Shown here: piece by piece, positions 1 to 64,000 of the stretch
How positions within the stretch are numbered: the stretch's first letter is position 1
Layout of the letters: every line of letters starts with the position of its first letter
From: an uncultured bacterium
Lineage (GTDB): Bacteria; Babelota; Babeliae; Babelales; Babelaceae
Reading direction: 5' to 3'
DNA: 64,000 nt
Assembly (NCBI GenBank): GCA_963713855.1
Contig: OY970209.1
Coordinates: 480,001-544,000 of the forward strand
Translations under genes and position numbers: made by a program
The notes under the pieces: model-generated
Database searches by the model: none
What the model saw: only the letters and a program-made list of their open reading frames with translations
Told to the model about the DNA's origin: nothing

Positions 1-704
1 TTTACCAAGCCTCAACAAGCGAGCTTTATGGTAAAGTAAGAGAAGTTCCCCAAAAAGAAACAACCCCCTTTTATCCTCGATCGCCTTATGGTTGCGCTAA
101 ATTGTTTGCGTACTGGGCTACTATTAATTACAGAGAAGCATTCGGGATTTTTGCTTGTAATGGTATTTTATTTAATCACGAATCTCCTCGCCGGGGTGAA
201 AATTTTGTAACTCGAAAAATTACAAAGGCAGCTGCTGCCCGAGCATGCGGCAAAAAAGAAGTCCTTGCGATGGGAAACTTGGATTCTTCCCGAGATTGGG
301 GATACGCCGGTGACTATGTAGAAGCGATGTGGCTTATGCTTCAGCAGCCAAAGCCCGAAGACTACGTTATTGCTACAGGAAAAACCCACACAGTGCGCGA
401 ATTTATAGAAAAGACATACGAACAGATTGGCCATCCCATTGCTTGGAAAGGTCAGGGCCAAAATGAGCAAGGGGTAGATGCAAAGACCGGTGAAGTGCTA
501 GTGACTGTTGATAAGAAATATTTTAGACCAGCTGAAGTAGAGTATTTGCTTGGTGATCCTACTAAAGCTCAAAAAGCTTTGGGCTGGAAGCCAAAGACCG
601 CATTTTCTGAACTGATAAAACTCATGTTAGATTCTGACATACAAGCGGCAAAAAAGGCCTTAATCTTTGAGCTTTCTAGCAACGGTACAAAAGTAAAAAA
701 GTAA
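1..704 (+). CDS. gmd: GDP-mannose 4,6-dehydratase (5' end outside window)
   Basis: Frame open from base 3: [22 protein letters not shown] (YxxxK), [31 protein letters not shown]. The TAA stop (702-704) lies inside repeat copy 1. Confidence 0.97.
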
Positions 705-1002
705 GCCGAAGAGAAATAGGCGCCTACGCGGCGCGCGGCAGGACATTGTCCTGCACCTGTTGCTTTGTCTTGCGTGTTACATACTTATTGTATATGAGAT
801 AGACCGGAAAACCCGGTCTATCTCATTAGGCACATGTACCAGAAAGGGTAGCTCCCTTTCTGGTACATTAAACAACTATAAAAAGTTTAAGAAGGGTGTG
901 GGGCAAGGTCATAAAGCCTGAGTCCAGGCTTATGAGCCCTTTCATAAGAGTCAATACTATGACTCTTATGATGCTGCGTAGGCGTATCCTTACCTCTTAT
1001 TT
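699..1002 (+). repeat. Multi-hairpin dispersed element, copy 1 (putative structured ncRNA or non-autonomous mobile element)
   Basis: Closely similar to 16608-16909 and 24171-24447. Arms 721-732/973-984; hairpins 738-754, 794-826, 834-868, 868-890, 909-935, 942-971. Confidence 0.93.
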
Positions 1003-1006
1003 TCCG

Positions 1007-2269
1007 CTATAGATGCGTAACTGTTGGCGAAGTTTCAAATATTGGCGCGGCGATAGGAAAAGACTGGCACAATTTTTTAACCTCTTGAGCGATAGCGATA
1101 GCCCGTTTACTAGTATCTGCATGTGAAAGAAGCTCATCAATCCACTCGACTATGGTGCATACCTCTTGATCGCCCATGCCGCGCGTTGTAATTGCCGGTG
1201 TTCCTATTCGTATACCGCTTGTTATCCATGGCTTTTCTGGATCAAATGGTATGCAGCTTCTGCTAACTGTTATGCCCGCGGACGCTAGAAAGTTTTGTGC
1301 TTCTAGTCCTTTAAGGCCTTTGCTTCGTAAATCCACAATAAACAGATGATTATCGGTGCCTCCAGCAACAATTCTATACCCTTTTTCTTGAAAACAGCGT
1401 GCCATAGTTTGTGCATTTATAATCGTCCTTTGTTGGTAGACCTTAAACTCGGGCTCCTGGGCCAACTTAAATGCTGCGGCCTTTGCCGCAATGACGTGCA
1501 TGAGAGGACCACCTTGAATGCCAGGAAGCACGGCTTTATCAAGCTTTTCTTGGTAAACAGTTCTCGTCAATAAAAAGCCTCCGCGCGGACCGCGAAGTGT
1601 TTTATGGGTTGTGCTCGATACGATGTCGGCATGGGGCACCGGTGAGGGATGTAGCCCAACAGCAACAAGACCTGCTATATGCGCTATATCAGCTGCAAAA
1701 AAGGCTCCAACGTTTTTAGCAATTGAGCTCATGCGCTCAAAATCTATCAAGCGAGAATAGGCAGATGCGCCAGCAATGATAAGTTTTGGCTTATGTTTTT
1801 CTGCGAGTTCCTCTATTGCTTTATAATCGAGCTGCTCAGTCTCAACGTCAACGGTATATTGAACCGATTTGTAGAATGTTCCTGAAAAGTTTACGCCATG
1901 TCCATGCGTCAGGTGGCCACCCGCGGAAAGGCTCATCCCCATAAGAGTATCTCCCGGCTTTAAAAGTGTGGCATAGAGCACCATATTAGCCTGTGAGCCT
2001 GAGTGTGGTTGGACGTTTGCATGATCAGCCCCAAAAAGAGCTTTGCAGCGGTCAATAGCAAGCTGTTCTATCTTGTCTACGACTTCACACCCAGCATAGT
2101 ACCGTTTTTGAGGGTAGCCTTCAGCATATTTGTTTGTAAGCGTAGAGCCTGTAATAGCGTAAATCGATGCAGGCACATAGTTTTCTGAGGCGATAAGATT
2201 AATCTCGCCTTCCTGTCTTTTGGTTTCAGCAGCTATGAGTAGTTCTAATTCTCGGTCAATAAAGCTCAT
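1007..2269 (-). CDS. glyA: Serine hydroxymethyltransferase
   Basis: LIASEN, NKYAEGYP, NVQPHSGSQAN, GGHLTHG, TTHKTLRGPRGG (PLP lysine). Start placed at MSFIDRE (2269) rather than 2377. Confidence 0.98.
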   Translation of the reverse strand: MSFIDRELELLIAAETKRQEGEINLIASENYVPASIYAITGSTLTNKYAEGYPQKRYYAGCEVVDKIEQLAIDRCKALFGADHANVQPHSGSQANMVLYATLLKPGDTLMGMSLSAGGHLTHGHGVNFSGTFYKSVQYTVDVETEQLDYKAIEELAEKHKPKLIIAGASAYSRLIDFERMSSIAKNVGAFFAADIAHIAGLVAVGLHPSPVPHADIVSSTTHKTLRGPRGGFLLTRTVYQEKLDKAVLPGIQGGPLMHVIAAKAAAFKLAQEPEFKVYQQRTIINAQTMARCFQEKGYRIVAGGTDNHLFIVDLRSKGLKGLEAQNFLASAGITVSRSCIPFDPEKPWITSGIRIGTPAITTRGMGDQEVCTIVEWIDELLSHADTSKRAIAIAQEVKKLCQSFPIAAPIFETSPTVTHL

Positions 2270-2405
2270 TCGTATCTTCTTTAACTGTTTTTCGAGTACC
2301 AGTATACCATACTTTTCGAGTACTGATGGTATTTTTTTTTGCTTTCTTGTTTTATACTTATAAGTTCGTAACATCAATATAGAGCATTAGAGAAAGGGTT
2401 TTCCT

Positions 2406-2972
2406 GTGATAGCAGCTTCAGATTTTCGAAAAGGCAGCAAAATTCTCTACAAAGGTGAGCCGTATGCGGTTATCGATTTTCAGCATGTAAAGCCTGGAAA
2501 AGGCGGTGCATTCATTCGTACGAAAATGAAAAACCTTATTACTGGCCTTGTGCACGAGGATACTTTCAGATCTGAAGAAAAATTGCCTTCACCAGACCTT
2601 GAGTATCATGATATGCGTTATCTATACGAGCAGGGTGGTCTCTATCATTTTATGGATGAAGAATCTTACGAAGAGATGGCATTTTCAAAAGATCAGATTG
2701 AAGAAGTCAAAAATCTACTAAAAGATCAAACAGTATACACGGTACTCTTTTTTAACCAAAAACCGATAGCAGTTACTCCCCCGCTTTTTATGGAACTTGG
2801 TGTAACCGATACCGTGCCAGGTGTTCGTGGTGACACGGCCCAAGGCGGGGCCACTAAACCTGCTACTTTAGAGACCGGGCTTGTTGTACAAGTGCCGCTT
2901 TTTGTCAACGAAGGGGACATTATCAAGCTTGATACAAGAGATGAACGCTATATTGAGCGTATTAAAAAGTAA
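2406..2972 (+). CDS. efp: Elongation factor P
   Basis: HVKPGKGGAF, PGVRGDTA, KPATLETG, VPLFV; 188 aa, GTG start. Confidence 0.98.
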   Translation: MIAASDFRKGSKILYKGEPYAVIDFQHVKPGKGGAFIRTKMKNLITGLVHEDTFRSEEKLPSPDLEYHDMRYLYEQGGLYHFMDEESYEEMAFSKDQIEEVKNLLKDQTVYTVLFFNQKPIAVTPPLFMELGVTDTVPGVRGDTAQGGATKPATLETGLVVQVPLFVNEGDIIKLDTRDERYIERIKK

Positions 2973-2995
2973 TATGTCTCACAAGGATTGCTTTT

Positions 2996-3490
2996 ATGTC
3001 AGATGTTTTACCAGACAATACGTTTTCGGGGCCTGAGATTTCTTGTTCTCAGCTTTCTCAAAGAGATGCTCGATCGCTTATATTTCATTTGCTTTATGCG
3101 ATGGAAGCATGGGACTACACGATAAGCCTTGAGGCTCTTATAGATAATTTTAACCGAGGTTTTGGTATGTCCATCGATCCTCAAGGAAAGCTTGTGCAAA
3201 AAGCCCTTGCCATAATAGACAAAAGGGATGAGCTTGATCAGCAGATTATGCCGCTCCTTTCAAATTGGCGTCTCGAGCGATTGAGTTGGAGCACGCGCCT
3301 TATTTTACGTTTAGCACTGTGGGAACTTGAAAACACTGACCTTGACACTTCAATCGTTATTAATGAGGCCATTGAGCTTGCAAAATGCTTTGCGGAACAT
3401 GACGCATACAAATTTGTTAACGGCGTTCTTGATGAATGGGTAAAGCGATTTCGCCCAGAACGAAGTAGCGCACAAACATCAGAGCCCTAA
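2996..3490 (+). CDS. nusB: Transcription antitermination factor NusB
   Basis: W..ERL...R.ILRLA..E, INEAIELAK, KFVNGVLD; follows efp. Confidence 0.95.
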   Translation: MSDVLPDNTFSGPEISCSQLSQRDARSLIFHLLYAMEAWDYTISLEALIDNFNRGFGMSIDPQGKLVQKALAIIDKRDELDQQIMPLLSNWRLERLSWSTRLILRLALWELENTDLDTSIVINEAIELAKCFAEHDAYKFVNGVLDEWVKRFRPERSSAQTSEP

Positions 3491-3492
3491 CT

Positions 3493-3900
3493 TCAAAATC
3501 GCTCTTTTGTCGCACTGTTCTTAAGCGATTCAAGGAGAATACTCTCTACGTTTGTATCTTTTAGAAATGAGACCATTATTTCATCTACGACATCCTTGAT
3601 TGCCTTCTTACGCACAAAAGCGATTGCTTTGAGCCTGTCCACATGTTCTTGCTTTATAATGAAAGTAGCGCGGGTAAAGCCCGACGGAAGCCCGATAACG
3701 GCAGTTTTCGAGGTTGTATCTATGGGCGCAATGTGCGCTTTAAGTGGCTGCGCACTTTCAGTATGTGCGGTTACAGCAACTTCATGGGGCGCGCTCACTA
3801 TAGTTGTTTTTAAAAGCCCTTCATTGGCCTGGGTTTCATTTTTATGTACTATCCATTCAAGTCCCTTAGGGATAGTTCCAAGTCCACCTTTTTTAATCAT
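3493..3900 (-). CDS. Small protein with putative C-terminal ribbon-helix-helix DNA-binding domain (partition-partner/CopG-like)
   Basis: Start MIKKGGLG with upstream AGGAGA; low-complexity N-half, then TRATFII (beta strand) and two helices (EHVDRLKAIAF, IKDVVDEIMVSFL). Confidence 0.6.
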   Translation of the reverse strand: MIKKGGLGTIPKGLEWIVHKNETQANEGLLKTTIVSAPHEVAVTAHTESAQPLKAHIAPIDTTSKTAVIGLPSGFTRATFIIKQEHVDRLKAIAFVRKKAIKDVVDEIMVSFLKDTNVESILLESLKNSATKERF

Positions 3901-4254
3901 GCTTGATCTCCTTGATGATTTTCTCTCACCTATCAACGTATACACAATAGACTCTTTTTTTGCGCATGTATACAAATAAGTGTAACAGTACACAAAAATG
4001 TAATCTTGTACATAGGTATTCAAGTATACACACGCTTACTCCACCAATTTTTAGTAATTATGTATACATAGCACATTATTTATAAAAAAACTTAGTGATG
4101 ATGAATTAAGATTACTAAGCACAAGTATTAAATATCTACGTATCAACAGATAGGTGGCACATGTTAATAATGTACTTGTCGAAAGTCGGCTATCGCATCA
4201 AGTGATCAAGATAAGTGTAGCTTTTAATCAGATGTGATTGGGCTATGTATAAAC

Positions 4255-4284
4255 AATTAGCCGAGGTGTGACTCTCGGCTAATT
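4255..4284. terminator. Hairpin downstream of the D-Ala-D-Ala dipeptidase gene
   Basis: AATTAGCCGAG-GTGTGACT-CTCGGCTAATT, 11-bp perfect stem just past the stop at 4308. Confidence 0.65.
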
Positions 4285-4307
4285 AAAAATTTTTCAAATT
4301 GTTTGGA

Positions 4308-4967
4308 TTATAGTATTGAGGTGTCTTGAGGCATGTGTTTAGCGGCAGACCGCAAAAGTGTCTCAAAGGAGATATCCAGAAGATCATAAGATTGCCAATC
4401 TTCGTCATCAAAGTGCCACCATTCTGTAGGCAAGGGCTCAAAACCATGCTTTACCATTATAAGTTCAAGTAGCTTACAATTACGTGCTTCAAGCGCATTC
4501 ATAGCCGCGTAGTCGCGATGCGCTTTTTTAGAAAAATCGTCAAATGCCGAAGGCATGAGCAGTTCCTGTTGCGTTGCTAGATCAATGAGCGTGACATCAA
4601 CAGCTGCTCCTCTATTATGCTTAGACCCTTTTTGAGGATCAGCGACATAGCGTTCATCAGGGACGAGTGACCAGAATATTTTTTGAATGCTTTTAGGGCG
4701 ATAACCATCAAATATTTTAAGCCCGAGGCCAATGGTCTGCAATTCTTCTTGTACCCGTTGAAGCTTGAGTGTTGTTTTTTGTCTCAAATAACATTTTGCT
4801 GATGGGTAAACAACATGTTTGGTAAAATTATCTGCCGTAGCATAGCGTATATCAAGTGTGATGGAAGGTATCACACGATTCACTTCAATAAGGTCATGTT
4901 GAACTGTGGAAGGCCGTGTCCAAAAGGCCACAGAGCATACAAGAGGAAGTATAAAAAAGATATTCAT
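4308..4967 (-). CDS. ddpX: D-alanyl-D-alanine dipeptidase (M15D, VanX/DdpX family) with signal peptide
   Basis: DIRYAT.DNF, IFDGYRP, GSKHNRGAAVDVTL, EWWHF. Confidence 0.93.
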   Translation of the reverse strand: MNIFFILPLVCSVAFWTRPSTVQHDLIEVNRVIPSITLDIRYATADNFTKHVVYPSAKCYLRQKTTLKLQRVQEELQTIGLGLKIFDGYRPKSIQKIFWSLVPDERYVADPQKGSKHNRGAAVDVTLIDLATQQELLMPSAFDDFSKKAHRDYAAMNALEARNCKLLELIMVKHGFEPLPTEWWHFDDEDWQSYDLLDISFETLLRSAAKHMPQDTSIL

Positions 4968-5041
4968 GGTGATCCTTTATTGTCATATAACCTTTTTTTA
5001 GTATAGCTTTTTGAGTAAAAACAAACGAGGGTCTTTGCTCT

Positions 5042-5575
5042 ATGCGACTGTTTATTGCTTTAGATCTTCCAAAAGCTGTTAAAATATACATAAAAAAAGT
5101 TCAGAGTCAGCTTAAAGCAAAGCGGCTTATCGAGGGCGTTTTTACGACTGAGGAAAATTTGCATATAACGCTTCTTTTTATTGGCGATGTATCTGATGAG
5201 GCATGTACTCGGATAATATCTTTACTGTCGGAGTTTTCTGTGCCAACTAAGTGGGACATACTGCTCATGGGCTTAGAATACAATTGTCAGCCACCAACAG
5301 TGTTATGGCTACGTCTTTTTTCACCCATCTTAGTGGAGTTGCATGAGCAGTTACGTAAAGACGTTTTTGGTAACTTAGTAGCTGAAAGACCTTTCATTCC
5401 ACATTGCACACTTGTACGTATACAAGACGTGCACGAAAAGTCCCTCATGCGGTTTTTGCAGCACGAGAAAGTGCCCGAATGGTCTTTTGCTCCTCAAACC
5501 CTCGCACTTAAACGTTCAGATACTCTTGCGGATGGTGTACGCTATACCGATATATTCAAACGAGTTTTAACGTGA
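5042..5575 (+). CDS. thpR: RNA 2',3'-cyclic phosphodiesterase (2H family)
   Basis: MRLFIAL start; two HxT motifs (LHITLLFIG, PHCTL). Confidence 0.9.
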   Translation: MRLFIALDLPKAVKIYIKKVQSQLKAKRLIEGVFTTEENLHITLLFIGDVSDEACTRIISLLSEFSVPTKWDILLMGLEYNCQPPTVLWLRLFSPILVELHEQLRKDVFGNLVAERPFIPHCTLVRIQDVHEKSLMRFLQHEKVPEWSFAPQTLALKRSDTLADGVRYTDIFKRVLT

Positions 5576-5578
5576 CCG

Positions 5579-6094
5579 TTATGTGGCACTTGGGTTTGGA
5601 AATGATAAATCGGTTCCAGCATTAGTAATAATCGATGGTTGTGTATAAAGCCCCGTAACTACGCCACTGGTCCTTTCAACGTTTATCGATCCTGTTGTGG
5701 GGTTCCAACAATTAGCTGAACAGGTGTTGGGATCAAACTGTATTGCCGGAACAGGGCGTGAAGAGCGCTGTCTTGTACGGCCCGCGTATCCTATAACAAA
5801 ACAACCTCGCGTATTTCTCTGGTTTCGAATAAGAAGGTGCGTAAAGACACTCGGATTCATGCCAATATTATAAAAACGTGAGCACGTGCCTTGAGGCGAA
5901 TAGAGCGTTAGGTTTGTAGGAAAATAGCTCTGAAAGTATGATTGGCCGGGCGAAAGATCCTGTGCATACTCTCTTTCAATCGTGCTCATACGCGTTCGTA
6001 CAGGAGCATTTGTTTGGTTTACAATATGTAAGCCCTGCCCTTGTAGAGAAATAGGAATAGATATAAAAATGATAAAATACTTCAAAATACTCAT
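5579..6094 (-). CDS. Secreted hypothetical protein
   Basis: 171-aa ORF with N-terminal signal-like hydrophobic stretch and four Cys. Confidence 0.65.
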   Translation of the reverse strand: MSILKYFIIFISIPISLQGQGLHIVNQTNAPVRTRMSTIEREYAQDLSPGQSYFQSYFPTNLTLYSPQGTCSRFYNIGMNPSVFTHLLIRNQRNTRGCFVIGYAGRTRQRSSRPVPAIQFDPNTCSANCWNPTTGSINVERTSGVVTGLYTQPSIITNAGTDLSFPNPSAT

Positions 6095-6232
6095 TATTTC
6101 CCTTTTAATGTCTATTTTAATTATAATAAAGCATTCTGATTTTCTAAATCAAGAGTTTGGTTATTTATTTCATTTAAAATGGTAAGCGTGATATGATAGC
6201 GCACCAGGTGTTTAGTTTTAAGGTGGTGGCTT

Positions 6233-7270
6233 ATGAAAATATATCTACCGTTATGCTTTATCTCGCTTATAGTTGGCTTTCTGACAATTGCAGGCGTCAA
6301 CAAGGATCAAGATCACACTAAGAAATCGGTATTTTATTACCCCAAAGCGTACCGCAACTATGCTTTTGAAACGCGTAAGGATACTGCCGTAGTTATTGCG
6401 GGATATAATCGCCCCCATTACTTTAAGCGTGTGCTCACTGCTTTGGCTGCTAATAAGCGGGCATCAACGCTGCCTTTTTTCTTTATTCTGGACGGTGGTC
6501 CGGATGCTAAGCAGAGAGCGTATCGAGATATTATTAATAGCTGCCCGCTTAAAAATAAGCACATAATTGCGCGCCCTTTTAATTATGGACTCCACTGGAA
6601 TTTGCTTTCTGGTCAGCGGTTTATGTTCGAATGGTGTGGATTTGAAAGAGTTATTCATTTTGAAGATGACGTTGTAGTTACACCAGATTACCTCGATCTT
6701 GTTTTACGGTTAGACGAATGGGCGTCAAAAAAATATGACAATATAGGAGCTGTTCAAGCGTATACACCTTGTCGGATGACTCTTGCTGAAAAGGCTGTTC
6801 ATTTGGCAAGTGTCGGGGAGACGGGAGGTTATTGGCTGGGCTACTGTATGCACAAAAAGGTGTGGAATGATATTAAAGATATCGTTTACGAGTATGAAAA
6901 GAAATTTTTACGTGGTAAGTCCTCTAATGACTCAGCAATTAAACGATGGATGAAGGAAAAGTTGAAGGAAGGACGTGTGGTTAAGACCCGCGATGCACAG
7001 AAAAGCCGATGGCAGATACCTCTTGCTTCATATTATGCTAAATTGCCTTCGATGGGAGTAGGGCAGTGTGGTGTTCTTACGATGAGTCTTTTTTTACGTG
7101 GATATTCCCGCCTTACCACTCGTGTAAGCCGCGGCCTTAATATTGGCGAACAGGGTGCTAATTTTACTCGAAAACGATTTAAAAAAACCTTTAAGGGCAT
7201 TACCCTTGAGCACTTTAAAGAGGATGCCTCTTTGACGGAGTTTGTTCCTTACGATCGCTTTGTCTATTAG
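6233..7270 (+). CDS. GT-A fold glycosyltransferase with N-terminal hydrophobic leader
   Basis: IAGYNRPHY, FILDG, HFEDDVV (DxD-like), NIGEQG. Confidence 0.8.
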   Translation: MKIYLPLCFISLIVGFLTIAGVNKDQDHTKKSVFYYPKAYRNYAFETRKDTAVVIAGYNRPHYFKRVLTALAANKRASTLPFFFILDGGPDAKQRAYRDIINSCPLKNKHIIARPFNYGLHWNLLSGQRFMFEWCGFERVIHFEDDVVVTPDYLDLVLRLDEWASKKYDNIGAVQAYTPCRMTLAEKAVHLASVGETGGYWLGYCMHKKVWNDIKDIVYEYEKKFLRGKSSNDSAIKRWMKEKLKEGRVVKTRDAQKSRWQIPLASYYAKLPSMGVGQCGVLTMSLFLRGYSRLTTRVSRGLNIGEQGANFTRKRFKKTFKGITLEHFKEDASLTEFVPYDRFVY

Positions 7271-7428
7271 AGGGTATATCTGTTCAAGAAAGTAAAGAAC
7301 ACAGCGAGAGCATTTCTTTTAAAAGTTTCTTGTGAAAGATGAGAAATTTTGTAATAAAATTGCCTTGCAAGTAGTGTGCTTTACGTGTTAGTGTATATCT
7401 GCTTGCGCGTCATTTAGAAGGGAGTTTA

Positions 7429-8337
7429 ATGAAGAGAATACTTACTTGTGTCTCATCTTGCCTGATCTTTAGTATTCACCTTAGTACTTCTTTTTCTATC
7501 CCAAGTATACAGAGTAATAGCCTGTTAAAATATGCCTCGTCTAAATATTCACAGCGTGGTGAGGAGGGCATATTAAGCGAGATTCTTAAAAGGCTTAAAA
7601 TTACTAAAGGATTTTTTGTAGAATTTGGCGCTGCTGATGGGATAATGCTTTCAAATACGCGATTTCTCGTTGAGAAAAATTGGAAAGGCGCTTTTATTGA
7701 GTCGGATAAAAAGTTATTTGACGCATTGGTTGAAAACTACAAAGCCTCTCCTGATATCATATGCATTAAAGAAATGGTTTCATGGTACTCCCATTCAAAT
7801 CAAGGTAAAACTTTCGATGAAATAGCGGACCTTTATTTTCCAAAGAAAGAAATTGATTTTCTTTCCATAGATATAGACGGGGCAGATTACTTAATATTAG
7901 AAAACCTGAAACGAAAGCCCAAAATTCTTTGTGTGGAAGGTGGTTTTTCCTGGAATCCTCGGCTGAAAGTTCGCGTGCCGGATGAAGTTGCTTTTCAAAA
8001 TCTTCAACAGCCTTTAGCCGTTATGTTTGCTATAGCTAAAATCCAAGGCTATGTTCCGATCTGCTTTACGCAAAATACGTTTTTTGTTAGGCAGGATCTC
8101 TATAAGCCATTTGCTCATATAAAAAATGACCCGGAGAGTTTATGGTTAGATGCCTGGCATTATTGGGAAAAACGCTATCCTAAAGAAAGAGCTAACTTGA
8201 TCAATTTCCGTCAAACAAACCCGTTGATCACTGCTTATGAAAAAAAAATGCCAAGCATCGATTCGATGCTAAAGGCAAAAGGCCAAAAAAAAAGAAAGGG
8301 CGCGAGTAAAAGAACATCCCGGAAACTTCAAAAATAA
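7429..8337 (+). CDS. FkbM-like SAM-dependent methyltransferase, signal peptide, basic C-tail
   Basis: YSQRGEEGIL, FVEFGAADG..LSNT, LSIDIDGADY, NTFFVR. Confidence 0.8.
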   Translation: MKRILTCVSSCLIFSIHLSTSFSIPSIQSNSLLKYASSKYSQRGEEGILSEILKRLKITKGFFVEFGAADGIMLSNTRFLVEKNWKGAFIESDKKLFDALVENYKASPDIICIKEMVSWYSHSNQGKTFDEIADLYFPKKEIDFLSIDIDGADYLILENLKRKPKILCVEGGFSWNPRLKVRVPDEVAFQNLQQPLAVMFAIAKIQGYVPICFTQNTFFVRQDLYKPFAHIKNDPESLWLDAWHYWEKRYPKERANLINFRQTNPLITAYEKKMPSIDSMLKAKGQKKRKGASKRTSRKLQK

Positions 8338-8386
8338 AAGGTGGCAAAAAAGATACATGACCTAAAGAAATCAAAGTAGGTTGAAT

Positions 8387-9709
8387 ATGTTCTATAACGT
8401 AAAAAAAATTAACGTATTAGCGCTTACTTTAGGCCTGTTCTCTTCTTTTTTTATAAGCCAATTAGCATGCAAGAACTACGACCTTACCGTTTTAGGATTC
8501 ATTCGCCAGGGAGATGGATTAGGTAAAGTAGCTTTTAATTTAATTCATATGCTCAAAAACGATCTGAAAATTAATTTTATCTCCAACAATGACGCGCCCA
8601 ATCATTTTGCTGATGTGCCAGATTGTGTTAGGAAAATTGTTGAGGACCCAAACAAAACTCCTGGGATGGTGACGGTATCTACCGGGTTTTTATGGAATTC
8701 GTGGAATGAAGCGCATAAGAACATCCCCAACAGTAAGGTTAAGATAGCGTATTCTATGATAGAATCTGATGCTTTACCCGCTCGATCGGTTGCTATTCTC
8801 AATAGCAAGTTTGATGCAGTAGCAGTTCCAGATGTATTTCAAAAAAATGTCTATGCTAACTCCGGCGTTAAAATTCCTGTTTTTATTCTACCAATGGGCT
8901 TGTTCCTTGAGGATTTCTTAAATCAGCCTCTTAAGCATGCATCTAGCACTCCTTTTACGTTTGGAATGAGTGGTGTTTGGGAACCTCGGAAAAATCATGC
9001 TCTTCTACTTGAGGCATTTGCTCGTGAATATGGCAATAACCCCCTCTTTAAATTAAAATTGCATGGCAGGTTTGGCTATCCTGAAGTGCTTCAAGGCTTA
9101 CGCGATATGGTTAATAGGTACCACCTTAAAAATGTCGAGATACTTGATGGTCCCATGACTCAAAAGGAATACGTCAATTTTATGTGTCATTTGGATTGCT
9201 ATGTATTTTTGTCAAAGGGGGAAGGCTTTTCTATGACCCCTCGTGAGGCGATGGCGGCGGGAGTACCGTGTATTTTGTCAAACAATACGTCGCACATAAC
9301 ACTCTGTAAGTCTGGTGTGGTAAGACCGGTTAAGGCTGGTATTGTCAAACCGGCTTACTATTCGGTGACCTATCAACAAGCTGTTGGAAAGGAATATGAT
9401 TGTTCACTTTTAGATGTTACTGGAGCTATGAAAGATGTTGCTGATCATTACGGAAAATATCTCGCTCTAGCTCAAAAAGCAAGAAATTGGGTTAAGCAAT
9501 ATCAGTGGTATAACTTGAAAAGAAAATATCTAAGCCTGATTAAGCCAAAAAAAGTTATCGTTGGTGCAAGTAATATCGTTAATGATGACGGTATATTGCA
9601 AACAAGATCTGCTCAATTAGCCAAAAAATACACGCAGCAATCGGTTAAGAATAGACCTAAAAAGGCTAAAAAACATCAACATGGTAGAAAAAGTGGTAAA
9701 CATAAGTAA
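8387..9709 (+). CDS. GT4-like (GT-B) glycosyltransferase, signal peptide, basic C-tail
   Basis: AYSMIES, PRKN..LLLEAF, SKGEGFSMTPREAMAAGVP (EX7E); paralog of the next two genes. Confidence 0.88.
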   Translation: MFYNVKKINVLALTLGLFSSFFISQLACKNYDLTVLGFIRQGDGLGKVAFNLIHMLKNDLKINFISNNDAPNHFADVPDCVRKIVEDPNKTPGMVTVSTGFLWNSWNEAHKNIPNSKVKIAYSMIESDALPARSVAILNSKFDAVAVPDVFQKNVYANSGVKIPVFILPMGLFLEDFLNQPLKHASSTPFTFGMSGVWEPRKNHALLLEAFAREYGNNPLFKLKLHGRFGYPEVLQGLRDMVNRYHLKNVEILDGPMTQKEYVNFMCHLDCYVFLSKGEGFSMTPREAMAAGVPCILSNNTSHITLCKSGVVRPVKAGIVKPAYYSVTYQQAVGKEYDCSLLDVTGAMKDVADHYGKYLALAQKARNWVKQYQWYNLKRKYLSLIKPKKVIVGASNIVNDDGILQTRSAQLAKKYTQQSVKNRPKKAKKHQHGRKSGKHK

Positions 9710-11075
9710 AAAATACTGTCGATTGGTTCTTCGTCACATGGCGCTCCTTTTGTATGTCACATGCCATGCAAATGGCGTTGATCTGACCCTTGTTGGCCAA
9801 GTTTGGCACGGAGATGGTCTTGGAAAAATCGCTATTAATTTTATTGAGTGCTTAAAAGTTTTTAAGGATAAGGATAAAGTTTCAATTACTATGAGAACAA
9901 CCCACGATGCTCCAGTCTATGAGGATTTGCCCTCATCAGTTCGCGACATCGTCAACCGAGAAACTAACGACATTGGCGATGTCGCTATTTTGACTGATAT
10001 TCCTTGGTTTAAAGGGATCAAAAAACCGAATATTTTGCCCCACGGTGCACTCATTAAGCTCGCATATTCTATGATAGAATCTACTCGTATCCCAAAGCAG
10101 TGGGTACTTACTTTTAATAGGCATTTTGATGCAGTTCTAGTCCCAGATCAATTTTTCGTTAAAGTATATAAAGATTCGGGAGTCACGGTGCCAATATTCG
10201 TGCTGCCTATCGCCATGGACCTAAAGAGATTTTTAGAATCACCTCTTAAAAATGAGCCGGGAAAGCCTTTTATTTTTGGAAACATTTCTCAAATACGACC
10301 CCACAAAAACGTAAAGTTACTTATACGGGCTTTTCATAAGGCATTTGGTAATAACCCCGATGTTAAGCTGGTGCTTAATGCACGATATGCTAAAGATCCA
10401 CAATCGATACGAGATGTTATCAAAGAAATAGGGGCAACCAATATTCAGTTTCATCATGGAGCTTTAAAATTTGATGACATGCTTGCGCTTATGAAGACGT
10501 TCGATTGCTATGTTAGTTTTTCAAAAGGGGAAGGTTTTTCGCTAATACCTCGTGAAATGCTCGCACTTGGAACACCGGTAATTATTTCAGATAACACTGC
10601 CCAGAGCACAATTTGTAAAAGTGGTCATGTTAGAGCTGTTCCACAATCTGGAAGAAGTAAGGCACGCTATGAGCATTTGACGGGAGACTGCGGCTTTCAG
10701 TTCGAAACATCCTTGCAAGACGCCGTCGACTCTTTACTTGATGTGTATAATAACTATCCCTCGCATCTTGAAAAAGCAAGAATGGGCAGAAAATGGGTCG
10801 AGAAATATGGTATTGAATACTTAGGAGCGCAATATTTGAGCTTAGTAAAGCCCAAGGAAATAAAGCTCGGTGCTAAAAATATAATCACTCCTCAGTTTAT
10901 TGAGACTACAGACCGAAAACTATTAGCAAAATTTAAAAAGCTAACAGGAAAGAAAGCTGTAGTAAAACCAGAGTTTTTTGGGACCACAGATCGAAAGCTA
11001 TTAGCAAAGTTTAAAAAGCAAGCGGGAAAGAAATCCGTTGCTTCAAGACCAGTTAAAAAAAGTAAGAAAAGATAA
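9681..11075 (+). CDS. GT4-like glycosyltransferase, leader peptide, duplicated basic C-tail
   Basis: GDGLGK, AYSMIES, HKNVKLLIRAF, SKGEGFSLIPREMLALGTP; exact start uncertain. Confidence 0.88.
   Translation: MVEKVVNISKKYCRLVLRHMALLLYVTCHANGVDLTLVGQVWHGDGLGKIAINFIECLKVFKDKDKVSITMRTTHDAPVYEDLPSSVRDIVNRETNDIGDVAILTDIPWFKGIKKPNILPHGALIKLAYSMIESTRIPKQWVLTFNRHFDAVLVPDQFFVKVYKDSGVTVPIFVLPIAMDLKRFLESPLKNEPGKPFIFGNISQIRPHKNVKLLIRAFHKAFGNNPDVKLVLNARYAKDPQSIRDVIKEIGATNIQFHHGALKFDDMLALMKTFDCYVSFSKGEGFSLIPREMLALGTPVIISDNTAQSTICKSGHVRAVPQSGRSKARYEHLTGDCGFQFETSLQDAVDSLLDVYNNYPSHLEKARMGRKWVEKYGIEYLGAQYLSLVKPKEIKLGAKNIITPQFIETTDRKLLAKFKKLTGKKAVVKPEFFGTTDRKLLAKFKKQAGKKSVASRPVKKSKKR
10890..11045 (+). repeat. 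Intragenic 78-bp (26-aa) tandem duplication
   Basis: PQFIETTDRKLLAKFKKLTGKKAVVK / PEFFGTTDRKLLAKFKKQAGKKSVAS. Confidence 0.85.
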
Positions 11076-11092
11076 ATAACTCAATTCTGAAC

Positions 11093-12373
11093 CTATCGCC
11101 TTTTGCGTGTTGCTTTTTTAGGCCTCATAAGTGGCTCTCGTAAAACAGCACTGTATTTTAAGTAGAGGCTTTCTGAGTTAGTTGTTAGAGTATCCTGTGT
11201 GATCTCATTTTTTTTGCCGCGTCGTAGTATCTTCGGTCTTATGAGATTTGCGTATATCTTGCAAAAATGGTGATACATAAAATGGTGAACCCATTTTTTC
11301 CCCTCAAGTGCCTTCTTGACGTATGTTGGATAATTAAGATAGACGTCTTGCATAGCTTTTGCTAAATCATCAACCGTACACGCGGAAAAATATCCGCAAT
11401 TGCCGAGCGTAGGATAATTAGCTGGTACCAGTATGTTTGATGGCACGCTTTTGACAAATCCAGTGGCTGCCAAAACTTTTTGGGCACTATTATTTGAAAC
11501 GATGACGGGTATGCCCATGCTCAGGGCTTCATAGGGCGATATAGAAAAACCTTCTCCAAGAGACGGATTGACAAGGCAGTGTAGTTTTCTCATAAAAGCC
11601 ACATATTCTTTATCACTTAAGTGTTTTACATTGAAGCTAATATTCGTCGCATTCAACGCCGCAATTTTCTTTCTAACCTGTTCCGAGATATTTGAGTCCC
11701 CAACTCTTCCGTTAATGACCAATTTTACGTCTGATGAATTGCCGAAGGCCTTATGGAAAGCCTCAATCAGTAAAAGCGGGTTTTTGTGTACAAAAACGGC
11801 GGCGGTATTACCAAAAACAAAGGGCTTGAGTCGCTTTTTACCTTGCGGGAGCTTTAAAAATCGATCGAGATAAAGTCCCAACCCAACTTTAAATACGGGA
11901 ATTTTTAAGGCCGATTTATAGACGTGGTAGTTCCATTCGTTAGGCACTGCTACAGCGTCAAAATGCTTATTGAGAATTTCAACCCATGAAGCAGGTAATT
12001 TTGTTGCCTCGAACATTGAATAGGCGATTTTTATGGGGCTGTCTTGTGGCATTGCGGTATACTCAGTAATACCCGAGGTTAATATAGCGACCTTTCCACC
12101 TGACTTATCTGGATTTTTAATAATAGAATGCAGCCCCGGTGCTATGCGAGAAAGACTCATTGGAAAGAGCGTTTTGCTGATATTTATATGATTTACCTTC
12201 AGCTGTTTATGTAAGCAGTCCAAAAAAACATGTCCAACTTGACCAAGTCCGTCAGATTTATCAACGAATCCAACTACGGTGGCATCGTAATGAAATTTTG
12301 CAGATAAAGAAGAATGCATAACAATACACGCAGTAAAAAAAAACATTTGCGTGAAAAAATAAGGTTTGTTCAT
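11093..12373 (-). CDS. GT4-like glycosyltransferase, signal peptide, basic C-tail
   Basis: SDGLGQ, AYSMFEA, HKNPLLLIEAF, SLGEGFSISPYEALSMGIP. Confidence 0.88.
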   Translation of the reverse strand: MNKPYFFTQMFFFTACIVMHSSLSAKFHYDATVVGFVDKSDGLGQVGHVFLDCLHKQLKVNHINISKTLFPMSLSRIAPGLHSIIKNPDKSGGKVAILTSGITEYTAMPQDSPIKIAYSMFEATKLPASWVEILNKHFDAVAVPNEWNYHVYKSALKIPVFKVGLGLYLDRFLKLPQGKKRLKPFVFGNTAAVFVHKNPLLLIEAFHKAFGNSSDVKLVINGRVGDSNISEQVRKKIAALNATNISFNVKHLSDKEYVAFMRKLHCLVNPSLGEGFSISPYEALSMGIPVIVSNNSAQKVLAATGFVKSVPSNILVPANYPTLGNCGYFSACTVDDLAKAMQDVYLNYPTYVKKALEGKKWVHHFMYHHFCKIYANLIRPKILRRGKKNEITQDTLTTNSESLYLKYSAVLREPLMRPKKATRKRR

Positions 12374-12419
12374 TTGATGCCTTGTTTACATAACCTTATG
12401 GCTTTGAATGGCGACTTTT

Positions 12420-13166
12420 TCATAGAGCATAGCCCAGCTTGACGATAAGATCGCCAAATCGATCTTTGCAGAGTTGTTTTTGTTCTGGCGTAAAAGTTGT
12501 TTTCCATTCGCCAATTTGTCCATTGCGAAATGTTGGAGATTTTCCAAAAAGACGATAGCCGATCCCTTTTAGGTCCATGTCAGATGGACTTAAACCTATA
12601 TGTTTAGCCATTTTTCTTATTGTTTGTAATTGCTTCCTGGTACTACCTCCGCCTCGCGGTCCTACTAGATCTTCAAAATGAATGGTAAGGACTCTTGGCA
12701 AACTCATCCAGGGCAGATATTGCTCATACAATGACCTTGTATCTTCAATAAGGGCGGTGATAAGGTCAGAGATCATGTTTTTATTTTTTAAGAAAGGATT
12801 GTAGTGTGCTGGTGCGTTAAGCTCGGGCAGTGCGTACATGAAGTGAGCAAGTGCAATAATCTGATCTCTCGGGTCACGCATGAGTAAAAACGTTTTTTTA
12901 ACGCCTTGTCTTTCAAGTGCTTTAACAGCTTTTAGGGTGTACGGTACATGGAAAAATGGAAACTCATCGCTTTTGAAAGAAAACTTCTTATAGACCCAGT
13001 CAGCATCCCTCATATTAACGCCTTTAAGGCCGAAACCGGCAAATACGTTTACACCCAAAAAGGTACCCGCTTTGGGAATAGAATTGAGAAAAAAAAGGTT
13101 CGGGGAACGTTTCGAGTATAAAATGCTTGTGAATAATAGCAACCCGAGTGCTAATTTTTTCATCAA
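12420..13166 (-). CDS. PAPS-dependent sulfotransferase with signal peptide
   Basis: 5'-PSB motif SIPKAGT, 3'-PB motif RDPRD, IHFEDL, FRNGQIGEWK. Confidence 0.85.
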   Translation of the reverse strand: MMKKLALGLLLFTSILYSKRSPNLFFLNSIPKAGTFLGVNVFAGFGLKGVNMRDADWVYKKFSFKSDEFPFFHVPYTLKAVKALERQGVKKTFLLMRDPRDQIIALAHFMYALPELNAPAHYNPFLKNKNMISDLITALIEDTRSLYEQYLPWMSLPRVLTIHFEDLVGPRGGGSTRKQLQTIRKMAKHIGLSPSDMDLKGIGYRLFGKSPTFRNGQIGEWKTTFTPEQKQLCKDRFGDLIVKLGYAL

Positions 13167-13347
13167 AATCCTTGTTATTGAAAAGTTAACAACGATGATA
13201 TGGTATATACCTTACTAATTTAATTTTTTACATGTCAAGGTAAGCGTTATTCATGGGAAAGATTAAGATCTTTATAACAGTTTTAGTTATTGACAAAATA
13301 TTCCGCGCATTGGTATCTTTCAGAAAATTTCTTACACTAGGTGAAGT

Positions 13348-14160
13348 ATGAATAGAGAACTCTTTTTCGCACTGCTTATAAGTTTTAATGTTTCTTGCAG
13401 TGGTATATTTCAAGTAGATCCCAAGCTTGAAAATAAGCAATTCCTTAATACTTTTTTAGGAATTCGAGATTCGTGTACGTGGAAGCAGCACGAAAAATAC
13501 AGTGTGTTTACTCAATATGATAAACAATTTTATTTGTCTTATAAAGATGACTTTATTAAAAAGTATAAATCCTTCTACGCAGTTGCTAAAACTATTAAAC
13601 CCAATAAAATCATCGAGTTAGGCTCTTCAGCTGGTTCAGGTTCTGATGCTTATATGTCCGCCACCAACGCTCACTTTTTAGGAATAGATATATTTAGTAA
13701 ACGTAAATATGATGATGGTACTGAATGGGATTCTTACGATATAGCAGAGAAGCTTTTTAAAGAGCGAAACTTTAAGAATTGGCGCTTACTTAAAGTTAAT
13801 TTAAGAACCCTTAAAAAGTTGCCCGAAAAAGCCGATTTAGTTGTGGTTGATGCTGCTCATGATTTTAACAATGAATATTTAGATCTAAAATTAGCGCTGA
13901 CAGCAGATCCGCGCTACATTTTCGTTGATGATGTGGATGGCGAAGAATGTGGACAGGCCGTAAAGAAATTTATGGACGAAGACCTGAAAGGTAGAATCGA
14001 GTTTGCGATCAAAATTGACTATATAATAGGTGGCTTGGTTATTAAACTTAAAGAACAAAGGCCTAAAAGTGGCAAGAGTAAAGCTCATAAAATCTCAAAA
14101 AAATCTGAGCATAAAAAACGTAAAGCCGATGGAAAGCAGCACAAGAGTCAAAAAGCTTAG
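13348..14160 (+). CDS. Class I SAM-dependent methyltransferase, leader peptide, basic C-tail
   Basis: IIELGSSAGSG, GIDIF, DLVVVDAAHD, IFVDD. Confidence 0.8.
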   Translation: MNRELFFALLISFNVSCSGIFQVDPKLENKQFLNTFLGIRDSCTWKQHEKYSVFTQYDKQFYLSYKDDFIKKYKSFYAVAKTIKPNKIIELGSSAGSGSDAYMSATNAHFLGIDIFSKRKYDDGTEWDSYDIAEKLFKERNFKNWRLLKVNLRTLKKLPEKADLVVVDAAHDFNNEYLDLKLALTADPRYIFVDDVDGEECGQAVKKFMDEDLKGRIEFAIKIDYIIGGLVIKLKEQRPKSGKSKAHKISKKSEHKKRKADGKQHKSQKA

Positions 14161-14174
14161 TACTAAGAATTTCC

Positions 14175-14444
14175 TTGATCCATGCTGATAACAAGGCAGC
14201 AGTTAATTGCTTTTTTATAAGAGATGATATCATAAAAAGGCACAAACTGTCTTTTAAAGATAGTGATAGACTAGAGGCCCTTTATAAACGTTCGGGATAT
14301 GCCGGCATGTATCAACTCGATAAAGTGAAATGGTGTATCTTTCTGCCAAAAATCTGCCTCCAAAAAAGAGCGATCCGACTAAGAAGGCTCAAAAAGTCGC
14401 CAAGAAAGAGACTAAAAACTGAGCTAGTAAAGGTTCGAAATTGA
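14175..14444 (+). pseudogene. Probable C-terminal remnant of an FkbM-like methyltransferase
   Basis: AVNCFFIRDD resembles TQNTFFVRQD of 7429-8337; no N-terminal domain; Lys-rich tail in two frames. Confidence 0.4.
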
Positions 14445-14469
14445 TACAAGGTTCTTAAAAGGGGAGAAT

Positions 14470-14546
<77 letters not shown>

Positions 14547-14623
14547 ATTACAAAGGATATCTCATATCTACTAAACTGTACCTTGTTTTTATGATTTGTC
14601 AATGAATCTTGTTCATCTTTTGA

Positions 14624-14998
14624 CTAACTGACTATCACAAAAGCTATTGCTAACTGTGCAGTGTGGGTCAATGAGACCTGTATCTCGAGGGGTACGAGCT
14701 TTAAAGCTTGCCACGAGACGTATAATTGAGGGTATACCTGTTTTTTGCTAACGCTTGAGTGCCTTAATAGCTCAGAAAAAAGGCAAGGTGGATAGGTATA
14801 AAATTGGCACAATGCCTTATAAAGTGCTTCTTTTGCTGCAAAACGTGCGGCCAGGCGTGAAGCCCCGAAGGCCCCATTACGCAGGCAATAATCGAGCTCT
14901 TCCTGAGAGTAGACTCTTTTTAATATAGAAGGATTAAAAGTGAGCCATCGATTAAAGCGGTTTACTTCTACCGCATCGATGCCTATTGCCATTTTCAT
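14624..14998 (-). CDS. acpS: Holo-[acyl-carrier-protein] synthase
   Basis: IGIDAVEV.RF, LAARFAAKEA..KA, VSLTH. Confidence 0.92.
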   Translation of the reverse strand: MKMAIGIDAVEVNRFNRWLTFNPSILKRVYSQEELDYCLRNGAFGASRLAARFAAKEALYKALCQFYTYPPCLFSELLRHSSVSKKQVYPQLYVSWQALKLVPLEIQVSLTHTAQLAIAFVIVS

Positions 14999-16524
14999 AT
15001 GAAGGGTTGATCTTTCTGGTAATCGAGTGACCGATACGATAGTGCTTCAAATAAGTGTTCTTCATGTATCGATGGGCTATCTTGAAGATCAGCAATTGTT
15101 CTGGCTATTTTTAGGGTCTTATGATAACCACGCATGCTCATAGCCAATTTTTCAAACGCATTTTTTATAGTATTACGAGCACCTGAGGTCAATGAGCAAA
15201 AGTGCTCTATATGTGACGGCGTCATTAAAGCGTTTCTAATTGATGAATCAGGAAAACGCTCTTTTTGGCGTATAAGGGCACGTTCTATTGGTTTAAAGAG
15301 ATCCTTTGAGGAGACAGAAACCTCTTGGCTGGTCAGCGCACTATACTCGACCGGTGGTACGAGTACTTGTATATCAATGCGATCCAAGAGAGGCCCTGAT
15401 AGCTTCTTAAGGTAAGCGTTAATGGAGCCATAGGAGCACACACACGCTTTTCGTTTGTCTCCAAGATATCCGCACGGACAGGGGTTGAAAGCACACACAA
15501 GCATGCAGTTAGCGGGGAAGGTGACCGCATGGTTTGCTCGAGCTATTGAAACCTCATGTGTTTCAAGCGGTTGCCTTAAGGCTTCAAGCGTTGTTTTTGA
15601 AAATTCTGTAAGCTCATCTAAAAACAGGATACCGTTGTGAGCTAAGCTAATCTCGCCAGGTTGTGGCCATGACCCGCCGCCTATAAGCCCTGCCTTGCTG
15701 ATTGTATGGTGAGGGTTTCTAAAAGGGCGCTCTTCGATTAGCCCCTGAGAGTGAAGCTTGCCGCTTATAGAATAAACTTTTGTTGTTTCTATCTGTTCTT
15801 CAAAAGACATTGGTGGCATTATGCTCTGTAAGCGTTGCGCAAGCATGCTTTTTCCTGAACCGGGAGGCCCTACAAAAAGGATATTATGTCTTCCAGCCGC
15901 CGCAATTTGAAGGGCGCGTTTTGCTTGGCTTTGTCCCTTAACCTCATTAAAATCGAGGGTGCTTGTTGGTGGTTTTGCGGATTCCTTTGAAAATTGAGGG
16001 TTTACGTATTTTCCCTGTATATAGTTAAGAACATCAGTAAGATGCGAGACCCCAACGGTAACCAAATGGGGAGCAAGACTGGCCTCAAGCAGATTTTCAG
16101 ACGGCACCATTAACCGCTTTTTGCCCAAGCGTTGAGCATCGCAGGCAATAGAAAGAGCGCCCTTGACCCCCTTTATACTACCATCAAGCGATAGTTCACC
16201 GATGACAATAGTTTCATCCAAAAAAGATTGTGGGCAAGATATATATTGAGCAGCTTGGAGAATGCCAAGTGCTATGGGTAAATCAAAAAGTGTTCCCTCT
16301 TTTTTCAAGTCTGCCGGAGCAAGATTAACGGTAATTTTGCGTTCTGGTAGCTTAAATCCAGCATTTTTAAGACCAGCTATAATGCGCTGCCTGCTTTCTT
16401 TTATAGCTGTGTCCGGTAGACCGACAATATGGAATTGAAGCATGCCGTACGAAAGATCGACCTCCACCTCCACCAAGAATGCAAATACGCCAAGCGTCGT
16501 TGCAGAAAGTATTTTTGTATGCAT
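14995..16524 (-). CDS. comM: YifB/ComM Mg-chelatase-like AAA+ ATPase
   Basis: VGLPDTAIKES, ITVNLAPADLKKEG, GPPGSGKS, PGEISLAHNGILFLDE, NPCPCG, SGPLLDRIDI. Start placed at MHTKIL. Confidence 0.93.
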   Translation of the reverse strand: MHTKILSATTLGVFAFLVEVEVDLSYGMLQFHIVGLPDTAIKESRQRIIAGLKNAGFKLPERKITVNLAPADLKKEGTLFDLPIALGILQAAQYISCPQSFLDETIVIGELSLDGSIKGVKGALSIACDAQRLGKKRLMVPSENLLEASLAPHLVTVGVSHLTDVLNYIQGKYVNPQFSKESAKPPTSTLDFNEVKGQSQAKRALQIAAAGRHNILFVGPPGSGKSMLAQRLQSIMPPMSFEEQIETTKVYSISGKLHSQGLIEERPFRNPHHTISKAGLIGGGSWPQPGEISLAHNGILFLDELTEFSKTTLEALRQPLETHEVSIARANHAVTFPANCMLVCAFNPCPCGYLGDKRKACVCSYGSINAYLKKLSGPLLDRIDIQVLVPPVEYSALTSQEVSVSSKDLFKPIERALIRQKERFPDSSIRNALMTPSHIEHFCSLTSGARNTIKNAFEKLAMSMRGYHKTLKIARTIADLQDSPSIHEEHLFEALSYRSLDYQKDQPFI

Positions 16525-16607
16525 AGTCAAACTTTCAGTCCGTAGACCGCTAGCATACACCAGCTTATTCAAAATGCCAAAGGTAGGATCTAGGTAGAGT
16601 CGCTAAA

Positions 16608-16909
16608 AAGTAAGCCGAAGAGAAATAGGCGCCTACGCGGCGAGCGGCAGGACATTGTCCTGCACCTGTTGCTTGTTTTGCGTGTTCATACTTGTGTATG
16701 AGATAGACCGGAAAATCCGGTCTATCTCATTAGCACATATACCAGAAAGGGGTTCCCTTTCTAGTATATTAAACAACCATAAAAAGTTTAAACAGGGTGT
16801 GGGTCAAGGGTCATAAAGCCTGAGTCCAGGCTTATGAGCCCTTTCATAAGAGTCAATACTATGACTCTTATGATGCCGCGTAGGCGTATGCTTTTGCTGA
16901 TTTTTATTT
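16608..16909 (+). repeat. Multi-hairpin dispersed element, copy 2
   Basis: Same layout as copy 1; perfect 12-bp arms CGCCTACGCGGC (16630-16641) / GCCGCGTAGGCG (16875-16886); lies between divergent genes. Confidence 0.93.
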
Positions 16910-17009
16910 GGGGACATAGCCTAGGGCATTTTTGCTCTACGTCTCGCTATTTTTCAAAAGAATTTTATACTTATGCTTGCATAGTTTTTCTTTAAAATTT
17001 GGTAATCAT

Positions 17010-19883
17010 ATGATATATAAAAAGCATTTCTTTCTTGTCCTTTGTCTTTTAACGGTCTCTTTGCAGGGCAGGCAAATAATTGAGGGTGATCAGCAGGGAC
17101 AAACGTCGTTTTCATTTTCGTTAGGTCCTGTGGCGTTTACGCCAAGTAATGGATTATGCGTCGTCGGTTCTAGCGAGGAAAAGGAACATAACGAATACGC
17201 GCTTGCGTTTGCTTCAAGGTCGAATAAAAGGTTTTTGCCCTTTGCTATTCCGCAGATCGAGCTTGATGGTAAAGAAGATCAACCTAATCCATTGACGGGT
17301 GCTGCATTGAGCTCGGTTACGTTAATGCAAGGCGGTGGCACTGATGTCTGGCCTTTAGTGTGTTTACATAAGGAACCTAATCGGCTCTATATTTTGCAGA
17401 CATACGCTACACACTTGGATCGCGCCAAAAAAGAAGTTAAGGTAACAAAGGTGAACGTAATCTCGAGCGGTGCGGTACCTGATGCTCAAAATCAGCCGAG
17501 CTTACAAATACTGGGCGTGGGTGCAAAATATCCTTATATCCTTCTTCCAGTAAGCTCTACTCTTGTTCCTTTGGATCAAGGTTTTGACCTTGCCTTAGCC
17601 TATTTTTATTACGGTGTTCGAGAAGAAGCTAAAAAAGAAGCTGCAAAGCTTGAAAAATTAAACAAAAAAAAGAAGTTGGAACTTGTTGCTCAAGGTGCCG
17701 AGGAGCCTCCCGTAAAAAAAGGAGAGGGCGCAGAGCTTATTAGAAAAGCACTTAAAACATCAAAGATATCATTTACAGATGTCACCACAGGTTTAAAGGA
17801 CGTGAAAGCTATTGCAGTACGTAGAGACCATCCTGCTATTGCACGAGGTGGTGTGGCCCATTCATTTTTACATACACGTATACCTGTCGAATGGTCAGAA
17901 ATGATGAACGCTTGGTATATACCTTTACACGTTCAAGCTGGTTTTGAAAAAAACGAAGGAGTATGTGCTCTTCTTGTCGCCCATTATGATGAAAAGACTG
18001 GTCTTGATATAAGGCCTTTTTTGCCAGCTTCTGCTGTTACTTCCGATAGTATTGTTGCTATGACGCAGCCTGGAGGCACGGTCGGTATTTTTCATACAGC
18101 CTCCCTGGCCACGACAACGTGGTTACCGTACCTTGTTGTTGTAGGCGGAACTGATAACTCATGTAAAAGGCAGGTTTCGGCGCTACCAGTGGTTGGAGGA
18201 CTCGATTGGAAAACAAGGGGCACGCTTGCTAAAAAGAATCAAACGCCCGTTTTCGAGTTTAGAGAGGATGAGCTTCTGTCACGTACATTTTTAGAGCCTG
18301 CGTTAAAGCCAGAAGATGTTCCGACAGTGGACGATGCCGCTGTTTTAGTGGGCGGTGGATTAGCGCCGGGTGATGTTACACAGCTTTCAGTGAGCGGCGA
18401 CGCCGTCTTTATCGCCGTCGATGCTTCTCAAAAAACGCGAGGCGGCATCTATCATTCTCAAGCACTCTTTGATGGTAACGGGTCCATTGTTGGCTGGACA
18501 GCTTGGCAAAGAGCTGCTGGTATTACCCAACCGGTTTCCTATTTTGCTCTCGATGCAGTTGGTGGTGGAGATTATTGGTATGCCCCAAAAAATCAGGATC
18601 AAAGGTCGACCGAAGTGATGCACACTGAATGGAAATCAAAAAGCTCAGACAATACCCTTGAGCACACGTTAACAGAATTATTTAAGAATATTCCTTCAGG
18701 AATCCAGGATCTGAAATCCTATACTTATAGCGACGATGGCATGAGTAAGGCTGAAGGTAGCCGCGCAAGCTTTCTTATTGCAACGGGCTATGAGCATGTC
18801 GTTCTTATTCAATCTGGTAGTGATAGCGAGGGATCATTTGAGCCTACAAAGCATTTTGGAGACACGCAACTATTTGCTGACGGTTCTTTGAAAGGTTTTG
18901 AAACTGGACATCAGGTGCTTGACATATCCGGTGGCGTTTTAGCGGAGTTAGGACCCATTGTTTCTTCAGCGTTTATTAAAGATGCTGACAATATTTGGCT
19001 AGCCGTTGCTGGTACTGGTGGTGTGGCAATTCTTGCGCGTCCGGATGGCACAGGTATTCCTGCAGACGAGGGGCTTGGCTGTTGTTTTAAAGGCCTTCAA
19101 AGCGATATGCGCTTTTTTAAAATTGGAAGCTTTAAAAATGCCTACTCACTTCTCCCATGTAAAAATCTTTTATATATAGTAACACCAACGTTTTTGCTGG
19201 AATATCCTGTTTCAAGTAATACCATTAAAGAAATCGTTAAATGCAATGTGCGAGCTATAGCCAAAAACGGGTTATTTGAAGGGCACTCGTATTTTTTGGA
19301 CGCTTGGGCTTCACCTAAATACCTTTTCATAGGGACTGATAAAGGCCTTATGTATCATCCTCTAGAACCGTTTTGTACAAATGAGGGATGTCAGGCTTCT
19401 TGGAAAAATGTCACCATTCCTTATGGCGCTGGTGCTGTTAGTCGACTGTATCCTATTCGTGCTTCAAAGCATGAAAGCGGAATTTTTAACCTTTACGTTT
19501 TAAGCACGTCCGTCTCTAAAGACCAAACACGAGTATATAGGTACATACTTGATGAAAGTGGCAAAGAGCCATTGATTGATCTTTTACCGGATGTACTTCT
19601 AAAGACCGCTGGTAAAGCCTATTTTATAAACCTTGGTATTTATAGAAATCACTTTGCGACTGATGGTGCTTTGGCATTTTTTACAGGTTCGATTTTTGGC
19701 AGTCGTAGTCCGGCGGTTGATACGTGTCTTATTGATACGCTTACAAGGCGTCGTACTTTCGCTGATGGAGCTCAAACAGTTCTTAAGATTGCTGACGGGT
19801 CAAGCATTGGTGCTGTTTTACGCGAACCAGCCTCGGGTGATTTGATTGCGTGGGGTAGCTTTGGTGCTCGACTTACAAGCTAG
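17010..19883 (+). CDS. Large secreted hypothetical protein, probably beta-rich
   Basis: Long ORF; start placed at MIYKKHFFLVLCLLTVSLQG (signal peptide); no family recognised. Confidence 0.8.
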   Translation: MIYKKHFFLVLCLLTVSLQGRQIIEGDQQGQTSFSFSLGPVAFTPSNGLCVVGSSEEKEHNEYALAFASRSNKRFLPFAIPQIELDGKEDQPNPLTGAALSSVTLMQGGGTDVWPLVCLHKEPNRLYILQTYATHLDRAKKEVKVTKVNVISSGAVPDAQNQPSLQILGVGAKYPYILLPVSSTLVPLDQGFDLALAYFYYGVREEAKKEAAKLEKLNKKKKLELVAQGAEEPPVKKGEGAELIRKALKTSKISFTDVTTGLKDVKAIAVRRDHPAIARGGVAHSFLHTRIPVEWSEMMNAWYIPLHVQAGFEKNEGVCALLVAHYDEKTGLDIRPFLPASAVTSDSIVAMTQPGGTVGIFHTASLATTTWLPYLVVVGGTDNSCKRQVSALPVVGGLDWKTRGTLAKKNQTPVFEFREDELLSRTFLEPALKPEDVPTVDDAAVLVGGGLAPGDVTQLSVSGDAVFIAVDASQKTRGGIYHSQALFDGNGSIVGWTAWQRAAGITQPVSYFALDAVGGGDYWYAPKNQDQRSTEVMHTEWKSKSSDNTLEHTLTELFKNIPSGIQDLKSYTYSDDGMSKAEGSRASFLIATGYEHVVLIQSGSDSEGSFEPTKHFGDTQLFADGSLKGFETGHQVLDISGGVLAELGPIVSSAFIKDADNIWLAVAGTGGVAILARPDGTGIPADEGLGCCFKGLQSDMRFFKIGSFKNAYSLLPCKNLLYIVTPTFLLEYPVSSNTIKEIVKCNVRAIAKNGLFEGHSYFLDAWASPKYLFIGTDKGLMYHPLEPFCTNEGCQASWKNVTIPYGAGAVSRLYPIRASKHESGIFNLYVLSTSVSKDQTRVYRYILDESGKEPLIDLLPDVLLKTAGKAYFINLGIYRNHFATDGALAFFTGSIFGSRSPAVDTCLIDTLTRRRTFADGAQTVLKIADGSSIGAVLREPASGDLIAWGSFGARLTS

Positions 19884-21331
19884 TGCACATTTTTTGCTAT
19901 TAATGCGAGAGTTTCAGGAAGGTCTTGCGCATTTAAATGTTGGTAACGATTTTGTTCTTTTCCTTTGTAAAACACGCATAGTGTCGGAATGGTGTTTATA
20001 CCCAATTTTTGTGCAATAGTGGGCGTTTTATTAACGTTTACCGTATAAAAAAGAAGCTCGCGATTACTTGCTGCTATCTTCTCAAGTAACGAGAGAACGT
20101 AGGTGCAGCTTGGGCAGTCTGGTGAAAAGAAATCAATGACGATTCTTTTGGGACTTTTTTCAACAACGTCATTAAATTCTTCTAAGCTATTAATGGTTTT
20201 GATAACTGATGGCGCTGTTTTTGTCGTTTTATAAAAGAATGGTTCAAGTTTTTGTAAGACCTCATCATTGACGCCTAAAGTCTCAAGAAAATGCCATGTA
20301 TCAACTGCAGCTTTCATGCCGTTTCCAGCTGCTATACCCGCTTTTTCGTAGCCCTTTTCTTGAACAGAGCCTGCCGCGCACACACCTGGAATGGATGTTA
20401 TTTGTGAACGCCCTTTTACCGTGATATAGCCTTCCTTATCAGTTTTGATATGAGGTTTTAAAAGCTCGGTATTTGGCGCATAGCCGATGCCTAGGTAAAG
20501 CGAATTGATTGGTAGTTCTTTTACGATACCTGTTTTTACGTCTTTAATGCTGGAGCTTGTGACTGTGTGCTCGTTTCCATCTATGCGTACAAGCTGAGTA
20601 TTGGTAAGAATATCTATGTTCTTGCAAGCTTTAAGTTGATCGGTCACCATCGCACACGCTGTAGGTGTTGGTGCTTGTGTAATGAGCGTTACTTTTTTAG
20701 CGTACACGGCAACTTGACGAGCAAGCTCAGCTCCCGGTTCACCCCCGCCTACTACAAGTACATCTTGTCCAGCATTAAAAGGTCCGTCACATAAAGCACA
20801 TGTGCTTATTCCTTTAAGCCAATATTTTTCAAATCCTTCAATTGATGGCTTTTTTATAGTACTTCCGGTGGCAATAATAAGTGAAAGAGCATGGAAAGAA
20901 GTTCCATCGTCAGAAATGAGCTCAAAAGGCCAAGTAAAATTAACCTTTTTAATGGCTTGATTGATGATGTGCGTGCCAAACGACTGTGCCTGTTTTTGCA
21001 AATCGTTCATAATTTGGCTACCGGTCATCTTCTCCTTGCCAGGCCAATTTTCAATATGCTTTACATGTGCAAGCTGCCCACCGTGCTCATGCCCGGTAAA
21101 CACAACAGTTCTTAGCTTTGCTCGTGCAGTATAAACAGCCGCACTAAGCCCTGCAGGTCCCGATCCTATTATGGCAACAGGAACTATATTGTGCTTTCCA
21201 AGGGCGTCTTCGACGCGATACGGACGCAGCTTAGAGGTTCCTGCAAACACCTTGAAAGTAGTGTATCCACCAATTATAACAGCCAAGCCAGCAAGGAATG
21301 AAAGTACCGAAATTAAAACCTTTCTGCGCAT
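19880..21331 (-). CDS. Thioredoxin reductase-thioredoxin fusion with N-terminal transmembrane/signal segment
   Basis: IIGSGPAGLSAA.Y..R, GGQL, IIATG, STCALCDG; C-terminal Trx domain IDFFSPDCPSC...IPTL. Confidence 0.88.
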   Translation of the reverse strand: MRRKVLISVLSFLAGLAVIIGGYTTFKVFAGTSKLRPYRVEDALGKHNIVPVAIIGSGPAGLSAAVYTARAKLRTVVFTGHEHGGQLAHVKHIENWPGKEKMTGSQIMNDLQKQAQSFGTHIINQAIKKVNFTWPFELISDDGTSFHALSLIIATGSTIKKPSIEGFEKYWLKGISTCALCDGPFNAGQDVLVVGGGEPGAELARQVAVYAKKVTLITQAPTPTACAMVTDQLKACKNIDILTNTQLVRIDGNEHTVTSSSIKDVKTGIVKELPINSLYLGIGYAPNTELLKPHIKTDKEGYITVKGRSQITSIPGVCAAGSVQEKGYEKAGIAAGNGMKAAVDTWHFLETLGVNDEVLQKLEPFFYKTTKTAPSVIKTINSLEEFNDVVEKSPKRIVIDFFSPDCPSCTYVLSLLEKIAASNRELLFYTVNVNKTPTIAQKLGINTIPTLCVFYKGKEQNRYQHLNAQDLPETLALIAKNVH

Positions 21332-21517
21332 ATGCTAACCCAGTTACTATAAAGACAAACTTACTTGCTCATTATTCAATTATTGAATTTATTCCTGTTA
21401 ACTAGCAAGAGTTTTTTAGCGTCCTGAGGTAAATAGTAGCTCTTTGTACCCCAAGCCTTGTTTTTAAGCCTTGTTATGATGTATATTATATTTGTATTTT
21501 ATTAAGGAGTTTGGCGC

Positions 21518-21871
21518 ATGAGGCTTTTTATAGCGGGGCTTTTAATCTGGTCAGCAGTTCTCGTGGCGGACGTTAATCAAGAGCTAAGAGTAGCTGTTTC
21601 ATCTGCCGACTTTATTGAGAAAAAACTGCAGGCTTTTTTTGATGATGAGGGCATGAGCCCGCTTAGGCTTTCTTATGAGCAATGCATTGCAGATAAAGCT
21701 CTTGGTAAACCCCAAAGAAGCTGTTGGACATTAGTTGCGCTATTAGCTTATAAAAAAGCGCTTTCTAACGACCAGGCACGTATTCTTTATCATTGGCTTA
21801 CAAAAGCACAAAGGTACCTTCCGAGCGAAAGCTTTGTGGAAGATTTTGCTGATGCACTTACAGAAATATAA
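21518..21871 (+). CDS. Small secreted hypothetical protein
   Basis: AAGGAG RBS, signal-like N-terminus, downstream terminator. Confidence 0.65.
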   Translation: MRLFIAGLLIWSAVLVADVNQELRVAVSSADFIEKKLQAFFDDEGMSPLRLSYEQCIADKALGKPQRSCWTLVALLAYKKALSNDQARILYHWLTKAQRYLPSESFVEDFADALTEI

Positions 21872-21895
21872 AAGAAGGCTTGAAAGCTGTTTATC

Positions 21896-21936
21896 AAAAA
21901 AAAGCAGAGACTAGGATTTAGTCTCTGCTTTTTTTT
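21896..21936. terminator. Bidirectional intrinsic terminator
   Basis: A8-GCAGAGACTA-GGATT-TAGTCTCTGC-T8 between convergent genes. Confidence 0.9.
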
Positions 21937-21950
21937 ACTTAGGTAAGAAT

Positions 21951-22331
21951 TTACCAGGCAGGGCGGTTTTGATTGCTATCAAAAGAGCTTCTGCCACCAC
22001 CGCGACTTGGCGGACGATTGCCGGATGGACGGCTACCATAGCCATTTCCAGATCGGTTATTATCAAAACGATTTCCAGCTGGACGCTCTGGTCGTGGTTG
22101 AGCTTCACTTACTTTCATTCTTCGGCCTTTAACTTCTTTGCCATCAAGCTGTGCAATTGCAGCTTGGGCAGCTTCGCCTTGTTCCATTTCAATAAAAGCA
22201 AAACCACGTGGTAAACCAGTGAATTTATCTTTAATAACATTGACTGAAAGAATCGCGCCAAAAGGGGTAAAAAGATCTTGAAGTTCTTGTTCGGTAATGC
22301 TATTTGGCAGGTTGCCGATATACAGTTTCAT
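21951..22331 (-). CDS. RRM RNA-binding protein with Gly/Arg/Asn-rich tail
   Basis: RNP2 LYIGNL, RNP1 RGFAFIEM. Confidence 0.93.
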   Translation of the reverse strand: MKLYIGNLPNSITEQELQDLFTPFGAILSVNVIKDKFTGLPRGFAFIEMEQGEAAQAAIAQLDGKEVKGRRMKVSEAQPRPERPAGNRFDNNRSGNGYGSRPSGNRPPSRGGGRSSFDSNQNRPAW

Positions 22332-22875
22332 AATAAAAGATTTCCTTAATGATTAGTAATATAAAAAAAGTGATAGAGATATAGTGATTGCTTATATAGA
22401 CAAGATCTTACTCCTTTTTGGCTTAGGTTCTACGTAATTTTTTATGTTTTGGCATGATAATTTGTTTGTTTTTTAAATATTGCAGCGCTGTGTGCATCTT
22501 CATTCTAGGATAGTAAAAAGGCTAGGACTTTTGCAATAGGCGTCGTATATCATAGGGAAGAACCTGAAAATGAGAGCGGTTTTGACTTATGTTGATAAGA
22601 AATTTTAAGCATTCACTAAAAGGAGGCATTTAAAACGTTTTCGTTGATGCGTTAGTAAGGCTTTATGGGCTTGAAACGCATTCCTGTAAGGTTATTTCCC
22701 TATTTATGCTACCCTATCTAGCTGTTTTGTCAACCTCAAAAAGTTAACCTGGGCATTTTGAGGGTAAAGCAGATAGCCAAACTGATAAATTAACGTTATT
22801 CTAGTACTTTATTAAGTATTAAAAAGTAGCTTTCTTCTGTGATTTTCTTTTCTTGCAGTAGCTAAAGGATTACCA

Positions 22876-24156
22876 ATGATGGTATATCGATTTCTTCTAA
22901 CACTCGGTTTAGGTATTAGTGTTCTTAGTATAAATGGAAGCGTACCTAACAATCTATTCAATCCATATGACATCCTTTTATATAAACCGTTTTCGGCAGA
23001 AGAGCGTTTTGAATTTGGTGTTGTGTATGAAGGAGCTTTTAGGTCATTTGGTTTTCAGACCGATCCTGATGATAGAATCGTTGAAGACACGACTGGTGAT
23101 GCGAACCTGTTTCGAAGACCTGTTACACCTATGCAGCTTTGGCACGATAGTCAGAATTTTTGTGCCGCACTTTCTGGAGCAAGCCCTGATTCAGCTTTTG
23201 CGTCACATGCAAGCCTTCTTAACATCAAGGGCCAGCGCGTAGAATGTAACCTAAACATTGGAGCTCAGGTTTCTATACCCGTCAACTTGATGCTATCAGC
23301 GCGCTTTGCCCTTCCTTATAACCTTATTTTTGCCTTCTATGTTCCCGTTTTAAAGATAGGTGTTAAAAACATTCAATGGTCGCATAAACGGAAAGATACA
23401 ACGAGTTTTACCTCGCGATTGGATGAGGACTTTTTAAATACCACTGAGACATTGAGTAACAAGAACTTCCGGCAAGGATGGGAGCGATTTGGTCTTGGTG
23501 ATTGCTCCGCGGTTGTATGGTGGTCCCGCTACTACCGTCAATACAAGCCACTGCTTAAGGGAGTTACCGTACACGTGCGGGGAGGAACTGTTTTTCCAAC
23601 TGGCTCCAAAGCCCACGAAGACATCGTATTTGATATTCCTTTTGGTCACGGTCAGGGATTTGGTGTCCTTTTTGGCGGCACTTTGGAACTTTCTTTAGGT
23701 CATTATTGTAAGTTCGGTATCGATGGCGAGTTTTCCCATTTTCTGGGATCTTCTGGAAAGCGTCGCTTACAAACAAATCGCCTTCAAACAAACCTTCTTC
23801 TTTTTCAAAGCGGGCATGCTCACGTTGATCCAGGCCTATTACAGCATTATACGCTCTACCTTACAATGGGCGCCTGGAATGGCCTTTCAACAACCATTTC
23901 TTATCAGCACAGTCGTCAGCATGAAACAATGATTACGCCTTCAAGTCCCCATTTTGATGCTAAACTCATTAATGACGATGAAACCATCCAAAACTGGACT
24001 ACGCATAGCATTGTTTGGTTCTTAAACTATGATCCACCAGGCTGGGAAGACTGTGCATATTTACCGCGGCTTTCAGCATTTGTTAAAAATGGATTTAACG
24101 GTAAACGTGCGCTGCTTTTTGATACAGCCGGTGTTCAGGTCGCTCTAGGTTATTAG
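22876..24156 (+). CDS. Exported hypothetical protein, possible outer-membrane beta-barrel
   Basis: Signal peptide, amphipathic strand patterns, aromatic C-terminal residue (GVQVALGY). Confidence 0.65.
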   Translation: MMVYRFLLTLGLGISVLSINGSVPNNLFNPYDILLYKPFSAEERFEFGVVYEGAFRSFGFQTDPDDRIVEDTTGDANLFRRPVTPMQLWHDSQNFCAALSGASPDSAFASHASLLNIKGQRVECNLNIGAQVSIPVNLMLSARFALPYNLIFAFYVPVLKIGVKNIQWSHKRKDTTSFTSRLDEDFLNTTETLSNKNFRQGWERFGLGDCSAVVWWSRYYRQYKPLLKGVTVHVRGGTVFPTGSKAHEDIVFDIPFGHGQGFGVLFGGTLELSLGHYCKFGIDGEFSHFLGSSGKRRLQTNRLQTNLLLFQSGHAHVDPGLLQHYTLYLTMGAWNGLSTTISYQHSRQHETMITPSSPHFDAKLINDDETIQNWTTHSIVWFLNYDPPGWEDCAYLPRLSAFVKNGFNGKRALLFDTAGVQVALGY

Positions 24157-24170
24157 GTGCTATTCTAAAC

Positions 24171-24447
24171 AAGTAAGCCAAAGAGAAATAGGCGACTACG
24201 CGTCGAGCGGCAGGACATTGTCCTGCACCTGTTACTTGTTTTGCTTCTTACATACTTATAGTGTATGAGATAGACCGGAAAACCGGTCTATCTCATAGGC
24301 ACATATACTAGAAAGGGAACCCCTTTCTGGTATATTAAACCTTCATAAAAAGTTTAAGAAGGTGTGGGTCAAGGTCATAAAGCCTGAGTCCAGGCTTATG
24401 AGCCCTTGCGCCCGCCGCGCAGGCGTACGTTTCCCCTGTTTTTATTT
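24171..24447 (+). repeat. Multi-hairpin dispersed element, copy 3 (lacks the last hairpin)
   Basis: Same layout; the hairpin seen at 942-971 is replaced by GCGCCC (24408-24413); lies between convergent genes. Confidence 0.92.
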
Positions 24448-24453
24448 AAGGAC

Positions 24454-25800
24454 CTAGAATACAGAAAGAAGCTCATGTACGTTGTAAAAAGTGCGTACTG
24501 TGCACGAGGTGTGTTCTATTTTTTGATTTTTGGCAACAAAAATTTGCTCGATGCCAAATTTTTCAGCTTCGCTAATATGCAGATTGATTGCGTTAATCGG
24601 CTTAATGTGACCGGTCAAACTTATTTCTCCTAAAGCGAGCGTTTTACGTGGCAGAGTTTGTTGAAAGAAGCTCGAAAGCAGCGCAAGAGCGATTGCAAGA
24701 TCCGCGGAGCTTTCTCTTAGTTTAAAGCCGCCGCTAATTTTAAAAAATATGTCATTGGCACTCATTTTAATTTGAAGATATTTTTCGAGTATTGCGGCTA
24801 AAAGGGTAATTGAAGTAGTATCCATGCCCGATACGACCCGTTGAGGCATGCCATACTTCGATGCAATAACAAGCGCCTGAAGCTCTAAAAGAAGTGGCCG
24901 CGTACCTTCAAGAGAACTGGTAAGAACAGATCCCGGACTATCCGATATCTCTTCAAGAAGCTGCTGGTTAATGTTGGGCACTTCACGAAGCCCGTCTTCT
25001 CGCATTTCAAAAAAACCTAATTCATTAACGGTACCAAATCTATTTTTTACAGAGCGTAAAACACGGGTTTGCCAGCGGTCCTCACCCTGCAAGTAAAATA
25101 CCGCATCTACCATGTGCTCAAGCGTTTTTGGCCCGGCCATTAGTCCCTCTTTGGTAATATGGCCTGTTAATAAAACCGCAATTGTGTTTTCTTTGGCTAG
25201 TCGCATAAGTCGAAAAGCTGCTTCTTTCAATTGCCCAATGCTTCCAGGCAATGTTTGAGAATCTGTCAAATAACAGTTTTGTATCGAATCGATAATAACA
25301 AGGGCTGGTTTTTCCGCTTGAGCGGTCGCGATAATGTCTTCAAGATTCGCATTGTCAGAAAAAAAGATCGGGCTCGGCACGCATCCTAACCGTTTAGCTC
25401 GTACCTTGACCTGCTCTAATGACTCTTCGGTTGAAAAATAAAGCAGCGAATAATGTTGTGAAAGCTCGTGAGCTATGCGTAGGAGTAATGTCGATTTTCC
25501 AATGCCCGGGTCCCCCGTCAGAATGGTAAATGAGCCAGGTAAAATACCACCGCCCGTGATTCGGTCCCATTCTTTTATGCCAGAGGTCATTCTTGGCAAG
25601 GTTTCCTCAGACAGCGTTTCAAGCTGTGTCAGAGTGGCCTTGCGTGCATGTACTTTCTTCAAAGCACTTACTTCGTGGCGCTCTTGTGTGAATGAGTTCC
25701 ATTCTTTACATGTAGGACAACACCCCATCCATTTAAAAGTCGTATATCCGCATGAGACGCACAAAAATGATTGCTTATTTTTAGGAGAAGTTTTAAGCAT
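24454..25800 (-). CDS. radA: DNA repair protein RadA/Sms
   Basis: Zinc finger C..CG...KWMG.CP.C, GDPGIGKSTL, IDSIQ, KNRFG, Lon-like C-domain. Start placed at MLKTSPK. Confidence 0.97.
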   Translation of the reverse strand: MLKTSPKNKQSFLCVSCGYTTFKWMGCCPTCKEWNSFTQERHEVSALKKVHARKATLTQLETLSEETLPRMTSGIKEWDRITGGGILPGSFTILTGDPGIGKSTLLLRIAHELSQHYSLLYFSTEESLEQVKVRAKRLGCVPSPIFFSDNANLEDIIATAQAEKPALVIIDSIQNCYLTDSQTLPGSIGQLKEAAFRLMRLAKENTIAVLLTGHITKEGLMAGPKTLEHMVDAVFYLQGEDRWQTRVLRSVKNRFGTVNELGFFEMREDGLREVPNINQQLLEEISDSPGSVLTSSLEGTRPLLLELQALVIASKYGMPQRVVSGMDTTSITLLAAILEKYLQIKMSANDIFFKISGGFKLRESSADLAIALALLSSFFQQTLPRKTLALGEISLTGHIKPINAINLHISEAEKFGIEQIFVAKNQKIEHTSCTVRTFYNVHELLSVF

Positions 25801-25936
25801 GACCTTGACCCTATCAACTAAAATTTCTGTGCTTATCCACCGCTTTAGTATGTATAGCATAGTTTAGAGGAAGGAAAGAATCGGTCAATCAATAGAAATT
25901 GATCTTTTAAAAGACTGCTACACTGAGAATAGAAAA

Positions 25937-25994
25937 ACCTCGTAAAGGACCACGATGCATTGCATGTCGATGTGGTCCTTATTATTACGCAGGT
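25937..25994. terminator. Long imperfect hairpin just downstream of 25998-26438
   Basis: Core AAGGACCAC (25945-53) / GTGGTCCTT (25972-80), extended by ACCT-CGTAA / TTACG-C-AGGT. Confidence 0.5.
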
Positions 25995-25997
25995 CCT

Positions 25998-26438
25998 TTA
26001 GCAGCTGGGATTAAAGCCTTTAGTTTCAATGCCTGCCCACATATCTTTCAATGGTTGACCATTTGAGTCAGTCTTGTGTTGGATATAAATAGTGTGGCTA
26101 GCACATCTTGGATCAGTAAGAACAAAGTTTATATCCAGGTTTTGGTCCCATTCAAATCTCCTGGTCGATGGATTCCAGGTATGATACACGTGTATGCTTC
26201 CAGCGCAGCAACCAGTTCCAACCATCCCCGAGTGCTTACCAGGAATTTCATGAGTCTCGCTAGCACCTGGAGCCAGATGATACTCTACGCTGCCACAAAA
26301 TTCTGATTGGCCGTGTAGGTTTGCCAAGATCCACTTGTCGGTACAGTTTTTGACAGTAAAATCGTACGCTTGGGATAGGTGGGCTCCAGTAATCGTTACC
26401 AGAAAGGCTATAGCCGCAATTTTGTAAATACTCGCCAT
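25998..26438 (-). CDS. Secreted Cys-rich hypothetical protein
   Basis: AAGGAG RBS, signal peptide ending SQA, six Cys. Confidence 0.75.
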   Translation of the reverse strand: MASIYKIAAIAFLVTITGAHLSQAYDFTVKNCTDKWILANLHGQSEFCGSVEYHLAPGASETHEIPGKHSGMVGTGCCAGSIHVYHTWNPSTRRFEWDQNLDINFVLTDPRCASHTIYIQHKTDSNGQPLKDMWAGIETKGFNPSC

Positions 26439-26560
26439 CAGTTCTCCTTGTAGTAATTATTTCGTTTATTCTTATTACAAATTAATAATAAACAATTTTA
26501 TAAATGAAAGTGAATGATTTTTTGAGATTAATTTAGGTAACTAGTACTATCAAGAGGAGG

Positions 26561-26869
26561 CTACGCTCTATCGAGTAAAGTCTGCAGGTCGACGTCTTGG
26601 CCTTTATCGAAAATAAAGCGAGGCTGAAAACTTCCCTTAACCGACACGATTTCGCAAAAGAGATACAATGGGCGCACCCACACATCTTCATTACCGTAAA
26701 GCCCTTGGTAGACTACGAACTCTTCAAGTGTTTCACTGTGTCTTCCAACAGCGAGCACCCTGTAACAGTTACCTTTATAGTGTGTATATATGCCGTTAAT
26801 TATAAGAGCTTGGGCTTCATTGGTAAAAGCAGGTATTTTGGGATTTGTGTTCTTGCTTAAGCTCTCCAT
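26561..26869 (-). CDS. DUF1653 family protein
   Basis: G.Y.HYKG..Y.V..V..HSETLE..VVY..LYG...WVRP...F. Confidence 0.85.
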   Translation of the reverse strand: MESLSKNTNPKIPAFTNEAQALIINGIYTHYKGNCYRVLAVGRHSETLEEFVVYQGLYGNEDVWVRPLYLFCEIVSVKGSFQPRFIFDKGQDVDLQTLLDRA

Positions 26870-26878
26870 AAACGCCTT

Positions 26879-27487
26879 TTAAAGTGTGGGATGCAAGAAA
26901 GCTTTGTAGTCAATCTGAAAACAACCTCTGCAGCGTGCTTGATAATTTTCTTCTGCACCAATAAGAATAAGGGGATCTTTAAATGCGGCTGGCTTATTGT
27001 TGACCATGCGCTGAGTAAAATGAGCATCATTCCCGCAAGACATGCATACGGCGTGCAGTTTTGTAACAGTATCTGCAAGAGCCATCAACGCAGGCATGCA
27101 TCCAAAAGGAAGTCCCCTAAAGTCCATATCAAGCCCTGCCACAATAACGTGCTTTTGTTGTTCGATGAGATGTTGTATGAAAGGGACGATAGCTGTGGAG
27201 AAAAATTGTACCTCGTCAATGCCAATGACTTCTGTGTTTTCGTCTAACGCTTGACGCATGCGCTCCTCGTTATCAAGCGCTAATGCCTCCAAAGCATCTC
27301 CGTTATGCGCGTGTATCTTTTCGATGGTGACTCTCTTATCAAGGCTGTGCTTAAAAACTTGGACAGGTAACTTTGCTATTTGCGCCCTACGTAAACGGCG
27401 AATAAGTTCTTCAGTTTTACCTGAAAACATTGAACCACAAATAACCTCACATTTTCCCTGTCTTTTTTGCATGATATGTTTCCTCAC
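26879..27487 (-). CDS. tdk: Thymidine kinase
   Basis: GSMFSGKTEELIRR, IGIDEVQFF, AGLDMDF, Zn-binding C..CG and CR.C; start may be the ATG at 27472. Confidence 0.97.
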   Translation of the reverse strand: MRKHIMQKRQGKCEVICGSMFSGKTEELIRRLRRAQIAKLPVQVFKHSLDKRVTIEKIHAHNGDALEALALDNEERMRQALDENTEVIGIDEVQFFSTAIVPFIQHLIEQQKHVIVAGLDMDFRGLPFGCMPALMALADTVTKLHAVCMSCGNDAHFTQRMVNNKPAAFKDPLILIGAEENYQARCRGCFQIDYKAFLHPTL

Positions 27488-27489
27488 CG

Positions 27490-29364
27490 TTACTTTGTAA
27501 GCTTTAAGTGTAGCTCTTTTTTAAGCCTTTGATAGTGTTTTCTTATTTCCTCAATCGACGCTCCATCATCCAAAGTACCGGTATCTTGAAGCTCCTGATC
27601 AGTAATGATATTTTTAAGAAGCCTTCTCATAATTTTTCCCGAGCGAGTTTTAGGCAAGTGTTCTACGTAATAGATTGCGTTAGGTGTAACGAAAGGACCT
27701 ATCGCATTGCGAACGTGTTCCTTAATTTTGCATGAGAGCTCATCACTGGGTGTGGCGCTAGTTTTGAGTGTGACGAAAAGAATTACCCGTTCACCCCGAA
27801 CTTCATCGGGTAGACCTATAGCCGCGGCTTCGCAAACTAATGGATGGGTGAGAGCTCCGCTTTCAATTTCTGCAGTACCAACCCTATGTCCAGAAAGGTT
27901 AAGTACCTCATCAGCTCTTCCCAATATCCAAAAATAGCCCTCAGTATCCTTAATAGCATAATCACCTGTGTAATAGTATCCGGGAAATTTTGACCAGTAC
28001 GTCGCATGCATGCGTTCAGGGTCATTATATATACCTATCGCCATGCCAGGCCACGGCTTTTTAATAACGAGATACCCCTTTTTTCCTGGAAGTGCAGGTA
28101 CCCCTTGCTCGTCAAGAACATAAGCTTCAATGCAGGGTAGAGGTTTTGAAACACTGCCCGGTTTTAATTGATCTGTATTTTGATGCGCTCTGGGTGCTAT
28201 CATGAACCCACCAGTCTCTGTTTGCCACCATGTATCAATAATAGGACAACGTTCACGTCCGATGTACTTAAAATACCAATTCCAGACCTCTGGGCTTATC
28301 GGCTCACCAACTGTTCCGAGAGTTTTTAAAGAGCTTAAATCGTACTTTAGCGGCCAGCTTGGTCCAGCCTTTATCGCCATACGAATCGCTGTTGGAGCGG
28401 TATAGAAAATTGATATTTTGTACTCCTCGATAGCGCGCCACCATACGCCCGGATCAGGCCAATCAGGTGCGCCTTCAAACATAAAACTTGTAATTCCGTG
28501 CATCAATGGAGCATAAAGCACATACGAATGACCTGTTATCCAACCTATATCTCCTGTGCACCAATAGATAGCATTTTTCTGGGGATTGAAAGCCCATTTA
28601 AATGTAGCATAGCAGTAGGTTAGATAACCTCCTGTGGAGTGTATAAGTCCTTTCGGTTTTCCAGTTGTTCCCGACGTATAGAGTACAAATAATGGATGAT
28701 TTGATTCCACCGGTTCTGGTGCTCTATAGCCGCTTTGTTTACCGTCATAGATAACGTCTCGATTTTTAACGAGAGTGATTGGCTCGTTACGCCGTTGTAT
28801 GATGAGCACTTTTTTAACGCAGTCCGTTTTTGACAGAGCTTCATCGACATCATTTTTTAAAAGTGTATATTTTCCGCGTCTTATTGCGTAATCAGCGGTA
28901 ATAAGAAATTCAGCTTTAACGTCTTTGATGCGGTCGCATAAGGCGTTACTGCTAAAGCCAGAAAATACTACCACATGTGTGGCTCCTAATCGTGCGATAG
29001 CGAGTAAAGCAGCAATAGCCTCGGGAATCATGGGCAAATAGACAACTACCCGATCACCTTTACGTACACCTAGTTTTTCGAGCGTAATCGCAAAGCTATT
29101 GATTCTCTCATATAGATCACAATAACTCCATTCAGTTTTTAAACCTTCCTCATTGCACCACAAAAGTGCTTTCTTATCACCGTTGCCAGCAGCCACATGT
29201 ACATCAGCGCAAAGGTAAGAAGCATTGAGCTTGCCATCCAAAAACCAATGTGCAAAGGGCTCATGCCATCTCAACGCTTGAGTCCATTTGGTAAACCAAG
29301 CTAGATTTTCTGCTTCTTTTTGCCAGCGTTTTAAGCAAGCGTCTGTTAGTGTTGAACTGTTCAT
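27490..29364 (-). CDS. acs: Acetyl-CoA synthetase
   Basis: YTSGTTGKPKG, DIGWITGHSY, DTWWQTETGG, GRADEV, PKTRSGKIMRR. Confidence 0.97.
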   Translation of the reverse strand: MNSSTLTDACLKRWQKEAENLAWFTKWTQALRWHEPFAHWFLDGKLNASYLCADVHVAAGNGDKKALLWCNEEGLKTEWSYCDLYERINSFAITLEKLGVRKGDRVVVYLPMIPEAIAALLAIARLGATHVVVFSGFSSNALCDRIKDVKAEFLITADYAIRRGKYTLLKNDVDEALSKTDCVKKVLIIQRRNEPITLVKNRDVIYDGKQSGYRAPEPVESNHPLFVLYTSGTTGKPKGLIHSTGGYLTYCYATFKWAFNPQKNAIYWCTGDIGWITGHSYVLYAPLMHGITSFMFEGAPDWPDPGVWWRAIEEYKISIFYTAPTAIRMAIKAGPSWPLKYDLSSLKTLGTVGEPISPEVWNWYFKYIGRERCPIIDTWWQTETGGFMIAPRAHQNTDQLKPGSVSKPLPCIEAYVLDEQGVPALPGKKGYLVIKKPWPGMAIGIYNDPERMHATYWSKFPGYYYTGDYAIKDTEGYFWILGRADEVLNLSGHRVGTAEIESGALTHPLVCEAAAIGLPDEVRGERVILFVTLKTSATPSDELSCKIKEHVRNAIGPFVTPNAIYYVEHLPKTRSGKIMRRLLKNIITDQELQDTGTLDDGASIEEIRKHYQRLKKELHLKLTK

Positions 29365-29582
29365 AAAGAACCTAATAGAAGAAATTTTTGTATAGCGTAA
29401 ATAAAAAAAATGGGCATGTATAATGCATTCTGCATCTAAAATAGGTTGCTTTTTTATATGGATGCTATACCATGTCGACAGACATTATCGCATAAGATAG
29501 TAGCCAAATCTTAAGCAATCTTCAATGAAAAGAATGCTTGTTTGTAGTTTGTATTGAGTTTTTAGTCACTAGAGGAGATACT

Positions 29583-30521
29583 ATGCAATCGTATCGTTAT
29601 TTATCAGTTTTGCTATTGTTTAGCAGTGGATTGGCCTATTCAGACACAACGCCAGATGCTAAAACAACAACTCAGAGGGTGGTTAAAAAAAATGTACCAC
29701 GCGGTACTTCAATCGAAAATGAGGCTAAACCTATAACTGCTGAGCCAATAGTTTTAGAAAAAAAAGAAACTATTGAGTTCAAAAGTGAAACCGAAGCTAC
29801 AAAAGTTTCTGCCGAAGAAGTAACCATAGACTTCAAAAGTCCCGCTATAGTGGATGCTCAAGCGGTAACAACGCAAGAACCTTCGCCTTCTGAAAAAGAG
29901 GCTACTCTTAAAGATGCTCAAGATTCTTTAAAAGCTGCTAATGAAGACAAGGACGATGAAGATGAGGCTGATGAAGAGTCTGACGATGCCGACTCAGAAG
30001 AAGCTGATACCGCAGAAGCTGTTGAATCGACCTCTCCTTTAAGCTATAAAGCCCAGGCAGATAAAGTTAATAGCGATGCTCAAAAAGAAGCTGCTGAAAA
30101 TGATGAAGATGGCAGCGACGATGAAAATGATGCTTCAGATGATGATGACGGCGACGACGAAGATGACGATAACGACTCTCAAGAGCCTGACGATAAAGAG
30201 GAGGAAAGTGCTGACGAAGTTACATCCGCGACAGATGATGATTTTGTGGAGTCTGAAGCTGAAAAGTCCGAGTTAGCTGCTCTAGAAACTGAGTTCAAGG
30301 TAGAACTTTCTAAGGTTCTTGATCAAGGTGTTAAAGATCTTTTGGAAAAGTATCCTAAAATTGCAGAACTGCTCAATGAAGGCTCCTATAGTATTGAGTA
30401 TACTTTTAGTCCAAGTACAGACAGCGAGCAATCAAAAGAACATGAAGGAAGCCCTTTTTTTACTTCCGATCAAAAGAAAGCTGAGTTCATGAGTATTTTA
30501 GAGGAAAGAGAAATACTGTAA
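29583..30521 (+). CDS. Secreted, highly acidic low-complexity protein
   Basis: GAGGAG RBS, signal peptide MQSYRYLSVLLLFSSGLAYS, long Asp/Glu tracts. Confidence 0.8.
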   Translation: MQSYRYLSVLLLFSSGLAYSDTTPDAKTTTQRVVKKNVPRGTSIENEAKPITAEPIVLEKKETIEFKSETEATKVSAEEVTIDFKSPAIVDAQAVTTQEPSPSEKEATLKDAQDSLKAANEDKDDEDEADEESDDADSEEADTAEAVESTSPLSYKAQADKVNSDAQKEAAENDEDGSDDENDASDDDDGDDEDDDNDSQEPDDKEEESADEVTSATDDDFVESEAEKSELAALETEFKVELSKVLDQGVKDLLEKYPKIAELLNEGSYSIEYTFSPSTDSEQSKEHEGSPFFTSDQKKAEFMSILEEREIL

Positions 30522-30529
30522 GCTCATCA

Positions 30530-30563
30530 ATGTAGAAGGCTCCGTTTAAAGAGCCTTCTACAT
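30530..30563. terminator. Hairpin between convergent genes
   Basis: ATGTAGAAGGCTC-CGTTTAAA-GAGCCTTCTACAT, 13-bp perfect stem. Confidence 0.75.
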
Positions 30564-30568
30564 GTTAT

Positions 30569-31510
30569 CTAAGAGCGGGCAATTAAGGGACTAAAAATGT
30601 TTTTAGAATATGCTACCGCTAAACCCTGACCAGTATGAAAAGCTTTACAAAGAACGTTCATTTTTGATGCAATAAGGCGCTCTTTTTCTGGTATAGAAAG
30701 GAGAGCGACTTTGTTTTGGGCAATGTCTTGACCTATCTTATTATAGTCTTCGAGAGAAATGATCGATCCTTCATGCTCTATCTGAGTGCTAAAGCGGTAA
30801 ATTAAAGACCAGAGTAACTGGCTAAATGCGTCCGTATCCGGAATAATTCTGTATTCTAATAACAGCTTAAGACTCGAGATGATGTCTTTAAAGATCTGCC
30901 ATGCTTCGAGCGGTTGACTGAAATCCCACTCGAGCTTATCAAGCATGCTCTCTATATAGCGCACGAGAGCCAATTGAGTCTTTTGAAACGTTTTAGCCGG
31001 CTTTAATATCTCTGCGTCAATGCTAAAGCTTAAATTTTCAATGAACCCCTCGATCTCATCTGCTGGTACGTAGATGCCTCCTTGCCCGCATACAGCCTCC
31101 AGTTTTTCAAGTAGGTGTAAACGTATCGATTCTTTGCTAACTACGTTGTTTTCAAATAATGAACCTACCAGTTCTGGAAGACGTATGAGAAAATCGTTGA
31201 GTGCAAAGGGATTTTTTGAGGTACAGCCTTTAAATCTTTGGTGGAATATGTTTGTTACAGCATAAGTGTACTCATAAGGATTTTTTTTGCCCTTTGCATA
31301 CGAAAGTAAATCGATTTCGTTTTGGCACGATCGTGGTAGAAACCCTTTTATAAAAAGCGGATGATTATACCGTCCATAAAACGATTGTAAGCCCTCTACG
31401 CTAAGCTCAACTCTTTCTAAAAAGGGGGTAAGTTCATACTGTGCAAAAGAGAAGCATGATCCTATAAGTAGTGCACTTAACGTAATGCCTATGGCGAGTC
31501 TTTGTATCAT
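30569..31510 (-). CDS. Exported helical hypothetical protein
   Basis: 313-aa ORF with signal peptide and GGGGAGA RBS. Confidence 0.75.
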   Translation of the reverse strand: MIQRLAIGITLSALLIGSCFSFAQYELTPFLERVELSVEGLQSFYGRYNHPLFIKGFLPRSCQNEIDLLSYAKGKKNPYEYTYAVTNIFHQRFKGCTSKNPFALNDFLIRLPELVGSLFENNVVSKESIRLHLLEKLEAVCGQGGIYVPADEIEGFIENLSFSIDAEILKPAKTFQKTQLALVRYIESMLDKLEWDFSQPLEAWQIFKDIISSLKLLLEYRIIPDTDAFSQLLWSLIYRFSTQIEHEGSIISLEDYNKIGQDIAQNKVALLSIPEKERLIASKMNVLCKAFHTGQGLAVAYSKNIFSPLIARS

Positions 31511-31605
31511 ACAGCGTTTCTCCCCTCTAGGAAAAATGGTAAGAAAAATGCTATCATAGAAATATGATAGTAATACGATTGAGAGCTTAAATCAAGAGGT
31601 GCTCA

Positions 31606-32829
31606 GTGGCACTATATGTATATCAGGCACTGTCAAAAGATGGCAAGAGAGTGACGGGGAGTCTGGATGTTGGTTCACCCCAAGCCGCTCGTGCTCAGCT
31701 TATACGAATGGGCCTCTATCCAGTAAAAATAACAGTGGGCGCTGCTCCCTTGGCGGGAGGTACCAAGTGGTGGAAGTCTCTTTTTGCTCCTAGGGTAAGC
31801 CCAAGGGACAAGATTTTTTTTACTAAACAGCTTGCGTTACTTTTAAAGTCCGGTGTTCCGCTCCTTCAAGCTTTAGAGCTTTTAATTGATCAGACAGAGG
31901 CAGGACTTCGTAACATCGTCATAGCGCTAAAAGATAATATAAAAGAAGGCCGCTCTCTTGCGGATTCGTTGGAAGCCTTTCCACGTGTTTTTGATCAAAC
32001 TTACGTTCAACTTGTAAGGGCCGGTGAGGCTTCCGGACGGCTTGAAACGATCTTAGATAGGCTTACAACCTACCTTGAACGAAGGCAAGAAATTGCGCGG
32101 CGGGTTAGAAAAGCCGTGAGCTATCCATTATTTCAGCTCGCTTTTATTTTGCTTATAGTTACAGGCTTACTAGCTTTTGTTGTGCCTCGAATTGCAAGTA
32201 GTTTTGCAAGCGAGGGGACCGAGCTACCGCTTCCTACCCGTATGCTTATGAGCATTTCCGATTTTATTACGAGCTATTGGTGGGCCATAGTGATTTTATT
32301 AGCGCTGGCTTATGGGGCCTATCGTTGGTGGAAGTCAACCTCGTCCGGGGCGCGTACGGTTGATGCTCTTAAGCTCAAAATACCGATAGTGCGTTATTTT
32401 GCTAAAATGGGAGCCGTAGTGCAGTTTAGTCGGACGCTTGGCATGCTTATTGAAGGAGGAGTCAATCTGGCCGAGGCGCTTGGCATTGTGAGTAAAATCG
32501 TTGATAATAAAGTTTTGGCCGATGTTTTAAATGAGGCACGCGAGAATATTATTAAGCAAGGACGTATTGCAGAGTATCTTAAAAAGACCAACCTGTTTCC
32601 TCCCGTTGCCATTTACTTGATAAGCACGGGCGAGCAGAGTGGGCAGCTAGATACGATGCTGTTAACCGTGGCTCAATACTATGAAGCGGAATTGACCGAT
32701 TACTCTGATAGTTTGGCAAGTAAGGTAGGCCCACTGCTGACGGTATTTATGGCGCTTTTGGTAGGCTTTATTGTAGTATCTATAATGCTTCCTATTGTGC
32801 GTATGGGGCAGGTAGTTGAAGGATTCTAA
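31606..32829 (+). CDS. gspF: Type II secretion/type IV pilus inner-membrane platform protein (GspF/PilC)
   Basis: Y.YQA...G....G, FTKQLA.LL.SGVPL, V.AGEASG.L, YP, GEQSGQLD. Confidence 0.95.
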   Translation: MALYVYQALSKDGKRVTGSLDVGSPQAARAQLIRMGLYPVKITVGAAPLAGGTKWWKSLFAPRVSPRDKIFFTKQLALLLKSGVPLLQALELLIDQTEAGLRNIVIALKDNIKEGRSLADSLEAFPRVFDQTYVQLVRAGEASGRLETILDRLTTYLERRQEIARRVRKAVSYPLFQLAFILLIVTGLLAFVVPRIASSFASEGTELPLPTRMLMSISDFITSYWWAIVILLALAYGAYRWWKSTSSGARTVDALKLKIPIVRYFAKMGAVVQFSRTLGMLIEGGVNLAEALGIVSKIVDNKVLADVLNEARENIIKQGRIAEYLKKTNLFPPVAIYLISTGEQSGQLDTMLLTVAQYYEAELTDYSDSLASKVGPLLTVFMALLVGFIVVSIMLPIVRMGQVVEGF

Positions 32830-32857
32830 AAATAAGCACGTTTATAGGAGAACTAAT

Positions 32858-33280
32858 ATGCAAACAGTAAGAACAGCTCGGCGCGGATTCACGCTCATAG
32901 AGCTTATGATAGTTATAGCTATTATAGCTATTATCGGTGCTATAGTGGTGCCAAGCGTGACAAGTGCTGTAAGAAAAGCGCGTATAAAAACCACACGTGT
33001 AGGTCTTGAAAACGTTAAGAATGCCATTGAGTCATACCATGCGGATACAGGACAATATCCACCATCATTGAGCGACCTTAAAACAAGGCCATCGGACGAA
33101 AAAGCTGCAAAGTCTTGGGAAGGTCCTTATATAGAAAGAGAGCTTGTCGACGCATGGAAAAATGAGTATGTCTACACGCTTAATCCTAAAGGGACGCAGC
33201 CTCGATATGAGTTGTACTCGTGGGGAGCCAATGGCGAAGGAAGCCCCGCTGAGGAATGGATACATGCCCGAGAAACGTAA
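32858..33280 (+). CDS. gspG: Major pseudopilin GspG
   Basis: RRG/FTLIE prepilin site; Y..DTG.YP, W.GPY, D.W..EY.Y, YSWGANG. Confidence 0.92.
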   Translation: MQTVRTARRGFTLIELMIVIAIIAIIGAIVVPSVTSAVRKARIKTTRVGLENVKNAIESYHADTGQYPPSLSDLKTRPSDEKAAKSWEGPYIERELVDAWKNEYVYTLNPKGTQPRYELYSWGANGEGSPAEEWIHARET

Positions 33281-33788
33281 AGGCTTTACTCTTGTTGAAG
33301 TTCTTGTGGCTCTTGTTTTGCTGGCGCTACTAGCGGCAATAGTTATACCTCGCTTGACAAGAAGATCGGTGCCGGTCGAGCAAGAGCTTACTCGAAGACT
33401 CAATGAGCTCACTCGTTTGGGCCAACTTGATGCTTTAACGAGCGGCTCTTTGCATCGTATCCATTTCGATTTAAAAAATAGCCGTGTTCTGATTGAGAAG
33501 GCTTCAAAAAAACGTGATAGTCAGGGACATTTGCAGTTTGAGCCTGTAAGTGTTTCCTATAGCACTACCTCCTTTAAGCTTCCCCTTACTCTGGAGATAG
33601 AAAAGTTTTTCGTAAAGGGTAAAAATTTGTTGACTGGTGGCGAAGGAATAACAACGACTGGCGTATGGTTTTACCTCGTTCCAGAAGGCTTGGCGCAAGA
33701 AGTGACTATCAATATTAGAAACACTCAAAACCAACGTGCGACTGCTCTTTCTATTAACCCTTTTACCGCGCAGTTTAGTAAAATATGA
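33264..33788 (+). CDS. Minor pseudopilin (GspH-like)
   Basis: RKG/FTLVE prepilin site; operon position; start placed at MPEKRKG. Confidence 0.8.
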   Translation: MPEKRKGFTLVEVLVALVLLALLAAIVIPRLTRRSVPVEQELTRRLNELTRLGQLDALTSGSLHRIHFDLKNSRVLIEKASKKRDSQGHLQFEPVSVSYSTTSFKLPLTLEIEKFFVKGKNLLTGGEGITTTGVWFYLVPEGLAQEVTINIRNTQNQRATALSINPFTAQFSKI

Positions 33789-34201
33789 TGACGTCCCGTT
33801 CAGGTTTTACGCTTGTTGAAGTTATGATTGCCTTGGCTATAACGGCGCTATCGTTAAGTGCTTTAGCTGGCCTTGAAATTTCGCTTACTCGCTCTACAAC
33901 AAAGGCTTCTGCACGGTTGGCCCGCATGGAGCGCATGTCTTATTTTTGGAACGAGATCAACGCTGAGCTTATACCAAGAGAAAAGCGCGTCAAACGCAGG
34001 TTTGACGAACCCTTGCTTCAGTGTGTCTATGAGCAGCAACAGATTCCAAAAAAATCTTCACTTAAAGATATTAAGGACATTGTTATTGAGCGTATTACGG
34101 GTTCGTGGATCTTTAACGATAAAAAGCGCCAAGAACTATTGATTAGTTTTCGTTATATACCTCAAGAGGAGGATGATGAGACGCGGAATAACGCTCATTG
34201 A
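33785..34201 (+). CDS. Minor pseudopilin (GspI-like)
   Basis: RSG/FTLVEVMIALAI; operon position. Confidence 0.8.
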   Translation: MMTSRSGFTLVEVMIALAITALSLSALAGLEISLTRSTTKASARLARMERMSYFWNEINAELIPREKRVKRRFDEPLLQCVYEQQQIPKKSSLKDIKDIVIERITGSWIFNDKKRQELLISFRYIPQEEDDETRNNAH

Positions 34202-35171
34202 TGTATTAATCGCCCTTGCCATAGGAAGCGTATTAACGCTCCTTTTGTATGGGGCTTTGGCTCAAACAAGCCGTGTGGTAAGATTTGTTGATGCTTTAAC
34301 AGGCATAACTACCGATCTTCTCTTTGCCGGAGATCGTTTGAGTAAAGATATTCAAGGGGCTTTTGTTCCTATACAAGGTCAACTGGAAAAATCCTCTGAG
34401 CGTAAAGAAGAGGCTCAAAAGAAAGAGGGTGCTCAAGATGGGGCGCAAAAAGAAAAAACGGATGATAAGCAGAAAAAAGAGCGGATGACGGATGTATTTA
34501 TCGTTAATGACCTTTCTAAGGGCGTACGAAACGCAAAAGTGCTTCTTACCTTTATTTCGAGTAATCCATTGATCGTGTATGGCGAGTCAACACCCCGCGT
34601 TGTTAGAGTGGTGTACATGCTAGAACCCAATAAGGAAGACTCGAATCTTTTTGAACTTATTCGTTACGAATCTCTTGAGCTTCCACTAAAGACTTTTAAA
34701 GAGCACCAGGCTAAAAAATCTGTCAGAGGGTATCCTTTATTAACGCGTATTCGTCAGATTGCTGTTACTGCCATTGCACGAAAGACCGAGTCTGAGGAAG
34801 AAAAAAAAGAAAAAGCAAAAAAACAAGAAACTGACCTAAAGGATAAAAAAGCCAAGGAAGAAAAAAAGAAAAAGGAGCGTAAGCCCCCTGAATGGGAACG
34901 TGTTTCAACTTGGAACGATGAGGAGCGCATTAAAGAGAAAAAAAGTATAGTGCCTGAAAGTATTCTCATAAAAGGAGTAATGCTGGATGAGCGAAAACGT
35001 GAAGTTCCTTTTGAGTTTTTAATGCCAATTGCTGCGGCTCTGGCAACGCCGATAAAAGTGCCTGAAGAAGTAAAACCGGTACAAAAACCGACAGAGGGTA
35101 AAAGTAACGATAAAGAGGGCAAAAATACTCAAGCGAAGGGTATCGTAGAGATGAAAAAGGTGCAGCCATGA
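34173..35171 (+). CDS. Minor pseudopilin (GspJ-like) with Lys/Glu-rich insertions
   Basis: RRG/ITLIDVLIALAI (Asp at +5); operon position. Confidence 0.78.
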   Translation: MMRRGITLIDVLIALAIGSVLTLLLYGALAQTSRVVRFVDALTGITTDLLFAGDRLSKDIQGAFVPIQGQLEKSSERKEEAQKKEGAQDGAQKEKTDDKQKKERMTDVFIVNDLSKGVRNAKVLLTFISSNPLIVYGESTPRVVRVVYMLEPNKEDSNLFELIRYESLELPLKTFKEHQAKKSVRGYPLLTRIRQIAVTAIARKTESEEEKKEKAKKQETDLKDKKAKEEKKKKERKPPEWERVSTWNDEERIKEKKSIVPESILIKGVMLDERKREVPFEFLMPIAAALATPIKVPEEVKPVQKPTEGKSNDKEGKNTQAKGIVEMKKVQP

Positions 35172-36208
35172 AAAGAGGGTACATACTCGTTCTTGCAACC
35201 TTTATTATAGCTTCATGCATACTTTTAATTTCGCTAGTTGTTAATCGTGTTAATGCGTATCGGCACATGAGTGTTGTATGGGGTGATGTTCAAAAAGCGC
35301 GATGCTTGGCCCTTGGTGGTATTGAAATTGCTATGAGCCAGCTTCAACCACTTTATGCAAAAAAGGCCGCTGAAAGTGAGAAAAAAAAGGAAGAAGGAGA
35401 GGCAAAGCCCAAAAAAGTTTCTCAGGAAGAAAAAACGGCCCCGGCCCGCGTGCTTCTTGATGTTCTTAATACGTGGCAGACCTTTACTTTGAAAGAAAAA
35501 AGCGAAGGTATCGATGGCGAGTGCAAGCTCTATATAAGCTCTGAGGAGGGAAAGATCAACCTTAATGGGCTTTATGATTTTAAAAAACGTCAGCTTGCCG
35601 AAAGTTCAAAAAAAATTGCTAGTTTTTTAACGGAAGGGCTACGAAATACGTTTGAAAGGTCTCGCCAAAAACCAGTCTCATTTATGCGAGTGTTTGAAGG
35701 TCTTTTTAAAAATCGCTCAGTGCCCGTCAATGATGCGACAGAACTTGTAACCGTTCCCGTGCTCCATGGTGTGTCAGAGACTCTATTTGAAGCACCTGAC
35801 TATAAAGGTATTGTCATAACCGATCTTTTTACCATTTTTACTCCGACAGCGACAATAAACCCCCTTCTTATTTCTAAAAGCCTAGGCCAAGCAACTGGGT
35901 TGGCGCCCTCCAAAAATAGAGATTCCAAAGTACTTGAAGAGCTTTCTAGTCTCATACAATCTCCAAATATAAACTGGGAAGATGCTTGGAATAAGGTTTT
36001 AGCAAAAGTCTATGGAAAGGAATATCGTGCTTTACCGGAGACTTTCAAAAATGTCTTTTCTGCCCGATTTGAGGCAAATCTCTTTTCTGTGGTATCCTAT
36101 GGCAAGGTGGGCTCGATTACTCAGAAAGTATGTGCTATTATAGAAAAAAATCGGGACTTATCTGAAAGTGGCCCTCCGTTTATTTGCAAACGGCTGTATT
36201 GGATATAA
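35168..36208 (+). CDS. gspK: Minor pseudopilin GspK-like
   Basis: KRG/YILV without Glu5, A..LA.GGIE.A, EEGKINLN motif. Confidence 0.82.
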   Translation: MKRGYILVLATFIIASCILLISLVVNRVNAYRHMSVVWGDVQKARCLALGGIEIAMSQLQPLYAKKAAESEKKKEEGEAKPKKVSQEEKTAPARVLLDVLNTWQTFTLKEKSEGIDGECKLYISSEEGKINLNGLYDFKKRQLAESSKKIASFLTEGLRNTFERSRQKPVSFMRVFEGLFKNRSVPVNDATELVTVPVLHGVSETLFEAPDYKGIVITDLFTIFTPTATINPLLISKSLGQATGLAPSKNRDSKVLEELSSLIQSPNINWEDAWNKVLAKVYGKEYRALPETFKNVFSARFEANLFSVVSYGKVGSITQKVCAIIEKNRDLSESGPPFICKRLYWI

Positions 36209-36243
36209 ACTATTGCAGCTATATTTACTGTGAGATCTTTAAC

Positions 36244-37659
36244 GTGAAAATAGAGACGGCCGTTGGTCTTTTTGTAGCTTTCGTGCTTGTTACCTTTTTT
36301 TATATGACTTCTCGTGTTGGGTTTTTCAACCTTGATAAGAGTAAGTACGCATTTTATACCGTGTGCTTTAATGATGCTTGTGGCCTTGAGCGCAAGGCGG
36401 ATGTTAAAATGTTTGGTATTAAGGTAGGGCGAGTAGAATCGCTAACACTAAAGCCAGAAATTCATCAGGTGTGGGCTGACATTATGGTTCAAAAAGAGTG
36501 TCTTTTATATACTGATGCTGCATCCATGATTAAGCAGGATGGTCTTCTTGGCAATAAATATTTGGAGCTTATTCCCGGAAATCCACAAAATCCGCTTTTT
36601 GACCCGTCCAATGATACTATTAAGGTATTGGGTGAAGCTGGGTCTTTTGATTCTCTCATAGCAGATGTAAGGGGCACTTCCGGTCAATTTAGTCAGGTAG
36701 CCTCGTCGATGCAAGATTTTTGTACAAACGATAATGCCTCCTTAATGAGGCAGGCGCTTGAGCAATTAAGCGAAACGTCGCGAAATTTGGCGGCATTAGC
36801 ACAATCCATTCAAGGACTTGTTGCTCGCAATGAACAAGTATTGCAAGCGACGCTAGAGGACACGCATAATCTCGTTAAAAGTTTGACTAAAGATGTCCCG
36901 CAAGCTGCTCAAAAATGTGCTTTAGCAAGTGACCACATTGAAAATGTTGCTCGAAAAATTAATGAGGGGCAAGGAATTATCGGTCAGTTGGTCAACGATA
37001 CCTGCCTGCGTTCCGATTTTAATCAAGCGGTCTGCTCTGTTAAAAACACGCTTTCTACCTTAAGCAACTTGGTATTTGTCAATGATACCCACGTAGAATC
37101 TATGCTTGGTCCTGTTGAGCACACGGGCTTTAATGATTTTAAGACGTATTTAGATTTTAGGCTCTACCCTACCCCAGAATATTTCTATTTAGGAGGTCTT
37201 GTTGGTCGGCGTTCAGGAAAAATTGAACGTGATTGGCACTCATTTAGAGAAGGTGATACCGACGCTATAGGTTTTAAGCGTGAAACTATTCGTCGATTAG
37301 ATCACTGGCTGTGGAACTTGCAGTTTGGGAGAATGACATGCAGGTGGGGAGTTCGTGGTGGTCTTTTTGAAAGTACCTTAGGGTTAGGGCTTGATCTTTC
37401 AATTCCAATGCCTACGGATAAGCTTCATTGGCTTACTACGTTTGAGGCTTATGACTTTAGAGGCCGTCTTCGCATAGATGATCATAATCCACACCTTAAA
37501 TGGATGAATAGGTTATTTTTGAATAAGAACATTTATTTTGTCTTTGGTGTAGATGATTTTATAAGCAAACATAATAGAAATGCTTTTTTAGGTGCAGGTA
37601 TTTGGTTTGATGATGAGGATATACGCTCGTTCTTTTCACCGTCCCGGGCTTGCTCATGA
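36244..37659 (+). CDS. mlaD: MCE/MlaD family protein with helical stalk and predicted C-terminal beta-rich domain
   Basis: VGLFV TM, F.DA.GL...ADV...GIKVGRV, GLLGNKYLEL.PG; GTG start at 36244. Confidence 0.88.
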   Translation: MKIETAVGLFVAFVLVTFFYMTSRVGFFNLDKSKYAFYTVCFNDACGLERKADVKMFGIKVGRVESLTLKPEIHQVWADIMVQKECLLYTDAASMIKQDGLLGNKYLELIPGNPQNPLFDPSNDTIKVLGEAGSFDSLIADVRGTSGQFSQVASSMQDFCTNDNASLMRQALEQLSETSRNLAALAQSIQGLVARNEQVLQATLEDTHNLVKSLTKDVPQAAQKCALASDHIENVARKINEGQGIIGQLVNDTCLRSDFNQAVCSVKNTLSTLSNLVFVNDTHVESMLGPVEHTGFNDFKTYLDFRLYPTPEYFYLGGLVGRRSGKIERDWHSFREGDTDAIGFKRETIRRLDHWLWNLQFGRMTCRWGVRGGLFESTLGLGLDLSIPMPTDKLHWLTTFEAYDFRGRLRIDDHNPHLKWMNRLFLNKNIYFVFGVDDFISKHNRNAFLGAGIWFDDEDIRSFFSPSRACS

Positions 37660-37784
37660 TTGATGAACAACCAAAAGAGCTTTTGAGAGCGTTGACCTAT
37701 TTTAGGGGCTCTGAATTCAAAACCTCTGCATAGGGCATGTTCCTGCATTAGTGCCCATCTTTCATGTTTGTCGTAAGCGTGTTT

Positions 37785-38225
37785 TCATGAGTCGCTGATT
37801 TTGATATATCCCTCTTGAACTAGTTGGATTGTCCGCGCCATGGCATCAGTATTCACTTTGATTGAGGGTAGAAGGTCTGTGTTTACCCATTTGTGGGCTG
37901 ACGCAGTTGCGCCGCACAGTTCGATCCGCACCCCGCTTTTAATAAGATCAGCGACGAGTCCTTTGTATGGATTGCCGGTCGTGATGCCGCGTTCGCTGTT
38001 GTATGAGGTGTCGTTTAGCGTCACATGGCCCGCATTTGTGTGAAAAACCGCTACAATATCCGACTTCGCGTTCCAGTGATAGCTGTCTTTCACTATGAGA
38101 TTGAGATGGAAAATTGATGCTGGTAAGTCCCCTTCAAAAGAAAGTGCACTGATGCTGAATACTGCTTTGACCTGCGATAATTTAACCGTAACATCAATAT
38201 GAAGCGTCTTTGCCGATGCGGTCAT
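37785..38225 (-). CDS. DsrE/DsrF-like family protein
   Basis: KAVF, VAVFH, NPY...V..L...GV.IELCG; start placed at MTASAK. Confidence 0.72.
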   Translation of the reverse strand: MTASAKTLHIDVTVKLSQVKAVFSISALSFEGDLPASIFHLNLIVKDSYHWNAKSDIVAVFHTNAGHVTLNDTSYNSERGITTGNPYKGLVADLIKSGVRIELCGATASAHKWVNTDLLPSIKVNTDAMARTIQLVQEGYIKISDS

Positions 38226-38254
38226 GTTGACCCTTTTTTGTTGATAAATCGCGG

Positions 38255-38905
38255 TCATTTGGCCATGCACGCGACGGCCTCTTCTGTCGAGAGCACTGCG
38301 TGCGCTAGGTATCGGTAGTTGATGAGGGCCGCCTGGTAGCCATCACCCCACTCTTTATTGCGAGGTCCAGCTACCGCATCTTTGACGACAGCTATTTGAA
38401 ACCCTTGCTCAAGAAATTCGCGTAGGTGTGACTCGACGCACATGTTTGCAAGCATGCCGCCAAGGATGATCTTGCCTATCTCTCTCTTTCTTAGCTGTAG
38501 AACTAGGTCATTGGTCTGTGGTCCGAATACTTTGTGCGGACTAACAACGATAGTCTTACCGTTTTCGATGTACGGTTTAAAACGCTCCAGCCAGTCTGCC
38601 CCTGAATTTTTGAATCCTGTCAGATCCAGTGGTCCCCTGCGCGCAAAAGTACGCGTTTTAAGTTCTTCAGCTTCGAGCGGCCCGTTTATTTTCCACCCAT
38701 CATCAGTTGGATAGAAATAGTGGGGTGAGATGAACACATGATAGTTATCCGCATTCGCGGCCTTGAAAAGTCGGTCTAGGTTTGCTACCGTGTGATTCTC
38801 AGTGACGCTGGCACCAACAAGGCCCCAACTTGCACCCTTCTCATTTAAAAAATCATTTTGTGGATCGATTATAACAACAGCGGTATCACGTGTATTGAAC
38901 TTCAT
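38255..38905 (-). CDS. Cysteine hydrolase (isochorismatase family)
   Basis: TAVVIIDPQNDFL, HK, GMLANMCVESH.R (Asp-Lys-Cys triad). Confidence 0.9.
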   Translation of the reverse strand: MKFNTRDTAVVIIDPQNDFLNEKGASWGLVGASVTENHTVANLDRLFKAANADNYHVFISPHYFYPTDDGWKINGPLEAEELKTRTFARRGPLDLTGFKNSGADWLERFKPYIENGKTIVVSPHKVFGPQTNDLVLQLRKREIGKIILGGMLANMCVESHLREFLEQGFQIAVVKDAVAGPRNKEWGDGYQAALINYRYLAHAVLSTEEAVACMAK

Positions 38906-39079
38906 TCTTCAAACTCTCATCCTTTTGATTTTCCATAAAATATGATGCCTTATCCATTCAGGTCAAGACTTTGGTTTTAAATGTAGGGAGCAGCATAAAA
39001 AAACGGGAGAAATCCGCCTGTTTTTTCCTAAAGAAGCCTTCAATTCTTTGAAAACCTATGCATATTTTTTATATAATAT

Positions 39080-39421
39080 TTGTATAATACGAATATTGAT
39101 ATGGGAAAGCTTGTAGAAACTGATGAACTTGTAATCAATCCGATTATTTATTCAGAAGTCTCTATAGGTTTTACTAATATCGAAGATTTAGAAGAGGTAC
39201 TTACACCGGATATTTTTTTGCGGGAAAATTTACCTTGGGAAGCAGCCTTCCTGGCTGGTAAGTGTTTTTTAAACTACAGAAAGAAAGCAGGTATAAAAAC
39301 TTCGCCACTTCCGGATTTTTATATAGGAGCTCATGCTTCTATAACGAATAGAGCTTTACTTACTAGAGATGGTAGAAGGTATCGCAGCTATTTTCCCAGG
39401 CTAAAGATTATTTGTCCTTAG
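39080..39421 (+). pseudogene. vapC: 5'-truncated PIN-domain VapC toxin
   Basis: INPIIYSEVS, LPWEAAFLAGK, PLPDFYIGAHA, LLTRD; N-terminal acidic D(T/S)N motif and an antitoxin gene are absent. Confidence 0.75.
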
Positions 39422-39536
39422 AGTAAATTGTCTTGTAAAAGCTCGTATGTTTGAAGCCCCTCTTTTCTGGGTCATGAAGTGCTAGCGGTTAAAGTATAGA
39501 AAAGCAAAAATGTTGCTGATGAGCGGTACGTTAAGA

Positions 39537-39571
39537 GAAGGCAGAGATGGTATTTATCCCGCTCTGCCTTC
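39537..39571. terminator. Hairpin between convergent genes
   Basis: GAAGGCAGAG...CTCTGCCTTC 10-bp stem. Confidence 0.6.
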
Positions 39572-39591
39572 TTCTTTGATGTTTTTAATTC

Positions 39592-40734
39592 CTATTTTAT
39601 GAAAAGCTTTGAGAATGCTTGAGTAATGATGCTATTGCAAATCAAGGTGGAGGAACTGCTGCTTCCAGTTGTAGAACATATTCCTTGAAGAGAGAATACT
39701 GTTACATTACTTAAACCTGCATCTGCAATAGCTAAATAAAGACTATCGGGTGAAAAAACAGCTGCATACGGCGAAGAGGAAGAAGCTAGCGAATATACTG
39801 TAGGATTACTAAGGACACTTCCTGTTCCAACAGTAAATACCGTTACATCTTTCGTGGTTGTGTCAGCTATACCGAGATATGCCCCATTTGGTGAGAATGC
39901 TAACGAGAACCCTGAAAATGCTGGAGAAGGGATTGCGTAAGTCACTGGGTTGCTAAGAACTCCTCCAGTAGCAACAGAATATACGACTACGGTGTTGCTC
40001 AAGACAGCTAGATGCAAGCCATCAGGCGAAAATGCTAGTGAGAATGCGCCAAAATTATTTGAAGGTAAATTATAAGAAGTAGCTGCGCTGAGTACTCCCG
40101 AATTTACTTGAAATATGGTTACTGTGTTAGACCCGGTCGTTCCATTATTTTCGGTAGCAACAGCTAGGTATAAACCATTTGGAGAAAAGGCCATGCCACC
40201 GGGAGACATGGCTCCTCCTGGTAGTGCGTAGTTAGTTCCAGCGCTTAGTGCCGTACCTGATACAGGAAATATTGTTACGTTATTGGTAAAGTAATTACCA
40301 GTTGCTACATATTTACTGTCTGGAGAAACCGCTATTAACGATGGCTCTGTAGCGCCAGTTGGCAAAGGTGTCGAAGTGCCGCTATTTAAAACGCCATTTG
40401 TCACGGTAAATAAAGTCACGTCATTGCTGGCGTTACCGCTTACTAAGAAAGAACCGTCTGGAGAAAAAGCGACAGAAGAAGATAGCAGAGAATTACCCGG
40501 AAGCGGATAGTTAATACCATTACTAAGTACTCCATTAGTCACGTTAAATACGGTAACGTTCTTGTCGCTATTTCCTGTATTTGCTGTAGCAAGATAGGCC
40601 CCGCTTGGTGAAAATGCAGCATCATGGGGCATTGATGCTCCGGTTGGCAAAGAGTATGAAGCTGAACAAACGGCGTTATTTTTTAAACACGTTCCGAAAG
40701 CTGCTATTGCGCTCAATAAAAAAATAATCTTCAT
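39592..40734 (-). CDS. Secreted beta-propeller (WD40/lactonase-like) protein
   Basis: Seven repeats of about 45 aa with A(F/V)SPxGxxL and VTVFxVxxGVLS; signal peptide. Confidence 0.85.
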   Translation of the reverse strand: MKIIFLLSAIAAFGTCLKNNAVCSASYSLPTGASMPHDAAFSPSGAYLATANTGNSDKNVTVFNVTNGVLSNGINYPLPGNSLLSSSVAFSPDGSFLVSGNASNDVTLFTVTNGVLNSGTSTPLPTGATEPSLIAVSPDSKYVATGNYFTNNVTIFPVSGTALSAGTNYALPGGAMSPGGMAFSPNGLYLAVATENNGTTGSNTVTIFQVNSGVLSAATSYNLPSNNFGAFSLAFSPDGLHLAVLSNTVVVYSVATGGVLSNPVTYAIPSPAFSGFSLAFSPNGAYLGIADTTTKDVTVFTVGTGSVLSNPTVYSLASSSSPYAAVFSPDSLYLAIADAGLSNVTVFSLQGICSTTGSSSSSTLICNSIITQAFSKLFIK

Positions 40735-40875
40735 GTATACTTCCTTTTTTGCTTGTTAAGACTCTTTTCTCAAAAGCTATCAAAATTTTACTGGACGTCA
40801 ATGTGCGATAGCTCTGGAAATGATGAAATTAACAAATCAATAAAGGCCTTGAGCTTGATTGTTCATTGGTCATAA

Positions 40876-41775
40876 TTAGGGAAGTTGATCTTTGAAAGTA
40901 CATTCCTGAGGCCGTTTATCTTTTCTCAAACGTAAAAAAACGGGTGCTCTCAAAATGCCATAGGGTGTCATCTCCAGGTACTTAATCTCGGCTACAAGTT
41001 TAGGTTGCACCCATATACTTGCTTTTGGAGCGACTGCTTTATTCTGTAGAGGAAGATCTTCAACAATGAGTTTTTTAAGCTGTGTTAATAACTCATCAAT
41101 CATATGGTAGGTAAATCCTGTGCCAACATTGCCTATATAAGTTAAATTGCCAGCTTCATTATATAAGCCGAGTGCTAGTGACGAAAGAGCACGTTTTCCA
41201 GGAAGGTAGCCAACTATAACACAATCGATAGTGTTTAAAAGCTTAATTTTTATCCATTGAGCTGTCCGCTGGCCTTCATAATAAAGCCCGTCAACTCTTT
41301 TTGCCATAACCCCTTCTAGTTTTCTTTTTTGTATCTCTTTCCATAATGCTTGACCCTGCGTTGTATAGAAGATTTTCTCAATACCTTGCCCATCATTAAC
41401 GGTTGAGGCTAAAATCTCTTTGCGCTTTAGTAAAGGCTCATTGGTGATCGATTTTCCGTTCTTCATGAGGATATCGAATACGATGTACGATGCTTTATAG
41501 CCTTGCTGTAAAAGAGTAAAGCTTGGGTTTCCTTCTGTATCAAAAGCTACAATCTCACCATCAAGCACGGCTGATTGTGCTTTGATGTTTTTAGGAAAGT
41601 GTAATTCAGGATAAGTGTCCGTCAGATCGTTATTATTTCTTGAGATAAACTTCAATTTGCCGTGCTCTAAAACGCATAAAGCGCGGTAACCGTCTAATTT
41701 GGGCTCATAGATATAGCCCTTCATGTCTAAATAGTCGGTATTTCCTATTATTGCGTTCATTACTCGAAAGTTCAC
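40876..41775 (-). CDS. ligD: ATP-dependent DNA ligase (LigD ligase domain only)
   Basis: YEPKLDGYR (adenylated Lys), SRN, LDGEIV, FDIL, EGVMAK, WIKIK, G.VGTGF, LRAPVFLRLR.DK; no polymerase or phosphoesterase domain. Confidence 0.92.
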   Translation of the reverse strand: MNFRVMNAIIGNTDYLDMKGYIYEPKLDGYRALCVLEHGKLKFISRNNNDLTDTYPELHFPKNIKAQSAVLDGEIVAFDTEGNPSFTLLQQGYKASYIVFDILMKNGKSITNEPLLKRKEILASTVNDGQGIEKIFYTTQGQALWKEIQKRKLEGVMAKRVDGLYYEGQRTAQWIKIKLLNTIDCVIVGYLPGKRALSSLALGLYNEAGNLTYIGNVGTGFTYHMIDELLTQLKKLIVEDLPLQNKAVAPKASIWVQPKLVAEIKYLEMTPYGILRAPVFLRLRKDKRPQECTFKDQLP

Positions 41776-41938
41776 GAAGTACCCTCTTTTAGCTTGGTAT
41801 AGATGAGCTTAACAGTTGCTTAAAATTGATTGCAAGAAGAGCTCGTAAGTTCCAGTATAAGCTTGAACAATAAGCAGTTTGCATTATAAAAAAGAAACTT
41901 TATAATAACTATTAAGTAATTAGTGCTTGGATGCAAAA

Positions 41939-42394
41939 ATGATAAAAGACAAAAAAATATTTGATGGTTGTGAGATAGTTGCTATTTATAAGCCTGATTA
42001 TGCTTCAAAAGTGTTAATACCGCTTATAGAGGGCAGTGTTCCTGCCGGGTTTCCTGCATCGACAGAAAATTTTATTGATAAGTCATTAGATCTTAACGAC
42101 TTACTTATTAAGCATCCTGCGGCAACTTTTTTTGTTCGTGTTAAAGGGGATTCGATGATTAAAGCGGGAATACAGTCCCAGGATATTCTCATCGTGGATC
42201 GTGCGCTTTCTGTATCAAACAATAAAATCGTTATTGCTCGTATTAATGACGAGCTTACTGTCAAACGAATCAAGATTGACGCTCATAAGCTGTATCTTAT
42301 GCCTGATAGTGATGAGTATAAGCCTATAGAAATTACGGAGTCGATGGACTTTGAAGTCTGGGGAGTGGTTACTTTTGTTATTCATCAAGTGTGA
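41939..42394 (+). CDS. umuD: DNA polymerase V autoproteolytic subunit UmuD
   Basis: VPAGFP cleavage site, LDLN.LLIKHPAATFFVRV.GDSM (Ser), TVKR (Lys), WGVVT. Confidence 0.93.
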   Translation: MIKDKKIFDGCEIVAIYKPDYASKVLIPLIEGSVPAGFPASTENFIDKSLDLNDLLIKHPAATFFVRVKGDSMIKAGIQSQDILIVDRALSVSNNKIVIARINDELTVKRIKIDAHKLYLMPDSDEYKPIEITESMDFEVWGVVTFVIHQV

Positions 42395-43674
42395 CGATGA
42401 GCCGTATACTCCTTGTAGATTGTAATAATTTTTATGTATCGTGTGAGCGGGTTTTTAATCCTAAACTTAACAAAAAGCCCGTTGTTGTTCTGGGAAGCAA
42501 TGATGCTTGTATTATTGCGCGCTCGAATGAAGCTAAAGCGTTAAACATACCCATGGGTGCTCCAGCTTTTGAATACGAAGCGATTTTTAAAAAGCACAAC
42601 GTCATTGTCCACTCTGCCAACTTTGCGCTTTATGGTGACATGTCTCAACGTGTAATGCAAACAGTAGCTGAATACGCAACAGATATTGAAATTTATTCAG
42701 TTGACGAGGCTTTCTTACGCGTAGCTTCCTATGCTACAGCTTTTAAAGACTATCACCTTGAGCACGCGCATCACCTAAAAAATCAGGTCAAGCAAAAAAC
42801 GGGTATTCCTGTTTCAATTGGCATAGGTCCTACTAAAACGCTTTCAAAAATCGCTAACAGGTTGGCTAAAAAAAATCCCATCTACAATGGTGCTTTTGAT
42901 ATAACAAACCATAAAGATGTTGATGAGCTTTTGGCATCTGTAGATGTTGCAGATGTATGGGGCATAGGCTCAAGATATGCTGCATTATTGCGCAACAACA
43001 AGATCTTTACGGCCTGTGATCTTAAATATGCTGATGAAAGATGGGTTAGAAAGCATATGACGCTAACGGGCCATAAGACTTTGCTTGAGCTACGAGGAAA
43101 GTCTTGTTTGCCTTTACAAGAGTGCCCCGAGCCTAAGCAATCGATTACAGTATCCCGTTCATTTGGGAAAAAAGTAACCAATTTAAGTGATGCTCAAGAA
43201 GCTTTGGCGCATTATGTTGCTTGCGGCGCTGCAAAATTGCGTGTCCAACAATCATACGCTACTCATGTAACAGTCTTTGCTCTAACAACGCTCTATCACG
43301 AGCCTAAAAATTATTTCCATTCACTATCATGTTCATTGCCGCTTGCTACCCATTATACCCCCGACCTTATAGAAGCAGCCCAAGCTTGTTTGAAAGCAAT
43401 TTTTAAGCGAGGAGTAACCTATAAAAAGGTGGGAGTTATCTTCTCAGGGCTTGTGCCTTCAGATTTTTTACAGATGAGCGCTCTTATTCCTTTAAAAAAC
43501 AGGCAACAGCAAATAAACTGCATGAAAGCTGTCGACAGAGTCAATGATAGATGGGGACGGAATAAGCTTTTTTTTGCGGCAGAGGGCATTAAAAGGCCTT
43601 GGAAGATGTATCAGGCAAATAAATCAGCCTGTTTTACTACCAATTGGCATGAACTACTCACCATTGCCACATAA
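42391..43674 (+). CDS. umuC: Y-family DNA polymerase V subunit UmuC
   Basis: LVDCNNFYVSCER, SND.C.IARS.EAK, YSVDEAF, C-terminal W.M.....S..FTT.W.EL. Confidence 0.95.
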   Translation: MTMSRILLVDCNNFYVSCERVFNPKLNKKPVVVLGSNDACIIARSNEAKALNIPMGAPAFEYEAIFKKHNVIVHSANFALYGDMSQRVMQTVAEYATDIEIYSVDEAFLRVASYATAFKDYHLEHAHHLKNQVKQKTGIPVSIGIGPTKTLSKIANRLAKKNPIYNGAFDITNHKDVDELLASVDVADVWGIGSRYAALLRNNKIFTACDLKYADERWVRKHMTLTGHKTLLELRGKSCLPLQECPEPKQSITVSRSFGKKVTNLSDAQEALAHYVACGAAKLRVQQSYATHVTVFALTTLYHEPKNYFHSLSCSLPLATHYTPDLIEAAQACLKAIFKRGVTYKKVGVIFSGLVPSDFLQMSALIPLKNRQQQINCMKAVDRVNDRWGRNKLFFAAEGIKRPWKMYQANKSACFTTNWHELLTIAT

Positions 43675-43733
43675 TCTTGCATTGGACGAGCTAACATTAC
43701 TATGATAGCACGAACTACAATGCGGGGGTATTA

Positions 43734-44525
43734 ATGAAGACGTCATGGAAAGGATCACTCACTTTTGGCTTGGTTGATATTAATGTAGAACTCTATTCCG
43801 CAATTCAGCCACATTCTCTCGGCTTCAAATTATTACACGCAAAATGTCATACCCCTATAACATATCTGCGTTGGTGTCCCCATTGCAAAGAGGAGGTAGC
43901 TTGGAAAGACATCGAAAAAGGTATCCAACTCAAAGATGGCAGCTATTTTATCATCACACCAGAAAACTTAAAAAAATTAAAACCTCAAAAGACAGAAAAT
44001 ATAGCCATTGTAGAATTTGTTGATTATGACGCAATAGATCTTATCTTGTACGATAAGCATTATTATGTAACACCTTCAAAAGCCCCATATAATGCATTCT
44101 TTCTATTTGCTTCTGCGCTTGAAGATCTTCGTAAAGCTGCAATTGGTCAATTTGTTATGCGAGATAAGCAATATGTCTGCGCTATAAGGCCATACAAAAA
44201 TGCTCTGCTTTTAACGACGCTCAATTACGGTTATGAGGTGAAAAAATTAGCAAAAATGGAAGAGCTTGAAAAACCGAGAATTGACCCAAAAGAGCTTAAG
44301 TTAGCTGAAACAATTATAGGAAAACTCACAAAGAAAAAATTTGATATCAACCAGTTTCAAGATACCTTTGCCACCCAGCTTGTAAAGAAGATATCCGAGC
44401 TTAAAAAAGGCATCAAAATACCGGAAAAGAAGAAAGAGATTGAACAGGTAAAGCCAGTATCTCTTATGAAGGCTCTTGAATCGAGTTTAACTCAGCTTGA
44501 ATCCAGAAAACGGGCAGAAGCTTAA
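43734..44525 (+). CDS. ku: Non-homologous end-joining protein Ku
   Basis: W.GSL.FGLV.I.V.LYSA, zinc-ribbon H.KC...CPHC, EL.LA..II, F.D, LM.AL..SL. Confidence 0.93.
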   Translation: MKTSWKGSLTFGLVDINVELYSAIQPHSLGFKLLHAKCHTPITYLRWCPHCKEEVAWKDIEKGIQLKDGSYFIITPENLKKLKPQKTENIAIVEFVDYDAIDLILYDKHYYVTPSKAPYNAFFLFASALEDLRKAAIGQFVMRDKQYVCAIRPYKNALLLTTLNYGYEVKKLAKMEELEKPRIDPKELKLAETIIGKLTKKKFDINQFQDTFATQLVKKISELKKGIKIPEKKKEIEQVKPVSLMKALESSLTQLESRKRAEA

Positions 44526-44856
44526 ATGGCTCTTTTTGAGGGCGGCTCTTAAAAATAGACGGCTCTTTTATTGACTTGGATACTAAAAGCGACTTCGCAT
44601 TCGGTAGCTCTGCAGCCAACCGTGCGCCCCCTTGGCTGAAGTTCAAAACAAAATACTTAACGTTTTTTTCTCGGTATCTCTTTCCTTTTACCTGTTAGGC
44701 CAACTCCATCGTCTATTGCCCCAATAACCAGAAAGGTAATTGGTTGGCAGTTCCTGGATTAAATATTGATTTAAAATACGCAAATGATATATACTTGTTT
44801 ATAAACTAAATTACAATCGCTAATTAAAAATGTTTATTAAGAGCAAAGGAAGTATT

Positions 44857-45657
44857 ATGAATCAACGATATGTGTATATCATGCTTTTTGCTGGTTTTTG
44901 GGTATTGAGCAGCTATTCGGCTGAAGAAACAGCCGGTGAGCCGGCAGGCAAAGTAAGCCAAGAGGCGAGAGAAATAGCTCGCGAATTGACGAATTATATG
45001 CGCGAGCTTAATAGAACCTCTCCTGGCGCTATTGACCAGTTAAAGAGCAACAAAGAAGCGTATCGAAAATTCGTATTAGAGCAGATGAAAGAGATTCAAA
45101 AAAAGAGAGAGCACTGCGAAGGAATAATGAGATATAGCGAGAAGCGGGACAAAGATGCGTTGCTTCAAATATATGCGGACAATTGGTATTGGCTTGTAGC
45201 TGATGGCGTTGATTTCGACCCTGAAAACTTCTTAAGTACTGGTAATCGATCGCTAGATGGCAAAAATAGAAAGGACGCTAAAATCTTAGTCTATTGCCGT
45301 GGTGGTAAACCTATCGCATTTGTTGCCTATCATCTTACCAGTTATCCACAAATTGGCGCGATTCGAATCTTAGGCAATAATAAAGACACGGAGGATTACG
45401 AGTATGTTGAAAAACTTTTGCAGTTTGCTTTGGATGATCTGGAAAAAATGGGAGCAAAAATCGTTGATCTTAGTACCCGCCTTGATAATGCACGCGACCT
45501 AGCTGTCTATGAAAAGCTTGGTTTTATCCAAGGCGGCACATACGGTGATGATGATGAAGATGGCGAGCATAAATATGTCGAACTCACGAAACCTTTTCTT
45601 CCATCAAAATCGAGAGTCAAATCTTTAAGTGAGCCTTTTGAAAAAGATATTCTTTAG
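44857..45657 (+). CDS. Secreted GNAT-family N-acetyltransferase
   Basis: Signal peptide; C-terminal GNAT pattern (LSTRLDNARDLAVYEKLGF). Confidence 0.75.
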   Translation: MNQRYVYIMLFAGFWVLSSYSAEETAGEPAGKVSQEAREIARELTNYMRELNRTSPGAIDQLKSNKEAYRKFVLEQMKEIQKKREHCEGIMRYSEKRDKDALLQIYADNWYWLVADGVDFDPENFLSTGNRSLDGKNRKDAKILVYCRGGKPIAFVAYHLTSYPQIGAIRILGNNKDTEDYEYVEKLLQFALDDLEKMGAKIVDLSTRLDNARDLAVYEKLGFIQGGTYGDDDEDGEHKYVELTKPFLPSKSRVKSLSEPFEKDIL

Positions 45658-45723
45658 AAAGCACATTGGCAGCGATTTAACACTAATAGGTACTTATCGC
45701 TCGCCAAGATCCCAGGGAATAAT

Positions 45724-45756
45724 AGGCGCAGCTCTTTAAATGAGTGCGCCTTTTTT
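45724..45756 (+). terminator. Intrinsic terminator after the GNAT gene
   Basis: AGGCGCA-G-CTC...GAG-TGCGCCT followed by a T-run. Confidence 0.7.
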
Positions 45757-45766
45757 CATCCCAACC

Positions 45767-45991
45767 TTATTTGTTTTGTGTGATGTCGAAATGGTGATCT
45801 GGTCGTAAAGAAATCTTGATAGGACCAGAAGGTAAATTTCCACCATCTACTCCGCCAAAATCAGTTATGGTGATATTTTTTACTGGGCACCAACCTTGCA
45901 ATTTTTGACCATGGTCGTTCGATGGTTTTGATTCCACGAGGAATCAACAGATAATGATATTTAATAGAATACACAAAATCAGTGGCTTCAT
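45767..45991 (-). pseudogene. Possible small secreted-protein gene broken by an in-frame TGA
   Basis: MKPLILCILLNIIIC*FLVESKPSNDHG...FDITQNK; 75 codons, TGA at 45944-45946. Confidence 0.3.
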
Positions 45992-46129
45992 ACTTAAAAA
46001 AATAAGGACTATTTCTTATTGTTGTTTTGACTACCTTAATCGAGTAGTAAGCGGTGCAGTTGACAAGACAGATCATTTTTTTTAGGGTGGAAGGTGTTGT
46101 AGGTCAGATAACATTTTTTTGAGGGTGAC

Positions 46130-46594
46130 ATGTTAACAATCATACTTAGCTTTCTCTTGGTATTAGCCGTCTTTAATACGTATCAGCTTAAGGGTGAAAA
46201 TTACGAGCAAAACTCTCTGGATACTATTGAAAACTTTAACAGCTCTGAATGTGCATCTTTAAAAGATAAACTGGATGGAGATAGTGAAGAGAAAAAACTT
46301 ACTCATGCACAAAAGTTAAACTTTATTCAAAATAAAATCAGTCAGCTTTTACAGGGTGTAGGCCATGAATGCGTCAACGATATTTGTACCGTTTACGTCG
46401 ATGTCAAGAACAGAGATTCACTTGAGTGCCTATGTCTTTATAATTACTTATTAAAATTATTAGGACACGATCCAGTGATGCCGCGCTATGCACTTGCAAG
46501 GATGTCATCTTTAATAGCTAACGAAACATATCCATTTTTCACCATGGATCAGGTAATCATGAGCCAGGATTATACGTTGTTTAGCCAAGAGTGA
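46130..46594 (+). CDS. Secreted hypothetical protein
   Basis: GAGGG RBS, signal-like N-terminus, 154 aa. Confidence 0.7.
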   Translation: MLTIILSFLLVLAVFNTYQLKGENYEQNSLDTIENFNSSECASLKDKLDGDSEEKKLTHAQKLNFIQNKISQLLQGVGHECVNDICTVYVDVKNRDSLECLCLYNYLLKLLGHDPVMPRYALARMSSLIANETYPFFTMDQVIMSQDYTLFSQE

Positions 46595-46635
46595 TAGCTG
46601 ATTATAATTCCCGGGTATCTTTTTGAAAATTCGGT

Positions 46636-47340
46636 TCACGGCTGTTTTTTGGTATCATCCATTTGCTTATCATACACGATATCAATAAGATGAGCTGCCG
46701 ATTTCCAGCTTAAGACTTCACCCTTGCTTCTCTTTTGGTTTTCAGCGCCCGCATAAATTACGTAGCTATGAGTGACTGTTGAATGAGCTATTTCCTTAAA
46801 ATGGTCTAATCCGGCAAAATAATCGTTAACGATTGTTCTTCCAGATTTGAGCTCAATAGAAATATTTCGGAACCTTTTTCAAGAATACAATCTATTTCAT
46901 TCCAGTGATTTTGCCGCCAAAAATAGAGATGGGGTAGGAGTGCGGTGTTGTAATATTGCTTTAAAAAATCGCTTATATGCTTTGTGGTAATACATTGCTT
47001 TTTTCAAGTTCAGCAATCGATAAAGGAAGCAGCGTTAAAATGGCTATTCTTCCAGAGAGTGTTTGAGTGATAGCTTGATTTACTAAAAAGTATTCTGATG
47101 CAGTCAGGATGAAATATCCCGGTATATTGTCCTGGTCAACCTGGGTTTGAAGTAAGAAAGAATAGTTGGTGCATTCTGAATTTCATCAAGGATGATGCCA
47201 TGCGGGTTTTTATAAAATTCTAAAAATTCCCTTGGATCTTGTGTGGCTTGAGCGCGCTTATCCAAGGGTTCTAAAGATATGTACAGATAATGTGAAAATT
47301 GTACAAGACTTTTATCGCTTAAAATAGTGACACGCTCCAA
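46636..47340 (-). pseudogene. Decayed AAA_14 / DUF4143 ATPase gene
   Basis: Fragments in different frames: YISLE, GIILDEIQNAP (Walker B), LYFWR...EIDCILE, IELKSG...YF.GL, VIYAG; Walker A and middle region lost. Confidence 0.8.
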
Positions 47341-47416
47341 AAACGACTCAATAAGTTAGGAATTAAGAGATGCAAAAGACCGCTAACGATCTTTTGCATC
47401 TTCATAACATAGATAC

Positions 47417-49813
47417 CTATTTACATAGAGGAAGGTTGGAGCAGATTCTGCGACGGCATACTTTAATGAACACGTCATTCGATCGGCCTTTTCTGCCATC
47501 TGAACTTGTAACATCTACAAAGAAAGTAGTGCTTCGTTTAGGTCGTACGATCGTTGTAACCGTCCTTTTTGATCTCGTTTTTTTGCGTCCGTTAGAAAAT
47601 TCTACTCGAAAAGGCGGTTTTCCTCCTTCTATCGTAGCGATCAAGCGATCGCCTTCGCCTGAAGAACATTGGCAAGCTTTTAGCTTAACTTTCAAAGCCT
47701 TGGGTTTAGGTTTCATTTGGGTTACGGTGATATGTGCAGTTGTTGTACAGTTATTTCCGTCTGTTACTGTTACAGCAAATGTTTGAGATGGCAGATTATC
47801 ACTTATCGTGACGACAAAGTTGGTTGTGACCGGCGATGTAGTAAATACCCTTGTAGTACCATTAGGAAAATGGACGGTAAATGGAGTCGCGGCCGTTATG
47901 TGTGCCTGTATCGTTGCGGTCTTATTTGTTTGCGCAATGTTAGTCAAGGTCACTATGGGCGATGGAATAGCATCCACGGTCACTGTATTTGAAGCATTAA
48001 CGCAGCCATTGGCATCGGTCAAAACAACTGAATATGTGGAAGTACCTACAGGCGGCTTAATGCCGGCGAATGTTACGGGCGATGTCGCTGCAGTGCGAGT
48101 AGCAATGACGGTTGCTCCTTGAAGAAGTCGTAGGGTGAAGGGACTCACACCGCCGGAAAAGTCTGTTGTAAGACTGATATTTGTGCCCTCGCAAATTGAT
48201 GTGCTTGACGATGTAAGCGTTACATCAGTTCCTGGGTCGACGATTATATGAACCGGGTTTGTCTCTGCGGCACATCCAGTTGCATCAAGGAGCAGCACAG
48301 AAAAAATTTCTCCCGGAGCTGTAACAATAACTCCTGGGCGTGTGAACGGTGAAGTGGTCGCAGTAAACGACATTCCATCACTAAAGAATAACTGAATAGG
48401 GCTTTTAAGAAACCCACTAAAGTTTACGATTAAATTAACGGTTGCGCTCGAAACATTACAAAACTTTGTAGCTGATGCGCTTAGTGTAGCTGCTGCTGTG
48501 GCTAAAGGTATATTGTTGCTGAATGGTGATGTGTTGCCTAAAGCCGATGTAGCTGTTGCACTGATAAAGTGTGCCGATGCGGGCGCCGGAGTAGCTGTCA
48601 AAACTTCGGTTTGGCCCGGGTTTACTCCGGTAGTTGAGCCAAGGAAAAATTGGCCTTCTGTGATTCCCGCACCATTGCGATTTACGTTATTTGCAAAGCC
48701 TTCAATCCTAAAGGTGGTTAATGGTGGATATGTTGGTGCCGTAAATAGAATGTTTGTTGAATTAATGCACTTACTTGCTTGAGTAAGCGTTGGAGGTAGT
48801 TGTCCAGCATTGGCGCCATTACTTAGAATTATACCGCTGGCCCCGTTATTAAAGATCGAGTCTTGAAGAATCGAATTTGTAGCACTTGAGCCATTTACTA
48901 TGGTGACTCCCCCAAGTGCGTTATTTTCGATTACGTTTGCTTGGCCGGTACCAGTTCCACCAATGAGATTTCCAGTGGCAACAGAGTCCAAAGTAAAATT
49001 TATTCCAAAGCCGCCATTGCCAAGAATGTGAGTACCCGTCACATCGGTTCCTATGAAATTTCCCTGAATGGTGTTGTTATGAAAAGCATGCGTCACATGA
49101 ATCCCGTCAGAGGAATTTCCCGAGATCACATTTTGCTCAATCAAATTGTTTGATGCGTTGTTCTCATAAGCGATACCTATGTGATTGTGTAGTGCCACTG
49201 CTCCCGTACTATCGACCCCGATAAGGTTTCCTTGAATGGTATAAGTGCCTAGTTCAGCACTTTGTATTAGAATACCTGCGCCTGAATTTCCCGAGATAAC
49301 GTTCTCGTCTGCGGCAAGTGGCCCGCCAATAAGAACAGATGGAGACTCTAAAATTCTAATTCCAGTCGTGTTTGGAACCGCAACAGTTCCCGTACTATCA
49401 GTGCCAATAAAGCAACCTTGAATGGTGGCCCTACCAGGGATTCCCCCGGGTGCCCCTACTTGGATACCTATCGTCCAGTGGTCAATCACCAGATTTTTGA
49501 TAGCTACGTTAGCACCACCAGCTATGAGAAAGCCTGTGCCTGAGCCAAAGCCATGAACAACCACCGTAGGAGCCCCCACTCCTCCATTTATGGTGATAGA
49601 TTGAGTGAGAGGGGGCAGTGCGCTAGTACAATTGATGATATGTGGTGGAGCACCTGGAATGCTAAAGTCTATAGTGTCACCCGATACTGCAGCCGTTATT
49701 GCAGCTCTAAGAGAACCTGCGCCCGCATTGTTCGTATTAGTCACTGTAATAATGGCACCATGGCATTTCACGCTTGTTAGCAAAAAAAGTAACGCAAAGA
49801 ATTTCTTCATCAT
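47417..49813 (-). CDS. Large secreted surface/adhesin-like protein (beta-helix plus Thr-rich Ig-like repeats)
   Basis: Signal peptide, VTNTNNAGAGSLRAAI, repeated IQGN.IG.D.TG / NVISGN, repeated DA.GC modules, basic Cys-containing C-terminus. Confidence 0.82.
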   Translation of the reverse strand: MMKKFFALLFLLTSVKCHGAIITVTNTNNAGAGSLRAAITAAVSGDTIDFSIPGAPPHIINCTSALPPLTQSITINGGVGAPTVVVHGFGSGTGFLIAGGANVAIKNLVIDHWTIGIQVGAPGGIPGRATIQGCFIGTDSTGTVAVPNTTGIRILESPSVLIGGPLAADENVISGNSGAGILIQSAELGTYTIQGNLIGVDSTGAVALHNHIGIAYENNASNNLIEQNVISGNSSDGIHVTHAFHNNTIQGNFIGTDVTGTHILGNGGFGINFTLDSVATGNLIGGTGTGQANVIENNALGGVTIVNGSSATNSILQDSIFNNGASGIILSNGANAGQLPPTLTQASKCINSTNILFTAPTYPPLTTFRIEGFANNVNRNGAGITEGQFFLGSTTGVNPGQTEVLTATPAPASAHFISATATSALGNTSPFSNNIPLATAAATLSASATKFCNVSSATVNLIVNFSGFLKSPIQLFFSDGMSFTATTSPFTRPGVIVTAPGEIFSVLLLDATGCAAETNPVHIIVDPGTDVTLTSSSTSICEGTNISLTTDFSGGVSPFTLRLLQGATVIATRTAATSPVTFAGIKPPVGTSTYSVVLTDANGCVNASNTVTVDAIPSPIVTLTNIAQTNKTATIQAHITAATPFTVHFPNGTTRVFTTSPVTTNFVVTISDNLPSQTFAVTVTDGNNCTTTAHITVTQMKPKPKALKVKLKACQCSSGEGDRLIATIEGGKPPFRVEFSNGRKKTRSKRTVTTIVRPKRSTTFFVDVTSSDGRKGRSNDVFIKVCRRRICSNLPLCK

Positions 49814-50122
49814 ACTTCACCTTGTTTTAAATATAATACCGCCCCCCTTCCGCAATCGCTAAAAATGACGCTTTATATCCTTTTTTAAAAAAATAATGAG
49901 TTTTTTTGATCTTTCAAAATGTACTAAACCTCTTTTAAGTCCACAATACATCGAGTGCACGAAGCTGGTGGGATGCTTTTTTATACCAACATTGTTTTAA
50001 CGCGTTTTGGGTAATAAAAATGTGGTATAATAAAAAATAGCTTATAAAATGGCTTAATTTAGCATCTTTTTAAGTGCTCTCTTTATGCCGTTTTGAAATA
50101 GAAAAATATCCACAAATCATTT

Positions 50123-51535
50123 ATGCCTCGAGAAAAACAAATGTCTTTCAATATACTTCTTACATGCTTTCTACTTATCGGTTGTTTTTCTCATCAGATT
50201 ATGAGTATGGAGGAGCGACCAGATCCATCAGCGCAAGCTTCATCTTCCGCTGATAAAGCAAAAACAAAGGCGAATAAAAGGCTTAAAAGAGCTGCCGAAA
50301 GTGGTAACAAAGATTTGGCAAAAAAAGCATGTGCCCAAGGCGCTGATATGTGGCTGCGTCATGCAGGCAAGGATATCACCTTTGTGGCTCAAGCGAACTT
50401 GCAAAAAGAATGGTCTAACTGGTTTTCAAATTACCGAGAAGAATCTATACAAAGACAGAGTCGACTTCATGAACGCATACTCAATCAAGACCTCAACGGC
50501 TTAAAAGAGCTTGTTGTGCAGGGTACTGACGTAAATGATTTATCTTATGGATCTGCACTTTCGAATGCGTTTTTACATCGTGCAACAGCGATTATTAGAT
50601 GGCTTATTCCGCGTTCTAATTTGCAGGGCATTTGCTCAAGCAGTTCTTTTCGAGCTCCGCTTGGTATAATGTGCACAGCGATATTGCACTCACAAAATCA
50701 CGAGAATTCTTTTTTGGATACGCTTATACAGTATGGTGCTACTGTGCACCCTACCGATAGATATGAAATCGCACCTCTAGATTTTTTCCTGCTTGAGTTT
50801 AAGCATCAATTTTTATCCAATCTTGAAGGGGTCACCATAGCAAAAGAAGGCAATGGTGGAGAAATGGCAAAAACATTTCGGTGGCTTATTTTTCACGGTG
50901 CACATTTATTTTGTGACCAAAACGTGTCTTTGTTGGCAACCTGCCTTACGACCTTTTTTGACCGCTTTTCACAAGCCATATACCAAGGCGATAACGCAGT
51001 CATTGCATCACGCGTGCAACTTCTTGCAAGCAAAGCTCCGTTCGAACTTTCTAATGAAGAGCTTAAGTCCATTAATACCGCATTAAAAGTAGCCGTTGGT
51101 ACGAGCAACGTTACTATTGTCAAATTATTGCTTGAACTATTTAGCACTAGTTTGGAACAAGGTACGCTTCGTGAAGCGCTAGTCTCGGCGGCTTTTATCG
51201 GCCACCTTGATATTTTTTTTCTACTCTACCAGAACCTTGATGCAAGTAAAAAAAACCAAAAATATATTAATAAGGCACTTCGCATAGCTTTGACTCGCGG
51301 CCATGAAGTTTTAATAAACGAGTTAGCCCGCAGGGCTCGAGACTACCTTGATTTGCCAGCGGCCGCGGGCCATGTGGTTACTCTACTACGCAATCAAAGA
51401 TTATCCAGTCGAGTGAGACTTAGGTACGAATCGTATTATCAATTCTTGATGGGGCTTCAGCCACTACAAGATTTTCGATCCGACCCTTTGTTATCAGGCC
51501 TTTTTTCTAGAACTCCTGCCGTTAATTATCTTTGA
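50123..51535 (+). CDS. Secreted ankyrin-repeat-like protein
   Basis: Signal peptide then SMEE; degenerate ankyrin motifs (AAESGN, GTDVN, ALVSAAFIGHLDI, ALTRGHE); start may be 50141. Confidence 0.7.
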   Translation: MPREKQMSFNILLTCFLLIGCFSHQIMSMEERPDPSAQASSSADKAKTKANKRLKRAAESGNKDLAKKACAQGADMWLRHAGKDITFVAQANLQKEWSNWFSNYREESIQRQSRLHERILNQDLNGLKELVVQGTDVNDLSYGSALSNAFLHRATAIIRWLIPRSNLQGICSSSSFRAPLGIMCTAILHSQNHENSFLDTLIQYGATVHPTDRYEIAPLDFFLLEFKHQFLSNLEGVTIAKEGNGGEMAKTFRWLIFHGAHLFCDQNVSLLATCLTTFFDRFSQAIYQGDNAVIASRVQLLASKAPFELSNEELKSINTALKVAVGTSNVTIVKLLLELFSTSLEQGTLREALVSAAFIGHLDIFFLLYQNLDASKKNQKYINKALRIALTRGHEVLINELARRARDYLDLPAAAGHVVTLLRNQRLSSRVRLRYESYYQFLMGLQPLQDFRSDPLLSGLFSRTPAVNYL

Positions 51536-51599
51536 CGCTTTTATCACCTTGACTGTTTATGCGTCTAAAATAGAATAGTAGTTGTCATTAGGAACAAGA

Positions 51600-52190
51600 A
51601 TGCATGTACCTTCCAGAAAACCGACTTATCCGATAAGTCCACTTATTCTTAACCGCTGGTCATCTCGTGCTTTTTCAGGTGAGCTTGTAACTCACGAGGA
51701 GCTTATGGCCGTTTTTGAGGCCGCCCGTTGGGCGCCTTCTTCAAGCAACAATCAGCCTTGGCGCTTTATTTACGCATGCAAAGATACTCCTTTTTGGAAG
51801 ACTTTTTTCGACCTTTTAGTTCCGGAAAACCAAAGTTGGGTGCAAAGGGCATCGGTGCTTATTTTAGTAATTTCTAAGCGTCTTTTAGCCTCAGGAAAAT
51901 CTTCTCGCACGCATTCTTTTGATGCAGGTGCGTCTTGGGAAAATCTTGCTCTTCAAGCTACTGCTTTAAACTTGGTAGCACATGCAATGAAGGGTTTTGA
52001 TTATGAAAAAGCTCGTCTATCTTTGGCTGTGCCTTCAACGTATACTATAGAAGCGATGATTGCTCTAGGCCGCAAAGGCTCGGACACTTTATTGACTCCT
52101 CGTGAACGGGAGCGGGAAAAACCGTCCGGGCGTAAAGAGCTTTCAGAAATAATTTTTGAAGGGTCGTTTTTTGAAAAATATGAACGATAA
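51600..52190 (+). CDS. Nitroreductase family protein
   Basis: RWSSRAF, EAARWAPSSSNNQPWRF, FDAGASW.NL.LQA, H.M.GFD. Confidence 0.92.
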   Translation: MHVPSRKPTYPISPLILNRWSSRAFSGELVTHEELMAVFEAARWAPSSSNNQPWRFIYACKDTPFWKTFFDLLVPENQSWVQRASVLILVISKRLLASGKSSRTHSFDAGASWENLALQATALNLVAHAMKGFDYEKARLSLAVPSTYTIEAMIALGRKGSDTLLTPREREREKPSGRKELSEIIFEGSFFEKYER

Positions 52191-52878
52191 CGATAGAAAG
52201 CTCATTGTAGACCACCTTGCCTCTTTCATTTCGCAAAAAAAATGGCAGAAGATGCAAGAGGTTGCTGATGAGCGTACAAAGCATATAACAGTTGTCTTAG
52301 AAAATTTGTATCAAGATTTTAATGCGAGTGCAGCTTTTCGCTCAATCGAGTGCTTTGGGTTGGCTGAAGTCCACTTGGTTGAGACTGAGGCTATACGTTC
52401 GGTAAATCGGAGTGTAAGCAAGGGAAGCGAACAATGGCTTACTATTAACACCTATCGCGGTGCGGATGCAGCCGAGCACTGTTTTGCTCACCTAAAGCAA
52501 CAAGGGTATCGGCTTATTGCGACAAAGCCTCACAAAAAAAGCTGCTCCCTGTATGACCTTCCACTTGATAAAAAAACGGCTCTCGTTTTTGGTGCTGAAC
52601 AATCAGGCGTGAGTCCTTATATCGAAAAGCACGTTGACAGCTTTGTTACGATACCAATGTATGGTTTTACGCAAAGTTTTAATGTTGCAGCTAGTGTTGC
52701 AGTCAGCTTATCTGATACGACCAAACGATTGAAAGAATCAGACATCCACTGGCAGCTTCAACCAGAAGAGCGTCTTGAACTGTTGTATCATTGGCTTAGA
52801 AGTACTATTCGGCACGCTGATTTGCTGGAAAGTCGTTTTCTTGCAGAAAGACGCGCTCAAAAGAAAGAGACCGAGTAA
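52180..52878 (+). CDS. trmH: tRNA (guanosine-2'-O)-methyltransferase, TrmH/SpoU family
   Basis: VVLENL....N.SA..RS...FG, ALVFGAEQSGVS, IPMYGFTQSFNVA. Confidence 0.88.
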   Translation: MNDNDRKLIVDHLASFISQKKWQKMQEVADERTKHITVVLENLYQDFNASAAFRSIECFGLAEVHLVETEAIRSVNRSVSKGSEQWLTINTYRGADAAEHCFAHLKQQGYRLIATKPHKKSCSLYDLPLDKKTALVFGAEQSGVSPYIEKHVDSFVTIPMYGFTQSFNVAASVAVSLSDTTKRLKESDIHWQLQPEERLELLYHWLRSTIRHADLLESRFLAERRAQKKETE

Positions 52879-53998
52879 TATGCTTACTAATCGCTGTCGT
52901 AATCTCGAGTGCAATAGTACCTACTGTGGCAGCATGTTTTGAAGGGCTTACTACAGGGTCCGGCCCTATAAGCGTCACTTCATCGCCAATGCTTACGCCT
53001 AAAACATCGGTAACATCGATAGTAGTAAGGTTCATGCTTACTACTCCAGCGATGGAAACTGGCTGAGATTTTATGAGAAAAGTGCCTTTGTTACTCAACG
53101 AGCGTGGCAGTCCTTCGGCGTAGCCCAAGGGTAAAATAGCAAGTGTTGTTGGACGGCTAGTTACAAAGCTTTTACCATATCCGACAGCTGTTCCTGGGGG
53201 TACCTTTTTAATGTGGATGATCTTAGTTTTCCAGCTTAAAATTGGCTTAAAGTGTGAGTTTGCAGGAATAGTTGTCAAACGTTGCCTGTCAAGAGCGTGA
53301 TACAAAAGTCCATACGCATGTGCTCCAACACGAGCCATGGTTAACTCTGGGTAAGAGTGTGTATGATGAAGTGATCCTGAAGAGAGTGCGTGAATGTATT
53401 GAGGATTGTAGCCAGCATCTTGGACCCCGCGCACCAGGCTGCAAAATACATTAAGTTGCTTATGAATGAATGTTTCATCCTCAATGCTTTTATCGGCAAG
53501 GTGCGTAAAAAGGCCTTCCACAATAAGTGGTGTTCTGCTTATTTGTGCTAATATTCCCCGTATCTCATCCGGCTCTATACCAAGCCTTACCATGCCCGTA
53601 TCCACCTTAAGATGAATGGATAAAGGTGAAGCATGTTTATACGCTGCTCTTATAACGCGTTCAAGCATGCCCTTGCTATAAATGCCAAGCGCTATTGAGT
53701 CTTTGAAAGCCGCATCAAATTGTGTTCCTGGATCATAGAGAGCAACGATGGGCTTACTAACTCCGGCGCTTCTTAGCTCTAGCGCCTCGTCTATTGTTGC
53801 TGTGCATAAAACATCTACCAGTGGATGCTCTTGGGCGAGCTTACCCACGATTTGTAAACCATGGCCGTAAGCATTTGCTTTTATGACGAGTGCTAACTGG
53901 GAAGAACCGATGGCCTTTTTTATTAAAGCTACATTACTTGAAAACGCCTGAGAATCGATTTCAATCCATGTGGGGTCACAAGAATTTTTTTGTCGCAT
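52805..53998 (-). CDS. alr: Alanine racemase
   Basis: VIKANAYGHG (PLP Lys), HLKVDTGMVRLG, GLFTH, VGYG, LGYAEG, G.VSM; start placed at MRQKNS. Confidence 0.95.
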   Translation of the reverse strand: MRQKNSCDPTWIEIDSQAFSSNVALIKKAIGSSQLALVIKANAYGHGLQIVGKLAQEHPLVDVLCTATIDEALELRSAGVSKPIVALYDPGTQFDAAFKDSIALGIYSKGMLERVIRAAYKHASPLSIHLKVDTGMVRLGIEPDEIRGILAQISRTPLIVEGLFTHLADKSIEDETFIHKQLNVFCSLVRGVQDAGYNPQYIHALSSGSLHHTHSYPELTMARVGAHAYGLLYHALDRQRLTTIPANSHFKPILSWKTKIIHIKKVPPGTAVGYGKSFVTSRPTTLAILPLGYAEGLPRSLSNKGTFLIKSQPVSIAGVVSMNLTTIDVTDVLGVSIGDEVTLIGPDPVVSPSKHAATVGTIALEITTAISKHITRSLSFERVFLQENDFPANQRAE

Positions 53999-54224
53999 AA
54001 AGCGGGTAAAAGTAGGCATATTTTTTGCAAACGTAAACATTAAACTATAGTTTAAAGTATTGGTTGATTGTTAGCAACAATAGCAAAAAATGTTGGCTTA
54101 AGACTTTTTTTTATGCTTTTTTTACGTTTAATCCAGAAGCGTGTGCAATAGCACTTTTTAAACAAATATGCTACACTAACATTTTAAGAGAGTGCTTAAT
54201 AGGTTAATCTTTTTTTGTACAATT

Positions 54225-54836
54225 ATGAGAAAAGGCATTATCTTGCGTTCTTTTCTGCCAGAAAAACGCACGCTTATTATACTTGATCAACTTGAAGGCA
54301 AGCACGTATGTATTCCGATGCGTCGCAAAAATTTTGCGGTATGTCAGGGTATGCTTGTTGAATACCAGCTTGAAGCATGGCGCAACACCTTTCTCATAAG
54401 TGAATGTGAGCCAGTAGCGCTACCAGCCTCTTGGCTGAGAGCAGATATCTTCTTTTTGCACGGTATTCTGCAGCTATGCTCTTCTTACCTGGTTGAACGA
54501 CAAGGATCAGTAAAAGTTTTTTCTCTTCTGCAGCTATTGTATTGTGCTAAAAGAATTCCCATTCAGCCACTTTTGAGTAAAAAATTTTTTATTTGTAAAC
54601 TTTTGTTTGCCCTTGGCCTCTATCCATCACATGTTTTGAGTGTAAAACCTCTGTTTTCTTCCTTGATTTCATCTCAAGAGGATAGTATGTTTAACTTTGA
54701 TTGCAATGAGACAGAGGAACAAGCAATAACAGCCTGGATTGCGGAATCTTTGCGTACAGCTCAAAGTGAAGTTCTTGGCCAAGCGCATACGTTTCCTTTT
54801 TTTAAAGCGTTGGATATCCGCGATGAAATTTGTTAA
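54225..54836 (+). CDS. Hypothetical protein, possibly divergent RecO-like
   Basis: N-terminal KGIILR..LD..EGK OB-like pattern, then helical region with KLLFALG.YP. Confidence 0.5.
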   Translation: MRKGIILRSFLPEKRTLIILDQLEGKHVCIPMRRKNFAVCQGMLVEYQLEAWRNTFLISECEPVALPASWLRADIFFLHGILQLCSSYLVERQGSVKVFSLLQLLYCAKRIPIQPLLSKKFFICKLLFALGLYPSHVLSVKPLFSSLISSQEDSMFNFDCNETEEQAITAWIAESLRTAQSEVLGQAHTFPFFKALDIRDEIC

Positions 54837-57800
54837 GTTTTTACTATGTTTTTTCTCTCTATTGGCCTTCAGGGTTGATGCCCAGCAGGTATCTTCGCAA
54901 TTGTCTTTAAGCTCTATTGAAAAGCAGCTTTCCGTTCTTCAAAAAGAAAAAGAGGAGGCCAGTGCTATTCAACGTACACAAGACCTTCCAGCTCGTGCGA
55001 ATGAGCAGAGGAGCCTACGAGCTAAATTTGCTAAAGCGTCTCCCCAAGATCAGGAGTTTTTGAATAAGAAAATATCACTGGTCGCGCAGGATTATCAGAT
55101 TTTAACTGAAATTGAGCGTGTATGGCAGCAGTATAAAACGATACTCGATGAGCACATAAAGATCTTACAAGAATACAAGAATGATCCTGAATTTTCTAAA
55201 CTTAAAGTTCCTGCAAAGGCGGCTTACGGTTTTGAGGAATTTGAAGAACTCGGTCGCCGGCTGTTTTCAATAAGAACACGGTTAGCCGACCTTGAAAAAA
55301 GTCGAGCTGCAGCATATGATGACCTTTCTAAACGTAAAAAATCGCGCGCCATGCTTGAAGAGGAATACCAAGAAAAGGTCAGGCAACAGGAAGACTTTGC
55401 CCGTGCTGAATCGACAGAGGGTCAAACCCACGTTCAAAATGCTGAATTAATAGATCTTCAAAAGAGGCTCTTAAACGATAAAAGGATTCTTGCCGAAGTC
55501 AAAACGAAGGAAGCAGAGCAGCGAATTAGCTACTTAGATAGTCAAACCACAATTGCACGAGCACAGCGAGCTCGGGTAAATGAGGATTACGAAGCGATAA
55601 AAAGGGCTTTGTATGTTGATGCATCATACGTCAAAAAAGCTGAATCTGAGCTTGAACGCAAGCGACATGAGTCGGCGGCAATTCGCGAACAGTTGCATGA
55701 CGATATAAAATCGAGCAGCTTTGCAAAAGAGGAGATGCACAAGAAGGTCACCGAGGCTGCAGAACGATTAGGCATTAATCCTGCCGGTTTACCGAATATA
55801 GGTGACTGGGATAAAACGCCAAGCAATGTACAAGAATGGAACGTTTTATGCCTTTTAGGGTACCTCGCTTTACAAGAATCGGTTATAGATTTAGGTAGAG
55901 AATACAAAGAAGCTTTAGTGGAGCTTGAAAAGGCTAAATTGAGGGGCGATGAAGTAACTGTTGCTATTATTCGATCATGGCACGCACTTACGAAAAGTAG
56001 GCTTGGTTTTAGTGCGCATGCTTTGCAACAAGAGATCAAATTCTATGAGGCTCCCAAAGCTGAAATTCAGGGTGATCTTGCTGTCCTTAATGAACGTAGA
56101 GCTCGAGCCCTGACGCTGATGCAAGAGCTTAATAGTCTCCTTGAGCGCATAAAAAAATTATCTGCGTCACTTAAAATGAATGAAATTGATTTTAAAGAGA
56201 ACGCCTCCCAGTTCGAGGTATGCACCCATCGCATGCATGAAGCTGAGGATCAAGTGCGTACTCGCATGTATTTGACTGCAAAATTGATTGAAACCTATTC
56301 TACAACGATTGCTCTTTTAGAAGGTACTAATAAGCGAATTGAGACGGTTGTTAATGAATTAGGAACCAAAAGTTTTTGGGGTCGCTCAGCCCTTTCTATA
56401 ACCTGGACAGAACTTAAAAATTTCTTTCCCGACATTAAGCGATTTACGTATGATGTCATTGCCGGAATGACTCTTACGGCAAAAAACTTCAGCATGTCAA
56501 ACGTTTATTCTTGGCTTTTTAAAAATAGGTCCGCCCCATCGATTCTTCTTTTCTTTTTACGTATTTTGCTTGCCCTCCTTTTGTATCTTGCTTTGCGTAT
56601 GTATATTCCCGTGGCCCGTGACTATTTTTCTTTACCCGGAGAGGGTCACCTCTTAAAAACAAGTATTCGCCTATGGGCGAGTTTTATACTCAATTTTATT
56701 AATAGACATTCATTAAGCCTTTTTTTGTGGCTTTTGGGGTTCATACTCGTCTATTATGAACTTGCTGGAAATGCTTACTGGTCGATATCATTCTATCTTG
56801 CCTCAATACCTTTTATGCTCTATATTGTGTACGCATTTTTTGCTGATTTTAAAGCTACTAACAGAAGATTTCATTATGGCCTTTTGAGTGAGACCTATGA
56901 GTCGCGGTTTATCGTTGTTGTCTCCTTGCTCTCCTATATAACGGTTGTGTTGTTTTTCTTCAGGGCTGCGTTCATTGCTGCGAATTATCATGCTTCGGCT
57001 GTGCCTGCCATTTTACTTGCGCTTAATTTTATCGTTTTCCAATTAGCTCTTATGAGCCTTATAAGCAAAGAGTGGATTTTGCAGCTTATACCACGTAATA
57101 CGCCGTTATGGGAATGGATATACGATAACGTTAGCCATTACTATTACATTCTTTGGCTTTTTATGATTGCCATCATCATTATGAGCAATCCGTACGTCGG
57201 CTATGGCAGACAAGTGCTCTACGTGCTTGCCAGATTGGTCATTATAGGCTCATTTATACCGCTATTCTCGTACTTATATACCCGTATTAGGCGCGTTTCA
57301 TCTAATCTGTTCTTTTATTACGGCTCTGGCGAGAATTTGGTGGAGCGATTTAAGTCGGCGCGTACTTGGTATGGCTTTTTTGTCGTTCTCATGTTTTGCG
57401 CTTTCGTCATTCTTGGCCTTATTGTTGGCGCGCGGGTTATAGGTTATCATGTCGATTTTCGCGACATACTTTCTTGGTTGAAGTATGAGCTTTATAGCCC
57501 GGGTTTTGATGACGTTGGTAGACGAATTGCAGTTACGCCACTTGCTTTTTTAAAAGTTATAGTCTTTTTCTTGGCAGGGCTTGTAGCGGCTTATGTTATT
57601 AACAATCTTATACTTCGGCGCATATTTGATCCCTTACTGGTAAGCTCCGGTATCCAAAATACGGTTTTTACCTTTAGCCGCTACGCAATCACTTTTATCG
57701 CGCTCCTCATTGGTTTTAAAACAGTTGGCTTACAGTCCTTTGCGATGCAGCTCCTTCTTCCTTTAGGTGCTTTGGCTCTTGCGCTTAAAGATCCTGTATT

Positions 57801-58353
57801 GGACTTATTCTCCTATTTTATAATCCTTGTGCAAAGGCCAATCAAAATAGGAGATTTAATAGCTCTTGACGATAACGTAACAGGGGTAGTGCGTCATATT
57901 ACGCCGCGCTCGGTGGTCTTGCGAAGAAAAAATAGTGTGACAATTATGGTTCCTAACTCGCACATTGTCACAAGGCCTTTAGTAAACTGGAACTATTCCC
58001 CTAATTTCTTTGCGATGAACGATATGCTCATTACTATTCCGTATACCTGTGACCCGGATAAAGTACGCCTTCTTATTGTAAAGATTGTTGATAACAATAT
58101 TAATATCTTGAAAACCCCCGCACCCTTGATACTTCTTCACGATTTTGTTGATAACGGTTTTCAATTTATGATTAGAGCGTACCTTACAGGTGAAAAGGTG
58201 TTAGAGCAGTGGGAAATAGCTTCTAATTTGCGCCTTGATATTATTAGAACATTACGCGTTAATGGCATTCAAGTTGCTATGCCGACGCGTATTTTGCGCG
58301 TATTACCTGAAGAGAGTTGCACGTTGCCTAAAAATGAAAAAAGGGAAGAGTAG
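54823..58353 (+). CDS. Large MscS-family mechanosensitive channel with long periplasmic coiled coil (MscK-like)
   Basis: Signal peptide, about 500-aa coiled coil, many TM helices, RPIKIGD.I, G.V..I..RS, VPNS, NW. Confidence 0.9.
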   Translation: MKFVKFLLCFFSLLAFRVDAQQVSSQLSLSSIEKQLSVLQKEKEEASAIQRTQDLPARANEQRSLRAKFAKASPQDQEFLNKKISLVAQDYQILTEIERVWQQYKTILDEHIKILQEYKNDPEFSKLKVPAKAAYGFEEFEELGRRLFSIRTRLADLEKSRAAAYDDLSKRKKSRAMLEEEYQEKVRQQEDFARAESTEGQTHVQNAELIDLQKRLLNDKRILAEVKTKEAEQRISYLDSQTTIARAQRARVNEDYEAIKRALYVDASYVKKAESELERKRHESAAIREQLHDDIKSSSFAKEEMHKKVTEAAERLGINPAGLPNIGDWDKTPSNVQEWNVLCLLGYLALQESVIDLGREYKEALVELEKAKLRGDEVTVAIIRSWHALTKSRLGFSAHALQQEIKFYEAPKAEIQGDLAVLNERRARALTLMQELNSLLERIKKLSASLKMNEIDFKENASQFEVCTHRMHEAEDQVRTRMYLTAKLIETYSTTIALLEGTNKRIETVVNELGTKSFWGRSALSITWTELKNFFPDIKRFTYDVIAGMTLTAKNFSMSNVYSWLFKNRSAPSILLFFLRILLALLLYLALRMYIPVARDYFSLPGEGHLLKTSIRLWASFILNFINRHSLSLFLWLLGFILVYYELAGNAYWSISFYLASIPFMLYIVYAFFADFKATNRRFHYGLLSETYESRFIVVVSLLSYITVVLFFFRAAFIAANYHASAVPAILLALNFIVFQLALMSLISKEWILQLIPRNTPLWEWIYDNVSHYYYILWLFMIAIIIMSNPYVGYGRQVLYVLARLVIIGSFIPLFSYLYTRIRRVSSNLFFYYGSGENLVERFKSARTWYGFFVVLMFCAFVILGLIVGARVIGYHVDFRDILSWLKYELYSPGFDDVGRRIAVTPLAFLKVIVFFLAGLVAAYVINNLILRRIFDPLLVSSGIQNTVFTFSRYAITFIALLIGFKTVGLQSFAMQLLLPLGALALALKDPVLDLFSYFIILVQRPIKIGDLIALDDNVTGVVRHITPRSVVLRRKNSVTIMVPNSHIVTRPLVNWNYSPNFFAMNDMLITIPYTCDPDKVRLLIVKIVDNNINILKTPAPLILLHDFVDNGFQFMIRAYLTGEKVLEQWEIASNLRLDIIRTLRVNGIQVAMPTRILRVLPEESCTLPKNEKREE

Positions 58354-58363
58354 AGCTCTTCCC

Positions 58364-58588
58364 TCATTGAGTTTTTGATGAGTGGTCTTTGTGCAGATAG
58401 TGCTTCATTTTAGCATAGAAGCCACTTATATACATGCCATATATAATGGATGAAAGCGCTACTACTCCTAAGAAGAATGAGAGTCCTTGTTCAATAAGCC
58501 CTAAGGTATGCAGAAGAAGAGCGATTCCAGCGACCATAATTAAAGTGCCACGTAGTACGTGAACATTGTTAACATTTTCGAGTGCCAT
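58364..58588 (-). CDS. Small two-TM membrane protein
   Basis: AAGGAA RBS; LRG-TM-LG.I..G-TM-SGF pattern shared with neighbour. Confidence 0.7.
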   Translation of the reverse strand: MALENVNNVHVLRGTLIMVAGIALLLHTLGLIEQGLSFFLGVVALSSIIYGMYISGFYAKMKHYLHKDHSSKTQ

Positions 58589-58619
58589 ATGCAGTTCCTT
58601 TATTTATACAATTTGTTTG

Positions 58620-58826
58620 TTATGAGCTTGGTGTGCGACTACGAAGGAGCGCGCGATGAAAACCTGCTTCAATGAATCCACTCACTATAAGCAACAAGGA
58701 AATAAGTATAAGAATAGTAGATCCTATTCTCTGAATGAACCCAAGGATATAAAGTACGAGGATAATTCCAAGGATAATAAAGAAGATCCCTCGCAATTTT
58801 TGGGCATGTATTTCGTTATACACCAT
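58620..58826 (-). CDS. Small two-TM membrane protein (paralog of neighbour)
   Basis: AAGGAG RBS; LRG-TM-LGFI..G-TM-AGF. Confidence 0.7.
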   Translation of the reverse strand: MVYNEIHAQKLRGIFFIILGIILVLYILGFIQRIGSTILILISLLLIVSGFIEAGFHRALLRSRTPSS

Positions 58827-59096
58827 TAGTAACGCTCCTTAAAAAATAGGTTTAAACATTTTGCAGTATATGACTTTTGCTCAGCCGGCGCAACTCTAGC
58901 TTGTTTTCCAGGTGAAAATGGCCTTAAAAAGCTATTGATAGGTGTGTATGAGGTTACCAATTTAAAAGGCATTATTTTAAGCTTGTACGGGTTTTCTGCC
59001 AATGATTTTTAAGATGGCGATTCTTGTGCTATACTAAGTGCACTGTTCTAACTGCTCAATTATAAAAGGTTATTCGTTTTCAGGGGGGATTCGCTC

Positions 59097-59894
59097 ATGA
59101 AAAAGCCTGTTGGCTTATTATTTGTTTTTTTTATTGCTATGGGTTTGAATGCTCGTGTAAGAGTGCTTCCAGAAGCGGTAAAATCGGAGGTTGTAAAAGC
59201 TTTTCTTTCGAGAAAGGCAGCTGTTCCTACACATAAAACTAAGCTTTTGCTGATACGACACGGGCAGACTAATGAGAATGCTCTTCGTATCGTACAGGGC
59301 CACCTCGATGTCCCTTTAAGCGAGGTGGGGATTGAAGAGGCTTCAGCGATTGCGCGAACCATAAAACAAGTTTATCCGGCTACAGCAGCTATTTATAGCT
59401 CAGATTTAAAACGAGCTTATCATACTGCTCAAGTCATTGGAAAAGCTCTTGATAAAAAGGTCAAAACAAGCACTGACTTGCGCGAATTACGATGTGGTCT
59501 AGTAGAGGGGCTGTCGCGCGATCTTCGTAAAGCGCTTTATGGTGAATGGAAAGACAAGCTCGATAAGCTCCATCCTTCACCGTATACACGCTGGCACTTT
59601 CCAGACTGGCCCTCGGGAGAAACAAAGTTTGACCTCCTTAAGCGCGTTAGAGGTGTTTTAGAACAGATAGCACAACGTCACAAGGGACAACTAATAGTAA
59701 TTGTTACTCATTCGGGTGTTATAGATACGCTAATAATGAGCTTAAAAAACCCGCATTACCCTATTCCTAACTGCAGTATCTCCCATTTTTGGTACGACCA
59801 CTCTCGATCGGAAAATCCTTTGACATTTGTCAAAATGGAGGAATATTCGGGCAAAGAAGTCTATCCAGAAGCAAATGCTCCTTCACATCTGTAA
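59097..59894 (+). CDS. Histidine phosphatase family protein with signal peptide
   Basis: LIRHGQT..N, IYSSDLKRA..TA, LRE...G..EG, GE, IVTHSGVI. Confidence 0.9.
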   Translation: MKKPVGLLFVFFIAMGLNARVRVLPEAVKSEVVKAFLSRKAAVPTHKTKLLLIRHGQTNENALRIVQGHLDVPLSEVGIEEASAIARTIKQVYPATAAIYSSDLKRAYHTAQVIGKALDKKVKTSTDLRELRCGLVEGLSRDLRKALYGEWKDKLDKLHPSPYTRWHFPDWPSGETKFDLLKRVRGVLEQIAQRHKGQLIVIVTHSGVIDTLIMSLKNPHYPIPNCSISHFWYDHSRSENPLTFVKMEEYSGKEVYPEANAPSHL

Positions 59895-59901
59895 TATCCA
59901 A

Positions 59902-61098
59902 TTACGTCGTGCAAGCAGCTACTTTTAGAACCACTTGGCTAAGCGTTGGTATAATTGTTTTGAGGTCTTTTGTAGTTTGAAGTCCTAGTTCGCAAGCTAT
60001 AGCAGGTACGGCGATGCCCAAGAGAGGTTTAAAAGGAAGTCCCATGGTGGCCCTCATAGAAAGCCCCCCACTACTATCGTTTTTAGTAAGAATACTGAAT
60101 AAGTTTGCTAATTTCTTATTTGAAGCGTAATAGGGAAGGTATGCTTGTTGCTCACTTCTGAAAGCTAAATCCTTACCTGATTTATGATACGCGTCCTGAA
60201 CGGGATTGAGTGAAAAGTAGTACACGTCAAGAGTGCGCTGAGGTAATGGCTGATAAAAGCAATGGATGCTAATAAGAACGTCTGCTGCGTAGCGATTTGC
60301 AAAAGATGCTCCTTGAAGATCATCCATGCCTGTTCCAGGAGTTTTTGCTAGCAGTACTCGGCACCCCGGCAATGCTTCTTGTATACTTTTTACTACCCCT
60401 TCCGCGCACTGCAAAGCGAGGCCTCTTTCAAAGCTATCCCCAATGGACCTTCCCACTTTTTGAGCATCGCCTGCCGCGCTGATCATGATAGTAAGTGGCT
60501 TTTTGGACGGGCATGTCAACTCTGCTTTTTCGATTTGAGGCTTTAAGTCAAGTGAAAATCCCTGTAAGGGCCAACTTTGTGAAAAATCTAAGTGGGTATC
60601 TTGAAGCGGGAGGTGGTCGACCAAAAAGCGAACATTTTGTATGGGAATACGTGCCGCTATCAACGTTTGCAAGAATGATTCTATAAGTTGGTATTTATCG
60701 TAGGTAGAGCTTTCTGACTCAAGCGGGCTTCTGTTAAGCGACATAAACAGTTCCTGTTTATGTTCTGATATCGTTGCGGATTGGACGTCTATAGGCTTTT
60801 GAAGAATATCTTCTTCGTCTAAAAGATTGAGCCAATGCGCCATTATACATGCCGCATTTAAAGCAGTATCCGATGTCCATGGGATTTCATCAGCTTCCTG
60901 CTTTAGTTGATCTTTGTGCCAGTATGATAATACGATCCTTTTTTTCTCAATGATGGGATTGTGTGGTACTGGCGTCGCGCTAAATCCTGGAGCGCTTATA
61001 CGTATGCTTATAAGCTCATTATATAAGCAACATAAGAGTATTCCGCTCATACTTGCTATCACCGTTATGACTATAAGGTATACGTTTTCAATTTTCAT
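59902..61098 (-). CDS. Membrane-anchored GerMN-like plus amidase_3-like protein (degenerate active site)
   Basis: N-terminal TM; C-domain IMISAAGDA...GR..GDSFER, AN...AD..ISIH, PAIACELG. Confidence 0.65.
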   Translation of the reverse strand: MKIENVYLIVITVIASMSGILLCCLYNELISIRISAPGFSATPVPHNPIIEKKRIVLSYWHKDQLKQEADEIPWTSDTALNAACIMAHWLNLLDEEDILQKPIDVQSATISEHKQELFMSLNRSPLESESSTYDKYQLIESFLQTLIAARIPIQNVRFLVDHLPLQDTHLDFSQSWPLQGFSLDLKPQIEKAELTCPSKKPLTIMISAAGDAQKVGRSIGDSFERGLALQCAEGVVKSIQEALPGCRVLLAKTPGTGMDDLQGASFANRYAADVLISIHCFYQPLPQRTLDVYYFSLNPVQDAYHKSGKDLAFRSEQQAYLPYYASNKKLANLFSILTKNDSSGGLSMRATMGLPFKPLLGIAVPAIACELGLQTTKDLKTIIPTLSQVVLKVAACTT

Positions 61099-63265
61099 GA
61101 GTGTCGTTAAGAAAACTACTGAGAAAGGTTAACCGCTTGATGCTTTTGTTATTTTTAAGGCCAATAGCAAGCGCTTTAGGCTGTCCAATAAAAACACAAT
61201 ACGATTTTGCCCTCGTAAGCGCTGTATAAATGAGGTTTCGTTGCAAGAGCGTAAAGTGCTGAGTAAAAATGGGAACAATAACGGCTGGATATTCAGATCC
61301 TTGGCTCTTATGAATAGTTACCGCATAAGCCAATACAAGTTCGCAAAGCTCGCCACTATCATAAGACAGAACTCGCTCATTGAATGCAACATGCACTATC
61401 TTGTCTTCGGCCTCAATACGATCAATTGTTCCTATATCGCCGTTAAATACGAATTTGTCGTAGTTGTTGCGAATCTGCATAACGCGATCACCTGTTTTAA
61501 AAGACACCCCATTAGCTATGAGCTGGCTCTGGCTATTTCCATTTAAAAGTGCCTGCAAATGATCATTAAGAACCTGTGTGCCGGCAGTTCCGCGGTTCAT
61601 AGGTGTAAGAACGATAGCATCTGAAGGGCTCATACCACGCTTTGGTATATCTGCAAATAGTATTTTTTTAAGATGATTGACGAGATTAGCAGGGTCTTCC
61701 TCTTTTATAAAGCTAAAGTCTTGGCGGCATTCTGGCACAAAAGTGACGGGAAATTCTCCTCTGTTAACGCGGTGTGCATTTGTGATAATGAGACTGTTTT
61801 GTGCTTGCCGAAACACTTCCTTCAGCCTAATGCACTGCACTGTCTTGCTTTCAATACAGTCATTGAGAAAATTACCAGCACCAACCGATGGTAATTGATC
61901 AACATCGCCGATCAAAAGCACGTGGGCCGCTAAGGGGACTGCTTTTAATAAGGCGTGGGCGATAAAAACGTCGATCATCGACGCTTCATCAATTATGAGA
62001 AATTGTAAGGAAAGTGCGTTTTTTTCATTGTGCTTAAAGTTAAGCGTTAATGGATCAAATTCAAGAAGCCTATGTATTGTTGCAGCCGACTTTCCCGTGC
62101 CTTCAGTGATTCGTTTGGCTGCTCTGCCGGTCGGAGCTGCAAGCTTATACGTGATGTGCTCGTTTTCAAGCAGCTGTAGAAGTTGCCTTATAAGAGTCGT
62201 TTTACCAGTTCCAGGGCCTCCAGTGATGATAGTTACTTTATGGCGTAGGCATGTAATAATGCCTTCTATCTGCTGATCGTTTAAGCGTATACTGTGTTGT
62301 GGCGGGTTAGTTAACCGTTCATAGGTCACTCTGCTATCAATGGTGAATGAGGGACCCTTTTTAATGAGTGCCTGTATCTTTTGAGCTATGCCTTGCTCAG
62401 CGTTAAAGCACCGTGTTGTCGTAATAAAGCACTTATCTTTATTGACGAGTTTAATTTTTCCTTGCTCGTAAAGAGTGCTTAATTGTTGCTTTAAAAGCTC
62501 GAGCATATCGGGAGTTTGCGTAAGGGACAGAAGTTCAAAGCATCTTTTTTTAAGTTCTTCTACTTCACTGTAAAGATGACCTTGTTGATTTCCTGTCAAA
62601 AGAGCAAAAAGGATGCCGGCGTGCATCCGCTGGGGGCAATTTGCTTGAAAACCGAGCTTTTGTGCAATCTCATCTGCTGTTTTAAAGCCTATTCCCCATA
62701 CTTCTTCAGCTAAGCGGTAAGGATTTTGAAGAAGATAGGGAATAGTATTATGTTTGTACTGTTTGTAGATTCGAGCTGCAAGTGCGGGGGAAATGCTTTT
62801 GTCTTGGAGAAAAACCATGATCTCAGCTATTTCTTTATGCTCTTGCCATCCTTTAGTAATCGTTTCTATGCGTTTTGTTGCAAGTCCGGAAACTTCCGAA
62901 AGTCGCTCTGGCTGCTTATCTATGATTTCGAGCGTTTTGAGCCCAAAGTAATTGACAAGCTTATCGGCGTATACTTTTCCGATTCCTTTAATGAGCCCTG
63001 AGCCTAAAAAACGCTTAAGGCCTGTAACGCTTGTTGGCAAGCTACCTTTACAGGAAGAAGCTTCAAACTGCCGTCCATATTTAGGATCAAGAATCCATTT
63101 ACCGGTCAGCTCCACTTCTTGACCAGCCTGCAAAGGGGGCAGCTTTCCTTTTACCGTCGCCGTTTTTTCATGCGGAAGTTCTAATACAAAAACGGCATAC
63201 CCGCTTTCAAGATCTTGAAAGAGAAAACGATTAATAGTGCCGCTTAGGCAATCAGCATCGTACAT
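61088..63265 (-). CDS. recD2: ATP-dependent RecD-like DNA helicase
   Basis: N-terminal OB/HhH region (IKGIG, NPY.L...WGIGF..AD), TGGPGTGKTT, APTGRAA, IIDEASM, GDVDQLPSVG, AYAVTIHKSQGSEY, YTALTRA. Confidence 0.96.
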   Translation of the reverse strand: MYDADCLSGTINRFLFQDLESGYAVFVLELPHEKTATVKGKLPPLQAGQEVELTGKWILDPKYGRQFEASSCKGSLPTSVTGLKRFLGSGLIKGIGKVYADKLVNYFGLKTLEIIDKQPERLSEVSGLATKRIETITKGWQEHKEIAEIMVFLQDKSISPALAARIYKQYKHNTIPYLLQNPYRLAEEVWGIGFKTADEIAQKLGFQANCPQRMHAGILFALLTGNQQGHLYSEVEELKKRCFELLSLTQTPDMLELLKQQLSTLYEQGKIKLVNKDKCFITTTRCFNAEQGIAQKIQALIKKGPSFTIDSRVTYERLTNPPQHSIRLNDQQIEGIITCLRHKVTIITGGPGTGKTTLIRQLLQLLENEHITYKLAAPTGRAAKRITEGTGKSAATIHRLLEFDPLTLNFKHNEKNALSLQFLIIDEASMIDVFIAHALLKAVPLAAHVLLIGDVDQLPSVGAGNFLNDCIESKTVQCIRLKEVFRQAQNSLIITNAHRVNRGEFPVTFVPECRQDFSFIKEEDPANLVNHLKKILFADIPKRGMSPSDAIVLTPMNRGTAGTQVLNDHLQALLNGNSQSQLIANGVSFKTGDRVMQIRNNYDKFVFNGDIGTIDRIEAEDKIVHVAFNERVLSYDSGELCELVLAYAVTIHKSQGSEYPAVIVPIFTQHFTLLQRNLIYTALTRAKSYCVFIGQPKALAIGLKNNKSIKRLTFLSSFLNDTHEN

Positions 63266-63271
63266 GGTCTT

Positions 63272-63934
63272 TTAGAGCTCTTCTTTTTGTGCGGTAGGCG
63301 TCGTAGCAGATTGCGCTTTTTGTATGTCATCAAGTAGCTTTTGCGCGTACTTAGGGCTTACCGTGTGTAAAACGTCAATAAGCAGTGTAGCAAGATCCTC
63401 GACAAAAGTACCGACCAACTTAAAATTGGCAAAATTTTGCGCGATAAAAGTCTTTTCGGGTAAATCAAGCCAAGGTGTTAGCGTGTCTTTGCGTTGACGC
63501 TGTTCTGCCCATTTTGCTATGACCGGCTTAATGAACCCTTTTTTCTTTTTTATGCTTTCTTTAAAGGGGTCTATGAAGGGGTTAATATTTTCAATCGCCT
63601 TATTCAAAGCGTCCTTTAAGCGCTCATTTTCTTGCTTTCTTTGAAGCGGTGACATATTTTGTGCCTCTAGAGACTGCTCAATAGAAACCATTTGAGAAAG
63701 CGTATATTCCTTGTCATTGTAGATGATTATAGTTTGTTTATTATTTCGAGAGCCATTTTGAAGTTCTTTTAATTTACGAAACGTGGTTGTTATACCTTCT
63801 ATTGGTAAATCTTTAGCCTTTATTTTAAGCAAGTTATACTTAATTTCCATCGGTGTTTGACAGACTACTTTAACGGTTGTAATGAGGGGAAAAGCAAGCA
63901 AAAGTAAGATTGATATACGATGCATAATTTTCAT
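63272..63934 (-). CDS. Exported helical hypothetical protein
   Basis: AGGAG RBS, signal-like N-terminus, 220 aa. Confidence 0.7.
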   Translation of the reverse strand: MKIMHRISILLLLAFPLITTVKVVCQTPMEIKYNLLKIKAKDLPIEGITTTFRKLKELQNGSRNNKQTIIIYNDKEYTLSQMVSIEQSLEAQNMSPLQRKQENERLKDALNKAIENINPFIDPFKESIKKKKGFIKPVIAKWAEQRQRKDTLTPWLDLPEKTFIAQNFANFKLVGTFVEDLATLLIDVLHTVSPKYAQKLLDDIQKAQSATTPTAQKEEL

Positions 63935-64000
63935 AAAACTCCTAGAGTGTTTTTCAAATAACTATTCTTTAGTTTATGCGGAAGATCAAGGCTTGCCAAT

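Follow-up and report, generated by a model that had tools for sequence, protein, structure and literature searches.

A MITE-like family of mosaic palindromic repeats, probably mobile in the past, in the genome of a Dependentiae bacterium

Prokaryotic MITEs are described as elements of less than 500 bp that have neither a transposase gene nor a conserved ORF, carry terminal inverted repeats of about 4-30 bp, are flanked by direct repeats and depend on the transposase of an autonomous element with the same ends (PMC10969869). Examples are Correia in Neisseria, RUP in Streptococcus pneumoniae and QMITE1/2 in Coxiella burnetii (PMC10969869, PMC5896051). Here, we analysed a repeated element in a 64,000-nt stretch of DNA (the window, bases 480001-544000) from the genome of a Dependentiae bacterium (G000), which is a single contig of 1,521,901 bp with 41.4% G+C, and we consider that it is probably a non-autonomous, mosaic palindromic mobile element which is MITE-like as a whole and BIME-like in its modular interior. 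As in MITEs, the element is shorter than 500 bp and non-coding, has inverted ends and very stable predicted folds, and occurs in dozens of diverged or truncated intergenic copies; as with the QMITEs, the host genome is a small one of the symbiont and intracellular type. RUP is derived from IS630 and has a TA/CTAG-type junction, and a junction of this type was also found in our element. However, its ends are about 50 nt long and bear hairpins, its interior consists of five to six independent, exchangeable hairpins, its core occurs in both orientations, and neither G000 nor the sister species (G001) yielded a parent insertion sequence whose ends match.

The element can also be compared with other families of palindromic repeats. 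REP and BIME sequences of enterobacteria and REPINs of Pseudomonas are mobilised by RAYT, and their units, in which a short GC-rich palindrome comes after GTAG, are arranged as mosaics in alternating orientation; the RAYT gene, which encodes a Y1 HUH enzyme, is present in the genome and flanked by the repeats. Our element shares with them the palindromic mosaic, the alternating orientation, the variable linkers, the extragenic location often after genes, the CTAC/GTAG motif in the units and the stems kept by paired changes. In contrast, no RAYT/Y1 gene was found in G000, the units are built into one delimited element of about 300 bp, which has inverted repeats at its outer ends and YTAR at its junctions, and GTAG lies inside the loop of a mini-hairpin and not 5' of the palindrome. 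Rickettsia palindromic elements are likewise palindromic repeats spreading in the reduced genome of an intracellular bacterium, but those are often in frame within genes, whereas all 21 copies examined here are intergenic and one of the two types of end (the A end, below) has stops in all three frames, as read from the listing of ends. PATEs, which are derived from IS200/IS605 elements, have asymmetric ends without inverted repeats and show kinship to the ends of TnpA/TnpB elements; our element, in contrast, has inverted ends and did not match the three TnpB-like loci of G000. In Streptococcus pneumoniae, the BOX and SPRITE elements named in PMC10969869 resemble it by description in their modular build with optional boxes, nested insertions and terminator-like hairpins, but they belong to another host phylum, and the modules of our element are nearly all perfect hairpins. 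Among the papers listed by a literature search, none reported such elements in Dependentiae, and a search with six 13-nt motif strings gave unrelated eukaryote papers only.

Using copy 1 of the window as a 304-nt query, a search of G000 returned 56 matches, which were grouped into about 21 loci. Both arms are present in 20 of these loci, and one locus (c578155) is partial. A first-pass annotation of the window, made from the sequence alone, had counted three copies, which is correct for the window and falls well short of the family, since about 21 loci were found genome-wide by this BLAST-type search. Full copies are 305-345 bp long. The mean column identity of the three window copies is 86% on the alignment, and the pairwise identity among all G000 copies ranges from 69 to 96% (median 86%, shared columns); none of them is young. 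In agreement with the annotation, no ORF is shared by the copies, because the longest stop-free stretches have 42-87 codons and no frame is conserved; one recurring frame, which had no Pfam match, is open over its whole length in no more than 2 of 20 copies when the translations are read by eye.

The three window copies, each with AAGTAAG at the start and YTTATTT at the end, were found as annotated at 699-1002, 16608-16909 and 24171-24447. When the copies were aligned together with their flanks and listed anchored on their ends, however, the homology reached about 20 nt beyond these limits on both sides, and the actual extents are approximately 680-1022, 16590-16924 and 24153-24457. All features in the window are given here on the plus strand unless stated otherwise. 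Copy 1 (680-1022) is placed between the convergent genes gmd, which ends at 704, and glyA, with its stop codon at 1007-1009 (neighbours assigned by Pfam); the final codons of both genes fall within its outer ends, which are degenerate. Copy 2 (16590-16924) has CTAG at both junctions (16590-16593 and 16921-16924) and divergent neighbours, a comM-like gene and an uncharacterised ORF of 983 aa. Copy 3 (24153-24457) is a full element without the sixth hairpin, in which the left junction reads TTAG and the right one CTAG, and lies between an uncharacterised ORF and a convergent radA-like gene on the minus strand, the stop codon of which is the CTA of the right junction.

The ends of the element are imperfect inverted copies of each other, about 50 nt long, with an outer AT- and purine-rich part followed by a 13-nt mini-hairpin. 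Two types can be distinguished. Read inward, the A end is approximately CTAG-GTAGAGTCCCTAAATAGTAAGCCAAAGAGAAATAGG followed by CGCCTACGCGGCG, and the B end is CTAG-GTTCTGTCCCCAAATAAAAATCAGGGAAGnATA, again followed by CGCCTACGCGGCG. In copy 1, the outer left end (680-720) is of type A, purine-rich beside the arm and with stop codons, among which the TAA of gmd is found at 702-704, and the outer right end (985-1022) is of type B-prime, rich in pyrimidines and T, and degenerate. Every element has an end of either type, A on one side and B on the other. With respect to the core, the ends are arranged as A..B' in 13 of 20 copies and as B..A' in 7, and the partial copy c578155 resembles the B..A' form by eye.

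YTAR was read by eye in 14 of 20 copies at the A-side junction, and likewise in 14 of 20 at the B-side junction. The four terminal bases are for the most part CTAG or TTAG at the left end and CTAG or CTAA at the right end, and it is the outermost base that varies on both sides. This variation is more in line with a duplication of TA at an xTAy target than with one of 4 bp; when 10 copies were compared by eye for the latter, the sides differed in 5 of them. It had been annotated that there is no target-site duplication, a statement which arose because the ends had been placed about 20 nt too far in; with the revised ends, most copies have YTAR or CTAG at both junctions. Since CTAG is its own reverse complement, a duplication is indistinguishable here from the tip of the inverted repeat, to which the palindrome could equally belong.

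In the interior of the element, local hairpins that are independent of one another are stacked as a mosaic, with a lead hairpin and its short tail on one side. In copy 1, the left mini-hairpin CGCC-TACGC-GGCG (721-733) is followed by the lead hairpin GCAGGAC-ATT-GTCCTGC (738-754) with the tail ACCTGT, a module (738-760) which is common to repeats of other phyla. A T-rich unpaired linker (761-793) contains the motif TTACATACTTAT, which is also retained in the sister species. Further inward, we found hairpin 2 with a 14-bp stem (794-826), hairpin 3 with a 15-bp stem (834-868), in which 8 of 15 pairs show compensatory changes, the most of any helix, and hairpin 4 with the stem TAAAC/GTTTA and an 11-nt loop (869-889). 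Hairpin 5, TCATAAAGCCTG-AGTC-CAGGCTTATGA (909-935), is replaced by shorter variants elsewhere, and hairpin 6, beginning TCATAAGAGTCA and with a 12-bp stem (942-971), is an optional module, which is at the right in 9 of 20 copies and at the left in 2. The right mini-hairpin occupies 972-984. All hairpins that had been listed by the annotation were found in copy 1, and the absence of the last one (hairpin 6) from copy 3 matches the shorter span of this copy. In addition, an insertion of about 70-80 nt with two further hairpins is present in the lead-hairpin loop of 4 copies.

The two mini-hairpins had been regarded as the left and right arms, CGCCTACGCGGCG and CGCCGCGTAGGCG, of one enclosing inverted repeat. 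This was not confirmed, and each arm is a small hairpin of its own with a 4-bp stem and the loop TACGC, showing local covariation. For example, in copies c65352 and c504171 the left arm reads CGAC..GTCG with the right arm unchanged, so that the local hairpin is kept and the long-range pairing is broken. Over the 72 pairs of the local hairpins, 93.8% of cells are paired in the G000 copies. Changes on both sides of a pair were found in 13 pairs of the local stems, compared with 4.5 +/- 1.3 after shuffling (0 of 500 shuffles as high), and no more than 5 pairs were changed on both sides in slid controls. Long-range pairing of the arms (12 pairs) was rejected, as its covariation was no better than that of shuffles (200 of 500 as high). 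The stem columns are also less variable than the unpaired ones (0.082 vs 0.114, Mann-Whitney p = 0.003).

As predicted for RNA, copy 1 folds at -147.7 kcal/mol, compared with -90.8 +/- 5.4 for 100 dinucleotide shuffles (z -10.6). Its opposite strand folds almost as stably (-140.8, z -9.8), as a chain of near-perfect palindromes should. When single changes in hairpins 2-4 were counted, G.T on the plus strand occurred 10 times and A.C, which corresponds to G.T on the minus strand, 8 times. Therefore, the pairing of the stems is preserved and there is no sign favouring one transcribed strand. The preserved pairing could be due to selection on folded single strands, of DNA or RNA, or to template-switch correction within the palindromes. 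In quasi-palindromes, template switching is an established mutational route which can give double changes without selection.

By a crude gene list based on the longest ORFs (1352 ORFs), all 21 copies are intergenic. The neighbours are convergent for 11 of the 21 copies, tandem for 5 and divergent for 5, and since 255 of the 1351 intergenic spaces (18.9%) are convergent ones, the copies are enriched there, with a binomial p of 5.8e-4 on these crude gene calls. The window copies are placed beside housekeeping genes (gmd/glyA, comM-like and radA-like) and uncharacterised ORFs, and several adjoining genes end within the element, such as gmd at 702-704 and the radA-like gene at the copy 3 junction. 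We also considered an attC-like site, because of the likeness of GCCTAC..GTAGGC to the attC motif GCCTAAC..GTTAGGC, and this was rejected on account of the housekeeping neighbours in both orientations and the lack of a cassette array. At each end, the mini-hairpin faces outward and a T-rich run comes after it, an arrangement picked up by a simple terminator scan, with terminator-like sites at 734-720 on the minus strand and at 16873-16887 on the plus strand (one site per region in the two regions scanned, with shuffles averaging 0.5-0.6). A secondary use of the element as a two-way terminator or as an RNA-stabilising structure is possible. In copy 1, a promoter-like site was looked for and none was found. 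In agreement with the annotation, which saw no match to recognised RNA families, a scan of the whole window with Rfam 15 at gathering score gave a single match, to a tRNA, the best match of copy 1 at E up to 10 had 24 bits where the gathering score is 72, and a scan of 20 related loci in other genomes gave nothing but a tRNA.

In the phylum, the family is patchy. A BLAST search of 40 relatives matched the sister species G001 alone, and weakly (5 matches, best E 6.6e-6), and the exact module pattern was found in 4 of 261 genomes (12 times in G000, 8 in G001, 7 in G056 and once in G192), with no occurrence of the reversed control pattern in any of the 261. G001 has its own diverged family, as indicated by 43 BLAST matches to one of its copies, 73-97% identity among copies, and 66 matches (best E 3.2e-13) to a covariance model for which 14 G000 copies were used. 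Its parts are one to four mini-hairpins, the lead hairpin with its tail, a T-rich linker (TTACATGCTTAT), a 14-bp hairpin and more hairpins, and this order is alike in the two families, with different stem sequences. The G001 elements consist of two half-units placed face to face, about 290-420 bp in total, and tandem arrays of mini-hairpins were found in G001 and G056. Double changes were seen in all 40 modelled pairs in G001 (331 cells, with slid controls giving no more than 58), on a model-fitted alignment that leans towards structure.

The gene order of G000 and G001 is heavily rearranged, and the proteins flanking the copies are 35-88% identical. For two G000 copies, c160351 and c561486, the genes on either side are next to each other in G001, with spacers of about 245 and 203 bp that hold no element; in the latter, a likeness between the spacers can still be recognised in the promoter-proximal part. 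At the glyA orthologue of G001, an element is placed just after the gene as is copy 1 in G000, in the opposite orientation. The annotation had proposed a search for empty sites among relatives, and these two orthologous intergenic sites provide them as evidence at the species level. The sister species is too distant for an exact empty site, and among paralogous flanks in G000 no internal empty sites were found.

The lead hairpin and its tail were also found beyond the phylum. With one genome per species, at least 114 stretches were obtained. Among the 80 listed, at least 16 and at least 13 loci belong to two MAGs labelled Clostridia, at least 11, 8 and 8 to three MAGs labelled Verrucomicrobiota, and at least 5 to one record named 'uncultured bacterium'; 19 of the 80 are single, mostly coding and chance-like. 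In the genomes with multiple copies, the lead hairpin heads stacks of other GC-rich hairpins, often with CTAG or TAG just outside, and the repeats of the Verrucomicrobiota MAGs hold units of GTAG plus a palindrome. The junction of mini-hairpin and lead hairpin was found in 35 metagenome contigs, many of them high in GC, with a purine-rich ..GAAT before the module, and one contig (L211) contains a 223-bp element with the module inverted at both ends. The tail follows the stem of the lead hairpin, the stems GAC, GAGC, GGC and AAGC being accompanied by the tails ACCTGT, ACCTGT, ACCCAy and ACTTGT, respectively. Two module patterns gave 1 and 0 matches in viral contigs, a plasmid collection had no match to the G000 element or to a high-GC element, and hairpin 2, which is specific to G000, had 0 matches in the metagenome scan. 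Being repeated in several unrelated phyla, with a tail that covaries with the stem, the 40-nt terminal motif can be a concrete handle for finding the enzyme that moves hairpin stacks.

We then considered which enzyme may have moved the element. G000 has no match to Y1_Tnp (PF01797), DDE_Tnp_1 (PF01609), DDE_3 (PF13358), rve (PF00665), IS110 (PF01548) or RVT_1 (PF00078); the threshold of the Y1_Tnp search was E <= 0.01, at which the control was matched in 6 of 14 known genomes. What G000 does have is three TnpB-like loci, of which one is broken; the element did not match them at E <= 1e-3 with a word size of 9. G001 is richer in such genes, with four IS630-like elements (TIR beginning TAGACATCACA, TA duplication in CTAG-like sites), seven ISAs1-like elements (TIR CAGGGCCGGCTCA), IS200-like Y1 genes, one IS110-type gene and one RT. 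The ends of its IS630-like, ISAs1-like and IS200-like elements differ from those of the hairpin-stack element, and the modules are absent from the flanks of the Y1 genes of G001, G041 and G042. RAYT-like genes in two Verrucomicrobiota genomes are flanked by different repeats of their own, Y1_Tnp had no match in the two other motif-rich genomes, G043 and G044, and no recurrent ORF was found beside the module in the 80 listed of at least 114 loci from other genomes. The one gene-enclosing pair of inverted lead hairpins in G001, 2.9 kb long, was examined as a candidate autonomous element and rejected, as by reading of the translations and the DNA it encloses ABC-transporter-like and membrane ORFs and is flanked by two separate elements beside a tRNA-like sequence. 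Regarding the longer, ORF-enclosing copy and the transposase partner that the annotation had asked for, none with matching ends was found in G000 or G001 among the families tested. Together with ends that are longer than the MITE norm, the ambiguity of the palindromic CTAG and the lack of an exact empty site, this lack of an autonomous partner counts against the reading we prefer.

That reading, of a non-autonomous mobile element of the MITE/REPIN-like kind, had been one of two suggestions of the annotation, and it fits the inverted ends, the CTAG-type junctions, the intergenic copies, the modularity, the patchy distribution and the empty sites. In the past, a transposase acting in trans would have spread the copies, most likely inserting them at the TA of YTAR/CTAG sites, often in the stop codons of genes, in the manner of IS630/Tc1-type elements and with duplication of the TA. 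The enzyme may since have been lost from G000, where the element is now immobile, and with the enzyme gone the 21 copies would be fossils, surviving chiefly where they are least harmful, between gene ends. Inversion of the core, and the gain and loss of modules, may have occurred by recombination between the inverted repeats of the element itself, which for the inversion would be the simplest cause. The unusual features of the family are its long hairpin-bearing ends, the inversion of the core, the strong preservation of the stems and the presence of the terminal module across phyla. Nevertheless, 'an undescribed system', as the annotation put it, is too strong, and the element is better described as a new family of a well-known kind. 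If this reading holds, a well-delimited miniature mobile repeat family is added to Dependentiae, and a reduced genome is found to keep dozens of fossil elements after the loss of every transposase tested.

The other suggestion, a new structured RNA in multiple copies, would make the copies primarily cis-acting two-way terminators, RNA-stabilising 3' UTR elements or small RNA genes, maintained by selection for the RNA fold. The very stable fold (z -10.6), the compensatory changes in G000 and in 40 of 40 pairs in G001 (again on the structure-leaning alignment), the lower variability of the stems (p = 0.003), the enrichment between convergent genes and the outward mini-hairpin with its T-rich run at each end are all in its favour. 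However, an equally good fold is obtained for the opposite strand (z -9.8), G.T and A.C changes (10 vs 8) show no strand preference, 7 of 20 copies have an inverted core, 5 of 21 copies are between divergent genes, and copy 1 has no promoter-like site. The absence of an Rfam family and the restriction to 4 of 261 genomes of the phylum point in the same direction, and double changes in palindromes can also come from template switching without selection. We therefore consider RNA function as the primary identity of the element very doubtful.

An alternative to a MITE-type origin is a REPIN/BIME-type element which moves as single-stranded DNA, its hairpins being recognition sites of a HUH tyrosine transposase, RAYT- or IS200-like or a relative of these. 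There would be no duplication, CTAG would be the cleavage or target motif, and the sites would be the mini-hairpin with its CTAC/GTAG and the lead hairpin with its tail. This would explain hairpin units in both orientations and in varying number, including the tandem mini-hairpin arrays of G001 and G056, stems that covary as CGCC/GGCG, CGAC/GTCG, CGCT/AGCG and CACC/GGTG, and a lead-hairpin stem with at least four variants whose 3' tail changes with it; the last recalls IS608, in which guide and cleavage sites are base-paired. The GTAG-plus-palindrome units of the Verrucomicrobiota MAG repeats, the Y1 genes of G001 and the TnpB relics of G000, which once needed such an enzyme, are also consistent with it. 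But Y1_Tnp was not matched in G000, G043 or G044, modules do not border the Y1 genes of G001, G041 and G042, and IS200/IS605-type elements are not known to have the long inverted ends and the YTAR at both junctions that our element has. On balance, movement by a HUH enzyme of this kind seems unlikely. It is a quite unlikely idea that the terminal module is instead the docking site of an unrecognised mobilising enzyme which reads folded single strands and is neither RAYT nor IS200 TnpA, defining a class that crosses phyla. The parts of the site would be the purine-rich tract, the mini-hairpin CGCC-TAYGC-GGCG, the lead hairpin GCAGG..CCTGC and the 3' tail covarying with its stem. If true, this would mean modular mobile DNA across Dependentiae, Verrucomicrobiota, MAGs labelled Clostridia and high-GC soil bacteria, and a transposition chemistry new to description.

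Against the MITE-like reading, we also observed that the internal hairpins are retained by double changes (13 vs 4.5 +/- 1.3 pairs) beyond the need of a transposase that reads only the ends. The shared terminal module can be a test case for distinguishing selection on structure from self-correcting mutation of palindromes.

Three TnpB-like (Cas12f1-like_TNB) loci were found in the source genome, all of them outside the window (contig C1: 557315-558541, minus strand; 812991-813137, plus strand; 1386662-1386862, plus strand); one is a 408-aa ORF, one is shorter and one is interrupted by stops. No Y1 TnpA was found in the genome. For two of these loci, a copy of the hairpin-stack element (c561486 and c808986, respectively) is no more than about 4 kb away, and this nearness may be due to chance.

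The load of live insertion sequences is in sharp contrast between the sister species G001 and the source genome. In G001, an ISAs1-like insertion sequence with DDE_Tnp_1 and DDE_Tnp_1_assoc domains is present seven times (for example, contig C2 1023278-1024474; L312 3278-4474), with the TIR CAGGGCCGGCTCA and duplications of 9-10 bp. G001 has four intact IS630-like copies as well, whereas the source genome is without ISAs1-like and IS630-like insertion sequences. An ORF of 418 aa that carries RRXRR and HNH domains and looks IscB-like also occurs twice in G001 (C1:291693-292946, minus strand; C2:1160181-1161506, plus strand). On C2 of G001, multi-copy ORFs give weak pretoxin-HINT matches, further ORFs give CdiI-type immunity matches (examples of the two types at 418670-419911, 1088607-1089860, 345794-346579 and 1241953-1242702), and very long repeated ORFs adjoin them; this suggests the presence of polymorphic-toxin-type loci.

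Across the window, the sole Rfam match was a tRNA gene (14473-14546, minus strand, 64.7 bits). When the DNA was read by eye, each of two G001 elements (C2:23599 and 26526) was seen to directly adjoin tRNA-like sequence, which hints at a preference of the elements for tRNA gene ends. From their translations, the ORFs bracketed by these two elements are ABC-transporter-like.

The mini-hairpin junction is also common to a separate repeat in metagenome contigs of 45-51% GC (loci L213, L216, L220, L222, L223, L225, L227, L232, L235, L240 and L243), in which about 70 nt of conserved AT-rich sequence lie upstream and other hairpins lie downstream. In two of these loci, inspection of the listed ORFs by eye showed none that resembled a transposase gene. 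In G056, another genome of the phylum, the 13-nt mini-hairpin is repeated in tandem, in five or more units of 25 nt (CGCCTACGCGGCGAGCGATACCTAC), upstream of position 1500 of locus L331.
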